Below, one piece after another: positions 1 through 64,000 of a DNA stretch of 64,000 bases; position 1 is the first letter of the stretch; every line of letters begins with the position of its first letter. Both the position numbers and the translations under genes were made by a program. The DNA lies in the IMG/VR virus record IMGVR_UViG_3300022930_000001, positions 1 through 64,000 of that record, one strand, 5' to 3'. The DNA comes from a virus. Under the pieces are notes generated by a model. It had not been told where the DNA came from. It searched no databases and was given only the letters and a program-made list of their open reading frames with translations.

Positions 1-555
1 TAATCAGTTCACCCACTTAGATGCGCACACATCTGGTGGGTTTTTTCTTTTAATACAATTCTGATTAACAAACTGCTAAAAGGGATCAGATAACCAAGCA
101 TTGTGCCACTGTAACTACAGACGCTATAGTGAATACTTTTAAATAACAGCTCTGTCGTTCTTAACTTATGACAACTGTTAGCCTAAGCTGTCGATATACT
201 GAGCATATGTAAGTTATGATGAGTTACAAATCTTTAGGGGGTAGGGGGTTTGTAACTTATTTTTACTTACCTACAATCTCAACCAAAGCATAAGTTCAGT
301 ATTTAAATCATTTATTATGTCAACGGCAGATGCTATTGGTAATATATTAGGAATAGTTATATTCTTTGGTATATTATCTTGTTTATTTGAAAGAAATACT
401 ACTAACTAATTGATTATCAATGTTTATTTGGTAATTTATTTGTATTTTGTATGTGTTTTAATGAGCCTGTATTCAATTCCACATATTACTCATTATTCAT
501 CTAAACTATAAAATTAGTTTAACATTAACCATCATATAGCTTAAACTACCTAATC

Positions 556-858
556 ATGATTATAAATGAACATTTACTAATACGTGCTAAAGATGCAGGA
601 AACGGATATCATGGCTACTGTAAACATTGTTCTCTATCATTTGTTACTGATTTAGGTTATTGTAGTTGGGATAATACTAAATGTATAGACAGAGAGATTA
701 CTAATTGGTTAGATTGTCCTGATAATGTAAGATCTTATGCTAGATTTAGAGGATTTATATTTAATACTACTACTAGACGATTTAGTAAAGCTTACTCTTC
801 TGAAGAATATACTATTAATCAATTTATTGATTTAGTTAATTCTATTATAATTGCCTAA
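556..858 (+). CDS. hypothetical protein (Cys-containing)
   Basis: ORF in a + strand run; no recognised family. Confidence 0.6.
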   Translation: MIINEHLLIRAKDAGNGYHGYCKHCSLSFVTDLGYCSWDNTKCIDREITNWLDCPDNVRSYARFRGFIFNTTTRRFSKAYSSEEYTINQFIDLVNSIIIA

Positions 859-898
859 ACAATAATTTTATTTTCTTAACTAATTAAACTTATATACT

Positions 899-1108
899 AT
901 GAAACGAATTGCTATTGTAATAAATCCTGAATCAGGTAGATTTGCAGATAAGATTACTAATAATGATCTTATTGAATTAAATAAATACCTATCTGAAGGA
1001 TGGAGCATTGAAAGAGAAACTATATTACCTTGTTCTACAGCTATGGCTAATGGTATAGGATATAAAGGATTATCTTCTGTTATATATGTATTAGTTAGTT
1101 CTAATTAA
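899..1108 (+). CDS. hypothetical protein
   Basis: ORF with A-rich leader. Confidence 0.6.
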   Translation: MKRIAIVINPESGRFADKITNNDLIELNKYLSEGWSIERETILPCSTAMANGIGYKGLSSVIYVLVSSN

Positions 1109-1153
1109 CCGCCTAACCTCATTTTTTTAAATTACTTTACTTATTATAATATT

Positions 1154-1480
1154 ATGGAAAAAATACAATGCTCTGCTATTTGGTATAAAGATTTACCTCT
1201 TAAAAAGCCTGAAGTATTAAAATTAAGAGGTTTTGCACCATATAATGTAGATAGAGGTATTGTATTTTGTGGTTGGAGACATATCAATTGCCTTTATCAA
1301 ATGGTAGCAATAACTGGTTTAAGACAATGTGAAGTTGGTGAAGAAATACAAGGTTTTCTTACTAATTTAAACAGATTTGTTGATAGAAAAGAAGGTTATT
1401 ATATAGCTCTTGAGGCTAAACAGATACTTAATCTAAATACTGTTACTGAAGAATTTCTATATTCTGAAGATCTTTATTAA
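1154..1480 (+). CDS. conserved phage hypothetical protein (..QGFLTN.NRFVDR.E..LYSEDLY type)
   Basis: Recognisable phage motifs G.RH, QGFLT..RFVDR and C-terminal LYSEDLY. Confidence 0.75.
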   Translation: MEKIQCSAIWYKDLPLKKPEVLKLRGFAPYNVDRGIVFCGWRHINCLYQMVAITGLRQCEVGEEIQGFLTNLNRFVDRKEGYYIALEAKQILNLNTVTEEFLYSEDLY

Positions 1481-1681
1481 ATGCAAAACTCAATTTTTAT
1501 GAAAAACACTATTTTAGGTATTATATTTGTATCTATTGTTATAGGTTCAATTATAATTATTATTGCAGGTACAATTATTTTATTTCACTAATATTTAAGA
1601 ACTATTATTATACAGAGGCAGAAGCCTAATCTATTTTAAAATTTACTATTACATAGCATTTGTATAAATTCATGGTTAAAA

Positions 1682-1767
1682 GCCTTAGTGGTGAAACTGG
1701 TAGACACGCAAGACTTAAAATCTTGTGAACAGAAATGTTCGTGAGGGTTCGATTCCCTTCTTTGGTA
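1682..1767 (+). tRNA. tRNA-Leu(UAA), imperfect acceptor stem
   Basis: D-arm GTGAAACTGGTAGACAC, anticodon arm CAAGA-CTTAAAA-TCTTG, long variable arm, T-loop TTCGATT; acceptor GCCTTAG/CTTTGGT has two U-U mismatches. Confidence 0.85.
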
Positions 1768-1800
1768 CAAATTATTATTAATCTAATTAAACTAATTATT

Positions 1801-2073
1801 ATGAATGCACTAACATTTGAAACAGTTACTAAAGAACAACAAAAAGAATTACAAAAAGTATATTCTATAATAGATGATCTTAGAAAGTTTGGAAATAAAG
1901 CAAATCTTTCATTATTTCAATATTTATTTGGAGAAAAAGAAGGTAAATATCAAATACAAGCTTTTAAACAAAATAATAATGTAATATATTGGTTACATCG
2001 TTTAACATCTGATCAAAAAGGTATTGTACTTGCAAATATTTACTATAATGAAACTTTATATAGTAATTGTTAA
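1801..2073 (+). CDS. hypothetical protein
   Basis: Start moved to ATG 1801 because the 1735 start overlaps the tRNA. Confidence 0.65.
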   Translation: MNALTFETVTKEQQKELQKVYSIIDDLRKFGNKANLSLFQYLFGEKEGKYQIQAFKQNNNVIYWLHRLTSDQKGIVLANIYYNETLYSNC

Positions 2074-2084
2074 AATTATAAATT

Positions 2085-2291
2085 ATGCAAATAATCATTA
2101 ATACATCTAAAGCTATTCCTGATAAAGATATAAATCATATAAAAGAAACACTTGGTAATGATGGTTGTACAGATATTGTTATAACTGAGCATTCTATTAG
2201 TGCCGAGCTAAATTTTGAAAATGATCCTCGCTTTACTAAGGCTGTTGATTTTTCATTATCTATGATGGAATTAGAATCTTATTACTCTTAA
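2085..2291 (+). CDS. hypothetical protein
   Basis: ORF with aaattATG leader. Confidence 0.6.
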   Translation: MQIIINTSKAIPDKDINHIKETLGNDGCTDIVITEHSISAELNFENDPRFTKAVDFSLSMMELESYYS

Positions 2292-2300
2292 TGAGTGCAT

Positions 2301-2607
2301 GAATATATAGTGAGGAGTAAATCGAAAGATAAACTAAAAGTATTTAGGTCGCTCCTAAAAAATCATTAGTAGGAATAGAAGGTGTATTAGCCATCGCTAC
2401 AAGACGTTGAAATTCGAGCGAATCTGAAAATGAGGATGTTATTGTATGTAATAGAAAGTTAAGAGCTTTTGATGGACATTATTTATTAGCATACTACTCC
2501 CTACTATATTCTTATCAGTTCTATAGAAATATAGGATCAGGCTACTACACACTATTTATCGTATAAAGGATGAATATGCAACATAGAGTAATCTAGAGTG
2601 TAGTAGT
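2301..2607 (+). ncRNA. putative structured non-coding RNA
   Basis: No ORF; closing stems GAATATATAGTGAGGAGTA/TACTCCCTACTATATTC and GCTACTACAC/GTGTAGTAGT; GNRA hairpin ATC-GAAA-GAT. Confidence 0.45.
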
Positions 2608-2662
2608 GCTTAAACTCTTTAAAAGCCTAAACTTAAATTTTATTTATTCTAAATCAACTAAT

Positions 2663-2869
2663 ATGAAAGATAAACAAGTTATAATATTAGTATCAATACA
2701 TACTAAATCAATACAAAGAGAAGAAGATTGGAACAATATTGCATTATTAACATTGATGGCAAAGGGTCTAATAAAGCAACAAAATAAAAATCCAGTATTA
2801 TATTCATTAACTAGTAAAGGTAGAAAGCTTTGTGATATAATATTATCTTTAGTTGATCTTGAAGATTAA
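2663..2869 (+). CDS. hypothetical protein, possible winged-helix (L.AKGLI...YSLT.KG)
   Basis: wHTH-like wing motif; ATG 2663 is the likely start. Confidence 0.5.
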   Translation: MKDKQVIILVSIHTKSIQREEDWNNIALLTLMAKGLIKQQNKNPVLYSLTSKGRKLCDIILSLVDLED

Positions 2870-2883
2870 TTTTATTTAAATTT

Positions 2884-2962
2884 AATAGAACTATTATAAA
2901 AGAATCTGTGTAAGGGCGTGCTCAATTTAGTTGAGCCATCAGTATTTTATAATAGTTCTATT
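2884..2962. other. 18-bp inverted repeat enclosing a small structured core
   Basis: AATAGAACTATTATAAAA/TTTTATAATAGTTCTATT around a GCTCAA..TTGAGC hairpin. Confidence 0.6.
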
Positions 2963-3028
2963 ATTTTTGTTATTGTAGGCTTAGGATGGATTTATTAAAA
3001 GCAAATACTCATTTTTAAATTTTAAATT

Positions 3029-3430
3029 ATGTCAGTTATTTATAGAGGCTTAAAGCCTGAAAGAAATTTTAGTACTGCCGATTTCTATAGTAAAGGTATA
3101 ATACTAACACAATATTTACGTTCTAAAACAGATTGGAATCGTAAGCATGGTATAAAACAATGGACAAGATTTGTTTTTATGGGTAATGGATTACAAGGTG
3201 TAATACGTCATTGTGGTAATACTTGGGCAGTTGATTATCGTAAAGATTGGCATACAGGTGATCATTGTTTAACTACAGAATGTAAAACTTTAAAAGAAGC
3301 TAAATCAATACTTTATACTTGGTTTGCTTCTGAAGGATTTCATAAAGCAAAATGTTTAGATTGGAAAGATCAATTACTATTTTTTCCTAAAGGTTATCAA
3401 ATAAAATTTAATCCTATTATTTATAGATAA
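3029..3430 (+). CDS. hypothetical protein
   Basis: 133-aa ORF with aaattATG leader. Confidence 0.65.
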   Translation: MSVIYRGLKPERNFSTADFYSKGIILTQYLRSKTDWNRKHGIKQWTRFVFMGNGLQGVIRHCGNTWAVDYRKDWHTGDHCLTTECKTLKEAKSILYTWFASEGFHKAKCLDWKDQLLFFPKGYQIKFNPIIYR

Positions 3431-3442
3431 ATATTTTAAATT

Positions 3443-3604
3443 ATGCAATGGTATAAAGAAGGTTATCAAGCATTTATTGATGGAATACTTAAAATAGAAA
3501 ATAATCCATATTTAAATGATATAATGGATACAAGAGCAGAAAATTGGAATCAAGGCTATAAAGAAGCTATGATCGATAAAGAATATTATATATTTCAAGC
3601 CTAA
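3443..3604 (+). CDS. ribosome modulation factor (Rmf/CrpP fold)-like small protein, 53 aa, absent from the ORF track
   Basis: MQWYKEGYQAFIDGILKIENNPYLNDIMDTRAENWNQGYKEAMIDKEYYIFQA fits the RMF pattern GYQA..G...PY...R..W..G..EAM.D. Confidence 0.6.
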   Translation: MQWYKEGYQAFIDGILKIENNPYLNDIMDTRAENWNQGYKEAMIDKEYYIFQA

Positions 3605-3728
3605 ATCAATTTTTATTTTATGATATTAATTATTATTATACTTATTATTTGTTATTATGGAGATAATACGGATGATGAATCTCTAGGCGCTTAACTTTTA
3701 TTTTTCAACTAAAAACAAATTATTTATT

Positions 3729-3878
3729 ATGATAGCAAATAGAGATCTTCGTAAAGAAAAATGTAAACAAGCACATACTATTCATAAGCCTAAAGCTGAA
3801 TTTTGGATGGTTGGAGGTAATCCAGAACAAATGGGTGCTTATATGATGCAAAAGAAAAATAAATGTAAAAAGAAATAA
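3729..3878 (+). CDS. small basic hypothetical protein (49 aa)
   Basis: MIANRDLRKEK...CKKK read by hand. Confidence 0.4.
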   Translation: MIANRDLRKEKCKQAHTIHKPKAEFWMVGGNPEQMGAYMMQKKNKCKKK

Positions 3879-3994
3879 TACTAAACCTATCCTCCGATAG
3901 CGAAGGGGTTGTTGGCAATATAACAAAGAGGCGAAAATCAATAGTATTATTTTTTAACTAAAACGTTAGCTCTACGATAATGAGCATCAGTATT

Positions 3995-4111
3995 ATGGTA
4001 GAGTATCAAGGTAAAATGTGGGAAATAGTATCTATGGAATGTGGAGATTGTATCATACGTAATCCTAATACAGGTGAAGAAAAGCGTGTTGCTATAAGCA
4101 AATTACAGTAA
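3995..4111 (+). CDS. small hypothetical protein (38 aa)
   Basis: MVEYQGKMWEIVSMECGDCIIRNPNTGEEKRVAISKLQ with attATG leader. Confidence 0.45.
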   Translation: MVEYQGKMWEIVSMECGDCIIRNPNTGEEKRVAISKLQ

Positions 4112-4320
4112 ACCAAGCTCTGGAGTGAGCATTTGATATTATGAATAAAGCAATTAAGACTAGTACGGGTAGTGGAACAGATGGTGGTAGAATAATACCA
4201 ATCAAATAGTTTGTATGTTATTTAGAATAGTCTGAAAGCCTATAGACATTGGATTGTACGGTAGTTTTCCTATTCTATTTTTAATTTTATATGCTAAACT
4301 TCAACTAAAATAAACAAACT

Positions 4321-4554
4321 ATGAAAATATGGTTATATTCTGATAAAGATGAAAATCATGAGCTTCTATTAGAAGCCTCAACTAAAGAACAAGCCATTTT
4401 AAAAGTTAATAAAGCTTTAATAAAAACTTGGGGTAAAAGAGGCTCTAAAAAGTATATTAAAGAAATACAAGATAATCCTAATTTAATAAAATTTATTAGT
4501 AAAAAAGAATTAAGAAATTTAGAAAAGAATTACGAAGCTTTAAAAGCAGAATAG
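4321..4554 (+). CDS. hypothetical protein
   Basis: ORF with caactaaaa leader. Confidence 0.6.
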   Translation: MKIWLYSDKDENHELLLEASTKEQAILKVNKALIKTWGKRGSKKYIKEIQDNPNLIKFISKKELRNLEKNYEALKAE

Positions 4555-4797
4555 TTGTAAATCTTTTAGTTTAGTGTAAGTGTGAAAAAAGAAGATAGAG
4601 TTGTATTTAAATAAATAGATACAACTCTATAATCTATGGTCACAAATTTAAAAACTTTAAAAACAAAAATCATTATGAAAACAAGAAACATTGTTATAAT
4701 TGCTACAATAATATTTGTAGGATTATTAGTATTTGCAGCAAAAAGTGCTTATGATAAGTATTCTGCTGAAATTTATTCACATGCAAAACCTTAAATT

Positions 4798-5091
4798 ATG
4801 AAAACATTACTTCTTATTTTAACACTGTTTGTAGGCTTAAATAGCTATGGACAAGTAAAGTGTACAGCAATAACCTTAAAAGGTAGCCAATGCACTAGAT
4901 ATGCCGTTAAAAACAATTTATGCAAACAACACTATAATGCTAGTGTAAATACGCATAAAATATTACCTAATCCAAAGGTAGATTTACCTGAAGAGTGGAT
5001 GACAATAGGCTCAGATAAATATAATCCTGAGCTAATCTATATCTGGAGAGATACAGTTAAAAATATTATTTATATACAATTTAGAAAATAG
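4798..5091 (+). CDS. signal-peptide protein with CCCH-type Cys/His motif
   Basis: MKTLLLILTLFVGLNSYG|Q signal followed by C..C..C..H. Confidence 0.55.
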   Translation: MKTLLLILTLFVGLNSYGQVKCTAITLKGSQCTRYAVKNNLCKQHYNASVNTHKILPNPKVDLPEEWMTIGSDKYNPELIYIWRDTVKNIIYIQFRK

Positions 5092-5365
5092 TATAAGTTA
5101 TTGAACTCTACACTAGTATCATTAAGTTGATAGTCTTCAGAATAACTATAGAAGTAATTACTTATGTATGCGAAATGAGGATTCAAGCCTGACAGCAATG
5201 TTTGGAGTTTATATTATTTGAGATAGCTTGATATACAATGAATAAGAGCGTGGGAGCATACTCCTTCTCATCATTAGACATCTCTAATTATTTAAGAATG
5301 TTATGCATACCAAGCATGGAATGCTTCAGAAGAACTGATAGAGCACTGTAAAAGCTCTACTAATG

Positions 5366-5452
5366 ACTCTCATGCTGAAATTTGGTAGACAGTCTAGACT
5401 TAAAATCTAGTGTTCTGTAAAGAACGTACGAGTTCGATTCTCGTTGGGAGTA
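5366..5452 (+). tRNA. tRNA-Leu(UAA)
   Basis: Acceptor ACTCTCA/TGGGAGT, anticodon arm CTAGA-CTTAAAA-TCTAG, variable arm GTTCT..AGAAC, T-arm ACGAG-TTCGATT-CTCGT. Confidence 0.92.
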
Positions 5453-5563
5453 CATTTAAATAAAGCAGGAATTTGAAACTCTGAAATGAGTGAATTGCAT
5501 CGACGGATGTTAGTTGAAGTACAAAACTAGTTCCTGCTATATTAATTTTATAATGATACTGTT

Positions 5564-5752
5564 ATGAGTAGATATCAATTGTTAACTTTTGCTAAACAAT
5601 TAGCTTTAAGAAGAAAAGAATTAGAAGAATTTGAAAAAGTTAAATGGCCTGAAGATGAAACTGGGTTTTGGCTTATTTATATAAGGCAAAAATTTAAAAT
5701 TATAAATCCATTTAAAACTAATTTTCCTTTGGATATATTTAAACGTAAATAA
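5564..5752 (+). CDS. hypothetical protein
   Basis: ORF only. Confidence 0.45.
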   Translation: MSRYQLLTFAKQLALRRKELEEFEKVKWPEDETGFWLIYIRQKFKIINPFKTNFPLDIFKRK

Positions 5753-5791
5753 TAATTATTAATTTCAACTAAAACAAAAAAAACTTAAATT

Positions 5792-6274
5792 ATGGAAAAT
5801 TTTACAGTTCTTGAACAACTTGATGATGATCGTTTTGTAATAGAAGTAACACCTATAAAACAACATATTCCTGATAGGCTTGTGATAGCTCATGACTATG
5901 TTGCGTTAACCTCTACAACAGGTGGTTATAGAAAAAATCCTATGGGTAAAGCGTTTAAAGGCCCAAATGCAATTTGTTCTAATGTTATTTCGCTAAGATC
6001 TACAGTGCAAATATCAATCCGTGATTTTGTACAGGTATGTTTACCAATATTAAATGCACATTCTTATTGTCAAGAAAAGCATCTTGCACTTAGAAATGCA
6101 GGTACTCTTGATGCATATTATGGTTATGCATCCTTTCCGGGTAAAATAGAATATTTTAAAGATAATGTTTTGATGGTTGCATTTCGTTGTGCAAAAGAGA
6201 ATGTATACAATCATGTTACTAAAGCATTCTATGAAGAATTTATAGTACCAAAACTTATAGCAGATAAAGCTTAA
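5792..6274 (+). CDS. hypothetical protein
   Basis: 160-aa ORF with A-rich leader. Confidence 0.7.
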   Translation: MENFTVLEQLDDDRFVIEVTPIKQHIPDRLVIAHDYVALTSTTGGYRKNPMGKAFKGPNAICSNVISLRSTVQISIRDFVQVCLPILNAHSYCQEKHLALRNAGTLDAYYGYASFPGKIEYFKDNVLMVAFRCAKENVYNHVTKAFYEEFIVPKLIADKA

Positions 6275-6497
6275 CATATTAAGAAGGAAACAATCTGGTG
6301 TTATAGAGTAGCACAGCTTAATATATTATTATTTTAACTTTATTTAACTAAAAAAGAATTTATGTACTGTCTAAGAGATTTAAGTCATTCTAATAGAAGA
6401 AAAGGATTAAAAGCTTTTATTACTATAGAGGCTTTTGATAGATTAAGTGCAGAAACTAAAATTTTATATAAACAAATTATTTAAAACAAACTTTAAC

Positions 6498-6677
6498 ATG
6501 AAAGGATTTATAATACTAATTTTAGTTGCAATAATATTTTTTTTGAGCACTAAAGATGCAATACAACCAATTAATATAAACTGGCATAATTTTATTATTT
6601 GGTTTTTTGCAGGAGCAGGAATAAGTAAAATTACAGAACTGCTTGAAGATATTCTAAATATTAATTCTAAAAAATAA
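6498..6677 (+). CDS. small membrane protein
   Basis: Two hydrophobic segments; ATG 6498. Confidence 0.55.
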   Translation: MKGFIILILVAIIFFLSTKDAIQPININWHNFIIWFFAGAGISKITELLEDILNINSKK

Positions 6678-6682
6678 ACAAA

Positions 6683-7186
6683 ATGAAAGAACTTAATTTT
6701 AATACAAAATCTTGGCATGGTTTATTGTGGTCAAGCACATGGGGTACTAATCTACCTAATAATATATGTGGTTATTTTTGGTCATTAGTATTGGCTATAT
6801 TAATATGCCCGTTTGCAATATTTGGTCATATACTAAATATGATACCTAAAAGAACTTTAGATGTATCAGATGGTGAAAATAATTGTAAAGCATTCTGGTG
6901 GGTATTTACAATACCAATACTTGTCATTATGTCTTTACCTTGGTGGGAACATGTAAAAAATCCTACATTATTTAAAATGCTTTTATTCGGTGCATTAGAT
7001 TTTATAATATTTGTATTGTTTTTATTTATTATTACAGGTATAGGCTATTTATTTGAACAATTAAAATATAAGTATTCCGATTATTTAATTGTTAATACAC
7101 CTAAGAAAATTAAAAAATCTAATCCGCTTATTGAAGGATTCAAAGCCTTCAAAGGAAAATATTGTTCACAAATAAAATGGAATTAA
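6683..7186 (+). CDS. membrane protein (3 predicted TM segments)
   Basis: Hydrophobic segments; C-terminal K.KYC..I.W. Confidence 0.7.
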   Translation: MKELNFNTKSWHGLLWSSTWGTNLPNNICGYFWSLVLAILICPFAIFGHILNMIPKRTLDVSDGENNCKAFWWVFTIPILVIMSLPWWEHVKNPTLFKMLLFGALDFIIFVLFLFIITGIGYLFEQLKYKYSDYLIVNTPKKIKKSNPLIEGFKAFKGKYCSQIKWN

Positions 7187-7377
7187 TGAAACAATATCAT
7201 ATTGTTTATAAACTTAACTCTGAAACAGATTTCTATTCACAAGGAAAGAACTATGAAACTAATATGGAAAATGAAGTTCAAGGAATTATAGATGTTTTGA
7301 ATAAATGGAAAGTAGAATATCCTTCTGCTGTTTATCCTAATAGAAAACTAATGGTTCTTTATCCTATAAATAATTAA
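7186..7377 (+). CDS. hypothetical protein
   Basis: TAATG overlap with the upstream gene. Confidence 0.55.
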   Translation: MKQYHIVYKLNSETDFYSQGKNYETNMENEVQGIIDVLNKWKVEYPSAVYPNRKLMVLYPINN

Positions 7378-7381
7378 TATT

Positions 7382-7519
7382 ATGTCTACAATAAAATTTG
7401 AACAGATGTATGCCAATGAACATCCTAAGCATGATGGTAATGCAGACATCATATTTGAAGAAGATGAAGAAATAGATTCTGAATTAGCGGAAGCTCTCAG
7501 AGATCTAGATTCTGAATAA
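7382..7519 (+). CDS. small acidic protein (45 aa)
   Basis: MSTIKFEQMY...EEDEEIDSELAEALRDLDSE read by hand. Confidence 0.5.
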   Translation: MSTIKFEQMYANEHPKHDGNADIIFEEDEEIDSELAEALRDLDSE

Positions 7520-7826
7520 AAATATTTAGTTTAGATACCGCTAAACTAATTGGCCTAAATATTATATTGTCTTATTAGACATCACATTTTAAAAGTACAA
7601 TCATGCTGTATAATAAAGGATCACCAAATAACGTCTAATGACGTTAAAATATATAGATTATATCAAAATAGAGTAGATAAATTAAATTTAGACCAAGGCG
7701 TGTCAGATCATTAGAAATAGTTAAAATTTAATTTATGTAGTTACTTATTATTCCTTTGCTATAGGCGAAGATGAGATTAAATGTGTAGAATACACAAAAA
7801 CTTAAACTAGAGAACGTAATTACTGT

Positions 7827-7862
7827 AAATAGCCTGACTTCAAAAATTGAGTCAGGCTATTT
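7827..7862 (+). terminator. intrinsic terminator-like hairpin
   Basis: AAATAGCCTGACT/AGTCAGGCTATTT. Confidence 0.6.
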
Positions 7863-7964
7863 ATTATCTTATCTCAAGGAAATGCTTGTGAATCAAATTA
7901 AAGATAAGAACAACTTTTTTAAAACAATTAAAAACTTAAAGTATAAAATTAAACTTACATTTTA

Positions 7965-7996
7965 TTTGGTAATTTGATGTAAGTTTAGTATTTTTG
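7965..7996 (+). promoter_or_regulatory. Bacteroidota primary-sigma promoter
   Basis: TTTG-N20-TATTTTTG directly upstream of the HNH gene. Confidence 0.6.
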
Positions 7997-8000
7997 CTTT

Positions 8001-8474
8001 ATGCAAGAAGAACAATGGAAACCAGTTATTGGTTATGAAGAATTTTGTAAAGTTAGTAACTTTGGAAAAATTAAATTATTAGAAAGAAAAGTTCCATGTG
8101 GATATGGTAATCAAAGAACTGTCAAAGAAGCGATAATAAAACAAGTGATATCTCATCAACATTACTGTAGAATATTTCTATGTTTAAATAGACATGTAAA
8201 AGCTTTTAGTGTTCATCGAATTGTTGCTGAAGCATTTATTCCTAATCCAGAGAATAAACCTGAAGTAAATCATAAAGATGGAGATCGACAAAATAATAAT
8301 GTTAATAATTTAGAATGGGTAACAAGACAAGAAAATATTGATCATGCTTGTTTATCAGGTTTTAGATGTCAAATTATTAATAATCAACTAACTTATCATG
8401 AAAAGAAAAAGATCAGAGAGGAATTAAAGAAAGTTTATAAAAAACTATTAAAAGATATTCTAAATGAAAAATAA
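8001..8474 (+). CDS. NUMOD4-HNH homing endonuclease
   Basis: [15 protein letters not shown] (NUMOD4); [22 protein letters not shown]...NLEW. Confidence 0.92.
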
Positions 8475-8793
8475 AAACAATGAAGTTATAGTAACTTGGA
8501 ACGATGGTCAGCTAAACAAATTCGTTGCTAAATATCCAAATCTTATAGATGAGGTTGAAGAAGCTGCTAATGATAAATATCCAGGTAGAAATATTACTGA
8601 ACAGCATCAAAATAAGGCTTTCAAAGCTGGAGTTGAATGGTATAAGGAAAGGTCTGCTAATGAAGCTATTGAATTCAATGATTGGGCTTGTTTTGTAGCT
8701 AAAAGAAGAGATGAAAAGCATTGGATATACCAAGGAGAATTTATTACTACTAAAAAACTCTACGAACTATGGCAACAAAAAGTTGGAAAGTAG
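8464..8793 (+). CDS. hypothetical protein, paralog of 9308
   Basis: Shares A..KYP, KAF/Y..G, ER.S and T.++LyEL with 9308. Confidence 0.65.
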
Positions 8794-8814
8794 ATAAAGT
8801 TTCCATATCTTTGT

Positions 8815-9321
8815 GTGATGAAAGAGATAAAACTAAGTGGTAAATTAGGTGAGGGTAAAGTTGCTCTTATTGATGATGTGTGGTTCGATGAACTAAGTAA
8901 GTATAAATGGAGTGCTGTTATCAAAGACAATTGTATATATGCAAGACGAAGCTGGGCTACAAATGAAAATGGTAAGCAAAAGTTTCATGCTACGCTTATG
9001 CACAGACTTATTATGGAAATTACTGATTCCAAGGTTTATGTAGACCACATAGATGGAGATGGTTTAAATAACCAATCAGTTAATTTAAGAATAGCGAATA
9101 GTAGTCAAAATGGTGCAAATAGAAGAGCAAAATCAAATGGTACTTCCAAATATTTAGGAGTTCACAAACACTACAATGGCTGGATGGCTCAATGTAGTAA
9201 GGATAACGAACAGCATCAGAAGTATTTTTCTAATGAAAAAGATGCAGCTTTATATTACAACACCAAAGCATTAGAGTTTCATGGTGAATTTGCCAAACTA
9301 AATATTATTGAAAATGAATGA
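8815..9321 (+). CDS. HNH-AP2 homing endonuclease
   Basis: MHRLIM..VDHIDGDGLNN...NLR; AP2 motif SKYLGV..AA..YN..A...HGEFA.LN. Confidence 0.92.
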   Translation: MMKEIKLSGKLGEGKVALIDDVWFDELSKYKWSAVIKDNCIYARRSWATNENGKQKFHATLMHRLIMEITDSKVYVDHIDGDGLNNQSVNLRIANSSQNGANRRAKSNGTSKYLGVHKHYNGWMAQCSKDNEQHQKYFSNEKDAALYYNTKALEFHGEFAKLNIIENE

Positions 9322-9649
9322 CAAAGTAATTCCTGCTGATATACAAGCAGATGCTAATACTAAATATCCTATCTGGGTAGTTAGAGGAGCAGAAATAGGA
9401 GATGGTACATATGATGCTAATCATACAGCACGTAAGGCTTATTATCAAGGGAGACTCGATGAAAGAGTGAAATCTAATAAAAATACTATTGGATTATTAC
9501 AATGGTTACTTAAACATGAATTCCAATCAAGCAATGTTAATAAAAATGAATGGTGGACATTGGAATTTAAAAGAAAAACATTTCCTAATCCCAATAAAGC
9601 ATTTTATACTTCTGAAGAATTATTAGAATTATATGAAAAAATGAAATAA
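9308..9649 (+). CDS. hypothetical protein, paralog of 8464
   Basis: Motifs shared with 8464. Confidence 0.65.
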   Translation: MKMNDKVIPADIQADANTKYPIWVVRGAEIGDGTYDANHTARKAYYQGRLDERVKSNKNTIGLLQWLLKHEFQSSNVNKNEWWTLEFKRKTFPNPNKAFYTSEELLELYEKMK

Positions 9650-9668
9650 CAATCTAAAATTTAAAATT

Positions 9669-9920
9669 ATGCTACTATATTTTTCAGGAGTATTTATTGC
9701 CTTTATAATTATGTGTCATATAAATTATAAAGAAGACTTTTATATTAAAGGTATAACAGTAAAAGAAGTAATAGAAAGAGGATTATTTGATTTAATTCTT
9801 TCTTTAGCTTCTTGGGCTACAGTATTATTTGCATTAATTGGTTCTATTTCTTTATGGAGAAAAGAATGTAATGATGATAATGATAACGATGATCCTATAG
9901 ATTTTGATTACAGTTATTAA
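9669..9920 (+). CDS. small membrane protein
   Basis: Two TM-like segments and an acidic tail. Confidence 0.6.
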   Translation: MLLYFSGVFIAFIIMCHINYKEDFYIKGITVKEVIERGLFDLILSLASWATVLFALIGSISLWRKECNDDNDNDDPIDFDYSY

Positions 9921-10282
9921 ATTATGAAAAATAGAAAAATGATTAAACGACTTCGTACCAGTATTAATTGGAAAAGACGAGTCATTTGGAATTAAATTAA
10001 TATTTTATGAAAAACAAATCTTTTGCATTGCTTGTGATAACTATTATATTTATTGCGGGCACATTTGCTTATTTTGAAAACTTAACAACTAAAAAACAAA
10101 ATTATGAAAAAAAGAACATTCTTCCATCAACTAGTAGTGACACCATTAGGCAGAATAATTACAGCTACCACAGCTACAAAGCCTAAAAAAGTAAAACTTA
10201 AAAAACATCATCGCTATGAACTTCATGGTGCTGAATAATTAATTCCAAATTCATTTCAAACTAAAATTAAAAATATTATTTT

Positions 10283-10537
10283 ATGAAAAAATTATTTCTA
10301 TTTGCAATTTGCTCTTTATTTTTAATATCTTGCACAGATAATGAAAGAGCTAGAAATTATGGTGGAACATCTAGTATTACTCTTAAACCTAATCAAAGAG
10401 TTATAAATGCTTCATTTAAAGAACATGATCTTTGGATTCTTACTAAAATTGATACAACTAAACCAACTACTTACAATCTTGTAGAAAAATCTAGTTTTGG
10501 TATTTTAGAAGGTACTGTCATAATTAACGAACAATAA
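10283..10537 (+). CDS. lipoprotein
   Basis: MKK-hydrophobic-LISC lipobox. Confidence 0.75.
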   Translation: MKKLFLFAICSLFLISCTDNERARNYGGTSSITLKPNQRVINASFKEHDLWILTKIDTTKPTTYNLVEKSSFGILEGTVIINEQ

Positions 10538-10541
10538 TATT

Positions 10542-10820
10542 ATGAAAAACTTAAATCCTTGGATTCAGTTATCGTTACAATTTGCTTATATATTTACAGT
10601 TGCAATATTAGTGTCATTTATACCAGATTACCTTCATACATTTTTTGGAGATGAATGGTGTACTTTTAATAATTGTTTTCGTAGTGATAGTACACCGCAT
10701 AAATATCCTGAATGGCATTATGGATATCGACATTGGCTTTGGATATTAATGGGAATTGTTTTATTCTTTATTCAATTAGCTAGAATAATACATTTCATTA
10801 GTAGAACAGAATTTGAATAA
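10542..10820 (+). CDS. membrane protein
   Basis: Two TM segments flanking WHYGYRHW. Confidence 0.7.
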   Translation: MKNLNPWIQLSLQFAYIFTVAILVSFIPDYLHTFFGDEWCTFNNCFRSDSTPHKYPEWHYGYRHWLWILMGIVLFFIQLARIIHFISRTEFE

Positions 10821-11108
10821 TTAAACTTAATAAAGAGCTATAGATATCAATTATGTTAAGCCGAGCTTCATAAAGAAATATTTGTAGTTCTTTATTATTT
10901 AAAATAAAATTATTATGCCTAGATTATTTACATGTTTAGTTGATGGTAAATTAAGAACATTAACTCTTGTAGAAGCAGTTGCCATGAACGCACAATTTGT
11001 AGGAACTGTTTTTCCTTTATTCTAAATAAAAGATTATGTCAAAGAAAACTAAAAAATTGTTAAGACTGCTAAAGAATTTGCATTCTTGCTATAAAGGTTA
11101 ATTACAGT

Positions 11109-11276
11109 AATATTATTACTACTTCTATTACTTAAATACCCTCCAAAAGTATTCATATGTATATGCGGTCTGCAAATATACAAAACCATAAATCAAATCT
11201 AGCACAGATCCCTGTAGGTTAAGAAGTTAATGAAATTATTGTTCAGAGAAGTCTCGCTAATTCTAGTAATAATATT
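11109..11276 (+). ncRNA. putative structured RNA
   Basis: 13-bp closing stem AATATTATTACTA/TAGTAATAATATT with internal hairpins; no ORF. Confidence 0.4.
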
Positions 11277-11477
11277 TTAAATTTTAAAATTATGATTCGT
11301 ACAATACTAGTTAAATTAATATTTCATAAATATAGTAGAACTATTAATATAGAGTTTGAAAGATATACTAATAAAGAATTAGTACAGATACTTTTTAGTT
11401 GAAGTGAAGTGAAAAAGAGAGAATTTATTCTTATTTTCTCTCTTGTTTTTTTAGATTAATTCAAAAATAATATAGAA

Positions 11478-12173
11478 ATGAAAAAAGTAATTTGTATTGA
11501 TAATGCTACAAGTATTTATGCGATAACTATTAATAAAGAATATAGAGTTATTTCTCATGATCCATTAAATAACTTATATTTTATTAATTGTGATGATAAT
11601 AAACTTAGAAATTTTAAAACAACAAGATTTAAAGAAATAAAAATGAAACCAAAATTAGATTTAAATGCTTTAGACCAAAATTGGTATGTAAAAAGTAATG
11701 ATCAAAGATTGTTAGGATATCTTGGAATAAGATATGGAAATGATAAAAATTTTTATTCAGGAACATCTGAATATTATGGAGTGTGTGATAACAATATTAA
11801 TGCATCTTCTTATAAGTATTGGGGTATTGAATATTCTTTAGAAGAATTCTTAGAAGCTCTTGCAGAATATGAAAATTCTACTTGGCATCCTAAAGTAGGT
11901 GAACTAGTAGAAATATATTTCAATAACAAATGGTTTAAAAGAATATATTTAGCAACAATTCCTCAAGCATCTAATCCTATTGCATGTGTTCATGAAGGTT
12001 ATGAAGAAAAATATTTAATAGGACAGCCTGTTATTTCTTGTAATTGGTCTAAAATGCGTAAAATAGAAGAACCTAAGATAGAAATTTCTATTAGTTGTAA
12101 AATTAACGGTATCGACAAAGATCCTTCAACTTTTACAGACGAGGAGTGGCTTCAATTACGTAAATCAAAATAA
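11478..12173 (+). CDS. hypothetical protein, N-terminal domain shared with 12176
   Basis: V.CI.N..IT..+EY.VI..Y.I.CD....RF. Confidence 0.7.
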   Translation: MKKVICIDNATSIYAITINKEYRVISHDPLNNLYFINCDDNKLRNFKTTRFKEIKMKPKLDLNALDQNWYVKSNDQRLLGYLGIRYGNDKNFYSGTSEYYGVCDNNINASSYKYWGIEYSLEEFLEALAEYENSTWHPKVGELVEIYFNNKWFKRIYLATIPQASNPIACVHEGYEEKYLIGQPVISCNWSKMRKIEEPKIEISISCKINGIDKDPSTFTDEEWLQLRKSK

Positions 12174-12175
12174 TT

Positions 12176-12595
12176 ATGAGAGTTAAGTGTATAAATGATT
12201 CTACTGTTAAACCTTGGATAACAGTAGGAATTGAGTATGATGTAATTGAAGAAATTGATAAAACTTTTTACAAAATTAAATGTGATAATGGAGTCGTTAA
12301 TCGTCTTTATCAACATCGCTTTGAAATTATAAAAGAAGAAAATAATATGAAAAAACCAATAATAGAAGTAATAAATAAGGAAGTAACTGAAGAAAATATC
12401 TTCTTTATGGGCAATGTTGTAAAAAATACAGCAACACAAGCAATTGTTCTTGTACACGCTGAAGGTACTAATCAATTTAGTGGTACAGTACTAGCTTCAG
12501 GCACAAATAGTTCAGGTACTGTAGGTGCATATTATAATGCGTATAGTAAAATTAACTTTGAACAGTTTGAAGGTGAAATTAAAATAACAGTATAA
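12176..12595 (+). CDS. hypothetical protein
   Basis: Same N-terminal domain as 11478. Confidence 0.7.
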   Translation: MRVKCINDSTVKPWITVGIEYDVIEEIDKTFYKIKCDNGVVNRLYQHRFEIIKEENNMKKPIIEVINKEVTEENIFFMGNVVKNTATQAIVLVHAEGTNQFSGTVLASGTNSSGTVGAYYNAYSKINFEQFEGEIKITV

Positions 12596-12649
12596 TTTAT
12601 TAAATTAATATAATATTTATTTTTAACAATTAAAATCCAAGATGGAGTT

Positions 12650-12844
12650 ATGTCAACACTAACTAAGAAGTCAAAGAAAGTATCCGCTCAGAAAAGGCGT
12701 GTGAATGCATTAAATCTATTGCAAATGCAGCTAGATAGCAAATTAAAACGTGAAAAAGGCTCTAACGAGCATATTTCTTTAACTGATTCTGATATGAAAA
12801 GGATCAACAAGGAAATAGATATTTTGCGTGAACGTATAAAGTAA
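12650..12844 (+). CDS. small basic protein
   Basis: K/R-rich ORF; GGAG upstream. Confidence 0.6.
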   Translation: MSTLTKKSKKVSAQKRRVNALNLLQMQLDSKLKREKGSNEHISLTDSDMKRINKEIDILRERIK

Positions 12845-12849
12845 ATATT

Positions 12850-13107
12850 ATGTCTAAGAAACATAAAAAATTTCATCAATTGCAAGTTAATATTCCTCTA
12901 AAGCCTAAAAAAGTAAAAGATCCAATACTAATACTAGAAGAAGAAATAGATTCTTTAATAGAAACATTAGATAATGATTTTGAACTAATAAAAGGTAAAA
13001 AAGTACCATTAACAGATAAGACAATTAATGATATTAAAAACAAATTGTCAATTAAACAAGACAAATTAGCTTCACTTTTAGAACAATCTAAAACTAATGC
13101 GAATTAA
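12850..13107 (+). CDS. hypothetical protein
   Basis: ORF in operon. Confidence 0.55.
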   Translation: MSKKHKKFHQLQVNIPLKPKKVKDPILILEEEIDSLIETLDNDFELIKGKKVPLTDKTINDIKNKLSIKQDKLASLLEQSKTNAN

Positions 13108-13348
13108 AGAATATTCAGGTCAACACCTGCAATCAGAAGAACCACTACAAGGTATGAGAATACCTGTACGTCCTCGTAAGGAAGAGGCCCTACCTCAATA
13201 TCTTGTATATGGTAAAGGTGCCTATTCTCTTGTAAAATCGGAACAGCGTAGGCAAATGCTTAAAGATCAAAGGCAGCGAGAAGATCTTCTAAAGCCTAAA
13301 AACAAAAGAGTGATTCAAATTGTAAAAGATTTGAATCTTTGGAAATAA
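13097..13348 (+). CDS. hypothetical basic protein
   Basis: ORF in operon. Confidence 0.6.
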   Translation: MRIKEYSGQHLQSEEPLQGMRIPVRPRKEEALPQYLVYGKGAYSLVKSEQRRQMLKDQRQREDLLKPKNKRVIQIVKDLNLWK

Positions 13349-13349
13349 T

Positions 13350-13533
13350 TTAATTAACAAATTGAGGATGTTGGCTTGGAAGCAGCCAAGATAACCTGAT
13401 ATGTTATCTGTACATTTAAAGAGTAGATAACGCCATAGCCAAGCAAAAGTATCCTTATCAGGTAGTCTAGGCGGTTTACTTAGAAATAAGTATAAATCTT
13501 TTGGCGTAATAGCACACTCTTTTTGTTAATTAA
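13350..13533 (+). ncRNA. 23S rRNA GTPase-associated-centre (H42-H44, uL11-binding) mimic RNA with two structured insertions
   Basis: Collinear blocks AGGATGTTGGCTTGGAAGCAGCCA / CATTTAAAGAGT / GCGTAATAGCACACT match 23S nt ~1054-1105; 12-bp closing stem TTAATTAACAAA/TTTGTTAATTAA. Confidence 0.8.
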
Positions 13534-13594
13534 TTTCTATTTAAACGTAATCAAATGACGTTCATACAGTTGCAAGGACTGTAATTTTAAAATT

Positions 13595-13973
13595 GGGGTC
13601 GTAAGGTTTTGACGGCTTGGAGTATGGTAATAGGGCAATCAGAACAATGACAGTGAGTTTAAAGCAAATATGTCAAAAACAAATGTAAACACTTCTAGTG
13701 TAACCGTAGGAATAAATGGTAATATAGATGCTTTCTTGGCATCAATCGCTCCAGTTGAAGAACTGATAGCTGCCTAATTTTCCAAAAGTCTTTCATTAAG
13801 ACTTAAAACAGAAATGAACTGGTTATTTATTCATTGATACAGTAAATTATAGCAATGTTTATAGTTTCTAGTTTACAACTAGATATTCCAAGACAGGGAA
13901 GATAAAGCAAGTCATGATTGTAACTCTCGTATTATGCACAGGTTCGGACGTGTCTTCGATGACACCGACTCCA
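13595..13973 (+). ncRNA. ssrA: tmRNA
   Basis: GGGGTCG/CGACTCC-A acceptor with G3:U wobble, T-arm GTGTC-TTCGAT-GACAC, tag frame 13718-13777 GNIDAFLASIAPVEELIAA*. Confidence 0.92.
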
Positions 13974-14007
13974 CTAACTAATTGATTATCAATTAATTAT
14001 AACAACT

Positions 14008-14448
14008 ATGTCAATATTTAAACGAGATAAGAATGCTAAAAAATTAGTACATTTTTATCCAATAACAATTAAAAGAATATTAGAATGTTTTTATTCTTCT
14101 AATAAATATGAATATCTTGGAATTACTTGGACATTATTTAGAGTAGGTACACAACCTAATAAGGATATGCAAGATTTCATAAAATTTGTAGATAGTCAAG
14201 CAAAACCTAAATGGTGTCCAAGATGGCTTTTGAATCTTTTACATTTATTTGGTAATGATAATTCTATTGTAAGATGCAGAAACTCAAAAATTAGTGATTT
14301 GCGCAATAAGCTATGTAAAGGAATAATGATTAGAGATATTAAGGAAAAATGGGGTACTTTAAGAGTTTATGGTTCTTTTACTGAAGAAATTGAAAAAGAA
14401 TTAAGAATACTAGAAGAAAAAATTAATCCATATCTAGAAGCTTATTAA
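14008..14448 (+). CDS. hypothetical phage protein (IKEKWGTLRVY motif)
   Basis: Common phage KEK[FW]G.LR.Y motif. Confidence 0.7.
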   Translation: MSIFKRDKNAKKLVHFYPITIKRILECFYSSNKYEYLGITWTLFRVGTQPNKDMQDFIKFVDSQAKPKWCPRWLLNLLHLFGNDNSIVRCRNSKISDLRNKLCKGIMIRDIKEKWGTLRVYGSFTEEIEKELRILEEKINPYLEAY

Positions 14449-14460
14449 AATATAATAATT

Positions 14461-14805
14461 ATGATACAGAATTTAAAAAGCAAACTTCCAATATTTTTAA
14501 ATGATTGGAATGATAAAGACCAAGTAGCAAAAGATTTTGAAACAAATCTTGATAATGTAAATATATTGTTTGCTTCTTACAGTTGTGCAAATTATTCAGG
14601 TGATGCTTTTGTATTATTTGAGGAAAATAACAAATTATTTGAAGTAAACGGTGGTCATTGTTCTTGCTATGGTTTAGAAGGACAATGGGAACCTGAAGAA
14701 ACAACTATTGAAGCTCTAAATTACCGTCTTAATAAAGGTAAAATGGGTACAAGTAATTATTCAGATAACGAATATGCTACAGAGTTAAAAGAATTTTTAA
14801 ACTAA
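14461..14805 (+). CDS. conserved phage hypothetical protein (YSGDA..GHCSCYG)
   Basis: Recognisable phage motif. Confidence 0.75.
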   Translation: MIQNLKSKLPIFLNDWNDKDQVAKDFETNLDNVNILFASYSCANYSGDAFVLFEENNKLFEVNGGHCSCYGLEGQWEPEETTIEALNYRLNKGKMGTSNYSDNEYATELKEFLN

Positions 14806-14890
14806 TTGCAGTTATGGCAAACTGTAATATTCGCCTTGGGAGCTATTGAGTAAGAACAATAGCTCCCTTATTTTTTAATTTAAATTATTT

Positions 14891-15160
14891 ATGCAGGAAA
14901 TAACAATTAAAAAACCGTATGATCGCAATTTTGGTGTAGAAATAATAATAGAAGAAATATTAGAATCACAAGAAAGTAAGTGGATTACTACTAAGCATCT
15001 TTATATGATTTTAATAAGTAAAGGAATAAAAATTGATTTAGCATTTTTTGATTTTACTTTAAACAAACTTGTTGAAGAATATGTTCAACATACATATATT
15101 TCAATTGTTAGAGATATTAGTAGAAATAGAATGATGTATGTAAATTATTATCCTGAATAA
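14891..15160 (+). CDS. hypothetical protein
   Basis: ORF in operon. Confidence 0.55.
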   Translation: MQEITIKKPYDRNFGVEIIIEEILESQESKWITTKHLYMILISKGIKIDLAFFDFTLNKLVEEYVQHTYISIVRDISRNRMMYVNYYPE

Positions 15161-15546
15161 TGAGTATTCAAAGAAAAAAGAAGCTTTGCAATAGCTGTAA
15201 TAAGCTATGTTTTTTATGGTCGCATGGGAAATGTCAGGCTTGCGCAAATAAGGTCAAGAATAAGCCCAGAATTGCGTCAAAACAGTATATTAAACCTATA
15301 TCAAATAAAAGAAAAGAAAGATTAGAAAAATATTACTTGTTAAGAGATCTTTATTTTAAAGATAATCCTATTTGTGAATTTCCAGGCTGCAGTAGTCGAG
15401 AGATTACTCTTCACCATAAGCGTGGCAGAATTGGTGAAAATTTATTTAAGGACTTTTGCTCATTGTGTATTCAACATCATGAGTATTGTGAAAGTCATCC
15501 TAAGGAAGCACAAGAAATGAGTTTATCTTATTCACGCTTAAACTAA
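15160..15546 (+). CDS. HNH/NinG-like zinc-binding nuclease
   Basis: CxxC pairs, CE..GC, LHHKRGR, LC..HH. Confidence 0.7.
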   Translation: MSIQRKKKLCNSCNKLCFLWSHGKCQACANKVKNKPRIASKQYIKPISNKRKERLEKYYLLRDLYFKDNPICEFPGCSSREITLHHKRGRIGENLFKDFCSLCIQHHEYCESHPKEAQEMSLSYSRLN

Positions 15547-15554
15547 AATAAAAT

Positions 15555-15971
15555 ATGTATGTTGATGATATAAAAATTAAAATAGAAAAGTTTTGTGCTG
15601 AAAACAAAATCGAATTAATAAATTTAACGGTTACTTTGATTAAAGATGGTCGTTCTACAAATTGGCATCCTGATTATCGTATAAGTTGTAATACACCGAG
15701 AATGTTTTTTCAAATACACGGATTACACTCTGGTTGCGGTTTAGTAATGTTAGATCAATTTACTAGTAGTGAATTTACAGAAACTACTGCTAAAATATTT
15801 AGTGTTGTTGCAGACGCATATAAAGGAGATGGCGCGGGTTCTATAATAGCAACTCTTGGAGATAGCTATGATAGAAAAATAGAATTGTGGGGATTTAAAA
15901 AATTAGAAGAGTATTGTAATCATAGGCATGGCAGAGACGCAACACAAAGATTATTTATAAGAAATTCATAA
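15555..15971 (+). CDS. hypothetical protein
   Basis: ORF in operon. Confidence 0.65.
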   Translation: MYVDDIKIKIEKFCAENKIELINLTVTLIKDGRSTNWHPDYRISCNTPRMFFQIHGLHSGCGLVMLDQFTSSEFTETTAKIFSVVADAYKGDGAGSIIATLGDSYDRKIELWGFKKLEEYCNHRHGRDATQRLFIRNS

Positions 15972-15973
15972 TA

Positions 15974-16276
15974 ATGATAATAATAAGTGAAATAAAAAAT
16001 AAAAAAATAAAAATACCAATAGATGTTGATGATGGTAAATATACTATCCAGATAATCCCTGTACTTTTAAAAAGTTCTAAAGAGTTTCAAGCAATGTACT
16101 TTTTAATGGTAGATATTGTTAGAAATTATTCGGGCTGGACTCGCTATGAGATTCATGAGGCTTTTAAAGTATATTCTGAAATAGCAACTACCAAAAATTT
16201 TGGTGAAGATGATTGGTCAATATATATTGATCGTTTTCGCTATTGGGTTTTTAATAATTTTGATATTGCAATTTAA
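15974..16276 (+). CDS. NinB-like recombination protein (tentative)
   Basis: G.T..EIHE.FK ... TT....D W..YI pattern. Confidence 0.45.
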   Translation: MIIISEIKNKKIKIPIDVDDGKYTIQIIPVLLKSSKEFQAMYFLMVDIVRNYSGWTRYEIHEAFKVYSEIATTKNFGEDDWSIYIDRFRYWVFNNFDIAI

Positions 16277-16285
16277 TAATAAAAT

Positions 16286-16597
16286 ATGACAAAGTATATA
16301 ATAATAAAAGCAGATACTAATGATGGTGATTATATCACGGAAAAGAATAAAATTACTGACGCACAAATTGACTTTTATAAACTAATAATTGAAATAATCA
16401 AAAAACATCACGGTGATTGGCATACTGGTGATCAGGGAGATATTGAAGAAGATTATGCTGAAGAAATAGAAAAAGGAATTGTTAATCTAAATGATTTAGA
16501 AAGTTTTAGTGAATTTGTACCATTTGGTGAATATGGCACACATACTATTGAATCTATAGAAATTTTGGAAGTTGCAAATGAATATAAACTACTTTAA
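16286..16597 (+). CDS. hypothetical protein
   Basis: DTNDGDY and HTIESI motifs. Confidence 0.7.
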   Translation: MTKYIIIKADTNDGDYITEKNKITDAQIDFYKLIIEIIKKHHGDWHTGDQGDIEEDYAEEIEKGIVNLNDLESFSEFVPFGEYGTHTIESIEILEVANEYKLL

Positions 16598-16620
16598 TAA
16601 AAAAAATAAATTATAATTTT

Positions 16621-16902
16621 ATGATGAAAATTAATGATAGTACATCTATTAATTGGATGTTTGAAAAGGTAAAATCAAATGATAAGGCAAGCATGGTTAC
16701 AGTAACTACTTGTACAATAATGAAGTTTCCTGAACGAGAAGTTGTTTCTACAGGTACTGCGAAACAGTATGTAAAAGATGCTTTTGATAAGAATAAAGCA
16801 CGAATGACTTCTCTTAGGAAAGCTCTTCAGAATGTTCCAAAAGCAGATCGTGCTCAATTTTATGAAGTTTATCGTAAATCAACCAAAAATCCTCGTTGGT
16901 AA
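16621..16902 (+). CDS. hypothetical phage protein (G.A....D.FDK..R..L.+AL)
   Basis: Common phage motif. Confidence 0.7.
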   Translation: MMKINDSTSINWMFEKVKSNDKASMVTVTTCTIMKFPEREVVSTGTAKQYVKDAFDKNKARMTSLRKALQNVPKADRAQFYEVYRKSTKNPRW

Positions 16903-16907
16903 TATTA

Positions 16908-17207
16908 ATGGAAGATAAAATTAAAATGAAAGATGTAACAGTTGCTCGCCAATCTATGACAAGCTCTCAAGCTTATCCAGATAGAAATATGTATAATGGC
17001 GAGCAACTGTGGGATTATGGAACAATTTATAGTCCTTCAGGAGAAGTACTTATGCGAAGCACTGGATATGCTCCAGAAGTAGAATTCAGTATGAAATATC
17101 GTGGATTAGAATTTATTTTTAGATCAGGCTATACTTCTGATAAAATTTTAGTAACTTTAGATTCTTTAATGGACTTTGTAAATAAAGAAGATGAAACTAG
17201 TAATTAA
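16908..17207 (+). CDS. hypothetical protein
   Basis: ORF; ATG 16908. Confidence 0.6.
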   Translation: MEDKIKMKDVTVARQSMTSSQAYPDRNMYNGEQLWDYGTIYSPSGEVLMRSTGYAPEVEFSMKYRGLEFIFRSGYTSDKILVTLDSLMDFVNKEDETSN

Positions 17208-17571
17208 TCAAGAAGATTATTTTCGTGATTTGCTATTTCTAAAGTTTAGACTTAAAAAAATTAGAACTGATTGGAATACAATAGTTTGTCTAAAGCGTTC
17301 AGGTTTTATAATGGGTGCTTATTTATCTAATCAACTTGGAATACCTCTTTTTACAGCTTCAGAAATAGCAACTATTCCTGAAAAGTTTAAAAATATATTA
17401 TTAGTTGATGATAAAATATGTACAGGTAAATCATTAGAAAAAGTAAGACATAAATTATTAAATGAAAATAAAAATATAACTTCGGCTTGTATTTATACTG
17501 AAGCCGAAGTATTACCTGATATTTATCAAGTAAAATTAAAAGGAATACATAAAATGTGGTATGAAGTATAA
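17191..17571 (+). CDS. phosphoribosyltransferase
   Basis: PRPP-binding motif ILLVDDKICTGKS; RSG loop. Confidence 0.85.
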   Translation: MKLVINQEDYFRDLLFLKFRLKKIRTDWNTIVCLKRSGFIMGAYLSNQLGIPLFTASEIATIPEKFKNILLVDDKICTGKSLEKVRHKLLNENKNITSACIYTEAEVLPDIYQVKLKGIHKMWYEV

Positions 17572-17583
17572 AAAAGGAGGTAA

Positions 17584-19434
17584 TTGTTGAAGAATGATGT
17601 GAAAGAATATAAAAATATATTTAATCCAAAAATAGAAGAAATTGAATTAGCTGCTATTATTGGAGTTGATACTGAATTTACTTCTTTAGATACATTAAAT
17701 GCGAATTGTGTTGTTATTTCAATTAGTAACCCAGAAACAAAAGTTAACTATGCTTTAGATACTAATAGTAATCAATATGAGTATAAAGATTTACAACAAT
17801 TAGTAGAAAGAATTTCTAAATGCAAAATAGTTTTAGCTCATAATGCCAAAGTTGATATTGCAATTTTATATAGTAATTATAAAATTCTTTGTAGAAATTT
17901 TTGGTGTACTATGTTAGCAAGTCAACTTATTGATAATGGTTATGGGCATATCGTAAAAAAAGAAGAAATTAATGATCATGTTTTAAGAAATTCTAGTGAC
18001 AGAGTTTATTATACTACTAATATGGTAGGAAATATACCTTTAATGCATTCTCCTCACGGTTTACATGGATGTATTAGAAGGTATTTAGGCATTAATTTAA
18101 AAGATTCTATTGATAAAAAGTATTTGCAAAAATCGTTCATTAATTTTTTAAAAGGTAAAACTGTATCTAAAGAACAGTTAAATTATGCATGTTCTGATGT
18201 TCAATATTTATTCGATCTATATCAAGAAGAACTTAATTGGATTAATTTAAGAAATCAGCAAATTCAAATAAAGCTAGAAAATAAACTTACTCCAGTTATT
18301 GTAAAAATGGAATTTAAGGGATCTTTAATTAATGTTAATTTACATAAAGAAAATATAAAAAATTGGAAATTAAAATTAATAGAAATCGAACAAACTCTTG
18401 ATAACATTATTGTTGAATTGAGTAAAGATAATCCTTATTTAAGAGGTGGAATTTTTACAAATAAACGAATAAAACAAGAACTAATTCAAACAGCTTTATT
18501 TGAAGGTTTTGAAAAAACTATTAAAAATGAAAATGTAAATAATTTAAATTATAGTTCATCTAGACAACTTGAAGATATTTTTAAAAGATGTAATGAAGTA
18601 TTACCTACGGATGATGATGGAAAAGTTTCTTTTGGTGAAGAACCAATTAAAATTTATATTACTAATTATCCTAACTCTTTATTAAAACCTTTTCTAGAAT
18701 TAATTTTAGAATATAGAGAATATAGTAAATTATTATCAACTTATGGTGAAAACTTGTTAAATTTAGTTGATAATAATAATAGAATGCGTACAAATTATAC
18801 TCAAGCTTTTACAGATACAGGTAGATTAACATCGTCAGCTATTACAAAGGATGTATTAGGATTAAATTTAGCTAATCTTCCTAAAAGAGCAGATGTACGT
18901 AAAATATTTATTCCTGATCCAGGTTATTCATTTATTGATTCTGATATGACAGGTCAAGAATTGATTCTTGTAGCAGGCTATAGTCAAGAAGAAACTTTAC
19001 TTAAGGCTTTTAATGAAGGATTTGATCACCACTCTTATTTTGCATCTATTTCATATTCTTTAATTTTTGGTGAAAAAATAGAAATTGAAAATAAAAAGAA
19101 AATAATTAACATAAATGGTTTTGAATATGACACTAAAAAATTAAGAGATGTTCATAAATCAGCTATTTTTTCTAAAGTTTATTTAGGAGGGCCAAAACGT
19201 ATTCAAAATATACTTAATGAATATTTAGTTAATCATGTAGAATATGATAAAAGATTTTCTACTTGTGAACAAATATCTAATGCTTTGGATAAAGCCATGC
19301 CTAAAATGATTAAGTATCTTAAATCCAAAGTTGATTTTGTTAAACAAAATGGATATGTAGAAACTACTTTTTATGGCAGACGTAGATATTTTGATTATCC
19401 TGATAAAGCTTATGGAGATAGTGCTAATTTCGAT
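17584..19434 (+). CDS. polA: DNA polymerase family A, exon 1 (3'-5' exonuclease plus most of the polymerase domain)
   Basis: DTE, HNAKVD, YA..DV, TGRLTS, motif A DMTGQEL, motif B K..F..Y.G, GRRR. Confidence 0.92.
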
Positions 19435-20270
19435 GGAATGTATGTCGAAGTAAAATTGGATAAATTGCTGGGATACCCATAGAGGGCAATCAGCAGCCAA
19501 GTATTAATCTAAATGGTTGATAAAGGTTCAGAGACTAGAGATTGAAACTAAATATAATAATTTAGATTATAAAATCTCCACGAAAATCCAAAATTTATTT
19601 GTAAGGAAGCAAATTTTAGCTTATATTTGTAGGAAACTTTAAAAAATGCAAATATTTCTAGAAGACAAAAAATGGTGTAATTCTTGTAAAGAATACAAAA
19701 ATTTTGATGAATTTTATAAATCTACTAAAAAAAGTGGAATTTCATCTAATTGTAAAATTTGTAGTAAAGCAAGTAAACAAACACAAGAATATAAAGATAA
19801 GGCAAATAAAAGAAGGAAAGAAAAGTATTGTAGTGATAATAAGTTTAGAGAAGAAATATTAAAATCTCGATCTTTATATAGAAAAACTAGAATACCAGAA
19901 ATAATGTTATCCCAAGCTAAAATTAGATCTAAACAAAGTGGTTTAGAATTTAACATAGCAGTTGATGATATCATTATTCCAGAATTTTGTCCTATTTTAA
20001 ATATAAAACTTAAACAGGGTAAAAGAGGTTTATTTACATCACCTTCCTTAGATAGAATTGATCCATCTAAAGGTTACATTAAAGGTAATGTTGCAGTCAT
20101 ATCTATACTAGCTAACATGATGAAAAACAAAGCCACCCCCGAACAAGTTTTATTATTTTGTGAAAATATGCCAAAATATATGCAACAAATAAATTATGAT
20201 ATAGTCCGAACTGCAAATATAACTGAAATTGCAGAATCTGAGGATAAAGAGCCTCAGAGTTAACAAAAAG
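19435..20270 (+). mobile_element. group I intron in polA, with HNH ORF
   Basis: P AAATTGCTGG, Q AATCAGCAG, R TTCAGAGACTAG, S GATATAGTCC; IGS GTCGAAGT pairs exon ATTTCGAU; terminal G; splicing restores ANFD|IQASGA. Confidence 0.9.
19646..20263 (+). CDS. intron-encoded HNH homing endonuclease
   Basis: N-terminal CxxC zinc ribbon; CPIL..SPSLDRID..KGYIKGNV..IS..AN.MK. Confidence 0.88.
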   Translation: MQIFLEDKKWCNSCKEYKNFDEFYKSTKKSGISSNCKICSKASKQTQEYKDKANKRRKEKYCSDNKFREEILKSRSLYRKTRIPEIMLSQAKIRSKQSGLEFNIAVDDIIIPEFCPILNIKLKQGKRGLFTSPSLDRIDPSKGYIKGNVAVISILANMMKNKATPEQVLLFCENMPKYMQQINYDIVRTANITEIAESEDKEPQS

Positions 20271-20543
20271 ATACAAGCAAGTGGTGCTATGGCTATTAAA
20301 ACAGCTCTCATAAATATTGATAAATGGCTTATTAAAACTTCTACTCAATTAAATATTCCTGAAGAACAACTAGGTTGGATTGCAATGTCAATATATGATC
20401 AAAATCTTATTTGTTTAAATGATGATTATTTATATTTAGCGGATGAAATTCAAAAAATAATGGCTAAATCTTTAACTGCATTTTTAAAAGGAAATCTTGA
20501 AGGTAATTCTGATCTTAATATAAGAAAAGAATGGGGCAAGTAA
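20271..20543 (+). CDS. polA: DNA polymerase family A, exon 2
   Basis: IQASGA..K and motif C-like IYDQ, in frame after splicing. Confidence 0.88.
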   Translation: MQASGAMAIKTALINIDKWLIKTSTQLNIPEEQLGWIAMSIYDQNLICLNDDYLYLADEIQKIMAKSLTAFLKGNLEGNSDLNIRKEWGK

Positions 20544-20559
20544 TAAATTAAAATTAATT

Positions 20560-21072
20560 ATGAAAAATAAATATAAAAATGTAAAGGCTTTTGAGCAAAA
20601 AGTATTAATGTTCGCCTATGGTTCTAACCTTTTAATTGAACGTTTAGAACATAGAGTAGGAAAAGTAATTAATCTTGGAGCATATGATCTTAAAGGATAT
20701 GAATTGATCTTTGATTGTTGTACGGCAACAGACACATATGCAAATCTTAAAGCCAAAGAAGATTCCTATGTAGAAGGTGTTATTTATGAATTAACTTATA
20801 GGCAATTAAAAATGCTTGATCAATACGAAGGACTATATGAAAGATATACTCGTATACTTGAAGAACCTATTGAACTTAAAGGTCGCAAATTACATTTTTA
20901 TATTTCTCCTTTTAGATCTAAAGAATTTTCAACACCAATAGATAAATTTTATTTTAATGCAATCTATGATGGAGCAAAAGCAAATAATCTTGAAAAAGTA
21001 ATACATCATATGGAAACACATGTTGCTCCAAATATTCGTAGAGGATTTTTTAATCTGTTATACAATTATTAA
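20560..21072 (+). CDS. gamma-glutamylcyclotransferase (AIG2-like)
   Basis: FAYGSNL, VEGVIY, LDQYEG. Confidence 0.88.
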   Translation: MKNKYKNVKAFEQKVLMFAYGSNLLIERLEHRVGKVINLGAYDLKGYELIFDCCTATDTYANLKAKEDSYVEGVIYELTYRQLKMLDQYEGLYERYTRILEEPIELKGRKLHFYISPFRSKEFSTPIDKFYFNAIYDGAKANNLEKVIHHMETHVAPNIRRGFFNLLYNY

Positions 21073-21074
21073 TT

Positions 21075-21305
21075 ATGAATCCATTACTAACCTTAATGCA
21101 TGATACTGCTCATTGTTTAGGTAGAATAACTACACAAGTAGTATTAATTAAAAAAAGATTAGAAAAATTAAATGTTAGTAAAGATGAAGAAATTGAGTAT
21201 AAACTTAAAATAATTTTAGAACAAAATCGAATTTTGATGAAACATTTAGATGATTATTATGTAAAAGCAAAAGAATATGAAAAAAATAGCAGTATTGACA
21301 AGTAA
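21075..21305 (+). CDS. hypothetical protein
   Basis: ORF in operon. Confidence 0.5.
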   Translation: MNPLLTLMHDTAHCLGRITTQVVLIKKRLEKLNVSKDEEIEYKLKIILEQNRILMKHLDDYYVKAKEYEKNSSIDK

Positions 21306-21441
21306 AAGTAATAATATTTTAGAATATTCTATTTGTAATTTAGAAACTTATATTAATATATATAAAGTTCTTAAATGGAAAATACCTTTTAACAATAATA
21401 AAGAACCAAGATTCTTTTATAAATCAAACTAATAATTATAG

Positions 21442-22125
21442 ATGAAAGAAAACCTAAAGATTGAACTTAATGCAAATATTATAAAACGCCTCAAAGCAGA
21501 AGATATTTATTCTGATCACATGATGAGTTGTGTTTTTATAATGTTTGCATTAAATGAGAAGAGAATAGACCTTTTAGATGAATTTGATGATAGTAATAAG
21601 AATAAGCGTGCAATTTTGCTTTATGCACAACTAGAATATAAAGGATTTCTAGAAAAAACAGATAAAGTAGTAAAGCATAATTATAAACTTACTTTGAAAG
21701 GCCAAAAGTTAGTAAATTATATTAGAGCAGAATATGCACAAGCAAGTGATAACGAACTTACATCAGAAATATTGGAAACTGCTGTTGTTCCAAAATCAAT
21801 ACCCAGAGATAGCGAATGGATTAGTCAATATATTGCTATGTTTCCCGAACATTTACAAGACCATGAAAATATAGTAAGACTTCGTATGCAAGAGTTTATG
21901 AAAACTTTTAGCTATGATATTGAAGCTATAATGCACGGTACAAAAATGTATATTAATGAATTAGCAGAATCTCAAACAGGATTTGAATACTGTCAAAGAT
22001 CAATGTATTTCATTATGAAAGGTAAAGGAGCTGATAAAACATGGAATCTTGCTACATGGTGTAAGAAATGGTTAGAAAAAGGAACAAAAAATGAAGTTGA
22101 TACTTCTTTTATGGATATGCTTTAA
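21442..22125 (+). CDS. hypothetical protein, possible replication-initiator-like wHTH
   Basis: KGFL..YKLT.KG wing; lies upstream of the helicase. Confidence 0.55.
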   Translation: MKENLKIELNANIIKRLKAEDIYSDHMMSCVFIMFALNEKRIDLLDEFDDSNKNKRAILLYAQLEYKGFLEKTDKVVKHNYKLTLKGQKLVNYIRAEYAQASDNELTSEILETAVVPKSIPRDSEWISQYIAMFPEHLQDHENIVRLRMQEFMKTFSYDIEAIMHGTKMYINELAESQTGFEYCQRSMYFIMKGKGADKTWNLATWCKKWLEKGTKNEVDTSFMDML

Positions 22126-22127
22126 TT

Positions 22128-22622
22128 ATGAATATAGATTTTAAAAATTGGAAAAATCCAATTAAAAATTGGAAAAGAAAATATGAAAAAATTAAAAAAG
22201 ATGAACAACCTAAGGTTGATCAATTTGATTTTTTCATGCTTAAGTATGGTTCTTATATAAGAATTGGTGAAAACAGAACATATATTAAATATTGTAAAGA
22301 TGGCTCTTTTAGATTTCTAGTATTATATGATCCTGAAATATGTTTATGTTTTCCGATTCTTATGTTAAAAGAAGGTTATATCACAGAAGAAAATGCGTTA
22401 AAACAAATTAATAGTATTGAATTTAGTGGAGAATTGATTATTTTACCCAAAGAAAAGATTAATGAATTTACTAATAGCTGTATTTATGCAATGGCAGGCC
22501 AATTTACTAATGATTATCATAAAAACACATTAAATGGAGAAGATCGGATTAAACAATATTATAATTTGATATATAAACCAAATAATGAAAATTTTCAATG
22601 TGATGCACTAACAATTAAATAA
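22128..22622 (+). CDS. hypothetical protein
   Basis: ORF in operon. Confidence 0.6.
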   Translation: MNIDFKNWKNPIKNWKRKYEKIKKDEQPKVDQFDFFMLKYGSYIRIGENRTYIKYCKDGSFRFLVLYDPEICLCFPILMLKEGYITEENALKQINSIEFSGELIILPKEKINEFTNSCIYAMAGQFTNDYHKNTLNGEDRIKQYYNLIYKPNNENFQCDALTIK

Positions 22623-22630
22623 ATAAAATT

Positions 22631-22816
22631 ATGGAAAATAGGTTAAATAATAATAATTATCATCATAATACTCATCCTAGAGATTGGGATGATGCAGAAT
22701 TAGTTAAATATATTATTGATAATAGAATTTTAACAGATTTGCATTTGCAAACTTTGAATCCAACAACAGAACAAATGGTAAACTTAGTAATTAAGCATGA
22801 AATAGATTCTGAATAA
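22631..22816 (+). CDS. hypothetical protein
   Basis: ORF in operon. Confidence 0.5.
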   Translation: MENRLNNNNYHHNTHPRDWDDAELVKYIIDNRILTDLHLQTLNPTTEQMVNLVIKHEIDSE

Positions 22817-22825
22817 ACTAAATAG

Positions 22826-23905
22826 ATGAGTTATTATAAGGACGTTATTCTTAAAGATATAAAAAATAAGAGAGATAGAAAAGAAAGAGGTTTATTCAAC
22901 GGTATAAAAATTCCTTTTAGAAGGTATGATGAATCATTTTCCTTTATTGAACCCGGCATGTATTATCAAGTGCTTGGTGAAACAGGAATTGGTAAATCTA
23001 CTTTTGTTCGTTCTACTTTTGTATATGAAGCTTTAAAATTTTCTTGGGCTAATAATTATCCTGTACGTATAATTTATTTTGCTTTAGAAGATGGAAAAAT
23101 GTTAGTATATAAAAAGTTTGTAAAACATTATTTGCATGAACGTTATGGTATAATTCTTCCTCAGAAATATATTGAAAGTAAGGATATGCCTTTAGCTCAG
23201 AAATATTTAGATATGCTTGAAGCAGATTGTGATTTTTATGAACAGTTTGAAAAATCTGTACATATTATTAACGATGCTACAAGTCCGAGTCATATTTATG
23301 CATATTGCTTAAAATTTCATGAAAAGTTTGGAGATTCTTGCCATTTAATTGCAATAATTGATAACTTTTCTAATATAACTAAGGATGAACATCATAAAAC
23401 AGAATGGGAAGCGGTTAGAGAACTAAGTAGGAATAAAATAAGGTTAGAACTTTGTAAAAACTATAATTTTACAGTCGTTGGTGTTCTACAACAAGATTTC
23501 GAGAGCGTAAAAAATGCTGCAAGAAATGTTGGTAAAGCAGGTATAGCTGCAATAGAACCAAATATGTCATCTATAGGTGATGCAAAGGTTGTTGCAAAGG
23601 ACGCATTTGTAATATTAGCAATATTTAATCCAAATAGATATGATATTAAAATGTATCCTTATGCAGAAGGTTATAATATTGATATACTAAGAGATAGATT
23701 TAGATCTGTGCTTATGCTTAAAAATAATTCTGAAAGTATGACTGCTCGATTGCCATTATATTTTGATGGCGCAACAGAAAATTTTACAGAACTACCTAAT
23801 TTAGAGGATAAAGAAGCACTTGAAAAAATCTATAATAAGGTAATTCAAGAGGAAAAAGATAAACGTGAGCGGTTCATGTTAGGTCAGAAAAAGCTCTGGT
23901 CATAG
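22826..23905 (+). CDS. DnaB-like (SF4) replicative helicase
   Basis: Walker A GETGIGKS, FALED, IIDN, LQQ, LKNN. Confidence 0.85.
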   Translation: MSYYKDVILKDIKNKRDRKERGLFNGIKIPFRRYDESFSFIEPGMYYQVLGETGIGKSTFVRSTFVYEALKFSWANNYPVRIIYFALEDGKMLVYKKFVKHYLHERYGIILPQKYIESKDMPLAQKYLDMLEADCDFYEQFEKSVHIINDATSPSHIYAYCLKFHEKFGDSCHLIAIIDNFSNITKDEHHKTEWEAVRELSRNKIRLELCKNYNFTVVGVLQQDFESVKNAARNVGKAGIAAIEPNMSSIGDAKVVAKDAFVILAIFNPNRYDIKMYPYAEGYNIDILRDRFRSVLMLKNNSESMTARLPLYFDGATENFTELPNLEDKEALEKIYNKVIQEEKDKRERFMLGQKKLWS

Positions 23906-23928
23906 TAAATTAAAATTAAAATTGAAAT

Positions 23929-24267
23929 ATGGTAAAATTAGATAAAATACAGATTTCTGCCCTAGCGGGGAAACTAACTCGTGAAATTAATGAAAAATTA
24001 AATAAAAAGAATATAATTATAAGTAAAGAAAAAGAAGATTTTATAAGTAAAAAGATAAAAAAATATCCAATCTTACAAAATTTAAAAACACCTAATTATG
24101 CACGTTCCATTATTGTAGATAAATTTAAAGAAGAACTTGCACAATTTGATATAATGAATAATCTTGTTTCACAAGAACAAATACGTGAAGAAATTATACT
24201 TTCTACAATAGATAATGATTCTTTGGATGAAATTATAAAGGCAATAACTGAAAAATATAGTGCTTAA
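23929..24267 (+). CDS. hypothetical protein
   Basis: ORF only. Confidence 0.6.
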   Translation: MVKLDKIQISALAGKLTREINEKLNKKNIIISKEKEDFISKKIKKYPILQNLKTPNYARSIIVDKFKEELAQFDIMNNLVSQEQIREEIILSTIDNDSLDEIIKAITEKYSA

Positions 24268-24438
24268 AATTAGGAATTTTGACGAATTTTTCATAAATTT
24301 GTAATAGTGAAAAATATAAAAATTAAAATTAAAATTACTAAAGATCACTGGTTTGCAAAGTTTTTAGAAGAAATACAAACTAGAAAAACAGAGATAAGAA
24401 AAAAGATTGAGAATAAACATAAAACAATAGAATAATAT

Positions 24439-25167
24439 ATGAATAAAAGTGTATGTGGTATGATTTTAGGTGAGGCGGGCGCAGGCAAGTCTACATCAAT
24501 GAGAAATCTAGATCCTAAGACTACTATAGTCTTTTCAAGTTTAGGAAAAGGATTACCTTTTAAGGGGTCTGGAAAAAATTACACAGTTTGGGATAAGAAT
24601 ACTAATCCTAATGGTAATTTAATTGTCACTAGTTCAGCAAAAGCAATAACTGCTTGGTTAAAACATATAAGTGAAAAGATGCCTCATATTGTAACAGTAG
24701 TTATAGATGATTCTACTTTTCTTAGTGCTAAGGAATTGGATCGTCGTAGAGATGAAAATGGATACCAGAAATTTAATGATATTGCTCATGATTTTCTACA
24801 GATAACAGAAGTAGCAAATACACTTAGAGGTGGTTTATTTGTATATTTTTTATATCATACTGTTACAACGGGTGACGATCTTCTTGAATCTAAATTCACA
24901 CGAGCACTTTCTCATGGTAAAATGGTTCAAGAAAAGCTTGCTAGTGTTGAAGCACAATTTGAATTAGTTCTTTTAGCAACTAAAACATTAGATAAAGAAA
25001 ACAATATTAGTTATAAATTCAAAACTCGTGATATTAGTAGTACTACTAAATCACCAATGGATATGTTTGCAGATGAATTTATAGATAACGATCTTGCGTT
25101 AGTAAATCGAGCAATTCAATGCTATTATGATGATGACTGTACTGAAGATCAAAAACCAGTAAAATAA
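24439..25167 (+). CDS. AAA_24/Sak4-like P-loop ATPase
   Basis: GEAGAGKSTS, VVIDD, KSPMDMF, IDNDL. Confidence 0.85.
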   Translation: MNKSVCGMILGEAGAGKSTSMRNLDPKTTIVFSSLGKGLPFKGSGKNYTVWDKNTNPNGNLIVTSSAKAITAWLKHISEKMPHIVTVVIDDSTFLSAKELDRRRDENGYQKFNDIAHDFLQITEVANTLRGGLFVYFLYHTVTTGDDLLESKFTRALSHGKMVQEKLASVEAQFELVLLATKTLDKENNISYKFKTRDISSTTKSPMDMFADEFIDNDLALVNRAIQCYYDDDCTEDQKPVK

Positions 25168-25227
25168 AATTTAAAATAAAAATAGTATTAATTATAAACA
25201 ATAAATAATAGATAAATAAAGATAGAT

Positions 25228-25839
25228 ATGAGCGAAGTAAAGAATGTACAGGAAGGATTTGATTTTAGTAATGTTGATATGCCTGCCAATAAGAGTTATT
25301 TGCAGCCGGGTTATTATACCCTTGGAATAACAGATGCAAAGTATGTAAAGCCTGATGGCACTAAACCAGATGGTAGTCCTAAGACACCTTATATTGAAGT
25401 AACCTTTTCAGGAGAAACAGGAGCGCTTAATGAAAAGTTCTTTGTAACTCCTAAAGCTTTGGATAGGCTTCAATATTTGCATATGGCATGGTTTGATAAA
25501 AAGCTAGAAAAGCCTTTTAAATCATCTGAAGAAGTAGGAATGTATTTTACAAAAGTATTGACAATGAAACCTATTAAGAAAGGAGTATGTGTCGGTGGTA
25601 AACAAGGAAATGACGGTAAGATTTATGCAAATCTCCCATATTCTAATTTTATTCTACCAGATAATATGAATTTTACAGAAGGTGCATTTGAAATAGGAGA
25701 TGCTAACTACAGACAGAATGTTAAAATGAATGTTAATCCTAGTACAAATACTAATGATGTAATGCTACCAAGTTCTTCTCCTAAGGGAAAACAAGATTTT
25801 CCACAAGTAGAAGATGCATTCTCGGATCTTCCCTTCTAA
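25228..25839 (+). CDS. single-stranded DNA-binding protein (putative)
   Basis: PGYY N-terminal OB-like motif, acidic DLPF C-terminus, follows the Sak4-like gene. Confidence 0.65.
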   Translation: MSEVKNVQEGFDFSNVDMPANKSYLQPGYYTLGITDAKYVKPDGTKPDGSPKTPYIEVTFSGETGALNEKFFVTPKALDRLQYLHMAWFDKKLEKPFKSSEEVGMYFTKVLTMKPIKKGVCVGGKQGNDGKIYANLPYSNFILPDNMNFTEGAFEIGDANYRQNVKMNVNPSTNTNDVMLPSSSPKGKQDFPQVEDAFSDLPF

Positions 25840-25850
25840 AATGGTAAAAT

Positions 25851-25900
25851 AAATTTGGTTCCTTTCTAGATATTTTGTATCTTTGTAAGGAACCAAATTT
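25851..25900 (+). promoter_or_regulatory. Bacteroidota promoter embedded in a 14-bp inverted repeat
   Basis: TTTG-N20-TATCTTTG within AAATTTGGTTCCTT/AAGGAACCAAATTT. Confidence 0.6.
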
Positions 25901-25906
25901 TTAATT

Positions 25907-26458
25907 ATGAAATATTGTATTATTTGTAAAGAAGAAAAAGAACTAGGAGAATTTTATAAACATCCTCAAACAATTGATGGACATCTCAATAAATGTAAAA
26001 CTTGTTGTAAGCGTCAAGCAGACGAACGTGAAAAGAAATTAAGAGAAAATCCTGATTGGGTTGAAGCTGAAAAAGCTAGAGCTAGAGAAAAATATTACAG
26101 ACTTTATAATGATGGAAGACATAAGAAAACATATGAAGAAAGAAAATTAAATGACGAAAAATATTATAAAAAATATCCTGAAAAAAGATTAGCAAATTTT
26201 GCTACATCGAAGTTAGAAAAAGAAAAAGGATTTCATTTGCATCATTGGTCATATAATGAACAATATTGGTTAGATACAATTAAAATTTCAGAAATAGAAC
26301 ATAATTTATTACATAGAAATATGATGTATGATCCAGAACAAATGATGTATCGTAATAGACAAGGACAGCTTTTAGATACAAAACAATCTCACATAGATCT
26401 TCTTGAAATTTTAAAAGCAACTGATAAAATTCATATTCCTAAAAAATTACAAAAATAA
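25907..26458 (+). CDS. HNH-like endonuclease
   Basis: C..C.EEK..EFY..CK.C; HLHHWSY...EH..LH. Confidence 0.8.
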   Translation: MKYCIICKEEKELGEFYKHPQTIDGHLNKCKTCCKRQADEREKKLRENPDWVEAEKARAREKYYRLYNDGRHKKTYEERKLNDEKYYKKYPEKRLANFATSKLEKEKGFHLHHWSYNEQYWLDTIKISEIEHNLLHRNMMYDPEQMMYRNRQGQLLDTKQSHIDLLEILKATDKIHIPKKLQK

Positions 26459-26479
26459 TAACAATAAATTTTAATCATT

Positions 26480-26512
26480 AAGGACTACTATTAATTTAGT
26501 AGTCCTTTTTTA
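26480..26512 (+). terminator. intrinsic terminator
   Basis: AAGGACTACTA-TTAATT-TAGTAGTCCTT plus T tract. Confidence 0.75.
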
Positions 26513-26522
26513 ATTTATATAA

Positions 26523-26915
26523 ATGCTTAAATATTCTAATAAAAAAGTAATCGAAGTTCAAGATTGGGATAAACTAGTTAAAAAAACATATAATAAACCT
26601 TATAGTTTTCAGCAACAAGATGGATGTCAAGCTAGAGGTGTTATAGGTATAGGAATTCCTTATGGAACATTAGATGAATTTGATTATCGAAATGATTCTA
26701 TTCCTGAAGAAATTAATGGTGAAGAAATGGGTGTTAGTTTTAAAGCTTGGCTGGAAAGAGATCCTAAAGAATGGAATGGAGATAAAGGTGATGAACGATT
26801 TGTAAATCTGTTTTGGGGGCGTAATTTTTATCCTAATTTACAAGTAATTGCAAACGATCTTCATTCTAAAGGATTAATAGAAGCAGGAGATTATTTAATA
26901 AATATTGATTGGTAA
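26523..26915 (+). CDS. hypothetical protein
   Basis: 130-aa ORF. Confidence 0.7.
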   Translation: MLKYSNKKVIEVQDWDKLVKKTYNKPYSFQQQDGCQARGVIGIGIPYGTLDEFDYRNDSIPEEINGEEMGVSFKAWLERDPKEWNGDKGDERFVNLFWGRNFYPNLQVIANDLHSKGLIEAGDYLINIDW

Positions 26916-26966
26916 AATATTAATTAACAACAATAGAGAGATAGCAAAATAAAAGCTATAATTATT

Positions 26967-27454
26967 ATAGGATGTCATCTTTGGGCACATTATAAATGTG
27001 AAGAACATTAGAAGAAGCAAGAAAAATATGGATTGCGGAACAAGAAACATGGATTATTAATTGGCAATATTACATTGATAATCCTTTTGCAGAACCATTT
27101 GAAGATGAATCTCTAGAATATAAACAATATCATCTTGATGTTTATAAACGACAATTGCAAATGGTTAAAAAAGGTCTTTGTAATGTTGCAGTAATGAATA
27201 AACAACCAGAACATTCTGAATATATACCGAATAAAGGATTTTATATTGTGTGTAATGATTTTCATGATATGTTTAGAGTTTATGATTATCCTTCAGATAG
27301 ACTATTTTCATATCAAGAATGTTTAGATTTTATCAAAAAATATGAAGAACGTGATAATATAAAAATAACTATTTGGAAACAAGAAGGTCATAAAAAAGAT
27401 TCATTGCAAGAATTTTGGGAAAAATATCCAGATGGAATGCTTAGATTTGGATAA
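26967..27454 (+). pseudogene. frameshifted hypothetical gene (or sequence error)
   Basis: ATA-GGA-TGT-CAT ((M)GCHLW) 5' part; a frameshift near 27001 joins the open frame RTLEEARKIW... that runs into ORF 27155. Confidence 0.45.
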
Positions 27455-27483
27455 ATTGATTATTAATTAAATTACTATAAAAT

Positions 27484-27939
27484 ATGAATAAAATACTAGT
27501 ACGTCAGAATTGCTTTGAGACAAATTCGAGTTCCTGTCATAGTCTTAGCATTTCAGATAATAAAAATGTATTATTGCAAACAATAATTCCTGATGAACAA
27601 GGTAATATTATATTAACAGGTGGTCAATGGGGATGGGAACAAGATTATTATAATAATGCTTTATCAAAAGCAAATTATTGCATGCAGGATATATTTGATT
27701 ATGCTTATGGTACTAAAGAAGACCGTACAGATCAATCTAAATGGCAAATGCTTCAGAAAGTCATTAAAGATCAAACAGGAGCAATAGAAGTATCTTATGA
27801 TTTTGATCAACTTTCGGATGGTTATATTGATCATCAATCTTCAGGTATAACTGAAGAAGCTTTTAAATCTGAAGAAGAATTAAAACAATTTATTTTTAAT
27901 CCACAATCTTATTTCGAGACAGATAATGATAATCACTAA
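27484..27939 (+). CDS. conserved phage protein (R..FETNSSS.HS / YIDHQS), partner of radical SAM gene
   Basis: Motifs and adjacency to the radical SAM gene. Confidence 0.75.
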   Translation: MNKILVRQNCFETNSSSCHSLSISDNKNVLLQTIIPDEQGNIILTGGQWGWEQDYYNNALSKANYCMQDIFDYAYGTKEDRTDQSKWQMLQKVIKDQTGAIEVSYDFDQLSDGYIDHQSSGITEEAFKSEEELKQFIFNPQSYFETDNDNH

Positions 27940-28813
27940 ATATACTAATGGTAATGCAAATATTACATTAGAAGATAGTGGAACTAGAACAATAGAATAT
28001 GAGGATAGTCTTAAATTAGACTATCCTCTTAATATTGATATTAGAGTTTCAACTAAATGTGCCTTTGGATATAATCCAAATACTAAAAAAGCATTTTGTA
28101 ATTTTTGCCATGAATCTGCAAGAACTGATGGTTTAGATTGTGATTATCCTAGTCTTGCAGAAAAATTAGAAGAATTACCGAAAGGCATTGAATTAGCAAT
28201 CGGTGCAAATGAATTAACTTTTAAATTATGGGAATTTTTAATTTGGTGCAAAGCTAAAAGATTTATTTGTAATTTAACTATAAATCAGGGACATATTGCT
28301 AGAGATTTACGACAAATAAAAAACGCAATAGATTTTAATTTAATTAAGGGTTTAGGTATTTCTTATCGTTCAGGTTTAAAATTTAATATTCCTGAACAAT
28401 TATTAGATTACCCAAATACTGTTTTTCATGTAATTTCTGGGATTGATACAATTCAGGAAATTTCAGATCTTGCAGAAAAAGGTGTAAAGAAAATATTAAT
28501 CCTTGGTGAAAAAGATTTTGGGTTTAATCAAGGTAATGTAGATTTAACAGCTCAAAAGCATAAAGAATGGTTTTGGAAAGTATCTACTCTTTTTGACAAA
28601 TTTAAAGTAGTTTCTTTTGATAATCTCGCTCTACAACAACTAAATATAAAAAGATTTTTTCAAAATGAAGATTGGAATACTTTTAATCAAGGAGAATATT
28701 CCTTTTATATTAATGCTGTAGAGCAATATTTTGCTCCATCAAGTAGAAGTGCAGATAGAACTGATTGGAATAATATTTCAATTAAAGATTATTTTAAACA
28801 AGTAATTAAATAA
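27926..28813 (+). CDS. radical SAM protein
   Basis: KC-(insert)-CNFCHE, IG.NE, VSFDNLA. Confidence 0.75.
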   Translation: MIITKYTNGNANITLEDSGTRTIEYEDSLKLDYPLNIDIRVSTKCAFGYNPNTKKAFCNFCHESARTDGLDCDYPSLAEKLEELPKGIELAIGANELTFKLWEFLIWCKAKRFICNLTINQGHIARDLRQIKNAIDFNLIKGLGISYRSGLKFNIPEQLLDYPNTVFHVISGIDTIQEISDLAEKGVKKILILGEKDFGFNQGNVDLTAQKHKEWFWKVSTLFDKFKVVSFDNLALQQLNIKRFFQNEDWNTFNQGEYSFYINAVEQYFAPSSRSADRTDWNNISIKDYFKQVIK

Positions 28814-28815
28814 CT

Positions 28816-29835
28816 ATGGAATTTGATTTTTCAAAAGTAAAAGTACCTATCATTATTACTAAGGATTTTATTTTGAAAAACTTAGATGATAGTTATATAT
28901 TTACTTATTATTTTGGTTCATTTAAATTAGGTAGGGCATATAATTCCTTTTTTGATAAAGGAGATCAAAAGCCTTCAACAATGTTTTATTTAGCATCTAA
29001 TGGACGTATAACTTATTTAGACTTTAGAACAGGAGAAAAGCTTGATTGTTTTTCTTTTGTTCAAAAACTATTTGGATATACGTTTAAAGAGGCTTTAGAG
29101 CGTATTGCAGCTGATTTTGGACTTATTGATAGTAATACTATTAAAGTATCAAAAAAAGTGCTAGAAGAGGCTTCTAAATTAGATAAAGAAGAAAAAGGTC
29201 AATGTCTTATTCAATTTGAACCTGATATATGGACAAGAGAAAATTTAAAGTTTTGGCGAAGAGGTGAAATAACGGAAGAAGAACTCGTAAAAGAAAGAGT
29301 CTATCCTATCAAAAAACTCTATTTAAATCATCAGGAAATATTTAATTCTTTAGGAATTGATAGATACGCATATCCTGAAGAATATGGAGACAAACAAATG
29401 GGAGTTAAAGTATATTCGCCTGAAGACAAACAAATGAAGTGGCTTTCAAGTTTACCTTTACAAATACCTTTTGGTTTAAATGATTTGCCTTATGCGGATA
29501 ATAAAATTATTATTCAAAAATCTAAAAAAGATAAATTAATAAGTCAAAAGTTTTTTACAGATGTAATTGCAACTCAAAATGAAAGTGAAGCTGCTTTATC
29601 TGATGAAGTACAAACAATGATTCATCGTAGATATAGTCACGCAATTATCATTTGGGATAATGATCCAACAGGTGTAGAAAATTGTACTAAATTTAATATT
29701 AAAGGTTTTGATTATTTTAATATTCCTAAGATAGAATATACAAAATATGGTATTAAAGATTGTTTTGATTATGTTTCGCATTATGGGTTAGAAGCCTTAG
29801 AAATATTATTTAGAGGAAAAGGATTAATAAATTAA
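28816..29835 (+). CDS. DNA primase (DnaG-like, TOPRIM)
   Basis: D.KPS..DF..G..DCF N-terminal domain; KS.KD; WDND.TG; KD..D. Confidence 0.85.
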   Translation: MEFDFSKVKVPIIITKDFILKNLDDSYIFTYYFGSFKLGRAYNSFFDKGDQKPSTMFYLASNGRITYLDFRTGEKLDCFSFVQKLFGYTFKEALERIAADFGLIDSNTIKVSKKVLEEASKLDKEEKGQCLIQFEPDIWTRENLKFWRRGEITEEELVKERVYPIKKLYLNHQEIFNSLGIDRYAYPEEYGDKQMGVKVYSPEDKQMKWLSSLPLQIPFGLNDLPYADNKIIIQKSKKDKLISQKFFTDVIATQNESEAALSDEVQTMIHRRYSHAIIIWDNDPTGVENCTKFNIKGFDYFNIPKIEYTKYGIKDCFDYVSHYGLEALEILFRGKGLIN

Positions 29836-29845
29836 ATACAATTCT

Positions 29846-30031
29846 ATGTCATATATTGTAAATAAAGCAATTAAATGTTACTTTGATGAATTACTGCAAA
29901 TAAATCTAATGGAAAGAGATGTTAAAAGCCTTACTAAAGATGGTAATATTTTAACAATAGAATCTGCATTAGATAATAAGTTATTTATAACCTCAATTAA
30001 AAAAGAAATTAATTATGCAAAGGAAATTTAA
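29846..30031 (+). CDS. hypothetical protein
   Basis: ORF in operon. Confidence 0.45.
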   Translation: MSYIVNKAIKCYFDELLQINLMERDVKSLTKDGNILTIESALDNKLFITSIKKEINYAKEI

Positions 30032-30848
30032 ATTATTAAAAAAGTATCCGGGATTGCCAGATAATGCATATCAAGCAATTCAAACAGGTACTGCAATAAT
30101 GGATTTTAGACTTACAACAGAAAAGGATGATTGCCATTTTGGATATATTTCATTAAGTACTCTTGAAAAATATACAGAATACTGGCAAGAAATAAAAGAA
30201 AATACTTATGAGATATTAAATTTTATTGGAATTATAGCATCAAATAAAAACTGTTTATTTTCATTAAGAACTAATGGAAAATATGCTTATGCCCCTTGGC
30301 AAGATTCAATGGCTATATCAAAAGAAGCTATGCTTATTGGAGATCTTGTTAAAATAAATTCAGTTAAGCGCATTGCTGATGGAGAAATATTTACACTTGG
30401 TGATAATACAACATTAGGCATTATTACTGAAATTGAAATAAATAAAAATTGTAGGTATTCTGAAATTCAATTAACATTTCAAAATACAATTGCCGATTTA
30501 TACTGCCCTAATAGTAATGATAAAAGTAAGTTTTTAGTTAAAAAAAAAGAAAAAGAACCTCTTCTTATAACGGAAGACGGTATACCACTTTATCATAATG
30601 ATCGTTATTATTTTTTAAATACTAACACTTATGTATTAAGTGATTTATCATATCTTATTGGAAAACATTCTGATGAATATACTAATATAAAGTATGGTAA
30701 ATATTTTTCTACTCTTGAATCTGCGAATGAATATATTATTAAAAATAAACCTTGTTTAAGTTTAAGAGAAATATTTAATTGTTCAACTATTTCAGAATTA
30801 GGTCAATCAATACTTTATGATAAAGTAAAGCAAAAATTAAATATGTAA
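30015..30848 (+). CDS. hypothetical protein, paralog of 30852
   Basis: Shares DG.+F.+GD, I.EDG..LY..D and Y+I.NKP..SL. Confidence 0.75.
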   Translation: MQRKFKLLKKYPGLPDNAYQAIQTGTAIMDFRLTTEKDDCHFGYISLSTLEKYTEYWQEIKENTYEILNFIGIIASNKNCLFSLRTNGKYAYAPWQDSMAISKEAMLIGDLVKINSVKRIADGEIFTLGDNTTLGIITEIEINKNCRYSEIQLTFQNTIADLYCPNSNDKSKFLVKKKEKEPLLITEDGIPLYHNDRYYFLNTNTYVLSDLSYLIGKHSDEYTNIKYGKYFSTLESANEYIIKNKPCLSLREIFNCSTISELGQSILYDKVKQKLNM

Positions 30849-30851
30849 ATT

Positions 30852-31553
30852 ATGCAAAAAGATGTAAAAATATTATCATTTGCATATGATAATAATCAAG
30901 AAATTAAATTACACCCTGATGGCAGATATAGTATCGTTAGAAATGATAATGAAGAATTACTACTTAAAGGTAATCATGCGTTAGAAGCAATACTTACTAG
31001 CCAATATGGTTCTAAAATACTAAAAATAAGTGTTGATGGAATTGTATATAAAATAGGAGATAAGATAAGGCATAAGAATAATCCTGAAGATGTATATCAT
31101 CCAATTGTTTCATTTAATATGAAACAATCTATGGATTATAATGGTTCAAGAGAAAGCCAATATGTGTATGCTGTAACAAAGCAATATTCACATAATGGTC
31201 TTAACGTTGTAAATATGCTAAAGGAAGAAGATGAAGATTTAATAGATATTGTTTTTGAACAAGAAAAGATTTGTTTTGAAGCATTACCTATTATAATTTC
31301 AGAAGATGGTGCTAATCTTTATGAAGGAGATGATTGTTATATTGTGAATACTAGTTTTGGAATTAAAAAAATAGATGTAGATAAATCAATAAGTGGTTTA
31401 GTATTTTCTGAAAAAGTAAATGCTGAAAAATACGTAATTTCTAATAAACCTATTTTTAGTTTAGAAGATCTTATTGATTTAGAATTAGTTGGTGTTGATG
31501 AACAAGCTAAATATATTGACATTATCAATAAAAGATTAAATGGAACGAATTAG
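30852..31553 (+). CDS. hypothetical protein, paralog of 30015
   Basis: Motifs shared with 30015. Confidence 0.75.
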   Translation: MQKDVKILSFAYDNNQEIKLHPDGRYSIVRNDNEELLLKGNHALEAILTSQYGSKILKISVDGIVYKIGDKIRHKNNPEDVYHPIVSFNMKQSMDYNGSRESQYVYAVTKQYSHNGLNVVNMLKEEDEDLIDIVFEQEKICFEALPIIISEDGANLYEGDDCYIVNTSFGIKKIDVDKSISGLVFSEKVNAEKYVISNKPIFSLEDLIDLELVGVDEQAKYIDIINKRLNGTN

Positions 31554-32262
31554 ATTAGCAGGATTTGTAGGAAGAGATTGGGCAGATTGGATTGGGCCTT
31601 GGTTTTATAGTCCAGAATGGGAAACAATAAATAGAGTTTTACAAATACGTAAAAAAACTAATATTGCTTTTGCTCCTTTGGAAAAAAACATATTTAGAGC
31701 CTTTAAAGAATGCCCTTTTTATTCATTAAATACTGTAATTTTAACGGATAATTGTTATTCTACAGTAAATAATATTGGTAAACCACTTGCTGATGGATTA
31801 GCATTTAGTGCAAAAGATAGTGTTTTCTGTCCTGATGAATTAGAAAAAATATTTTTTGCACTAGACGATACATTATATGGAACTGGAAGTGAAGATGTTA
31901 TAAGTGATACAGATGATTTTGATTTAAAGCGATGGGCTGCACAAGGTATTCTCATGATTAATTGTGAATTTACTACTCTTATTGGTGGAGAAACAAGTAC
32001 TAAAAATGATTTTTTATTATGGCAACCTTTTTTAGTTTATCTCTTAGATCGACTTGATTTTTGGAAAGAAGGTTTAAATATTATAGCTATTGGTGAAAAA
32101 TCAAAAGAATATTTAGGAATGTTTGGAAATCCTTCACATAATTTATTAAGTTGTGAAAGTCCTAAATTAGCTAAAGCTGAGAAAAGATCTTGGGATCATA
32201 ATAATATTTTTAAGGATTTAAATATATCTTTAGAAAAACAGAATATTAAAATGAAATGGTAA
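31540..32262 (+). CDS. uracil-DNA glycosylase-like protein with degenerate active site
   Basis: P....IFRAF, ADGLAFS and L.RWA.QGIL+IN are present; GQDPY is replaced by TDNCY and HPSP by CESP. Confidence 0.8.
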   Translation: MERIRLAGFVGRDWADWIGPWFYSPEWETINRVLQIRKKTNIAFAPLEKNIFRAFKECPFYSLNTVILTDNCYSTVNNIGKPLADGLAFSAKDSVFCPDELEKIFFALDDTLYGTGSEDVISDTDDFDLKRWAAQGILMINCEFTTLIGGETSTKNDFLLWQPFLVYLLDRLDFWKEGLNIIAIGEKSKEYLGMFGNPSHNLLSCESPKLAKAEKRSWDHNNIFKDLNISLEKQNIKMKW

Positions 32263-32528
32263 AAATGCTTAAAAGACTAGTATTACTTTTACAATTAAAA
32301 GGTAAAAGAGAGATATGTCAAAACCTACTTCAATTTAAAGGTACTCCATGTAAAATTACAATCTATTATCAATTAACAACTGATCTTGAACCGAGAATTT
32401 GTGATTGTTGGATGGCACCTAATTGGGGATGGCCTGAACTATTTGAACAAACTGATACTATAATGACCCCTTGGAAAGGTTATATTAATAGTGCAGGAAT
32501 TATCGAAATTAATGATTTAACAGAATAA
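32256..32528 (+). CDS. hypothetical protein
   Basis: ORF in operon. Confidence 0.5.
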   Translation: MVKMLKRLVLLLQLKGKREICQNLLQFKGTPCKITIYYQLTTDLEPRICDCWMAPNWGWPELFEQTDTIMTPWKGYINSAGIIEINDLTE

Positions 32529-32536
32529 AACAAATT

Positions 32537-32842
32537 ATGAAAAATATTTGGAAAGAAGAAGATATTAAAGTTGGCATGTTTATAATAAGAGAAAGTTCTA
32601 AAAAACCTTCAAAAGACATTACATTTACAAGAACTGTTACAAGTCAAATCACATGGTCGCATGGTAGAACAAATACTAATTATGGATTAACTTCTGTAAT
32701 GACCGATGGTTGGTTTTGTCCAATTGGAAAAAATAAACAATCATTAGCAGATCATTTAAATAATGATGAATTTGGTTATCGTCCTGCAACTAAAGAAGAA
32801 ATATTAGATATGCTTATTGATAATAAACAAGGATTTTATTGA
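32537..32842 (+). CDS. hypothetical protein
   Basis: ORF in operon. Confidence 0.65.
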   Translation: MKNIWKEEDIKVGMFIIRESSKKPSKDITFTRTVTSQITWSHGRTNTNYGLTSVMTDGWFCPIGKNKQSLADHLNNDEFGYRPATKEEILDMLIDNKQGFY

Positions 32843-32864
32843 TTAATTATTTAAAACAAAACAA

Positions 32865-33299
32865 ATGGAACAACTATTAGAGCCACAAGTTGCTCAAAAA
32901 CTTGAAATAACAGAAGAAAATAAAGTAGTTTTACTTTGTGTATACGGTACATTACTCAAAGATTATGGCAACTGGGCATATTTTCTTAAAAATAAAAGTA
33001 AATTTTTAGGTACATTCCAAACTAAACCTGAATTTACAATGTATAATACTGGTGGATTTCCAATAGTATCCCCTTCTGGAAATACATCTATTGAATGTGA
33101 TGTTTTTGAAATAAAACAAAATAGTGTTTTGCAGCGCATTCATCAATTAGAAGGCTTCAGAGGTATTATTGGTAGTCCAGATAATTGGTATGATGTAATG
33201 CCTATAGAAACACCTTATGGACAAGCTTATATGTATATACAAGAAGGAGAACATCAACTTCCTATTGTAAAATCAGGTAAATGGCGTTCTAAAAATTAA
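32865..33299 (+). CDS. gamma-glutamylcyclotransferase (GGACT/AIG2-like)
   Basis: VYGTL, GGFP, LEG, AYMY, SGKW. Confidence 0.88.
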   Translation: MEQLLEPQVAQKLEITEENKVVLLCVYGTLLKDYGNWAYFLKNKSKFLGTFQTKPEFTMYNTGGFPIVSPSGNTSIECDVFEIKQNSVLQRIHQLEGFRGIIGSPDNWYDVMPIETPYGQAYMYIQEGEHQLPIVKSGKWRSKN

Positions 33300-33343
33300 T
33301 CTTTTATTCTTAATTAAACTTTAACTTAAAAAAAATATTTAAA

Positions 33344-34159
33344 ATGAGTATACAATCATTATTGATGGCAGAAGTAACTTTAGGATCAGATGTTGAATTT
33401 TTTCTAAGGCATAAACATAGTGGAGAAATTGTATCTGCTGAAGGACTTATTCCGGGTACAAAACACGAACCTGCACATTTTGATCCAAATAATAAGTATT
33501 ATGCAACTTCTTTGGATAATGTTATGGCTGAAGGTAATATCCCACCTACGGCTAATGCTTTAGATTTTTATAAATCTATTGAAAAGCTTCGTAAACATAT
33601 TGATTCTTTAGTAATTAATCAAAATCTTGAAACAATAGCTATTCCAAGTGCAAGACTTGATTTCAAATGGCTTCAAACAGAAAACGCAAAGCTTTTTGGA
33701 TGTGAACCATCGTTTAATGCATGGTCAGGAGAATGGCAACATCCTCAGGCCAAAGATGATAATGCTCGTTCTGCAGGTTTTCATATTCATTGTGGATATG
33801 ATTCCCCTTCAGAAGAAACAAATAATTTATTTGGTCGTGCTTGTGATTTATTCCTAGGTATACCATCAATAATTATGGAACCTATGAATGAACGTAAACA
33901 TGTAGGATATGGTCTTGCAGGCAATATCCGTAATAAGCCTTATGGTGTAGAATATCGTACCTTATCATCTTATTTTGCATCTTCACAGCAACTTACAGAA
34001 TGGTCATTTAGAAATACTTTGCGTGCTGTAAATTTTATAAATAACGGACATTCATCACTTATTGAAAATATGGGTGATGAAATACAACGAATTATTAATC
34101 AGGAAGATCGTAAAGCTGCAAAAGCTATTGTTAAAGAATTTAATCTTGAATTAGTATAA
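33344..34159 (+). CDS. phiEco32-like COOH-NH2 ligase type 2
   Basis: LGSDVEFF, PGTK..P, DNV.AE, FGCEP, RSAGFHIH, KPYGVEYRTLS. Confidence 0.88.
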   Translation: MSIQSLLMAEVTLGSDVEFFLRHKHSGEIVSAEGLIPGTKHEPAHFDPNNKYYATSLDNVMAEGNIPPTANALDFYKSIEKLRKHIDSLVINQNLETIAIPSARLDFKWLQTENAKLFGCEPSFNAWSGEWQHPQAKDDNARSAGFHIHCGYDSPSEETNNLFGRACDLFLGIPSIIMEPMNERKHVGYGLAGNIRNKPYGVEYRTLSSYFASSQQLTEWSFRNTLRAVNFINNGHSSLIENMGDEIQRIINQEDRKAAKAIVKEFNLELV

Positions 34160-34860
34160 TGAGGTACTTTTGTAATTTTAAAACTATTAAAGCAGATACT
34201 GAAAGTCAGGATCATTTTGGAGCAGCTTGTTTTGGAGATATTTATAGAAATGGAAAAAACTATAAAAAAGTAGTTTTTTATGTTTGTAAAGACTATAAAG
34301 ATTATTCTCACAATAAAATGAATTTTTCAGAAAAACAAGTTTTAGAATATGTAGAAGGATTGAAATCTCTAGGATTTACTTTAGATGTAAATACACAAGA
34401 TTCATTTACTTATATTAGTAAAAAATATGAAGCATATTCTTTTACAATTCCTTTGAAGGAAAATTATTTTCTAGGTGTTTTGTTTCTATTAAACTGTTTA
34501 CGTTATTTACATGAAGACAATTATCCTACTATTTTAGAAAAATTATTTAAATGGTGGAATGATGAAGATCGGTCAAATTTTTATAATAAACTAATTATTG
34601 CACATTATCAACAAGAATATTCTTGTGGACATTGTTTTAAACCAAGTTATTCTAAATTATTAGATTTGGTTGAAGATGCGCAAGTACTGCAAATGATTGA
34701 ACAAAATAAAGATTCTAATTCTGTTAGTGGTAGCTTACGTCAAATAAAAAAACTACCTTCCGGACTAGACCTTGGTGAACTTAAATCATTGATTAATCAA
34801 AATAATTCATTTAAAGAAATTTTAGAAAAATATACAAAATTATGCGAAAAATATTTGTAA
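34159..34860 (+). CDS. hypothetical protein in amidoligase cluster
   Basis: TAATG-coupled ORF; LRYLHE motif. Confidence 0.7.
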   Translation: MRYFCNFKTIKADTESQDHFGAACFGDIYRNGKNYKKVVFYVCKDYKDYSHNKMNFSEKQVLEYVEGLKSLGFTLDVNTQDSFTYISKKYEAYSFTIPLKENYFLGVLFLLNCLRYLHEDNYPTILEKLFKWWNDEDRSNFYNKLIIAHYQQEYSCGHCFKPSYSKLLDLVEDAQVLQMIEQNKDSNSVSGSLRQIKKLPSGLDLGELKSLINQNNSFKEILEKYTKLCEKYL

Positions 34861-35456
34861 TAGGTGGAAATACGGTTTATGCTAATTGGATGCAAGGTAC
34901 ACTTGTAGAAAAACTAGAAGAAGCTGATTTAGTAGTATTAACTGGTGGTGAAGATGTTTCACCTAAATATTATCAGCAACCTGCGCACAAAACAACTTAT
35001 AATAGTCCTGCACGAGATCTTTATGAAATAAAAGAAGCTCGTAAAGCTATTGAACTTGGAATTCCAATAATAGGAATTTGTCGAGGAAGTCAACTATCAT
35101 GTGTTCTTGCGGGTGGAGATTTGGTTCAAGATCAACCTAATCCTAGATACATTCATCCAATTAAAACTTATGATGATAAAGAATTTGAAATAACAAGTAC
35201 TCATCATCAGGCACAACTTCCATTTTGTCTACCAAAAGAAGAATACAAAATTCTTGCATGGACAGAAAAAATGTTAGGTTATCATAAAGATGGATGGGAT
35301 AACGAAATTAATCCTGAAGTAGAAGTAGAAATATGTTTTTATCCTAAGATAAAAGCCTTAGCTATTCAAGGACATCCTGAATCAATGATAGAAAACGAAC
35401 CTGTTATAAAATGGTTACAAACACTGTTAACAAAACATTTGAATAATGAACTCTAA
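34842..35456 (+). CDS. class I glutamine amidotransferase (peptidase C26-like)
   Basis: LTGGEDV.P..Y, GICRG.Q, STHHQ, QGHPE. Confidence 0.92.
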   Translation: MRKIFVIGGNTVYANWMQGTLVEKLEEADLVVLTGGEDVSPKYYQQPAHKTTYNSPARDLYEIKEARKAIELGIPIIGICRGSQLSCVLAGGDLVQDQPNPRYIHPIKTYDDKEFEITSTHHQAQLPFCLPKEEYKILAWTEKMLGYHKDGWDNEINPEVEVEICFYPKIKALAIQGHPESMIENEPVIKWLQTLLTKHLNNEL

Positions 35457-35943
35457 AAAAATAATAAGTCACTTAAAAGAAAAAGAAAAATTATTTGATC
35501 AGGAAGGTTTTCTACATTTTAAAGAAAAAATTAGATATCGTAAATTAAATGTAGTACAATTTATTAATAATTTAATTACTAAATGGTATCCAAAATATTG
35601 TACTTATACAGCAATTGATAACTTAGATACAGGATGTGCAAAACATCATTCTGTTGAAAGCATCTATAAAACTGTAAAATATTATTATCCAAATATTACT
35701 TTAATAGAAGTAATTGGAATATTATATTATTATGGATATCAGAAAGATTTTTATGCACTTCCTTGTAATACAATTAACAAGATTACTTTTTTTAAAGCAG
35801 GTTCTCGTGGATATGGTAATTCTTTTTTTTCAGATTGGACATTATCATCATGCAGAAAATTAGAAGTTAAACTTGAAGTATTACGTAAAAATCATTTTAC
35901 AAAAGAAAAATGTGAAGAATATTTTAATTTATTAAACAACTAA
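35446..35943 (+). CDS. hypothetical protein, paralog of the N-terminal domain of 35946
   Basis: Shares G.LHFKE, LDT...S.E.I....KYYYP and C..I.KITFF. Confidence 0.7.
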   Translation: MNSKKIISHLKEKEKLFDQEGFLHFKEKIRYRKLNVVQFINNLITKWYPKYCTYTAIDNLDTGCAKHHSVESIYKTVKYYYPNITLIEVIGILYYYGYQKDFYALPCNTINKITFFKAGSRGYGNSFFSDWTLSSCRKLEVKLEVLRKNHFTKEKCEEYFNLLNN

Positions 35944-35945
35944 AA

Positions 35946-37367
35946 ATGACAAAAGAAAAAGTTTTAAATATCCTAGTAGCAAAAGAGCAGACCTTTATTG
36001 AGAAAGGACTTTTGCACTTTAAAGAAGTATTAAAAGAAGAAATTAACATTAAAATTGAAGAATTTATTGTAAAACTTTTAAAAGAACATATTCCTAAGTA
36101 TTCAACATATTGTATTAATAATGGTGTGTTAGATACTGTTGCTAATAAAAATAGATCATTTGAAGATATTTTTAGAATAACAAAGTATTATTATCCTGAA
36201 ATAAAATTGAATGAACTATATGCAATTTTAATGCTGATGGTTCATAATACTGAAGAAACAGGAATTAGAACTCTTTGTTGTGGATCAATTCATAAAATAA
36301 CATTTTTTCATAAAACAATTAGAGATTATAGTAATTATCCTGATGATGGTTCTACTGATATCTCATTAGAAATAACCAATAAAAATTTAAATAATATATT
36401 TACTAAAAATTATTGTCAAGAATTAATTAATAATTTAAACAAACCAAAAGAAATAATTAAAAAGAAAGTTATGGAAAATAATATAATTCCTATTTTAGGT
36501 TTGGCTGTCAGGGGAGGTTTTCGTCCTCGTATTTGTTCTCGTCATCCTACACATAATATTCTTCGTACAGAACTTCCAAAAATGAAGTTTAGATCTGTAT
36601 TTCGTCTTGGTTCTACTACTGAAATTGAAGATGTTATAGATAATGGAGGTGTAAGAGTTGAAATTAATTCTATTGAATCTGTTAAAAATTCTGCATCTAA
36701 AAGGCTTATGAAAGAATGCTTTACTGATGCAGGTGTTAAAACTGCAGATTGGTTTATTGTAGACGCACAAGGAAATTTTATTCAAAAACTTGGTGAAAAT
36801 TCCAAAAAAATATCTAAAAAAGAATTACCTTTTCCACTTATTATTAAAAGCCTTCATGGTTCTCGTGGTCGTGGTAATACACTTGTAAAAGATCTTGCGG
36901 CTTTAGATATATTTTTACAGGGTAAGGATATGAAGAATTATATTATCGAAAAATTCTATTCTTATTCTCGTGAATATCGTATTCATGTTACAAGTGAAGG
37001 TTACTTTTATACTTGTCGTAAAATGCTTAAAAAAGATACTCCTGAAGATAAGCGTTTCCAAAGGCATGATGATAATTGTGTATGGATTGTTGAAGATAAT
37101 CCTTCTTTTGAAAAACCTGTAAATTGGGATGCATTAGTCGCAGATTGTATAAAAGCACTTGAAAGCCTTGGTGGAGATATAATGGCCTTTGATGTTAAAA
37201 TGCAATCTGTAAAAGATGCTAAAGGTAATCTTCGTAAAGATCCAAAATGGATCATACTTGAATCTTGTAGTGCTCCTAGTTTTGGAGAAATTACTGCAAA
37301 AAAGTATATTGAGCAAATACCTAAAGTTGCTACTCGTATTGCTTTAGAAGTAGGAATACTTAAATAA
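35946..37367 (+). CDS. ATP-grasp peptide ligase with extra N-terminal domain
   Basis: FPLIIK..HGSRGRG, IEK, EYRIHV, AFDV, ILESCSAPS. Confidence 0.85.
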   Translation: MTKEKVLNILVAKEQTFIEKGLLHFKEVLKEEINIKIEEFIVKLLKEHIPKYSTYCINNGVLDTVANKNRSFEDIFRITKYYYPEIKLNELYAILMLMVHNTEETGIRTLCCGSIHKITFFHKTIRDYSNYPDDGSTDISLEITNKNLNNIFTKNYCQELINNLNKPKEIIKKKVMENNIIPILGLAVRGGFRPRICSRHPTHNILRTELPKMKFRSVFRLGSTTEIEDVIDNGGVRVEINSIESVKNSASKRLMKECFTDAGVKTADWFIVDAQGNFIQKLGENSKKISKKELPFPLIIKSLHGSRGRGNTLVKDLAALDIFLQGKDMKNYIIEKFYSYSREYRIHVTSEGYFYTCRKMLKKDTPEDKRFQRHDDNCVWIVEDNPSFEKPVNWDALVADCIKALESLGGDIMAFDVKMQSVKDAKGNLRKDPKWIILESCSAPSFGEITAKKYIEQIPKVATRIALEVGILK

Positions 37368-37465
37368 AGATTTAAAGAGACTGTTTAATGTGCATAGAAG
37401 CTTTTGCGAAGCGTAGAACATTACTTTAACTATTTTAAAAACAAAACAAATAAAACTAATTTAAA

Positions 37466-39640
37466 ATGATAACATCAATAGCATATTATTTGCTCATACT
37501 AATTGCCTTAAGAGTATTTTTTAAGCCAGACAGCTCTATACTATGCTGTGGAATTGCAGGAGTTTCTGTTGTAAAAGGTTTAACTCCTGAACAAGAACAA
37601 AAAGTAACCATGAATATGAAATTGCTAGCACTAGCAAATCAAAGTCGTGGTGAAGATGGTTGCGGTGTATATATGAATGGTGAAATATTCAAAGGATATG
37701 AAGATAGTACTAATAAAATACATACTAAAAAAATGGTAGATTTTCTTGGTCAACCAGAATGGATATTACCCAAACTAGATTCTACGTTAGGTACTGCAAT
37801 GTTTATGCATGCACGTAAAACAACTTCTGGTGCATCTGTGCGGGCAAATACCCATCCATTTTATATAAAATCAGTACATAATGAAAAAGATGATATGATT
37901 CTTTGTCATAATGGTACTATTAAAAACATTTGGGATATGTGCCGTGAATATGAAATGAAGAATTCTGATTATAATGTAGATTCTTTTGCTCTTGGTGCAA
38001 TGATTGATAAAGTTGGAGCTAAAAAAGCTTTGACAAAATATGATGGCGCTGCAGCATTACTTTGGGTAAAACCTGCAGAACCTGATATACTGTATGTATT
38101 TCATGGTGCTTCTCGTACTGTAAAAGATGGTGTAATTTATTATGAACGTCCATTATGTTTCCTTAAAACAAAAGAAGGAATTTATTTTTCTTCAATGGAA
38201 GAATCATTGTATGCTATTCGTGATAGTGTTGATCAGCAAGTATTTGATGTTGATGCCAATGAAGTAATACGAGTTCGTAATGGTAAATTTGTACACCCAA
38301 GGATAGCCATTGATCGTGCAGATTCTTGTCTTTATAAAGCACCTGTAAGACCTGCATATAATTGGAATGAAAAACCTACAGAAATTGGATTTAAACCTAC
38401 AAATCAGACTGGTTCAAGTATTATTGCGACTGAGGTTCTAAGTGCTCCTAAAGTATCATTAGTATGGTCAGAAACAATGCCTGTTAAACCAACAGAAGGT
38501 ACTAGAATACTTTTTGCAAAAAATCGCTATTGGTTCAATGGATCATTACTTGTACATGGTGAACAATATTTAAACTGTAAAGGAATTGTAGATGATAAAA
38601 CACATCATGATACTAAAGCGTATTATTTTTGGGCAGGTATTTTATTGAAATCTGAAGCTGATTATAATATTCTATTAAATGTGAGTAAAGATGCTTCTTC
38701 ATGGATAAGAAGTCAATCAGTTAATTTTGCATATACAATCTCTAAATTTGCAGCACATCCAGTCACAAATAGTGAAACAGAATTTATTACAGTTAATAAT
38801 ATAGGTTCTGAACCTTACTGGAGATTTGCATTTTATGAAGATGGTCATCGTTGTAAAAAGAATTTTAGTGCTAAATTTAGCTCTAGAACATATGTGATAA
38901 ACAAACAAGCATTTCTTGAAAAAATAGTAAGTTCTGATAAATTAGATAAAGAATTCTTCATTGAAAATCTTAAAACAGATTCTACAAATAATGATGTATT
39001 ATCGGTGTTTGATTGTTCTTATAAAGAAATAAATGAACTTGTTAGAACAATAACAGTCGTTGAAAAATTAGTAGTAAAGGAATTTTTAGCAGAACAATTA
39101 AAAGCTGATTCTCCTGTAGATCCTGTACCTGCTGAAATAGAGGATGCTTACATGACACTTCTACGAAATGTAATTAAAAATGAAACTTGCATTCGAGTAG
39201 AATTAAATGATTTAACAACAACTTTGGAAACTTATGTAGAAATGATTGAACTTGAATATAAAAATCGAGGAAATTCATACAGTAAGGAAGAAGAAGAATT
39301 TGATAAATTCATTGATGGAAATTTTATCATTGATACTGTAGAGCCAACACTTCCGTCTACAAGTATCGAAGAAGAGGAAGCTTTTACAACTTATACTGAA
39401 GAACAAATAGAACTTGAAATGACAAAAGAAAAACTTGAAATGGTTATTGATCAACTAGCAATGCTAGATGAAACAGCTGAAGAACTAAAAACAATAAATA
39501 ATGATTTGGCTCAAGAATCGGCAAGTGTTTTATATAAATCTTTAGATTCTATAAAACATAATTTGTCAGAAATTCTTGTAAAAAATGATTGTACAAATTT
39601 ATCAAATGAATTAAACCGTAAAGTAAAAACAATTATATAA
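37466..39640 (+). CDS. class II (Ntn) glutamine amidotransferase with hydrophobic N-terminal leader
   Basis: CGIAG, SRGEDGCG, HARK.T.G, NTHPF, HNGTI.N, VDS, ERPL. Confidence 0.88.
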   Translation: MITSIAYYLLILIALRVFFKPDSSILCCGIAGVSVVKGLTPEQEQKVTMNMKLLALANQSRGEDGCGVYMNGEIFKGYEDSTNKIHTKKMVDFLGQPEWILPKLDSTLGTAMFMHARKTTSGASVRANTHPFYIKSVHNEKDDMILCHNGTIKNIWDMCREYEMKNSDYNVDSFALGAMIDKVGAKKALTKYDGAAALLWVKPAEPDILYVFHGASRTVKDGVIYYERPLCFLKTKEGIYFSSMEESLYAIRDSVDQQVFDVDANEVIRVRNGKFVHPRIAIDRADSCLYKAPVRPAYNWNEKPTEIGFKPTNQTGSSIIATEVLSAPKVSLVWSETMPVKPTEGTRILFAKNRYWFNGSLLVHGEQYLNCKGIVDDKTHHDTKAYYFWAGILLKSEADYNILLNVSKDASSWIRSQSVNFAYTISKFAAHPVTNSETEFITVNNIGSEPYWRFAFYEDGHRCKKNFSAKFSSRTYVINKQAFLEKIVSSDKLDKEFFIENLKTDSTNNDVLSVFDCSYKEINELVRTITVVEKLVVKEFLAEQLKADSPVDPVPAEIEDAYMTLLRNVIKNETCIRVELNDLTTTLETYVEMIELEYKNRGNSYSKEEEEFDKFIDGNFIIDTVEPTLPSTSIEEEEAFTTYTEEQIELEMTKEKLEMVIDQLAMLDETAEELKTINNDLAQESASVLYKSLDSIKHNLSEILVKNDCTNLSNELNRKVKTII

Positions 39641-40768
39641 TGACACTTTATATAGATAATCCAAATTTAAATCTACCGATTAAAAAAACAGTAGACGGTA
39701 CAAAAGAATACAGAAACAATTGTAAATATATTGGTGAAAAGTATTATCGTATTAATGATCAAGTGTATGAAGTAGAAGGTACTTGGTATCGTAAAGAAAC
39801 AGGTAAAATTGAACTTGATCATGAATTACAAAAGTGGCAATTAAAAAATGGTAATCTTATAAAGGGTGCTGTCGGGATTAATCCCGACGGTACTCCTTTA
39901 ATAGGACATTTTTCAAGAAATCCTATTAAAAATGCAATTTGTCATTTTAGTAATTATGGAAGACTTTCTATCCTTAATGTGGATTTAATTCAAGATAATA
40001 GTTTTGTTGAAAATATGGGTAGTGGTGAGTTTGTGCAAACTATCGGTATGGGTGCAGGAAGTATTGCAAAATTGAATCGCATTCATAATGAAGTTGACCA
40101 TACTCGTAAAGGTTATAATATTGAAGATAACGCTGTAGAATTTGCAGAGAAAAAACAAGTTTATGCAGAATACAATACTAAAATTAGTAAAGATGCAAAG
40201 CTTTTTGGTAAACTATTAGGTGATACTACTTTTGGATGTGAATTAGAAACATCTGAAGGTATGCTTCCTGATTATCTTCAGTATCGTCATGGAACAATTA
40301 TATGTCGTGATGGATCAATACATGGTGGAGCAGAATATGTTACAATTCCTATGAGTGGCCCTAAAGGCATTCAAACATTACATAATTTATGTAATGATCT
40401 TAGTAAGCGTTGTAATATTGATGTTAATTGTGCATTGCATATTCATCTAGGTAATTTACCTCAAGATAGAGCATATTTAGTTTCATTGTATAATTTATTC
40501 TATAAAATACAGGATGAATTGTTTAAGATGTTTCCTTATTATAAAACAGATCCTAGAGGAGTAAAAAAGAAGAATTATTGCCAGAAATCAAAAACTATGG
40601 CGATGGCTCCTCTTAAAGATACTTCTAAAGCAGGATTTAAGGAATATGTTGATGATTACTATTATAAGCTTTTCATGTTTCTTTCTGATGGTATTCCTCC
40701 AGATGCTCATAATAATAGGAATAATAATCAACATCCTGTAAGGAACAAATGGGATCGAGTTAATCGCT
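39640..40768 (+). CDS. putative amidoligase (Amidoligase_2 type), exon 1
   Basis: FGCELET, DGSI, EYVT.P, CALHIH, NYC. Confidence 0.85.
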
Positions 40769-41683
40769 TGACAAAATAGGCGCATAGTTTAGTAATAAAC
40801 TAATGAAAATTGGGTGAATTCAAAGGAAATCTTAAGTAAAATTTATTTGGTTATATGGGATTTATTATATATCTTTGCAAAAAGAATCCCACTTATGGCA
40901 ACATATGAATTACAAACAAAAGTTAGAAAAAGTGACAATAGAAAATCTTTTAAAATAGATGATCGAGTTAATGAATTTACAATTATTGATGATCAATTTT
41001 ATAAAACAAATGCTTCCAATCATTTACACTTAAAATGTAAATGTCAATGCGGAAATACTTGTTATGAAAGAGTTGATCATCTACGTGATGGTAAAAGAAA
41101 AAGTTGTCCTAAATGTACACAAGATGTTAATAATAAAAAAATTAGACCTTTTGGAGAAATGACTTCATACTCATTTATTACTTTAAAAAGTCGAGCAGTT
41201 GAACGAAATTTAGAATTTGATTTAGATATGGAATATCTTCATAATCTTTTTATTGAACAAAATCGTAAATGTGCTCTATCTAAAATGGATATAAGTATTA
41301 AAAAATTAGCATCAGGTCGTATTACTGCGTCATTAGATAGAATTGATTCCAAAAAAGGTTATATTAAAGGTAATGTACAATGGCTACATACAAGAGTTAA
41401 TATAATGAAGAGTAATATGGAAGAAATATTATTTATTAACATATGTAATTTAGTTTGTAAAAATAATCAAGAATTAATACAAGATAATTTTGATCCAAGT
41501 CTACTGAATGAATTCTCTTTTAACGAGAAAGTAAGTAGGAAGGAGCAACGACTAGAGATTGAGGATATTCAAACCAATAACATCTCCAAGAGCGCCCGAC
41601 ATCCAGAAATGGATGATGACATAGTCTGAGCTATATAGAAATATATAGAAATTAGGATAAAGAGCCTAATGATAACAAAACTG
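40769..41683 (+). mobile_element. group I intron in amidoligase gene, with HNH ORF
   Basis: R GCAACGACTAG, S GACATAGTCT; 3' end GGATAAAGAGCC..TAACAAAACTG resembles the polA intron; splicing CGC-T|AT-TAC gives RYYALN..TIEHR. Confidence 0.85.
40895..41629 (+). CDS. intron-encoded HNH homing endonuclease
   Basis: CKCQCG..SC.C, CALS, ASLDRIDSKKGYIKGNVQW..N.MK; TATCTTTG promoter at 40870. Confidence 0.88.
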   Translation: MATYELQTKVRKSDNRKSFKIDDRVNEFTIIDDQFYKTNASNHLHLKCKCQCGNTCYERVDHLRDGKRKSCPKCTQDVNNKKIRPFGEMTSYSFITLKSRAVERNLEFDLDMEYLHNLFIEQNRKCALSKMDISIKKLASGRITASLDRIDSKKGYIKGNVQWLHTRVNIMKSNMEEILFINICNLVCKNNQELIQDNFDPSLLNEFSFNEKVSRKEQRLEIEDIQTNNISKSARHPEMDDDIV

Positions 41684-42069
41684 ATTACGCACTTAACATG
41701 TTAAATATGCTATTTTCAGAGCGTAAAACTATAGAGCATCGTTTACATACTCCTACATTAAATTCAACTAAAGTAATAAATTGGTTGTTTATTGTAAATG
41801 CAATATGTAAATATGCTGAGAAAAATATGCAAAAAATACTAACAACTGAAGGAAATATTTCTCTTAAAGAAGTATTTAATTATTATCGTGAAGCAAATCC
41901 TGAAAATGATAGAGCGGGCTTTGTATCAGATTTTTTATGGGCTTATTATGAAAGTCGAGTTAAATCTTTTCAAAAGGATCTTAAAAATGATGATAAAATT
42001 AGTGAATGGGAGATGAAACAAGATAAAAAATACGTATTTATGTATCAAGGAATAAGTTCTTTGGTATAA
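41684..42069 (+). CDS. putative amidoligase, exon 2
   Basis: Y.LN...TIEHR.H..T....K...W amidoligase C-terminal motif. Confidence 0.85.
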
Positions 42070-42073
42070 AATT

Positions 42074-42168
42074 AAAATAAATAAGAACTGGTAACTTAGA
42101 TGCTTTAAAGAGATTGCCTACAAGCGATTTGACATAGGTTGGACTCCTATCCAGTTCTTATTTATTTT
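42074..42168 (+). ncRNA. tRNA-like element (degenerate tRNA-Val(UAC)-like)
   Basis: Cloverleaf: GAACTGG/CCAGTTC extended to 18 bp, ATTGC-CTACAA-GCGAT, ATAGG-TTGGACT-CCTAT. Confidence 0.55.
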
Positions 42169-42202
42169 TGTTATTATTAACTATTTAGAGTATCTTTGTG
42201 CC

Positions 42203-42640
42203 ATGAATACATGGACTTACAAAGGAGAAATAATAGATAATATAGATAAAGTGCCTGAAGGTGCTATTGGTTTTATATATTGCCTTACGAATATTAATAC
42301 CGGAAAGCAGTATATCGGTAAAAAATATCTTTATAGTGAACGAAAGAAAAATCTTACTAAAAAAGAAATTTCAGAACTTGCTAGTAAAAGATTAAAACAT
42401 TGGAAAACAGTTAAATCAGAAAGTGATTGGCTTACTTATAATTCTTCCTCTGAAGAAATCAAGAAAGAAATAAAAGAAGGTCAATTATTTCAGAAAGAAA
42501 TATTATATTGGACATTTAATAAAATAAGTACAACATATTTAGAAATACGTACCCAGATGGAATTACGAGTTTTAGAATCAAATATGTATTACAACAATAA
42601 TATAAATTCTAGCTGGTTTAGAGATAATATAGGAATATAA
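42203..42640 (+). CDS. GIY-YIG (Seg-like) endonuclease
   Basis: GFIY..TN...GKQYIGKK, W..Y.SS, YYN.NI. Confidence 0.88.
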   Translation: MNTWTYKGEIIDNIDKVPEGAIGFIYCLTNINTGKQYIGKKYLYSERKKNLTKKEISELASKRLKHWKTVKSESDWLTYNSSSEEIKKEIKEGQLFQKEILYWTFNKISTTYLEIRTQMELRVLESNMYYNNNINSSWFRDNIGI

Positions 42641-42649
42641 AATATATAA

Positions 42650-42907
42650 ATGAAAACAATAGCTGAAATAAGTGATAAATATGAAAATTCGGGATGTAAT
42701 GAAATAAGTTATGCTTATGAGTATGATCAGGTAGTAGATATTGCTAAAGATTATTCTTTTAAAATTTTAAAAGAACTATTAAAAGAATTATATAAGTTTA
42801 ATAGACACAGTGCAGGTGGACAAGATAGTTGTGTTGGAGTAAGAGAAGCCTACGGTAAAAATCTTATAGAAATTGTTGAAAAATATAAACATCAATTAGA
42901 AGAATAA
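42650..42907 (+). CDS. hypothetical protein
   Basis: ORF in operon. Confidence 0.55.
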   Translation: MKTIAEISDKYENSGCNEISYAYEYDQVVDIAKDYSFKILKELLKELYKFNRHSAGGQDSCVGVREAYGKNLIEIVEKYKHQLEE

Positions 42908-42910
42908 AAT

Positions 42911-44056
42911 ATGCAAAATAAAGAATACGCAGATAATTATGGTATTAGTCAAAGTCAAATCAAGAAATTCAAATTTGTTAGCCCTTTAGCGTGGAAACGT
43001 TTGTATTTAGACAAACAAACTGATGATGTAAAGGATAATCCAAGTTTTATTTTCGGTTCACTCGTCGATATACTTTGCTTTACACCAGATAGATTAGATG
43101 ATTTATTTTATGTAGGTGAAGCAGGTGAATTACCTTCAGAAGCAGTAACATGGATAATTAATGATTATTATCAAAAGATTGTTAGAAATAATCAATTTAT
43201 GATAGAACTTTCTGCAGAACTTCCTGAAGATGGTTTATTGCGAGAATTTAATTTAAATGATCGAGATCATCTTATTGATTCTGCAAATAATTATAAATTT
43301 AAAGATAAAGATGGTAATGAAAAGACTGGTTGGAATACTGGTTGGAAAGAACAAACTCGTATTGATTCTTTAATTAAAAATGGTACTAATTATTTTGAAG
43401 CTTTAAAAGCTGCAAATGGTAAAAAAGTAATATCCCAACGAATGAATATGGAAGCAATTGAATTGCGAGATATTCTTCAAAGGCATCCAAGAACAACAAA
43501 TTATTTTGTTCCTGATGAAAATAATACTCTTTTATTTCAGCTTGAAATATTTACCACTTATAAAGTAGATGATGTAGAAGTTCCAATTAAAGGTGCTTTA
43601 GATATAGTTAGGTTTAATCATAAGGATAAAACAGTGCAAATTATAGATTTTAAAACATCTTATTCTGCATTTGATTTTATTCAAAGTATTAAAAAATATG
43701 GATATGCAGAGCAGCTATCGTTCTATACTTTCCTATTAAAGCAGTGGCTAACTGAATATTGCAATGGAGAATATTGTACTTATACAATGCTTCCACCAAT
43801 TAATATTGTTATAGATAATCGTGATAAAATACCTTATAAATATTCTTATGATTGGCAAGATATTGAAATAGTTCGCTATGGTAATAAAGCCTATTTAAAG
43901 GATTTATATCAAACAGAAAATCACAATCAAAAGATTAAAACTGGTTGGGAAGAAATTCTTTGTGAAATAGCTTGGCATATGAAAACTGGAATGTGGAATG
44001 AACCTCGTGAGCTATATGAAAATGATACAATTCGTGTAAATTTAATAAATAGTTAA
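42911..44056 (+). CDS. PD-(D/E)XK exonuclease (RecB-family)
   Basis: SQS.IK, FGSLVD, KGALD, IDFKT, YGY..QL.FY. Confidence 0.85.
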   Translation: MQNKEYADNYGISQSQIKKFKFVSPLAWKRLYLDKQTDDVKDNPSFIFGSLVDILCFTPDRLDDLFYVGEAGELPSEAVTWIINDYYQKIVRNNQFMIELSAELPEDGLLREFNLNDRDHLIDSANNYKFKDKDGNEKTGWNTGWKEQTRIDSLIKNGTNYFEALKAANGKKVISQRMNMEAIELRDILQRHPRTTNYFVPDENNTLLFQLEIFTTYKVDDVEVPIKGALDIVRFNHKDKTVQIIDFKTSYSAFDFIQSIKKYGYAEQLSFYTFLLKQWLTEYCNGEYCTYTMLPPINIVIDNRDKIPYKYSYDWQDIEIVRYGNKAYLKDLYQTENHNQKIKTGWEEILCEIAWHMKTGMWNEPRELYENDTIRVNLINS

Positions 44057-44057
44057 T

Positions 44058-44291
44058 ATGGGAGCTAGAGGAGTAAAACCTAAAAAGTATAAAAATTGTT
44101 CTGAATCAGGACATAAAGGAATATTTAAAAATGCAAAAAGTAAAAAAAATCCTTATACTGCACAAATAAGTTTTTATACTAAAGGTGGTAAAAGAAATGG
44201 TGGATTATTAAAAAATATTCATCTTGGTAATTTTCCAACATTAGAAGAAGCTGTAAAAGTTAGAACAGAAACAATTGAAAATTTAATATGA
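44058..44291 (+). CDS. stand-alone AP2-like DNA-binding protein
   Basis: SGHKGI..Y.AQI..HLG.F.TLEEA..R. Confidence 0.75.
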   Translation: MGARGVKPKKYKNCSESGHKGIFKNAKSKKNPYTAQISFYTKGGKRNGGLLKNIHLGNFPTLEEAVKVRTETIENLI

Positions 44292-44917
44292 CAAAGAATG
44301 ATATAGATTTAAAAATAATTATCAAGGAAGATTGCGAAATACCTACAAGTAAATATAATGGTAAATATAGTAAATCTACTTTATTTCTTTTACCGATGTT
44401 AGGTTTAAATATCCGAGATAAGTTAATAAATAAGTATTTAAAAAATACTTTTATAAATGATGAAGGAATTGAACACGTTTTTACTAACTGTTTATTCCTT
44501 CTTTTTAATGTAAAAAATCTTCGAGAAAAAGATTGGCAAGAATTATCATTAAATTTAAAACAAGATAAATATCATAGATTAGATTATTATGTAGGAATAA
44601 ATGAAAATGTTCATTTAGTAATGTTTGTAATGGAAATACCTGAACGATATATATCTGATTATAACTCGTTTTTAGAAGGTAATTATAGCAAATTTACAAT
44701 GGAATATAAGTCTAAATTTCCTGCAAGAATAAGTAATACTACCGGAGTATCTGTAGAATCTATTGTTTATGGAGCTATTTATAAAACAGATAATTTAAAA
44801 AATCTTATTTGCAAAGAATTTAATCTAGAAAGGTCGTTTGTAAATCAATTAGATGAAATTTGGGATAAATATAAAGAATCTGAAGAAATTTATCGTTTAA
44901 AACAGAATAATGAATAA
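44288..44917 (+). CDS. conserved phage hypothetical protein (FLLPML..F.EG.YSK)
   Basis: ORF with recurring phage motifs. Confidence 0.7.
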   Translation: MTKNDIDLKIIIKEDCEIPTSKYNGKYSKSTLFLLPMLGLNIRDKLINKYLKNTFINDEGIEHVFTNCLFLLFNVKNLREKDWQELSLNLKQDKYHRLDYYVGINENVHLVMFVMEIPERYISDYNSFLEGNYSKFTMEYKSKFPARISNTTGVSVESIVYGAIYKTDNLKNLICKEFNLERSFVNQLDEIWDKYKESEEIYRLKQNNE

Positions 44918-45272
44918 AATAACAAGAAAAGAAGTATTGACTAGTGATAGTTATCTAGATTTAATACAATATTGTGCTCAGGATAATAATCCATCATTTA
45001 ATTATAATAAGGCTTTAGAAGAATGTGGTGAATTTGCAGAAGTAATTTTAAAACTTCAAACAAAGAAAAAAGAAAGTCTTAAAGGTTTAACAAAAGAAGA
45101 TGCAATAGAAGAATATGCCCATATGGTATTACGTGGAAAAATAGCATTAATGACCTTATTTCCTGATCATACGGATTTAGAAATTACATTAAAAGTTCGT
45201 AATTACATTAATCAAAAGCTTTTTAAATTAAAAGGTTATTTAAAAGAAAATAAATATAAAAAAGGACTTTAA
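44910..45272 (+). CDS. MazG-like nucleotide pyrophosphohydrolase (tentative)
   Basis: K.LEECGEF..+ ... +EE.A helical motifs. Confidence 0.55.
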   Translation: MNKITRKEVLTSDSYLDLIQYCAQDNNPSFNYNKALEECGEFAEVILKLQTKKKESLKGLTKEDAIEEYAHMVLRGKIALMTLFPDHTDLEITLKVRNYINQKLFKLKGYLKENKYKKGL

Positions 45273-45274
45273 TT

Positions 45275-46093
45275 ATGCCAGAAGAAATAAATTTAGAAAA
45301 TAATCAAAACGCAAATGCTTTTAATATACGAGAATGGTTAGTTGATCTTGATCCAATACAACACCATCTCGATGACGGTTTACATTTAGAAGATGTAAGG
45401 TTTATATCCCTGATTAAACAATATATTTTACTACATAATGATCGACCTATAAGGACTTGGAATTTAAATAGAATTCTTTTAAATACTGAAGTGGATAATT
45501 TCCAAAGAATAACGTTAATAGAAACAGAAGCTGCTGGTATTAATGGCTATCGAGGAGAATTAGAATATGGTATTAAAACCACAACTGGTGAATTATTTAT
45601 TATATGGTGGGGAGATACCCCAGCAAAACAAATAGCTCGTGAAAATAATGTGGCACCTGTTCCAGAACCTATTGGAGTAGCTGCTAGATGGGGTAATGTA
45701 CGGCAAGTTAATTTTGAAGGAGAACTTCCCGCAAATAAACCTCAAAGAAAAAAAGCAACAACAATTCCTCTTTCAAAAAAAGATTATTATATTTATCAAG
45801 GAAATAAATATGCAAAGGAATTAGATACGTATATGAAAGCACAAATTCGTGTAAATGGTCACGATCGATTTATTCTATTTAATCCTAGTTATGAATATAA
45901 AGAAAAAAAAGTCATTAATAAAAATGAAGAATGTGTTATAAATATTTATGAACTTGCAGATTTTTATACAAATAAAGAATTACGAGCAAAATATTCTGAC
46001 TTTGACATTGCAAAATACGAAACAGAATATACTGCGCTTGTTAAGATACACATTCAGAACATTAGAAAATTCAACTCAAATAATAATGGATAA
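45275..46093 (+). CDS. hypothetical protein
   Basis: 272-aa ORF. Confidence 0.7.
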   Translation: MPEEINLENNQNANAFNIREWLVDLDPIQHHLDDGLHLEDVRFISLIKQYILLHNDRPIRTWNLNRILLNTEVDNFQRITLIETEAAGINGYRGELEYGIKTTTGELFIIWWGDTPAKQIARENNVAPVPEPIGVAARWGNVRQVNFEGELPANKPQRKKATTIPLSKKDYYIYQGNKYAKELDTYMKAQIRVNGHDRFILFNPSYEYKEKKVINKNEECVINIYELADFYTNKELRAKYSDFDIAKYETEYTALVKIHIQNIRKFNSNNNG

Positions 46094-46544
46094 TAATAGA
46101 AAACAAATAATCGTTCATTTAGTAAAAACAATTACTTATCCTAAAGCTGCTTTAGATCGTAGTTATCCTTTTGATGATGCACGCCAACAAGCAATACATC
46201 ACTTATCTTCTGAAATCGGAGATATGTTTAAAAATGGACATGTTGAACATTTACCTGCAGATTTTTTTGATATTGAAATAAAAGAGGAAAGTCCTTTTGT
46301 ATTGCGAGAAACAATAAAAATGATGTATGAGGATAAACGTGGTAATTTTCGTAATAAAATAATTCTTGAAGATGCTGTTCGAGCAGTATCTGAATTATTT
46401 GTTATGAAAAAATTTAATAATGATATTTATATTACTGAAGGAAAAGAGAAAAAATTAAAACCTGAATGTGATGATACATTTAATGATATTTATTATGAAG
46501 TAATGAATATTCTTAAAACTCAAAGAAAACGAAATAATTTCTAA
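46086..46544 (+). CDS. hypothetical protein
   Basis: ATG 46086 overlaps the upstream stop region. Confidence 0.65.
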   Translation: MDNNRKQIIVHLVKTITYPKAALDRSYPFDDARQQAIHHLSSEIGDMFKNGHVEHLPADFFDIEIKEESPFVLRETIKMMYEDKRGNFRNKIILEDAVRAVSELFVMKKFNNDIYITEGKEKKLKPECDDTFNDIYYEVMNILKTQRKRNNF

Positions 46545-46735
46545 TGGAAGAAGATATTGAAAAAAATATTGAAAACTATTCTTTAGTTGAATTACAAGAA
46601 GCTATTGTAAATTTAGATGAAAAATATAAAAAATTTACAGATAAATTAGATAGAAAAAATGTAAGAAAGAATATGTTAGAATTGTATAAAATATACAATC
46701 ATAAGGTTGGATTTGATGCATTTAATATAAAATAA
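46544..46735 (+). CDS. hypothetical protein
   Basis: TAATG-coupled ORF. Confidence 0.55.
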   Translation: MEEDIEKNIENYSLVELQEAIVNLDEKYKKFTDKLDRKNVRKNMLELYKIYNHKVGFDAFNIK

Positions 46736-46737
46736 AA

Positions 46738-46765
46738 AAAGCCCTAGATTAATTTCTAGGGCTTT
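46738..46765. terminator. bidirectional terminator
   Basis: AAAGCCCTAGA-TTAATT-TCTAGGGCTTT between convergent genes. Confidence 0.8.
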
Positions 46766-46770
46766 ACTTT

Positions 46771-47073
46771 TTAATAAATATTTGGCTCAGTATCTACTGA
46801 ATGAGGTTTATTATTAATAAACGTTTCATACATTTTTAAGATTTCTTCTTTAGATATTTCATTTCCGTCAATATCCTCATATTTTATAGTAATTTTACCA
46901 TTCATTAGATTTCGTATAAATACATTTTCTAAGACAGGTATAAATTTAGTAAAAGCTTCAGATACTGTTTCTATTGCTTTCAATTCTTCTCCGTTTATTT
47001 CAAATTTTTCCTCAAGATTCCAAATAGGTTTCTGACGAAATTGACGTAAATTATTATTATCGTTATTGTTCAT
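46771..47073 (-). CDS. hypothetical protein, paralog of 55310
   Basis: W...+.F.+.G.EL.A+ ... RN+..GKI; own TATCTTTG promoter at 47095-47102 (-). Confidence 0.7.
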   Translation of the reverse strand: MNNNDNNNLRQFRQKPIWNLEEKFEINGEELKAIETVSEAFTKFIPVLENVFIRNLMNGKITIKYEDIDGNEISKEEILKMYETFINNKPHSVDTEPNIY

Positions 47074-47181
47074 TTGATTAAATTATTTATACTGCAAAGA
47101 TAATCTAATTAAATTAATTAAACAAATAAATTTTTTAAATCAGTAAAAATAAATTAAATTTGCAGAAACTAATAAAAATAT

Positions 47182-49833
47182 ATGAACGAACAAAAATTAA
47201 TAGAGTATTTCAATAATGATGATTTAGCGGTAAGTGTATGGAAAAGTAAATATCAATTAAAAAATAATGAAGGTATTCCTCAAGAAGAAACTCCTGATGA
47301 TATGCATCGAAGACTTGCAAAAGAATTTGCACGAGTAGAATTTGAAAATATTGCAAAAGATTCTGGTAGAACTAATGCATTATCAGAATTTGGTAAAAAT
47401 AAACAATGGCAATTGTCTCAATCTTCTTTAGCTCAAATTGAAGAAGAAGTTTTCAGTTATTTTAAGGATTTTAAATATATTATTCCTCAAGGAAGTATAA
47501 TGCAAATTCTTGGAAATACCTATAAAACAGGTTCACTTTCAAACTGTTTTGTTGTACCAAGTCCTTATGATTCATATGGTGGTATATGTAAGACAGATGA
47601 ACAAATGGCTCAATTAATGAAACGTAGAGGTGGTGTAGGCACTAATCTTAATACTTTGCGTCCTTCTAAAACTATAGTTAATAATGCTGCAGGAACTTCA
47701 ACTGGCGCTGCTTCGTTTATGGAACGATACAGTAATACTACTCGTGAAGTCGCACAGGATGGGCGTAGAGGTGCATTAATGCTACTTCTAGATGTAAGGC
47801 ATCCAGATATATTTAAATTTGTTACGGCTAAGAAAGACAGAACCAAAGTAACAGGCGCAAATATTAGTGTAATGCTTACAGATGCATTTATGAATGCTGC
47901 AAAAAATGATACCGATTTTTTATGTAAATTTCCAATAGATTTACAATTAAAAACTGAATGGATTCCTGAATCTATGTCCTATAATAAACTTATAGAAATC
48001 AATAATAATTCAGGAACTTGGATAATGAAGATTAAAGCTAAAGAGCTTTTTGATCTTATTATAGAAATGGCTTGGGAAAATGCAGAGCCTGGATTAGCAT
48101 TTATAGATCAAGTCAATAATTATTCTCCTGATGGAGTTTATCATATTATTAATAAATCAAATCCATGCGGTGAACAGTGGTTACCCGATTATGATAGTTG
48201 TAGACTTATTGCACTTAATTTATTTTCAGTAGTAGATAATCCGTTTACTAAGGAAGCTAAACTTAATTTAAATAAGCTTTATGAAATATCATATATGCAG
48301 CAACGTTTTGCAGATGATATAGTAGATCTTGAAATAGAATATGTCAAACGTATTATAGTAAAAATACAAAACGATCCAGAGCCTGAAGAAGTAAAGCGGA
48401 CTGAAATAGAATTATGGAATAATGTTTTGCATGTAGCTAAGACAGGACGTAGAACAGGATGTGGTATAACGGCCTTAGGAGACATGTTAGCGGCTTTAAA
48501 TCTTAAATATGATAGTGATGCTTCACTTGAAGTAATTGATACTGTATTTAAGACTAAAATACGTGCAGAATTAGATTGTACTATAGATCTTTCAATTTTA
48601 CGTGGATCATTTGAAGGATGGAATCCAGATAAAGAATTTGGAAGTAAAAGTAGTTATCAACATACTGGATGTTGGTATGCCCAAAATGATTTTTATCAAA
48701 ATCTTTTAGAGGAGTTTCCTGAACAAACTTATAAAATGATAGAATATGGTCGTAGAAATATATCATGGTCTACTGTAGCTCCTACAGGATCATTATCTAT
48801 TCTTGCTAAAGCTATCTCAAGCCCTAATCTAACATCTGGTATGGAACCAGTATTTGCTCCATATTATATGCGTAGGAAGAAAATTAATCCTAATGATAAT
48901 GATGTACGAGTAGATTTTACAGATCAGAATGGTGATAAATGGCAAGAATTTCCAGTATTAATGGGTGCGTTTAAAGATTGGCTTACAATTAGATATACTG
49001 AAGAATTTCCACCTTTTAATGGGCCATATCCAACTTTTGAAGAACATTTTACTAAAGAACGTGTAAAACATGAATTTGAAAATTCTCCTTGGTATGGTTC
49101 TACTGCTAATGATATAAATTGGGAAAAGCGTGTTCAAATACAAGCAATTATTCAAAAATATACAACAAACGCAATTAGTAGTACTATAAATCTTCCTAAA
49201 ACAGCTACTAAAGAAGAAGTAGCAACGATATATTGGAAAGCTTGGGAATTAGGGCTAAAAGGAATCACAATTTATGTCGATGAGTGTAGATCAGGTGTTC
49301 TTATTTCTAATGATGCAAAAAAAGAAGCAACATTTTCTCAGAAAGATGCTATTAAACGTCCTTTAGCTCTTGATTGTGATGTACATTCTGTAAAAGTTAA
49401 AGGAATAGAATATACTATTGCAGTATCTATTTTAGAAGAACATCCTTATGAAGTATTTGTAATGCCTAATATAACTACGACTTGTAAAAAAGGTTGTGTA
49501 GTACGTGTTAAGAAAGGTAATTATAATCTTGTAGATGAAGGTGGGCAACTTTGTATAGAAAATATAAGTGCAAGAGTTAACGAAGAAGAAGCTGCAATTG
49601 CAAGACTTATTTCAACATCGTTAAGACACGGCACAGCAGTAGAGCATCTTGTTAATCAACTTAACAAGACACATGGTTCACTTGTAAGCTATAGTAAAGC
49701 TATTTCAAGAGTTTTATCTAAATATGTAGAAGCTAAAGAAACAGGTGAAAAATGTCCTGATTGTGGTGGTAAACTACGTAAAGAAGAAGGATGTACTAAA
49801 TGTGCTGATAATTGCGGTTACAGCCGTTGCTAA
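47182..49833 (+). CDS. nrdJ: class II (B12-dependent) ribonucleotide reductase
   Basis: SLSNCF, RRGGVG, RRGALM, GANISV, NPCGEQ, TVAPTG, AISSTINLP, C-terminal TSCPD/Zn ribbon. Confidence 0.93.
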   Translation: MNEQKLIEYFNNDDLAVSVWKSKYQLKNNEGIPQEETPDDMHRRLAKEFARVEFENIAKDSGRTNALSEFGKNKQWQLSQSSLAQIEEEVFSYFKDFKYIIPQGSIMQILGNTYKTGSLSNCFVVPSPYDSYGGICKTDEQMAQLMKRRGGVGTNLNTLRPSKTIVNNAAGTSTGAASFMERYSNTTREVAQDGRRGALMLLLDVRHPDIFKFVTAKKDRTKVTGANISVMLTDAFMNAAKNDTDFLCKFPIDLQLKTEWIPESMSYNKLIEINNNSGTWIMKIKAKELFDLIIEMAWENAEPGLAFIDQVNNYSPDGVYHIINKSNPCGEQWLPDYDSCRLIALNLFSVVDNPFTKEAKLNLNKLYEISYMQQRFADDIVDLEIEYVKRIIVKIQNDPEPEEVKRTEIELWNNVLHVAKTGRRTGCGITALGDMLAALNLKYDSDASLEVIDTVFKTKIRAELDCTIDLSILRGSFEGWNPDKEFGSKSSYQHTGCWYAQNDFYQNLLEEFPEQTYKMIEYGRRNISWSTVAPTGSLSILAKAISSPNLTSGMEPVFAPYYMRRKKINPNDNDVRVDFTDQNGDKWQEFPVLMGAFKDWLTIRYTEEFPPFNGPYPTFEEHFTKERVKHEFENSPWYGSTANDINWEKRVQIQAIIQKYTTNAISSTINLPKTATKEEVATIYWKAWELGLKGITIYVDECRSGVLISNDAKKEATFSQKDAIKRPLALDCDVHSVKVKGIEYTIAVSILEEHPYEVFVMPNITTTCKKGCVVRVKKGNYNLVDEGGQLCIENISARVNEEEAAIARLISTSLRHGTAVEHLVNQLNKTHGSLVSYSKAISRVLSKYVEAKETGEKCPDCGGKLRKEEGCTKCADNCGYSRC

Positions 49834-49842
49834 ACAGTTAAT

Positions 49843-50064
49843 ATGAGTAAAGAAGAAAAAGAGCTGATAAAACAGGGTATTCAATGGCATGGATACCCTG
49901 TTAGACCAATTGGAGGACAACAAGCAGGAACACCAATAATGGGTGCTCATTTAACACATCCTGATTTTGATTTTGAAATAAAATGTCGAGAATTTAGATC
50001 TCAATTACAAAGTAAACAATTTTGTTTAGATGTTTTTGATCTATTTTTAGATGAAATAAGATAA
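49843..50064 (+). CDS. stand-alone RF-1 (GGQ) peptidyl-tRNA hydrolase-like domain
   Basis: GGQ..G......LTH.....I.C...RSQ...K parallels release-factor domain 3. Confidence 0.7.
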   Translation: MSKEEKELIKQGIQWHGYPVRPIGGQQAGTPIMGAHLTHPDFDFEIKCREFRSQLQSKQFCLDVFDLFLDEIR

Positions 50065-50067
50065 AAT

Positions 50068-50499
50068 ATGAAATATAAAACCAAGCTTTACTTGGATGAC
50101 TACCGCTCACCGATAGACTGTGTAAAATACATGCATCAAAAAATTGGTAAATTAAATCCTATTTATCTTGAGCAAGATTGGGTTATTGTGAGAAATTATA
50201 TAGATTTTATTTGGTATATACAGAAAAATGGATTACCAGATTTAATATCTTTTGATCATGATTTAGCTGCAGGACATTATCATAGAAATATGCAAGAAGG
50301 GAATATTAATTATGATACTGATGATTTTCAAGATGATGATAATAAAACAGGTTATCATTGTGCTCAATGGTTAGTAGAATATTGTATGCAAAATAAATTA
50401 AAATTACCTGATTGGATCGTTCATTCGATGAACCCTTCTGGTACTAAAAATATAGAATCTTTACTAACTAGTTTTGATAAATTTCAAGAAAATGAATAA
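50068..50499 (+). CDS. cyclic-phosphate-processing receiver-like domain protein
   Basis: LYLDD.R, ISFDHDL, TGY....WL, VHSMNP.G. Confidence 0.8.
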   Translation: MKYKTKLYLDDYRSPIDCVKYMHQKIGKLNPIYLEQDWVIVRNYIDFIWYIQKNGLPDLISFDHDLAAGHYHRNMQEGNINYDTDDFQDDDNKTGYHCAQWLVEYCMQNKLKLPDWIVHSMNPSGTKNIESLLTSFDKFQENE

Positions 50500-50683
50500 G
50501 AATAATTTTTATAATTTGCGAGTTAATGATAAAGGAATAGTTGAAACTAGAGATCTAATAGACAATACTTGGAAAGAATGTTTAAATGAAGATCCAAATG
50601 ATAATCTTGAAGATACTAGGCAATTAAATAGTATATTACCAAATTTTAAACATCCATATTTAAAAGAAAATTATAGTTTATGA
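50492..50683 (+). CDS. hypothetical protein
   Basis: ORF; ATG 50492. Confidence 0.5.
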   Translation: MNKNNFYNLRVNDKGIVETRDLIDNTWKECLNEDPNDNLEDTRQLNSILPNFKHPYLKENYSL

Positions 50684-50871
50684 AAAATAATAAATATCAA
50701 AATGCATATTTTGAAGATGAAAATGATATTGAGCTAGTAATAGATTATGTTGGTGTTGAAAATGAAAACTTAGAACTTATAATAGATGAAGATATAGATC
50801 TTGATGAAGATGATAGTTTTCATTATTCAGTAGAACAATGTTTACATAATGAAATAATTCCTAATAATTAA
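50680..50871 (+). CDS. small highly acidic protein
   Basis: D/E-rich 63-aa ORF. Confidence 0.55.
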   Translation: MKNNKYQNAYFEDENDIELVIDYVGVENENLELIIDEDIDLDEDDSFHYSVEQCLHNEIIPNN

Positions 50872-50880
50872 AATATATAT

Positions 50881-51378
50881 ATGGAAGTTAAAATAAAGAA
50901 ATTAGTACCTGAAGCCATTTTACCTTCATATAGTAAAGTAGGTGATGCGGGAATGGATCTAACAGCTATTAGCCGTTCATTAGTTGTAAAAGAAGGTGAG
51001 GCAGATTATATAGAATATAAAACAGGTCTTGCAGTTAAAATACCTGATGGTTATTTTGGACTTCTTGTTCCTCGCAGTAGTAATTCTAAAGTAGATATGA
51101 CGCTCTGTAATCATGCAGGAATAATTGATTCTGGATATATAGGTGAAATTTCTTTTCGTTATAAAATAGATGCAGTATACGATGAAATAAAATTAGTAAA
51201 TAATGCTGCACATATTTATAATGAAGACACAAATCCCTTTAAAGTATTTATTCATAATGTAGGTGATCGAATAGGCCAACTTATCATAATGCCTTATCCA
51301 CAAATAGAATTTAAAGAAGTAGAAGAATTAGAATCTACAGAACGTGGAGCTAATGGTTATGGATCTACAGGTAAATAA
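50881..51378 (+). CDS. dut: trimeric dUTPase
   Basis: DAGMDL, PRSS, GIIDSGY.GE, GDRIGQ, RGANGYGSTG. Confidence 0.95.
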   Translation: MEVKIKKLVPEAILPSYSKVGDAGMDLTAISRSLVVKEGEADYIEYKTGLAVKIPDGYFGLLVPRSSNSKVDMTLCNHAGIIDSGYIGEISFRYKIDAVYDEIKLVNNAAHIYNEDTNPFKVFIHNVGDRIGQLIIMPYPQIEFKEVEELESTERGANGYGSTGK

Positions 51379-51388
51379 TATTAAATAG

Positions 51389-51577
51389 ATGGAAGATAAT
51401 AAAGACAGAATAGAAAGATTACAAAGATTAGTCTTTCATTATAAAAATTTATATTATAATGATCCTGAATCAGATGAAATGATTCCTGATGGAATGTTTG
51501 ATTCATTATATAATGATTTAAAAGAATTAGATCCTAATAATCCTGCTATTTTACAAGTTGGTGCTAAAATACAATAA
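51389..51577 (+). CDS. stand-alone NAD-dependent DNA ligase subdomain Ia-like protein
   Basis: YY.D....I.D..FD.L...LKELDP. Confidence 0.65.
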   Translation: MEDNKDRIERLQRLVFHYKNLYYNDPESDEMIPDGMFDSLYNDLKELDPNNPAILQVGAKIQ

Positions 51578-51609
51578 AAATGTTTTGTTTTGTTTGAGTA
51601 GTTGAATAT

Positions 51610-51643
51610 ATGAGTCTAACATTAATTTGTTAGACTCATTTTA
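51610..51643 (+). terminator. terminator-like hairpin overlapping the recA promoter
   Basis: ATGAGTCTAACA-TTAATT-TGTTAGACTCAT; TTTG-N20-TATTTTTG at 51626-51657. Confidence 0.6.
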
Positions 51644-51681
51644 TTAACTTATTTTTGCAATAGAATAATTAAATAAATAGA

Positions 51682-52686
51682 ATGGATATAAACGAAAAGA
51701 AGAAAATAGCTTTAGAGACAAGGAATAAAATTAATAAAGATTTTGGTAAAGGAACGGTAATGAATATGTCTGATAGACCGGATAATGAAATAGAAGTTAT
51801 TTCTACAGGTTCAATTGGGCTTGATTTAGCTCTTGGTGTAGGTGGATTACCTAAAGGTAGAATTATTGAAATTTATGGCCCAGAAAGCTCAGGAAAGACT
51901 ACTTTAGCTATACACGCTATTGCTAAAGCACAAAAAGCAGGAGGTCTTGCCGCTATAATAGATGCTGAACATGCATTTGATGCTAATTATGCACAAGAAT
52001 TAGGAGTAAATCTTGAAGATTTAACAATAAATCAACCTAGTTGTGGTGATGAAGGACTAGAAATAGCTGATAGATTAATCTCTTCTGGAGCTTATGATAT
52101 AATTGTAATAGATTCTGTAGCAGCACTTGTTCCTAAGGCAGAATTGGATGGTGAAATGGGTGAAAGCAAGATGGGTTTACATGCGCGTTTAATGTCACAG
52201 GCATTACGTAAAATGACAGGTATGATTAATAAAACAAATACACTTGTTATATTTATTAATCAGTTACGTGAAAAAATTGGAGTAATGTATGGCTCACCAG
52301 AAGTAACTACAGGTGGAAATAGTCTTAAGTTTTATGCTTCAGTAAGATTAGATGTGCGTAGAAGTACTACAGTTGCAAATAGTGTTGTTCAAGATGATGT
52401 TATAATGGGTAATCTTACCAAAGTAAAAGTTATAAAAAATAAAGTTGCACCACCGTTTAAGACTTGTGAATTTGATATACTTTATGGTACAGGAATAGAT
52501 AATCTTGGAGAAATAATTACGTTTGCTTTAGAATTAGAAATAATTAAAAAAGCAGGTGGTTGGTTTAGCTATCAAAGCAACAATATTGCACATGGTAAAG
52601 ATACACTTCGTACTACATTACAAGATAATCCCGAACTTAAGAATGAAATAGAACAATTGATAAAAGATAAACTTAATTTGAAATGA
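51682..52686 (+). CDS. recA: recombinase RecA
   Basis: [47 protein letters not shown]. Confidence 0.97.
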
Positions 52687-52949
52687 TAACTTTAAAAGAT
52701 TTAATTAAAGATAATAAAGTGTATTTTGATAGTTATCGTGCAGGATTTTTTTACTATAATTTAGATTTTGGATTTATACATATACAAGATACTGATGAAG
52801 TTAATGATAAAAAAATAACTTATCAATTTACAGTTCCTGCAGACGATATTGGAAACGCAACTCTTTTAGCTTCAGATAAAGCAATAACCTTTATGCGTTG
52901 GATAAAGAAAGCTGTTGATAATAACGAACTTATTAAAATAAATAAATGA
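52683..52949 (+). CDS. conserved phage hypothetical protein
   Basis: F.VP..DIG.AT....DKA..FMRWI. Confidence 0.7.
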
Positions 52950-53242
52950 TAGAAACTAAAAAATTAGTAGAATTATATCCTAATGCGGTAGAAGAATTTC
53001 GACAAATTACTGGATTTCCTATAGAAGCAATTGCATATTTAGGATTTGAAGTATATACAGATTATTTTGATAATAAAGGCTTATTTATAGGTATTACTTG
53101 TGATGCGGATGGTATTTTTTGGATACCTGAAGTATGTTCAATACCTCTACATGTTAGTCAATCACGAATAGAAGCTCAGGATATCGCAATAGAAGAATGC
53201 TTTAAAATGGTTGAAAATATGACAGATTTTGCTGTAAAATAA
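52946..53242 (+). CDS. hypothetical protein
   Basis: ORF in operon. Confidence 0.6.
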   Translation: MIETKKLVELYPNAVEEFRQITGFPIEAIAYLGFEVYTDYFDNKGLFIGITCDADGIFWIPEVCSIPLHVSQSRIEAQDIAIEECFKMVENMTDFAVK

Positions 53243-53247
53243 TAAAT

Positions 53248-53613
53248 ATGAAAAAATTAAAAGTTTACTACGCTCATCCAATGGTGTTTTATGGATCTCA
53301 AATAGAATATGACGATATTAAAACATTAGAAATGATGGGTTTTGAAGTATTAAATCCTAATCATCCTAATAATGAAGAAGCATATCATAAGAGGAATAAA
53401 GATTTTAATCTATTTTTAGAACTTGTTAATTCTTGTGATATATTAGCTTTTAGAAGTATTATTAATAAAATTACTATCGGTGTAGCTAAAGAAATAAGAT
53501 TTGCAGAAACTCTTGGAATGCCTGTTATAGAACTTCCTACAATAACTGAAGATAGAATATTATCTAAAGAAGAAACAATTAAATATTTTAGACCATTAAA
53601 CATTGTAGATTAA
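53248..53613 (+). CDS. nucleoside 2-deoxyribosyltransferase-like protein
   Basis: VYYAHP, GFEVLNP, CD, GV.KEI..A...G.PV. Confidence 0.75.
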   Translation: MKKLKVYYAHPMVFYGSQIEYDDIKTLEMMGFEVLNPNHPNNEEAYHKRNKDFNLFLELVNSCDILAFRSIINKITIGVAKEIRFAETLGMPVIELPTITEDRILSKEETIKYFRPLNIVD

Positions 53614-53967
53614 ATGATTGATGATAATAATGTTGAAAAACCTCAAAAGGCTTTAAGATATAATGAGAATAAATTAGATTATTCTTTACTTGAACCTTAT
53701 GCAATACAAGAATTAGTAAGAGTTTTTGATAAAGGTTCAAAGAAATATGCTCCTTATAACTGGTTAAATGGTGGAATGGAATATTCTAAAATGTTAGCTT
53801 CTCTTAAACGACATATTGCTGCCTTTGAACTTGGAGAAGATATTGATCAAGAAACAGGTTGTCATCATATGGCTCATGCAGCATGGAATGCCTTAGGGAT
53901 AGTAAGTTATTCTAAATATTTTCCAGAGAATGATGATCGAATAATACATAAATTAATAAAAAAATGA
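53614..53967 (+). CDS. dATP/dGTP diphosphohydrolase (DUF5664-like)
   Basis: RYN..K.DYSL, G.KKY..YNW..G, RH...GEDID.ETG..H.AH. Confidence 0.85.
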   Translation: MIDDNNVEKPQKALRYNENKLDYSLLEPYAIQELVRVFDKGSKKYAPYNWLNGGMEYSKMLASLKRHIAAFELGEDIDQETGCHHMAHAAWNALGIVSYSKYFPENDDRIIHKLIKK

Positions 53968-54151
53968 TAATGGCAATATTTCCTTGGATATTATTAGTAG
54001 CATTTTTATTTACATGTTTACTAATTCATATCTATACTAAAGGAGGACGAGAAGATCATCAACCTAAAACTGCTTCGGGTTGTTGTTTACATACAAAAAA
54101 AAGAAGCAGTATTAACAATTCATAATACAAAAATAGAAGAGGAAAACACAA

Positions 54152-54502
54152 ATGCGTAATCAATTTTGGTACACAGTAAGCGAAGAAGAAGGTAAGAAAA
54201 AGATGGGTTCATTTAATTTGGACTATGTAATTCGTTCCGTAGAATATGCTGAAAATAAGTCCGTAGTATTGCTTGATGATTTTCATGAAATGCGAAGGGA
54301 TATTACAATTCCTGCAGGTAAGAATGGTAAAATTCTAACAAAGACTATTGAAGAAGTAGTTTGTTCTGAAGTATGGCTTAATGAAGAAGATTCTGCACGT
54401 TTTAAACAGATAACAGCTATACCAGATGTATATGTAACTAGTGGATATATGCAAACGGTATCTCCTACAGAAACAGCAAAAGCAGTAACTACATTAGCAT
54501 AA
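54152..54502 (+). CDS. hypothetical protein
   Basis: SFN...VIRS..LLDD.HE. Confidence 0.7.
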   Translation: MRNQFWYTVSEEEGKKKMGSFNLDYVIRSVEYAENKSVVLLDDFHEMRRDITIPAGKNGKILTKTIEEVVCSEVWLNEEDSARFKQITAIPDVYVTSGYMQTVSPTETAKAVTTLA

Positions 54503-54561
54503 TTTAAATTTTAAAATTAAATAGAGCAGACTATTAAATCTGCTCTATTTTCATATATAAT

Positions 54562-55230
54562 ATGAACGTAGAATTTATATCAAAAACACAAAGTTTAGTT
54601 CCAGATGTTACAACTGCTGATTTTACAGCATATGTAGCTCGTATAGGTAAAGTAAAAGATAATCCTGACAAACTAATCAAATATCTTATTAAACATCAAC
54701 ATTGGAGTCCTTTTCAACATACTTATTTTGGTTTTAAAATTAGAACAAGTCGTGCAATAGGAAGAGAAATTCTAAGGCACTGGAGTATGGATCATCAAGA
54801 GCTTTCTCAACGTTATGAAGAAATACTTGAATTTGAACCAATTGAATTGCGTAAACAAGCTGAAAATAATAGACAATCTTCTGAAGAAGAAATTGATCCA
54901 GATCTAATCTGGACACAGTTAGAACCATATCAAGATGGATACACTTCTATAGAAGTGGATAGGAAGAAGTCTAGTGAACATATAAAGGATATATTGCTTC
55001 TTATTAAAGAAGCCTATCAAATGCTCTTAGAAGTAGGAGTAGCTAGAGAATGCGCGAGATTTATACTTCCTGAGTGTACTTCAACAACAATGATATTAAC
55101 AGGTAATATTCGTTCTTGGATTAATTTCTTGAATTTGCGTACAGATGCAACTTCTCAAAAAGAAATACAAATAATCGCAAATGAAATTAAAAAAATACTT
55201 GCTCAAGAAGTTCCATTAATATTTGCATAA
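54562..55230 (+). CDS. thyX: flavin-dependent thymidylate synthase
   Basis: HWSPF, RH-x7-S (ELSQRY), ARECARFILP, N.RSW..F..LR, Q.EI. Confidence 0.93.
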   Translation: MNVEFISKTQSLVPDVTTADFTAYVARIGKVKDNPDKLIKYLIKHQHWSPFQHTYFGFKIRTSRAIGREILRHWSMDHQELSQRYEEILEFEPIELRKQAENNRQSSEEEIDPDLIWTQLEPYQDGYTSIEVDRKKSSEHIKDILLLIKEAYQMLLEVGVARECARFILPECTSTTMILTGNIRSWINFLNLRTDATSQKEIQIIANEIKKILAQEVPLIFA

Positions 55231-55257
55231 ATTAGTTTTGTTTTGTTTTAAATAAGA

Positions 55258-55287
55258 AAAGCCCAAGAGTTAATTCTCTTGGGCTTT
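55258..55287. terminator. bidirectional terminator where the two genome arms converge
   Basis: AAAGCCCAAGAG-TTAATT-CTCTTGGGCTTT. Confidence 0.8.
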
Positions 55288-55309
55288 ATTAATTATAATA
55301 AACTTTAAA

Positions 55310-55585
55310 TTATATTTGTGGTTGTGGTATATTTTCAGGATCTGCTTCTACTATTTTACCTGTTTCAACATTACGAGCTATAATATCCTGTACTATTCGT
55401 TTTGCTGCAGCTACCTTAAGTATTGAAGGTACATCTAAATTTGATGTTACAAAGTTAGTAAGATAATCATTAAGTGCCTGAAGCTCTATACCTGTAAACT
55501 GAAATTCATCAGAAACTTTCCACTGGTATACCGCAGAGGGATTATAAATTAGTTTCTTTATTTCTTGTTCTTGCTGTTCTGTCAT
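55310..55585 (-). CDS. hypothetical protein, paralog of 46771
   Basis: W...DEF..TG.EL.AL ... RN+..GKI. Confidence 0.7.
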   Translation of the reverse strand: MTEQQEQEIKKLIYNPSAVYQWKVSDEFQFTGIELQALNDYLTNFVTSNLDVPSILKVAAAKRIVQDIIARNVETGKIVEADPENIPQPQI

Positions 55586-55599
55586 ATTAATTTGTGGTT

Positions 55600-55890
55600 T
55601 TAATTTAATGGTTTATCAAATTCTCCTAATAATATATTTTTATTATTATTAATTAATCTTTCTTTTTGTTCAGTACTTGTTAAATGATCAATATCTTCTT
55701 TAATCATATCTAAAGAAAATTCTTTATTTAATGTATGTTGTATTCCAGAGCCTAATTTTATATCAGGAAAACGATATTCATACCACATAATATGGGGTAA
55801 TTTATCTTTACCCTGTATAAAACCAAAAGAAAATCCTTCATTATTTGATTTTGTTTCTTCTAAAAATTTTAGAATTTCTGTACTTATCAT
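55600..55890 (-). CDS. hypothetical protein
   Basis: ORF in - strand run. Confidence 0.55.
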   Translation of the reverse strand: MISTEILKFLEETKSNNEGFSFGFIQGKDKLPHIMWYEYRFPDIKLGSGIQHTLNKEFSLDMIKEDIDHLTSTEQKERLINNNKNILLGEFDKPLN

Positions 55891-56057
55891 TAATTTATAA
55901 TTGAACTATCGATATTATAATATATTTTTCCTTCAAATTTATCTAAAATATCATAATAAACTTTTCCTATTGTAAATCTTATTGCAATTATTTCTGCATC
56001 AACGTATTCTTCATTAGATATTGTATCTCCAATTTGATATTTACTTGGTAATTTCAT
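55890..56057 (-). CDS. small hypothetical protein (55 aa)
   Basis: MKLPSKYQIGD... read by hand, TAATG-coupled. Confidence 0.5.
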   Translation of the reverse strand: MKLPSKYQIGDTISNEEYVDAEIIAIRFTIGKVYYDILDKFEGKIYYNIDSSIIN

Positions 56058-56111
56058 TAGTTATTATTTTCAACAAAACTACAACTAATTTTTTAATTAA
56101 ACGAATTTATT

Positions 56112-56393
56112 TTATAACGATATATTGAAGAATAGATTCTTTTGTATTTTTGTAGATTTTGCAAATTCAGGTTTAATATGAAATATTTTATGCATTGCTA
56201 ATACGTTTTCAAGAATATCTTCTCTGAAAGAGGCTTCAGATGGATTTATAACTATGCGAAGCTTGTCAACTTCTTTACTTATTTTAAGTATTGCTTCAGG
56301 ATCTGCATGTGCAATAACGGCATTTAAAAACATTAAATAAAGTGCGGAATTATCAGAAATAATACCCTGTGTACCTGATAAATATACAATCAT
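56112..56393 (-). CDS. hypothetical protein
   Basis: Coupled ORF. Confidence 0.6.
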   Translation of the reverse strand: MIVYLSGTQGIISDNSALYLMFLNAVIAHADPEAILKISKEVDKLRIVINPSEASFREDILENVLAMHKIFHIKPEFAKSTKIQKNLFFNISL

Positions 56394-56779
56394 TATTTTA
56401 CAAATTTAAGTTTATATAATGCTGTCGCTAAAGTATCTGAAATCTGGTCTATTATATTTTGAAGCCAAGATTCTTGAAATATAGTTCTATATTCTTGAAT
56501 CCATTTATATTTTTCTTCAATCATTATTAGAGGATCAATGGCGGCTTTAGATTCAGGTATTGTTATTTGTACTATTCCATAAATACCTTGATATTTTTCA
56601 ATAACAGAATCTATAGGCTCTAGAATACCTTTATATAGATCATCTAAAGCTTCATGTACAGCTAATGTTTTTGTTGGTTGTGCAAGATGTGTTAAATGAA
56701 CGGTATCTCTTATAAAAAATAAATACCCGAAGAAATCTCCGGGTGTAGTTTTCCTTTTGAAAGGTGACATATCTGCCAT
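56393..56779 (-). CDS. ferritin/Dps-like four-helix protein (DUF5856-like)
   Basis: H..H....HEAL..LY.....D..+E.YQG.YG ... LQN.+D ... YKL. Confidence 0.75.
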   Translation of the reverse strand: MADMSPFKRKTTPGDFFGYLFFIRDTVHLTHLAQPTKTLAVHEALDDLYKGILEPIDSVIEKYQGIYGIVQITIPESKAAIDPLIMIEEKYKWIQEYRTIFQESWLQNIIDQISDTLATALYKLKFVK

Positions 56780-57447
56780 TATTTTCTGGTTTTTATTGAA
56801 AAAATAGGTACTGCAACACCAATACCATAAACAATTTGTTTTGTAAAAGGATTATATCCTGCAATCAATGCAAAATCTAAAATAGTTCTTTGTTCTTTTA
56901 ATGTAATAGAAGATCCTTCTTTTATACTATTATAAGGCGATTTATTCTTAATATCAATTTTAAGTTCATTTTTTCTAAAAAAATGTTTCTCTACTTCAAC
57001 TACATATGTTAAAGTATCAATAGTTTTAATAGATATATCTCCTAAGTGAGTTAATTTATTATAACTAGCCTCGGCTTTAATATAATTATCTTCTTTTTTA
57101 AAAGTAATAACGGTATTTGTACTATCTACTTTTAGATTTTTAAATGATGTATCAATACTTTCTGTAAATGTTGTTACAGATTGTATTGCATTATTACCTT
57201 TTATTTGTTTTTTTAAGCCTTTTGTAGCCTCTTTAAATTCTTTATTAGATGTAACTATCTGTACAGGAATTTGTGCATGAGAATCACCCTTAGAATCGAT
57301 ATAATGAAAAACTGGTTTAAGAGTATCATTTATCTTTTTAGATTCTAGTGCATATTTATTATGAGTATTATTGAATACTATATAAATAATCAATGCACAA
57401 ATTATACCTAAAGATATTAGATTTGACTTAAACCAGTTTATAAACAT
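56779..57447 (-). CDS. membrane-anchored lysis (spanin-like) protein
   Basis: N-terminal TM, C-terminal beta strands GY.P....GIG; adjacent to the holin-like gene. Confidence 0.5.
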   Translation of the reverse strand: MFINWFKSNLISLGIICALIIYIVFNNTHNKYALESKKINDTLKPVFHYIDSKGDSHAQIPVQIVTSNKEFKEATKGLKKQIKGNNAIQSVTTFTESIDTSFKNLKVDSTNTVITFKKEDNYIKAEASYNKLTHLGDISIKTIDTLTYVVEVEKHFFRKNELKIDIKNKSPYNSIKEGSSITLKEQRTILDFALIAGYNPFTKQIVYGIGVAVPIFSIKTRK

Positions 57448-57448
57448 T

Positions 57449-57709
57449 TTATTGATTTTTATATTCTACCCTAAAGAGTCTTTCTTCATGATTATTCATT
57501 CTAATAGTCATATCAGAAACACTGTCGTTAAGGTGTTTAATTCTTTCTTCTTGCGAAGTAAGATTTCGACCTATAGTTTTTAATTCATCAACCATTACAT
57601 CTAATTTCTTTAAAACTTCAGAAGTAATGGTTTTAATAATATATGCAAGAATACCCGCCATAATAATAACTACACATGTCAAAATCCAGTTTTGTAGTGT
57701 ATAGTCCAT
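57449..57709 (-). CDS. holin-like protein
   Basis: Single N-terminal TM, coiled coil, HE.R+.R+E tail. Confidence 0.5.
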   Translation of the reverse strand: MDYTLQNWILTCVVIIMAGILAYIIKTITSEVLKKLDVMVDELKTIGRNLTSQEERIKHLNDSVSDMTIRMNNHEERLFRVEYKNQ

Positions 57710-57710
57710 A

Positions 57711-58175
57711 TTATGAAAGAATTATTAAATATTGTGATGCAGGAGTACTATCAATATCTGCCGTATTAGTTGCTAATGTTATAGCACCTATAGAACTTAT
57801 TGTACCATCTCCCTGAATAACTGAAGTTGTCAATGTTCTACCTGTTGGAGTATTTACTGTAATAGAAACTTCTTCAGAAGTTTGATAAGGCAATGGAACA
57901 ACAAGATATTGACCATTAGTTAATGATCCTGTCCATGTAAATCCAGGAAAAGATATTTCAGTAATATTAGCTGAAGCTGTAGTATTTCTAAATACTATAA
58001 AGGAGCCATTTGGTTCTGTAGAACAACAATTTGTTACACACTGTGTAATATCTACCCAACGACCTATTTCACTAGGCTTTTTACGCCTCCATAGGGCACT
58101 CTGACTAATTGCAATCCCATTCGCATCTTTGCGAATGAACAACCTATCTCTGTAATTTAGGCGACTATTGCTCAT
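57711..58175 (-). CDS. putative structural protein
   Basis: Thr-rich beta domain in the late gene block. Confidence 0.55.
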   Translation of the reverse strand: MSNSRLNYRDRLFIRKDANGIAISQSALWRRKKPSEIGRWVDITQCVTNCCSTEPNGSFIVFRNTTASANITEISFPGFTWTGSLTNGQYLVVPLPYQTSEEVSITVNTPTGRTLTTSVIQGDGTISSIGAITLATNTADIDSTPASQYLIILS

Positions 58176-58248
58176 AATTTATAAATTTATTAAGTTAAAA
58201 AAAGAATATTTATTTAGAGTTAAATATTCAAACTTCTCCTTAAAATAA

Positions 58249-58725
58249 TTATGCTGCTACTGCGGCAATTACTGCAAAATTTATAGCTACTGCTTCACCT
58301 GCAGTAGAACCTATATTTGTTACTGTAATCTGACATGAACCTGCTGCTGTAGCAGTTATAGCTGCAGTATAAAGACCTGTTGTAGCACCAGATTTAACTG
58401 CAAGAGCTACAACATCTGTAGCTGCAATTGTAGAGTTAGTTAATGTAAACGATACTGAAGCTGCACCTGCAAGAGATGCATTATTCATTGTTATAGTACC
58501 ACTATTAGTATTAAGTGTTACACCTGTTGATTTACTGGTAAGCTGAGTTACTGCACCACCTGCTCCTGTAGCAAAACCAAAATTTGCTGTCGGAGAACTT
58601 GTTGTCATTGTACCTGTTGCTACTACTGATGCAGGAGTTAGTGCAAGTGTTGCTCCACCTGTCATTTCTGTCCTCTTTATATATTCATCTATAAGAGGAA
58701 AATTTACGTTTGCTGCTGTCGCCAT
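58249..58725 (-). CDS. virion structural/decoration protein
   Basis: GGAVTQLTSKSTGVTLN..SG.ITM...LA...VSFTLTNS.I motif. Confidence 0.7.
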   Translation of the reverse strand: MATAANVNFPLIDEYIKRTEMTGGATLALTPASVVATGTMTTSSPTANFGFATGAGGAVTQLTSKSTGVTLNTNSGTITMNNASLAGAASVSFTLTNSTIAATDVVALAVKSGATTGLYTAAITATAAGSCQITVTNIGSTAGEAVAINFAVIAAVAA

Positions 58726-58726
58726 T

Positions 58727-59143
58727 TTAATTTATTTTTAATTTTTGTTTAAATTTATATATATTTTTAATTATCCAACCTAATACAAAGACACATACAG
58801 TAACTGAACCAATATGCCAACCATTAGGATGTATAAATTCATCAATAAGTTTACCACATGCAAGAGCAAGTATTGTTTTACTTGTAATATGTAGTATGAA
58901 TATTGGACTACTATTTTTGTGTGTTTCTATTAAATATATAGATATATACGTAAGACCTAATCCAATACATATCCAGGATAAATCCCAAGCTAAAAAATAT
59001 ATTAAATCGTTAATATTCATTGTTGGACTCCAAGGCCAATTTCTAGCTACTGTCCACCATTCTGATTCTCCCCTTATATTTGTACAAAAATCAATAGGTA
59101 AAGCCAAAAGAATAAAAACTAATGCAATATATATTTTTTTCAT
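58727..59143 (-). CDS. membrane protein
   Basis: Several hydrophobic segments. Confidence 0.6.
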   Translation of the reverse strand: MKKIYIALVFILLALPIDFCTNIRGESEWWTVARNWPWSPTMNINDLIYFLAWDLSWICIGLGLTYISIYLIETHKNSSPIFILHITSKTILALACGKLIDEFIHPNGWHIGSVTVCVFVLGWIIKNIYKFKQKLKIN

Positions 59144-59147
59144 TTAC

Positions 59148-59450
59148 TTAACTTTTTGGACGATGGATTCGATGACCTCCAAACAAATGATATGTTTCAA
59201 AATCATTTATTTTAGGGCGATATATTCCTGTACCAGAATTATTTGCAGATATAATACATTGTTCTCCATTAATTCGTATCATACAGAATTTTTCAACACC
59301 AAAAGTATCTTTTTCTATAAAACATATTGAAGGAAACATTAGACAAAGATCTGTTGCTTTAACTCCATTTGTTGAAAGTCCTAAAAAAACATCAATAAGA
59401 TCATTATCAAAATCTATAAGTTCAATAGAACTCATTATTATATTTTTCAT
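59148..59450 (-). CDS. hypothetical protein
   Basis: ORF in - strand run. Confidence 0.55.
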   Translation of the reverse strand: MKNIIMSSIELIDFDNDLIDVFLGLSTNGVKATDLCLMFPSICFIEKDTFGVEKFCMIRINGEQCIISANNSGTGIYRPKINDFETYHLFGGHRIHRPKS

Positions 59451-59456
59451 TATTTA

Positions 59457-59642
59457 TTATTTAATAACTATTATTTGTGATTTCCATAAATAATTATATA
59501 AACTATCTTTTTGTAAACTATCAATGTTGTTTACTTTATAAGATAATATATTAATTGAATGGGATTTTGCTTTAGACGAAGTGATTATGTAAGTAAATAT
59601 TAAACATAATATAACACATACATTAAAAATAGTAACCTTCAT
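59457..59642 (-). CDS. small membrane or secreted protein
   Basis: N-terminal hydrophobic segment. Confidence 0.45.
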   Translation of the reverse strand: MKVTIFNVCVILCLIFTYIITSSKAKSHSINILSYKVNNIDSLQKDSLYNYLWKSQIIVIK

Positions 59643-59653
59643 AATTTATTTTA

Positions 59654-60037
59654 TTATGCAGATATAGATTGTATAATAACTCTATTTAACCCATCGCTTA
59701 TAGTGCCGGGAACAGTAAATACAAAATCCATATCTAAAGTATCTGAAGCATTCATATTTATATTAGATCCTAAAGGATAATTAATACTCGTATCTCCGCC
59801 ATCCATTGATACATCTACAGATCCTTTAATTACAGAAAAACTAATACTTTTATAGGTATTAGCATTTAATGTTAAAGTTTCAGTAGAAACAAGATCATGT
59901 TGTTCTGGAGTATTTGCTACAGTTCCACCTCCACCACTATTTGTATCTACAGCATTGATAAGCATACGTTGAAAACGTAATTGTTTAGCAAGCCATTGGG
60001 ATTCAGGAGTAAGTATATTTGGAGTAGAATATGACAT
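59654..60037 (-). CDS. putative structural protein
   Basis: GGGG linker and beta-rich domain; ATG 60037. Confidence 0.6.
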   Translation of the reverse strand: MSYSTPNILTPESQWLAKQLRFQRMLINAVDTNSGGGGTVANTPEQHDLVSTETLTLNANTYKSISFSVIKGSVDVSMDGGDTSINYPLGSNINMNASDTLDMDFVFTVPGTISDGLNRVIIQSISA

Positions 60038-60137
60038 ATTAAAATATTTGCACAAATATAAATAAAAAACAGCAAATTACCAACAAATAAAGAAATATTT
60101 ATTAATGTATCTAATTATATTTGTTTATAATAGAGCA

Positions 60138-60365
60138 TTAGTTAAAAACTTCATCTGTCAATTCAATTATTTCTATTGATGGAAAATCAACATCGAATTC
60201 GTCTTTAAAATAATCGTAAAGCCATGCTACAGAAACTCTAATTCTAATATTATTTTCATTATAATATGCTCCTGATGTAAATACAACAAAATCATTTATC
60301 GATGATGTTTTATTTGCCATTTTTAAAGCGAAATCTCGATTTATTATTATATATTGTCTTTTCAT
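60138..60365 (-). CDS. hypothetical protein
   Basis: ORF in - strand run. Confidence 0.55.
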   Translation of the reverse strand: MKRQYIIINRDFALKMANKTSSINDFVVFTSGAYYNENNIRIRVSVAWLYDYFKDEFDVDFPSIEIIELTDEVFN

Positions 60366-60368
60366 AAA

Positions 60369-61097
60369 TTACATAAATAAGAAAAAATTACTATTATTAG
60401 TATTTGCAGTTGCTGCGGCCTTAATACTCATTATTACAGTAGTTGCTTTAGTATTACCTCCAAACGTCCATAAAGGATTTGTTGCAGTAGCTGTAGTTTG
60501 AATAATGTATCCTACACCACCACCTAATCGAACATTCGCAACAGCATTTGTAGTAGTACTCGGACTTGTTGTATTATAACCACCAGATATAGTAGGAGCA
60601 ACTGCAGTAGTTTGATAATTTTGACATACCATTGCAATTACAATTTGATTGTTTGTTGTAGGAGTAATACTTCCTGCGGCTAAAGAACCAACAGTAGTTG
60701 CTCCAGTGGTAGTAGCAACAGATAATTGATCTACAAATCCAACCGTATCTACTCCTGAAAGTGCAATTACCACTTGTGTCATTACATCACTTGTCTTAAG
60801 CATTGTAAATGTGTGTGTAGCACTAGTAGTAGGATTTAAACAATAATAAATACCTACTCGTGTTACTGTGCCGTCGTTATCGGCAGGTCTTACTAAAGTC
60901 CATATATTCAAAGAACTATCATAAGGAGGAGAAGAGGTGCTAGGGCCACCTGTAGGAGGTAATACACCAGATGCCTGATTATCACAAATAATACGTATAA
61001 TGCAATTAGCCCCTATTGTACTCATTGCTGTAGTTGTTGTTGATAATCCGGGGCCGGTAGTAGCAGAAAGAACTTTATTTATAACTGTAATTGCCAT
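60369..61097 (-). CDS. tail fibre/receptor-binding-like protein
   Basis: Thr/Ala-rich; C-terminal NFFLFM; follows tail fibre genes. Confidence 0.6.
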   Translation of the reverse strand: MAITVINKVLSATTGPGLSTTTTAMSTIGANCIIRIICDNQASGVLPPTGGPSTSSPPYDSSLNIWTLVRPADNDGTVTRVGIYYCLNPTTSATHTFTMLKTSDVMTQVVIALSGVDTVGFVDQLSVATTTGATTVGSLAAGSITPTTNNQIVIAMVCQNYQTTAVAPTISGGYNTTSPSTTTNAVANVRLGGGVGYIIQTTATATNPLWTFGGNTKATTVIMSIKAAATANTNNSNFFLFM

Positions 61098-61099
61098 AA

Positions 61100-61852
61100 T
61101 TAAAAATTATTTAAAAATGCGAGTAAATACCAATTTGTACCACTATATCTAAGACCTAACCACATTGTCTTGTTTGCAATAGTACTTGTAGGTAATGCTA
61201 AATTAGATGAAACACTAATTCCAGAAAAAGATAGTGCATGTGATCCTGAATCACTTGTAATTTTTATTACTAAATCTTGTCCGTCAGTAGGTGTACCTGT
61301 TATTGAAATTGAATCATTAGTTGCAAGTGCAGTAATATTCCATTGATCAAATAAATTACTATTTATACTTGTAGAAGTATTTGTAGTTTCAGTTCCAATT
61401 CTTTTTGTAATTCTTTTATTTGTTAAAGTATTGGTAGAAGTTGTAGTAATATAACCTGAAAGATCTGGTTTATTTAATATTTGAGATAATCCAGATATAG
61501 AATTCCAGTCAGCATTTACTTGTGTAGGTACTGTTGAACCTGACATTTGATATGTCGTTCCATCATAAATCACAAGATTACCTGCAGAATAATTAACATT
61601 ACCTGCACCTAAATTTTGTATACCTCCTGTAGATACAATATACATATCTCCATTAGTACCAGTACCATTTTGAAGATGTGGAGAACCTCCTGCAGCAACA
61701 GACGCATCCCAAGTACCTTTATATGTTAATACTGATATAGGTATTTGTGCAATAGGTACTTTTGTATTGTTATCTAATGTTGCAACACCATTTGCAACTC
61801 CTTTTTGTGCTAAAGATATACTTGGCACAATATAGATTGATTCTGAACTCAT
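61100..61852 (-). CDS. tail fibre protein
   Basis: KG.ANGVATLD...KVP..Q, YKGTWDA, QVNADWN..ILNKP; C-terminal domain shared with 61863. Confidence 0.75.
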   Translation of the reverse strand: MSSESIYIVPSISLAQKGVANGVATLDNNTKVPIAQIPISVLTYKGTWDASVAAGGSPHLQNGTGTNGDMYIVSTGGIQNLGAGNVNYSAGNLVIYDGTTYQMSGSTVPTQVNADWNSISGLSQILNKPDLSGYITTTSTNTLTNKRITKRIGTETTNTSTSINSNLFDQWNITALATNDSISITGTPTDGQDLVIKITSDSGSHALSFSGISVSSNLALPTSTIANKTMWLGLRYSGTNWYLLAFLNNF

Positions 61853-61862
61853 TTATTTTAGT

Positions 61863-63173
61863 TTAAATATTGTTTAATAATGCTAATAAATCCCATTTAG
61901 TATCTGTTAAATTATATATAAATCCCAGATATAAAGTTTTACTTAAAATAGTAGTAGTAGGTAACGCTAAATCAGTAGAAGCTCGAAATATAGAATTCCA
62001 CGTTAAAGCTCTTGCTGTACCATTATCTTTTATTCTAATAATTAATTTTTGTCCTTGATATAGTGTACCTGTAGGTGCTGCAATTGTTAAACCTGCAGCC
62101 TGTGCTGTTAAAATATAAATATCTGTTATATCTGCATTTATTGTTAAAGTAGCTGTAGAAGTAGTACTAACAACTAATGGTTGATGCCTATCTACATAAT
62201 TTGTAGATGCTATTTTAGAACTATTATCTCCCTGTGAAGGAGGTGATGCTAAAGTAGGACTACCCGTTAAACTTACAGATGCTTTTATAGTAGGATTTGG
62301 ATATGTTCCTGTTAAATCTCCACCTGCAGTTCCTGAAGGTGGTAATGATGTAGGCCCACCTGTAACTAAACTGTAGGGTACTGATCCTGCAATTAATGTT
62401 CCAATAGTAGTTAATGAGGATGTAATTATAGAACTATTTAACGTAGTTCCAGTTAATGTATTTGCAGCAGCGGTAATGGTAATATTATTTGTACCATCAA
62501 AACTAGTACCATTTATTGTTCTTGCTGTTTGTAATTTTGGAGCAGATACAATAGTTATTATAGGTGTTGTAGTACTTGTCGCAATAGTAGCCGTTGTTAC
62601 ATCTGCAGATGTAACAGAAGTTACAGTACCTGTATTAGAAGTATAACCATTTGGGTTACTTGCTAAATAATAAGTACTATTATCGTAACTTATTGTACTA
62701 CCTGTAATTTTTACAAAGCCTGTGCCTGATAATGCATTTTGTTTAGTATTAAATGTATTCCAATCTGTCGAAGTTAAATAACCATTTTGAACAGCATTTG
62801 CAGCTTGAGAACTTATTATTCCTGAACCACTATTAAAAAATATTGGAGATACTGCACTAATTGAAGCCAATGTTGGCCCTGTGTTTGTTATTGTAAAATT
62901 AGGATAAGTTCCTGTTACAGATATTCCTGTTCCATTAGTTATAGATACTATTTGATCAGGTGCGGTATTTATAATTGTACCTACACCAGTAATAGGATTA
63001 GGAGTAGCAGAAAGACCTGTTCCTGCGGTTATCGACAGTACAGTACCCGTACCTACAGGCAGATCTGCAAGTACGAGTTTACGTGCTTCTAATGGCCCAG
63101 AATAACCATCTGGTGTGGCAAAAACTAAATTAGGTTTTGGAGTTGGTGTAAATAAACTAGGATATGTTGTCAT
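61863..63173 (-). CDS. tail fibre protein
   Basis: GTVTSV, GYL.STDWNTFN.KQ, KLQTARTING..FDG, AGGDLTGTYPNP. Confidence 0.8.
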   Translation of the reverse strand: MTTYPSLFTPTPKPNLVFATPDGYSGPLEARKLVLADLPVGTGTVLSITAGTGLSATPNPITGVGTIINTAPDQIVSITNGTGISVTGTYPNFTITNTGPTLASISAVSPIFFNSGSGIISSQAANAVQNGYLTSTDWNTFNTKQNALSGTGFVKITGSTISYDNSTYYLASNPNGYTSNTGTVTSVTSADVTTATIATSTTTPIITIVSAPKLQTARTINGTSFDGTNNITITAAANTLTGTTLNSSIITSSLTTIGTLIAGSVPYSLVTGGPTSLPPSGTAGGDLTGTYPNPTIKASVSLTGSPTLASPPSQGDNSSKIASTNYVDRHQPLVVSTTSTATLTINADITDIYILTAQAAGLTIAAPTGTLYQGQKLIIRIKDNGTARALTWNSIFRASTDLALPTTTILSKTLYLGFIYNLTDTKWDLLALLNNI

Positions 63174-64000
63174 TATCTACCTGCTTTTGAATTAATAACT
63201 ATTCCCATTTCTTGTGCTGCTTCAGGTTCAAATATTGCAATATAATTAAGCATTTCTTTAGTTACAGGAAAAGTTTTCATTATATATTTTACTGGATGTG
63301 TAGAGTCAACTAAATCCTGATCACCAATAGTATATCCAAATATTTCTGTTGCTAAATTTGTAAATATTTTAGTTATATCTGAAAGTACTCCCAGACCCGG
63401 AAATATTCCTCCAGATAATATATGCTGAAGAGACATCGGATTATAATAAAATGACATTTCCTGAGTTATATTATCCATTGTACGTAAATAATAACCATAT
63501 GCTGCCTTAGTTGTTTTATCTTCATCATCTTCTGGTGCAAAATATTTCGCAGCTAAAAACATCGAAATAAGACCTAGAACAAGTAATGTATCCTTTACTT
63601 GTGATCTAAGATTTTGACGAACTAAATCATAAAATTCAGCTTCAGTCATTTCTAACTGTTTATTATTTTTTTCAAAATAATCTTTTTTCTTTTGTTCATA
63701 TAGTTTTTGCAATCCATTAATACCATCTTTAGTAGCATAAACAGTATCATATATTTTCTTTATATTGGGTAATAAATTCCAAGAAAAATATCGAATTGCC
63801 ATACGCATTTTACCCCATTCATAAGAATCAGTTCCTGCTATATAACTTAATGGTTGTGCTCTTTGATAAATAAGATTAGGAACCCAGTTTTTAAACATCA
63901 TAAAAGATCTACCTAGAATAGTAAAACGTATTTGACTTTCATCGTTAGGTGATATATTGCCCGCTGCACGTTTACCTATTTGTTGAACTAATGAACGATA
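63173..64000 (-). CDS. C-terminus of a large virion-associated protein (5'-partial)
   Basis: Frame stays open to the window edge (YRSLVQQIGKRAAGN...ILGRSFMMFKNWVP); hydrophobic segment near the C-terminus. Confidence 0.6.
   Translation of the reverse strand, partial: YRSLVQQIGKRAAGNISPNDESQIRFTILGRSFMMFKNWVPNLIYQRAQPLSYIAGTDSYEWGKMRMAIRYFSWNLLPNIKKIYDTVYATKDGINGLQKLYEQKKKDYFEKNNKQLEMTEAEFYDLVRQNLRSQVKDTLLVLGLISMFLAAKYFAPEDDEDKTTKAAYGYYLRTMDNITQEMSFYYNPMSLQHILSGGIFPGLGVLSDITKIFTNLATEIFGYTIGDQDLVDSTHPVKYIMKTFPVTKEMLNYIAIFEPEAAQEMGIVINSKAGR

Follow-up and report, generated by a model that had tools for sequence, protein, structure and literature searches.

Why a phage genome would carry, just 5′ of its tmRNA gene, a stretch that resembles the GTPase-associated center (GAC) of 23S rRNA, and which molecule the product of such a stretch would address, is the question raised by this locus. 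The source phage is uncultured and has a 118,695-bp (119-kb) DTR genome; the element lies inside its 64-kb window, i.e., the whole stretch of 64,000 nucleotides that was analyzed. The GAC, nt 1051-1108 of E. coli 23S rRNA, is the 58-nt fragment to which uL11 and thiostrepton bind and with which translational GTPases make contact.

Resemblance to the GTPase-associated center

Positions 13350-13533 (+) of the window are predicted to form a non-coding RNA gene of 184 bases, located immediately before the phage tmRNA gene and giving rise to a predicted RNA product. The original prediction placed three collinear 23S-like blocks at 13365-13388, 13413-13424 and 13504-13518, and all three are found there. 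The E. coli sequence that it gave is also correct when compared with the rrlH record, in which 23S nt 1054-1105 read AGGATGTTGGCTTAGAAGCAGCCA-T-CATTTAAAGAAA-GCGTAATAGCTCACT. Relative to E. coli, the blocks are identical at 23/24, 10/12 and 14/15 positions, adding up to 47/51 bases of 23S nt 1054-1105. A 22-base core pattern with at most three mismatches occurs once in the window vs. in 0/100 shuffles, and the fold of the whole element is better than that of 200/200 shuffles (z -3.82). The features of the locus are the following.

13350..13361 (+): outer closing stem, 5′ strand, 12 bp, AU-rich, pairing with 13522-13533 (sequence; MFE and centroid folds)
13364..13367 (+): P1, the top of H42 (23S 1053-1056) (rrlH alignment)
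13368..13388 (+): H43 5′ strand, 1065-1073 loop and upper 3′ strand (23S 1057-1077); 20/21 identical to E. coli
13389..13412 (+): insertion 1, in place of U1078, hairpin AGAUAAC-CUGAUAU-GUUAUCU followed by GUA (sequence)
13413..13424 (+): H43 lower 3′ strand (1079-1081), 1082-1086 turn and H44 5′ strand GAGU (1087-1090) (rrlH alignment)
13425..13499 (+): insertion 2, a domain at 1090/1091 (fold; family-wide)
13500..13503 (+): UUUG linker from the inserted helix to the top of H44 (family conservation)
13504..13519 (+): H44 hairpin GCGUAAUAGC (1091-1100), A1101, C1102, A1103 and P1 3′ strand (1104-1106) (rrlH alignment)
13522..13533 (+): outer closing stem, 3′ strand (sequence; fold)
13595..13976 (+): tmRNA gene, context outside the element (Rfam RF00023, 43.3 bits, E 8e-16, full length)

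The helices of the ribosomal domain can be recognized. P1 consists of the pairs G13364-C13519, A13365-U13518 and G13366-C13517. The H43 hairpin, with its 1065-1073 loop on the G1062-C1064/G1074-C1076 stem, spans 13373-13387 and equals that of E. coli save for A1067G, the equivalent of position 1067 being G13378. This G presumably weakens thiostrepton binding and leaves uL11 binding unaffected. At 13504-13513, the H44 hairpin GC-GUAAUA-GC matches E. coli 1091-1100 exactly. The pairs of the three-helix junction are present as well, namely 1082:1086 as U13416/A13420 and the lower H43 pairs A-U, U-A and G-C at 13368-13370/13413-13415. As had been claimed, no other rRNA flanks the element, since an Rfam search returned LSU rRNA neither in the window nor in the whole 118,695-bp phage genome.

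Closing stem and insertions

The predicted 12-bp stem enclosing the whole element is present at 13350-13361/13522-13533. Together with P1 it forms a stem of 3 + 12 pairs that replaces H42 in this member; its outer, AU-rich part is unrelated in sequence to H42. Closing stems across the family have a median of 8 pairs and a maximum of 30. The proposal that the element also mimics the uL10 site is not supported: only the last pairs of H42 are retained, on a closing stem of free, covarying sequence, and the H42 body, which we take to be the uL10-(bL12)n site, is absent.

The sequence bears out that insertion 1 is a perfect hairpin. Other family members carry unrelated hairpins at the same 1077/1078 site, a minority trait like G1067. 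For insertion 2, the computed fold contains the same stems as those proposed: a base stem AGAU/AUCU (13425-13428/13496-13499), a stem CGCC/GGCG closing a large loop (13431-13434/13470-13473) and a hairpin UACUUA-GAAA-UAAGUA (13477-13492). Folded alone, insertion 2 has an unremarkable energy (z -0.61).

Insertion 2 is shared with other phages: the family is marked by a helix at 1090/1091 and the UUUG that follows it. In the window, this signature reads AGAU...AUCU UUUG GCGUAAUAGC A at 13425-13514. In 62 elements the insert measures between 41 and 319 nt; one further, compact form has no insert.

A pseudoknot between the two insertions had been suggested as well. The underlying complementarity, between ACCUGAUA (13394-13401) and UAUCAGGU (13456-13463), is real but marginal, as a match of 8 nt is reached by 3% of shuffles. 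Among 13 other elements flagged with insertion 1 (two of which, L045 and L098, were mis-flagged), no significant match between insertions 1 and 2 was found. Kissing of the insertions in this member is thus possible but unsupported. Two patterns specific to this variant gave 0 matches in viral contigs and 0 in metagenome contigs, and because no close relative of the variant was found, the two insertions of this member are without comparative (covariation) support.

Distribution of related elements

Judged by sequence, the element is a member of a large phage RNA family that shares one architecture. Approximately 150 elements of the same design were collected from viral, metagenome and genome contigs and from cultured phages by a pattern scan, counting the matches listed, and by a covariance model, R1. 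Of 119 viral loci, the matches listed for a 16-base H43 pattern, 96 carry the extended H43 motif. R1 was built from 17 sequences and used with a match cut-off of E ≤ 0.001. It matches the window over its full length (model positions 1-149) with 94.6 bits and E 1.2e-24, a score that is partly due to construction because the window is among the 17 building sequences. True 23S rRNAs score well below the window, i.e., 56 bits for E. coli and 60.8 bits for Paenibacillus. Applied to 100 viral loci, R1 gave matches in 83, of which 70 at 63 bits or more; 33 further loci gave 30 matches, all 14 metagenome loci included, and 44 genome-contig loci gave 34 matches in 33 loci.

Cultured carriers are Pseudomonas phage pf16, Cronobacter phage GAP32 and Aeromonas phage 4_4572 (R1 82.9-85.7 bits). 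In addition, a contig of the isolate assembly of Flintibacter muris (L190) contains the element in a prophage, flanked by phage genes. The hosts of the family range from Enterobacteria to Clostridia. A1101, UUUG and the inserted helix are common to phages whose hosts differ in GAC sequence; the GAP32 element, for instance, has GAGU and A1061 vs. GAAA and U1061 in E. coli 23S rRNA.

Not every match to a phage record is a mimic. The match in Paenibacillus phage Pd_22F was ruled out, since that record holds a complete 23S rRNA, and many short 'phage' records among the matches are likewise rRNA fragments. The Rfam LSU model gives sub-threshold local matches to the GAP32 element (26.7 bits) and to one viral element, L053 (26.1 bits). 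At the gathering threshold, 20 family loci contain 78 tRNAs and 0 LSU matches. Contamination by rRNA is therefore excluded, as these 20 loci and the phage genome are free of LSU.

Conservation and covariation

Covariation was computed on 34 family sequences, with 500 shuffles and slid registers as controls. Paired cells amount to 94.7% vs. 69.7% in shuffles, and the covariation score is 0.574 vs. 0.143 in shuffles, none of the 500 scoring as high and slid registers reaching at most 0.133. In this alignment, both sides change in 9/9 pairs of P1, and 4/4 pairs of the insertion-2 base stem covary. Pairs 1057:1081 and 1058:1080 and the tertiary pair 1082:1086 covary across the family, with 1058:1080 being UA in 12, GC in 8 and AU in 7 sequences, and 1082:1086 being UA in 18, CG in 12 and AU in 3.

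The loops were counted in two sets of elements that were not selected on the loops in question. In a set of 29, found via the 3′ half only and hence unselected on the H43 loop, U1060, G1063, U1065, U1066, G1071, C1072 and A1077 are each conserved in 29/29; at position 1067, 24 elements have A and 5 have G. In a set of 62, G1091-U1094, A1098-C1100 and C1102 are each conserved in 62/62 and A1101 in 61/62. The UUUG linker is nearly as constant (U 60, U 60, U 59 and G 57 of 62), with at least 90% conservation in alignment A1.

The view that selection maintains the element as a structured RNA, as opposed to its being a decayed piece of rRNA, is supported by these data: helices covary, loops and positions of tertiary contacts are fixed, flanking rRNA is absent and many phages carry the element. 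Two changes in this member had been read as compensatory. The swap to G1053:C1106 sits in a strongly covarying stem. For the exchange of A1090-U1101 for U-A this reading is not supported, as U1090:A1101 is invariant in the family (33/33) and therefore gives no sign of compensation. At 1087-1090, GAGU is found in ordinary bacterial 23S rRNA as well, that of Paenibacillus reading GAGTGCGTAATAGCTCAC; of the differences from 23S rRNA at 1090 and 1101, only the change of U1101 to A is, on sequence comparison, special.

Genomic context

The element begins one base past the upstream ORF's stop codon. Downstream of it come the tmRNA gene and then a 146-aa ORF. The tmRNA gene, whose vicinity had been noticed, is separated from the element by 61 nt and shares its strand; its 43.3 bits are below the Rfam gathering score of 47, and ARAGORN does not call it. 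Synteny with tmRNA is no general trait of the family, tmRNA being present in 4/70 loci vs. tRNAs in 48/70. A tRNA gene lies within 500 nt of 39/70 viral and 17/30 genome-contig elements, all on the same strand, and within 200 nt of 28/70 viral elements, often at a distance of 1-10 nt. In 22/70 viral elements, the fetched locus contains no tRNA, and the GAP32 copy is located between protein genes, with 0 RNA genes among the 14 annotated features of a 5-kb locus. Because ARAGORN finds only two tRNA genes in the window, the context of a 'tRNA array' is weak in this phage.

The protein-coding neighbors vary. Relatives of the 146-aa ORF were found 19 times in viral contigs, at 38-50% identity, and both the element and tmRNA are absent from all 19 loci; no relatives of the upstream 83-aa ORF were found. 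A BLAST search with 13097-14010 gave no match in cultured phages, and the DNA polymerase of the phage is <25% identical to that of any cultured phage. Among 1,727 ORFs around 97 elements, there is no conserved protein partner, the largest neighbor family occurring in 7 loci. Moreover, genes for uL11 and bL12 are absent from the phage genome. Without a linked protein partner and without a uL11 or bL12 gene of the phage itself, a host ligand is favored. A scan for promoters and terminators gave nothing above chance.

Comparison with known RNAs

No family in Rfam 15 matches this RNA. In Weinberg et al. (2017; PMC5737381), whose 224 motifs are listed in the supplements, the words '23S', 'L11' and 'GTPase' are absent from the main text. 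The statement that no phage RNA like this has been described holds for Rfam 15 and for the full text of openly accessible papers that was searched. Likewise, we found no prior description of a ribosomal functional center that phages encode on its own, in near-exact copy, and keep by selection.

The 23S rRNA GAC itself is the closest relative. The element shares with it 47/51 bases, the same helices, the fixed loops 1065-1073 and 1093-1098 and the pair 1082:1086, which covaries in the family. Unlike the GAC, it is free-standing, closed by a stem of arbitrary sequence and phage-encoded beside tmRNA or tRNA genes. Family-wide differences are the helix at 1090/1091 followed by UUUG and the change of U1101 to A, whereas the hairpin at 1077/1078 and G at 1067 are additional features of this member.

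Known cases of rRNA mimicry are mRNA leaders of ribosomal-protein genes, among them the L10 leader and, in the L11 operon, the leader bound by L1. Like the element, they are extra-ribosomal RNAs that imitate the rRNA site of a ribosomal protein. These leaders are cis-acting, at the 5′ end of ribosomal-protein operons, and bear only a loose likeness to rRNA. The element, in contrast, is near-identical to the rRNA site and precedes no ribosomal-protein gene, and none of the Rfam leader families matches 13250-14050 at E ≤ 10. The T4 RNAs rnaC and rnaD (species 1 and 2) are similar in that they are annotated as stable phage RNAs within a tRNA cluster. They were rejected as members, as R1 with filters off gave no match at rnaD and only 2.5 bits over 22 nt (E 4.4) at rnaC; across the 8-kb T4 region, no match exceeds 8.5 bits, a score obtained inside segB. 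Phage tRNAs and tmRNAs occupy the same genomic niche and strand, and probably share transcripts and processing with the element, but they have a different fold, and neither ARAGORN nor Rfam recognizes the element as tRNA or tmRNA. Lastly, the logic proposed below would be analogous to that of 6S RNA, CsrB-type sponges and the ToxI antitoxin RNA, in which a protein is titrated by a structured RNA that resembles the protein's nucleic-acid partner. In the case of 6S RNA, the imitated partner is a ligand of RNA polymerase; none of the three imitates a ribosomal functional center.

Possible functions

The original prediction suggested that the RNA could titrate stalk proteins or Rel, or absorb a defense effector. 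The explanation that we favor, with somewhat less than even confidence, is that a stable ncRNA of this phage family rebuilds the uL11-binding GAC as a self-closed module, comprising the tip of H42, H43 and H44 (23S nt 1051-1108), and acts as a mimic in trans, the first step probably being the binding of host uL11. The RNA would be transcribed together with the neighboring tRNA or tmRNA genes and excised by the enzymes that process these RNAs, with the closing stem marking its ends. We infer a discrete RNA and its ends; the only sequencing run that contains the sequence is a DNA run. The RNA would fold as the ribosomal domain does, with the extra helices at 1077/1078 and 1090/1091 pointing away from the conserved face, and it would act off the ribosome by offering this face to its normal recognizers. 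Binding of host uL11 would make it a sponge that lowers the occupancy of uL11 on ribosomes and thereby blunts the uL11-dependent activation of RelA. Alternatively, the complex of uL11 and RNA may be presented as bait.

Binding of uL11 is judged the likeliest first step because all parts of the 58-nt domain that we take to be needed for it are retained in the element. The variability of position 1067, which is G here and in 5/29 elements, argues against a ligand that requires A1067 and not against uL11. The helix inserted in the 5′ strand of H44, together with U1101A, could alter the fold or the protein surface. A sponge would moreover face tens of thousands of ribosomes as competitors for uL11.

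It is possible, if rather unlikely, that the element instead acts as a pseudo-substrate or decoy that holds, or takes up the activity of, a factor directed against the GAC, i.e., an immune effector or a competitor toxin that modifies or cuts H43/H44, and that ribosomes on phage mRNA are spared in this way. The analogy is with phage tRNAs, which replace tRNAs that have been cut by defense nucleases; phage tRNA genes have been proposed as counter-defense cargo, and the elements are located among such genes. The H44 loop, moreover, is nearly invariant across the family, and different effectors could find extra contacts in the variable insertions. A toxin aimed at this exact site does exist: the target of the ADP-ribosylating toxin Tre23 lies within nt 1095-1098 of H44 in 23S rRNA, and the toxin impairs the GTPase activity of EF-G (PMC8661411). 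A fused polynucleotide kinase/phosphatase-RNA ligase (Pnkp-RNA ligase) is encoded ~1.2 kb downstream of the element in the Flintibacter muris prophage (L190) and in its relative L025, but in a six-frame scan this RNA-repair neighbor is confined to 2 of ~180 loci. Besides, we know of no anti-phage system that targets the GAC, and the consulted portions of the literature gave only a broad cleavage of rRNA and tRNA by Retron-Kva2, in which no GAC site is named. Ribosomes are abundant, and a catalytic enzyme would attack them in spite of a decoy unless it bound the decoy far more tightly. In addition, the host range from Enterobacteria to Clostridia would require a very widespread effector.

Next to this decoy, the element could be a bait or scaffold for another protein that recognizes the GAC, such as a translational GTPase, a RelA/SpoT-type enzyme, an rRNA methyltransferase or a phage protein, which would be sequestered or relocated with or without uL11. 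We regard this as improbable. Both loops and the cleft between them are conserved, as such a role would have it, and the large variable insertions (41-319 nt) could be a second binding platform. On the ribosome, however, factors additionally depend on the sarcin-ricin loop and on stalk proteins for binding, and the element has neither; residue 1067, which presumably contacts translation factors, varies; and no neighboring phage protein is conserved.

Still less probable is a role in cis, in the processing, stability or insulation of the tRNA/tmRNA transcript, in which case the likeness to the GAC would reflect origin only. The tight same-strand adjacency to tRNAs described above, the resemblance of the long closing stems to processing sites and the position of the element in the window, one base past a stop codon and 61 nt before tmRNA, fit this role. 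Yet processing needs neither near-invariant GAC loops nor a pair 1082:1086 that covaries across very different phages, and it does not account for the viral elements that have no tRNA in their locus or for the GAP32 copy between protein genes.

Lastly, a decaying scrap of host 23S rRNA, or a piece of rRNA with a degenerate group I intron, is already contradicted and can practically be discarded: the homology to 23S rRNA is clear, with sub-threshold LSU matches in GAP32 and L053, and insertion 2 has conserved U...G boundaries, as do group I introns, which start after U and end in G, but compensatory changes occur in every helix, A1101, UUUG and the inserted helix are common to phages of hosts with differing GACs, flanking rRNA is absent, and the insert in the window, 79 nt including the linker, is far too short for an intron. 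The group I intron model Intron_gpI (RF00028) matches neither 13250-14050 at E ≤ 10, nor 20 loci at the gathering threshold, nor five members with inserts of 239-319 nt at E ≤ 0.1.

Significance

Because the family is carried by cultured phages (pf16, GAP32 and Aeromonas 4_4572) and is present in isolate assemblies (Flintibacter muris), it is directly testable. Its members are natural, engineered-looking variants of one of the most thoroughly studied RNA tertiary folds, with helices grafted at two defined points, and are as such useful to RNA structural biology. If uL11 or a GAC-directed factor is bound, the element would represent a new viral route to manipulate translation or the stringent response or, alternatively, would point to a new class of attack on host ribosomes that is parried by phages. 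In its broadest form, a proposal for which we consider the chances about evenly balanced, large phages of many hosts would use a free GAC module, made abundantly together with tRNAs, as an RNA weapon. This weapon would either strip or occupy uL11, so that no RelA-dependent stringent response ensues, or disarm undiscovered immune effectors directed at H43/H44. The variable inserts would be adaptive, and the present member, with G1067 and two insertions that may kiss, would be a specialized form.

The element in the window

The three 23S-like blocks of the original prediction lie in the window where it had placed them, and the E. coli 23S sequence given there for comparison (nt 1054-1105) agrees with rrlH as fetched by accession. 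Identities to this segment are 23/24, 10/12 and 14/15 across the three blocks. With up to three mismatches allowed, a 22-base core pattern has one occurrence in the window, and 0 of 100 shuffles contain it. Mapped position by position onto 23S (E. coli numbering), the copy of the GTPase-associated centre (GAC) is organized as follows.

Layout of the element in the window
13350-13361 paired with 13522-13533 (+): outer closing stem, 12 bp, AU-rich, enclosing the whole element
13364 (+): equivalent of G1053
13388 (+): equivalent of A1077
13389-13412 (+): insertion 1, 24 nt, in place of U1078
13413-13424 (+): equivalent of C1079-U1090
13425-13499 (+): insertion 2, 75 nt
13500-13503 (+): UUUG, between insertion 2 and the G1091 equivalent
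13504-13519 (+): equivalent of G1091-C1106

The fold of the element is better than that of 200 out of 200 shuffles (z -3.82). The absence of flanking rRNA is borne out, as LSU rRNA was found neither in the window nor in the whole 118,695-bp DTR phage genome, where the element has a single copy. Searching Rfam 15 with the element gave no match, even at E <= 10.

This member combines both insertions with a G at 1067, a long AU-rich outer stem and a short P1 (the equivalent of the top of H42, 23S 1053-1056) of three pairs. Insertion 2 is predicted to form a small three-way junction that includes a hairpin capped by GAAA, and its folding energy, taken by itself, is not unusual. A pseudoknot between the insertions had been proposed as well. 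The loop of insertion 1 is indeed complementary over 8 nt to the large loop of insertion 2, but 3% of shuffles do equally well and none of 13 other elements flagged by script for insertion 1 (2 of them mis-flagged) has comparable loop-loop complementarity, so that a kissing contact is possible but unsupported by these comparisons. AGAUAAC occurs twice, at the start of both insertions (13389-13395 and 13425-13431), which gives GUUAUCU (13403-13409) two possible partners. In the unconstrained minimum free energy fold its partner is the second copy, an arrangement that would open the lower H43 stem. The repeat could represent an alternative conformer or the trace of a duplication.

A family of phage GAC mimics

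The element was absent from phages related through the downstream ORF. Scanning IMG/VR with a 16-base H43 pattern yielded at least 119 loci. Among the 119 listed, 96 carry the extended H43 motif, in 82 distinct versions besides that of the window, and the remainder are chance or coding matches. A GCGUAAUAGC-like block follows 13-350 nt downstream in 76 of the 83 distinct versions listed, window included. The family loci are not rRNA genes, since Rfam at its gathering threshold found 78 tRNAs and no LSU rRNA in 20 of them (94,765 bases). The members share the following layout.

Common layout of the family, 5′ to 3′
1. closing stem, arbitrary sequence
2. GGNNGUUGGCUUAGAAGCAGCCAYCNUYUAARGAGU
3. 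inserted domain, 41-319 nt
4. UUUG
5. GCGUAAYAGCACAC
6. opposite strand of the closing stem

Insertion 2 is therefore not peculiar to the window member but the hallmark of the family. The hairpin at 1077/1078 (insertion 1) occurs in a minority of members, with unrelated sequences. Towards the 3′ end of insertion 2, seven otherwise different members (L071, L067, L101, L023, L074, L056 and L038) carry CACCCC-NNAANN-GGUAAGG, which resembles a small tetraloop-capped hairpin; the GAAA-capped hairpin of the window occupies the same place. In two loci the free-standing GAC copy is compact, with a length of roughly 60 nt, and lacks the H44 insertion (L076, 4355-4413; L128, about 1066-1130); such copies may represent either an ancestral state or a separate capture. 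The L076 copy keeps U1101, as rRNA does.

R1, a covariance model of the family, was built from 17 members and has 149 positions and 23 pairs. The window, one of the training sequences, scores 94.6 bits, Pseudomonas phage pf16 85.7, Cronobacter phage GAP32 83.5 and Aeromonas phage 4_4572 82.9, compared to 56 bits for true 23S of E. coli and 60.8 for a Paenibacillus record. The latter was rejected as a family member because it holds a complete rRNA operon. R1 matches were obtained in 83 of 100 viral loci examined (70 of them at >=63 bits); 33 further loci gave 30 matches, including all 14 metagenome loci, and 33 of 44 genome-contig loci gave 34. Carriers among the genome contigs include the isolate assemblies of Flintibacter muris DSM 110149, where the element is flanked by genes for a phage tail-fibre protein, DNA methyltransferases and a kinase/phosphatase-RNA ligase fusion, and of Clostridiaceae bacterium strain 9. 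Cultured carriers found by BLAST also include Rak2-like jumbo phages of Erwinia, Serratia, Yersinia and Pectobacterium, Xanthomonas phage XacN1 and T4-like Pseudomonas phages, nearly all without annotation beneath the match. One MAG contig (L175) has two different elements in a single tRNA array (3996-4344 and 5204-5386; 77.3 and 95.3 bits).

Rfam 15 contains no matching family. No published description of such an RNA was found in the open full-text literature searched, nor in the main text of Weinberg et al. 2017 (PMC5737381), the paper on 224 motifs.

Covariation, fixed positions and origin

Covariation was counted in 34 aligned members, on a structure written from the known GAC secondary structure. 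Paired cells amount to 94.7%, against 69.7% in column shuffles. The covariation score reaches 0.574, compared with 0.143 in shuffles (0 of 500 attain the observed value), and it does not exceed 0.133 when the 3′ partners are shifted by 1-3 columns. Double changes occur in each of the nine pairs of the closing stem, and the inserted helix covaries at all four of its base pairs, as do 1057:1081 (AU 30, CG 3), 1058:1080 (UA 12, GC 8, AU 7) and 1082:1086 (UA 18, CG 12, AU 3), while the upper H43 and H44 pairs have zero variation. The family structure is under selection.

Because the viral set had been chosen via H43, 29 elements fetched by their 3′ half only were used to counter this bias. In these, U1060, G1063, U1065, U1066, G1071, C1072 and A1077 are invariant (29/29), 1061 is free (U15, A7, G6, C1), and at 1067 A is present in 24 elements and G in 5. 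Conversely, in 62 elements fetched via H43, which had also passed a loose script filter on the H44 block, G1091-U1094, A1098-C1100 and C1102 are invariant (62/62), A1101 is found in 61 and the UUUG linker in 57-60. The fixed positions include what we take to be tertiary contacts of the 58-nt domain, i.e., U1060-A1088 and those made to the H44 stem by G1071 and C1072.

The copies were not taken from each phage's own host: GAP32, which infects an enterobacterium, has A1061 and GAGU at 1087-1090, whereas U and GAAA stand there in E. coli 23S. GAGU is an ordinary bacterial state, as in Paenibacillus 23S, which reads GAGUGCGUAAUAGCUCAC, and the proposed compensatory change of A1090-U1101 to U-A is consequently not established. 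The family-specific change is U1101 to A, adjoining the inserted helix. That phages of widely differing hosts share A1101, UUUG and a helix at 1090/1091 suggests a single origin and subsequent spread among phages.

Genomic context

A tRNA gene lies no more than 500 nt away from 39 of the 70 strong viral elements, always on the same strand (39/39), and within 200 nt of 28, many at 1-10 nt; the 70 loci contain tRNAs in 48 cases and a tmRNA in four. For the genome contigs, 17 of 30 elements have a tRNA within 500 nt, every one same-strand. In the window, this role falls to a tmRNA (13595-13976, +) lying 61 nt downstream of the element, with 43.3 bits in Rfam (E 8e-16), slightly below the gathering score (47), and no call by ARAGORN. 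Its 3′ end is ...CUCCACUA, in place of CCA. The element itself starts one base past the stop codon of the upstream ORF, and nothing stood out in a promoter and terminator scan at this site.

Tenants of other loci include an ARAGORN-called tmRNA-like gene, same strand, 579 nt from the element (L188, 6751-7170), a sub-threshold 89-nt Rfam tmRNA match, same strand, just past the tRNA adjoining the element (L053, 4144-4232), and a group I intron outside the element in the same phage tRNA region (L083, 2941-3164; Rfam 70.1 bits). The Flintibacter muris contig (L190) encodes at 2522-4711 a 730-aa polynucleotide kinase/phosphatase-RNA ligase fusion (PHROG 8238, E 3e-225), about 1.2 kb downstream of the element, an arrangement found, among the loci scanned, only there and in the related locus L025. 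The 1,727 ORFs that surround 97 elements include no recurrent protein family, the largest occurring in 7 loci of related phages, and neither a uL11 nor a bL12 gene was found in the phage genome. The genomic niche of the family is similar to that of T4 rnaC and rnaD, although these RNAs are unrelated to it.

Possible function

The RNA would be co-transcribed with the neighbouring tRNA-type genes, released by the processing enzymes of those genes, fold like the ribosomal GAC domain and act in trans. uL11 is favoured as its first partner because the uL11-binding domain is retained in full while the H42 body is absent; judged from sequence, this chain as a whole is put forward tentatively, at somewhat less than even confidence. 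A less likely explanation, and the main rival, is that the RNA serves as pseudo-substrate for an effector directed at the GAC. Toxins aimed there exist, such as Tre23, which ADP-ribosylates H44 within 1095-1098 (PMC8661411). The literature search turned up no anti-phage system with that target. Other GAC-binding proteins are improbable partners, and a purely cis-acting role is more improbable still. That the elements are rRNA scraps or intron relics can practically be dismissed.

The variation at 1067 is compatible with a ligand for which A1067 is dispensable. Many phages carry, beside their tRNA-type genes, a conserved, structured and free-standing copy of the GAC domain.
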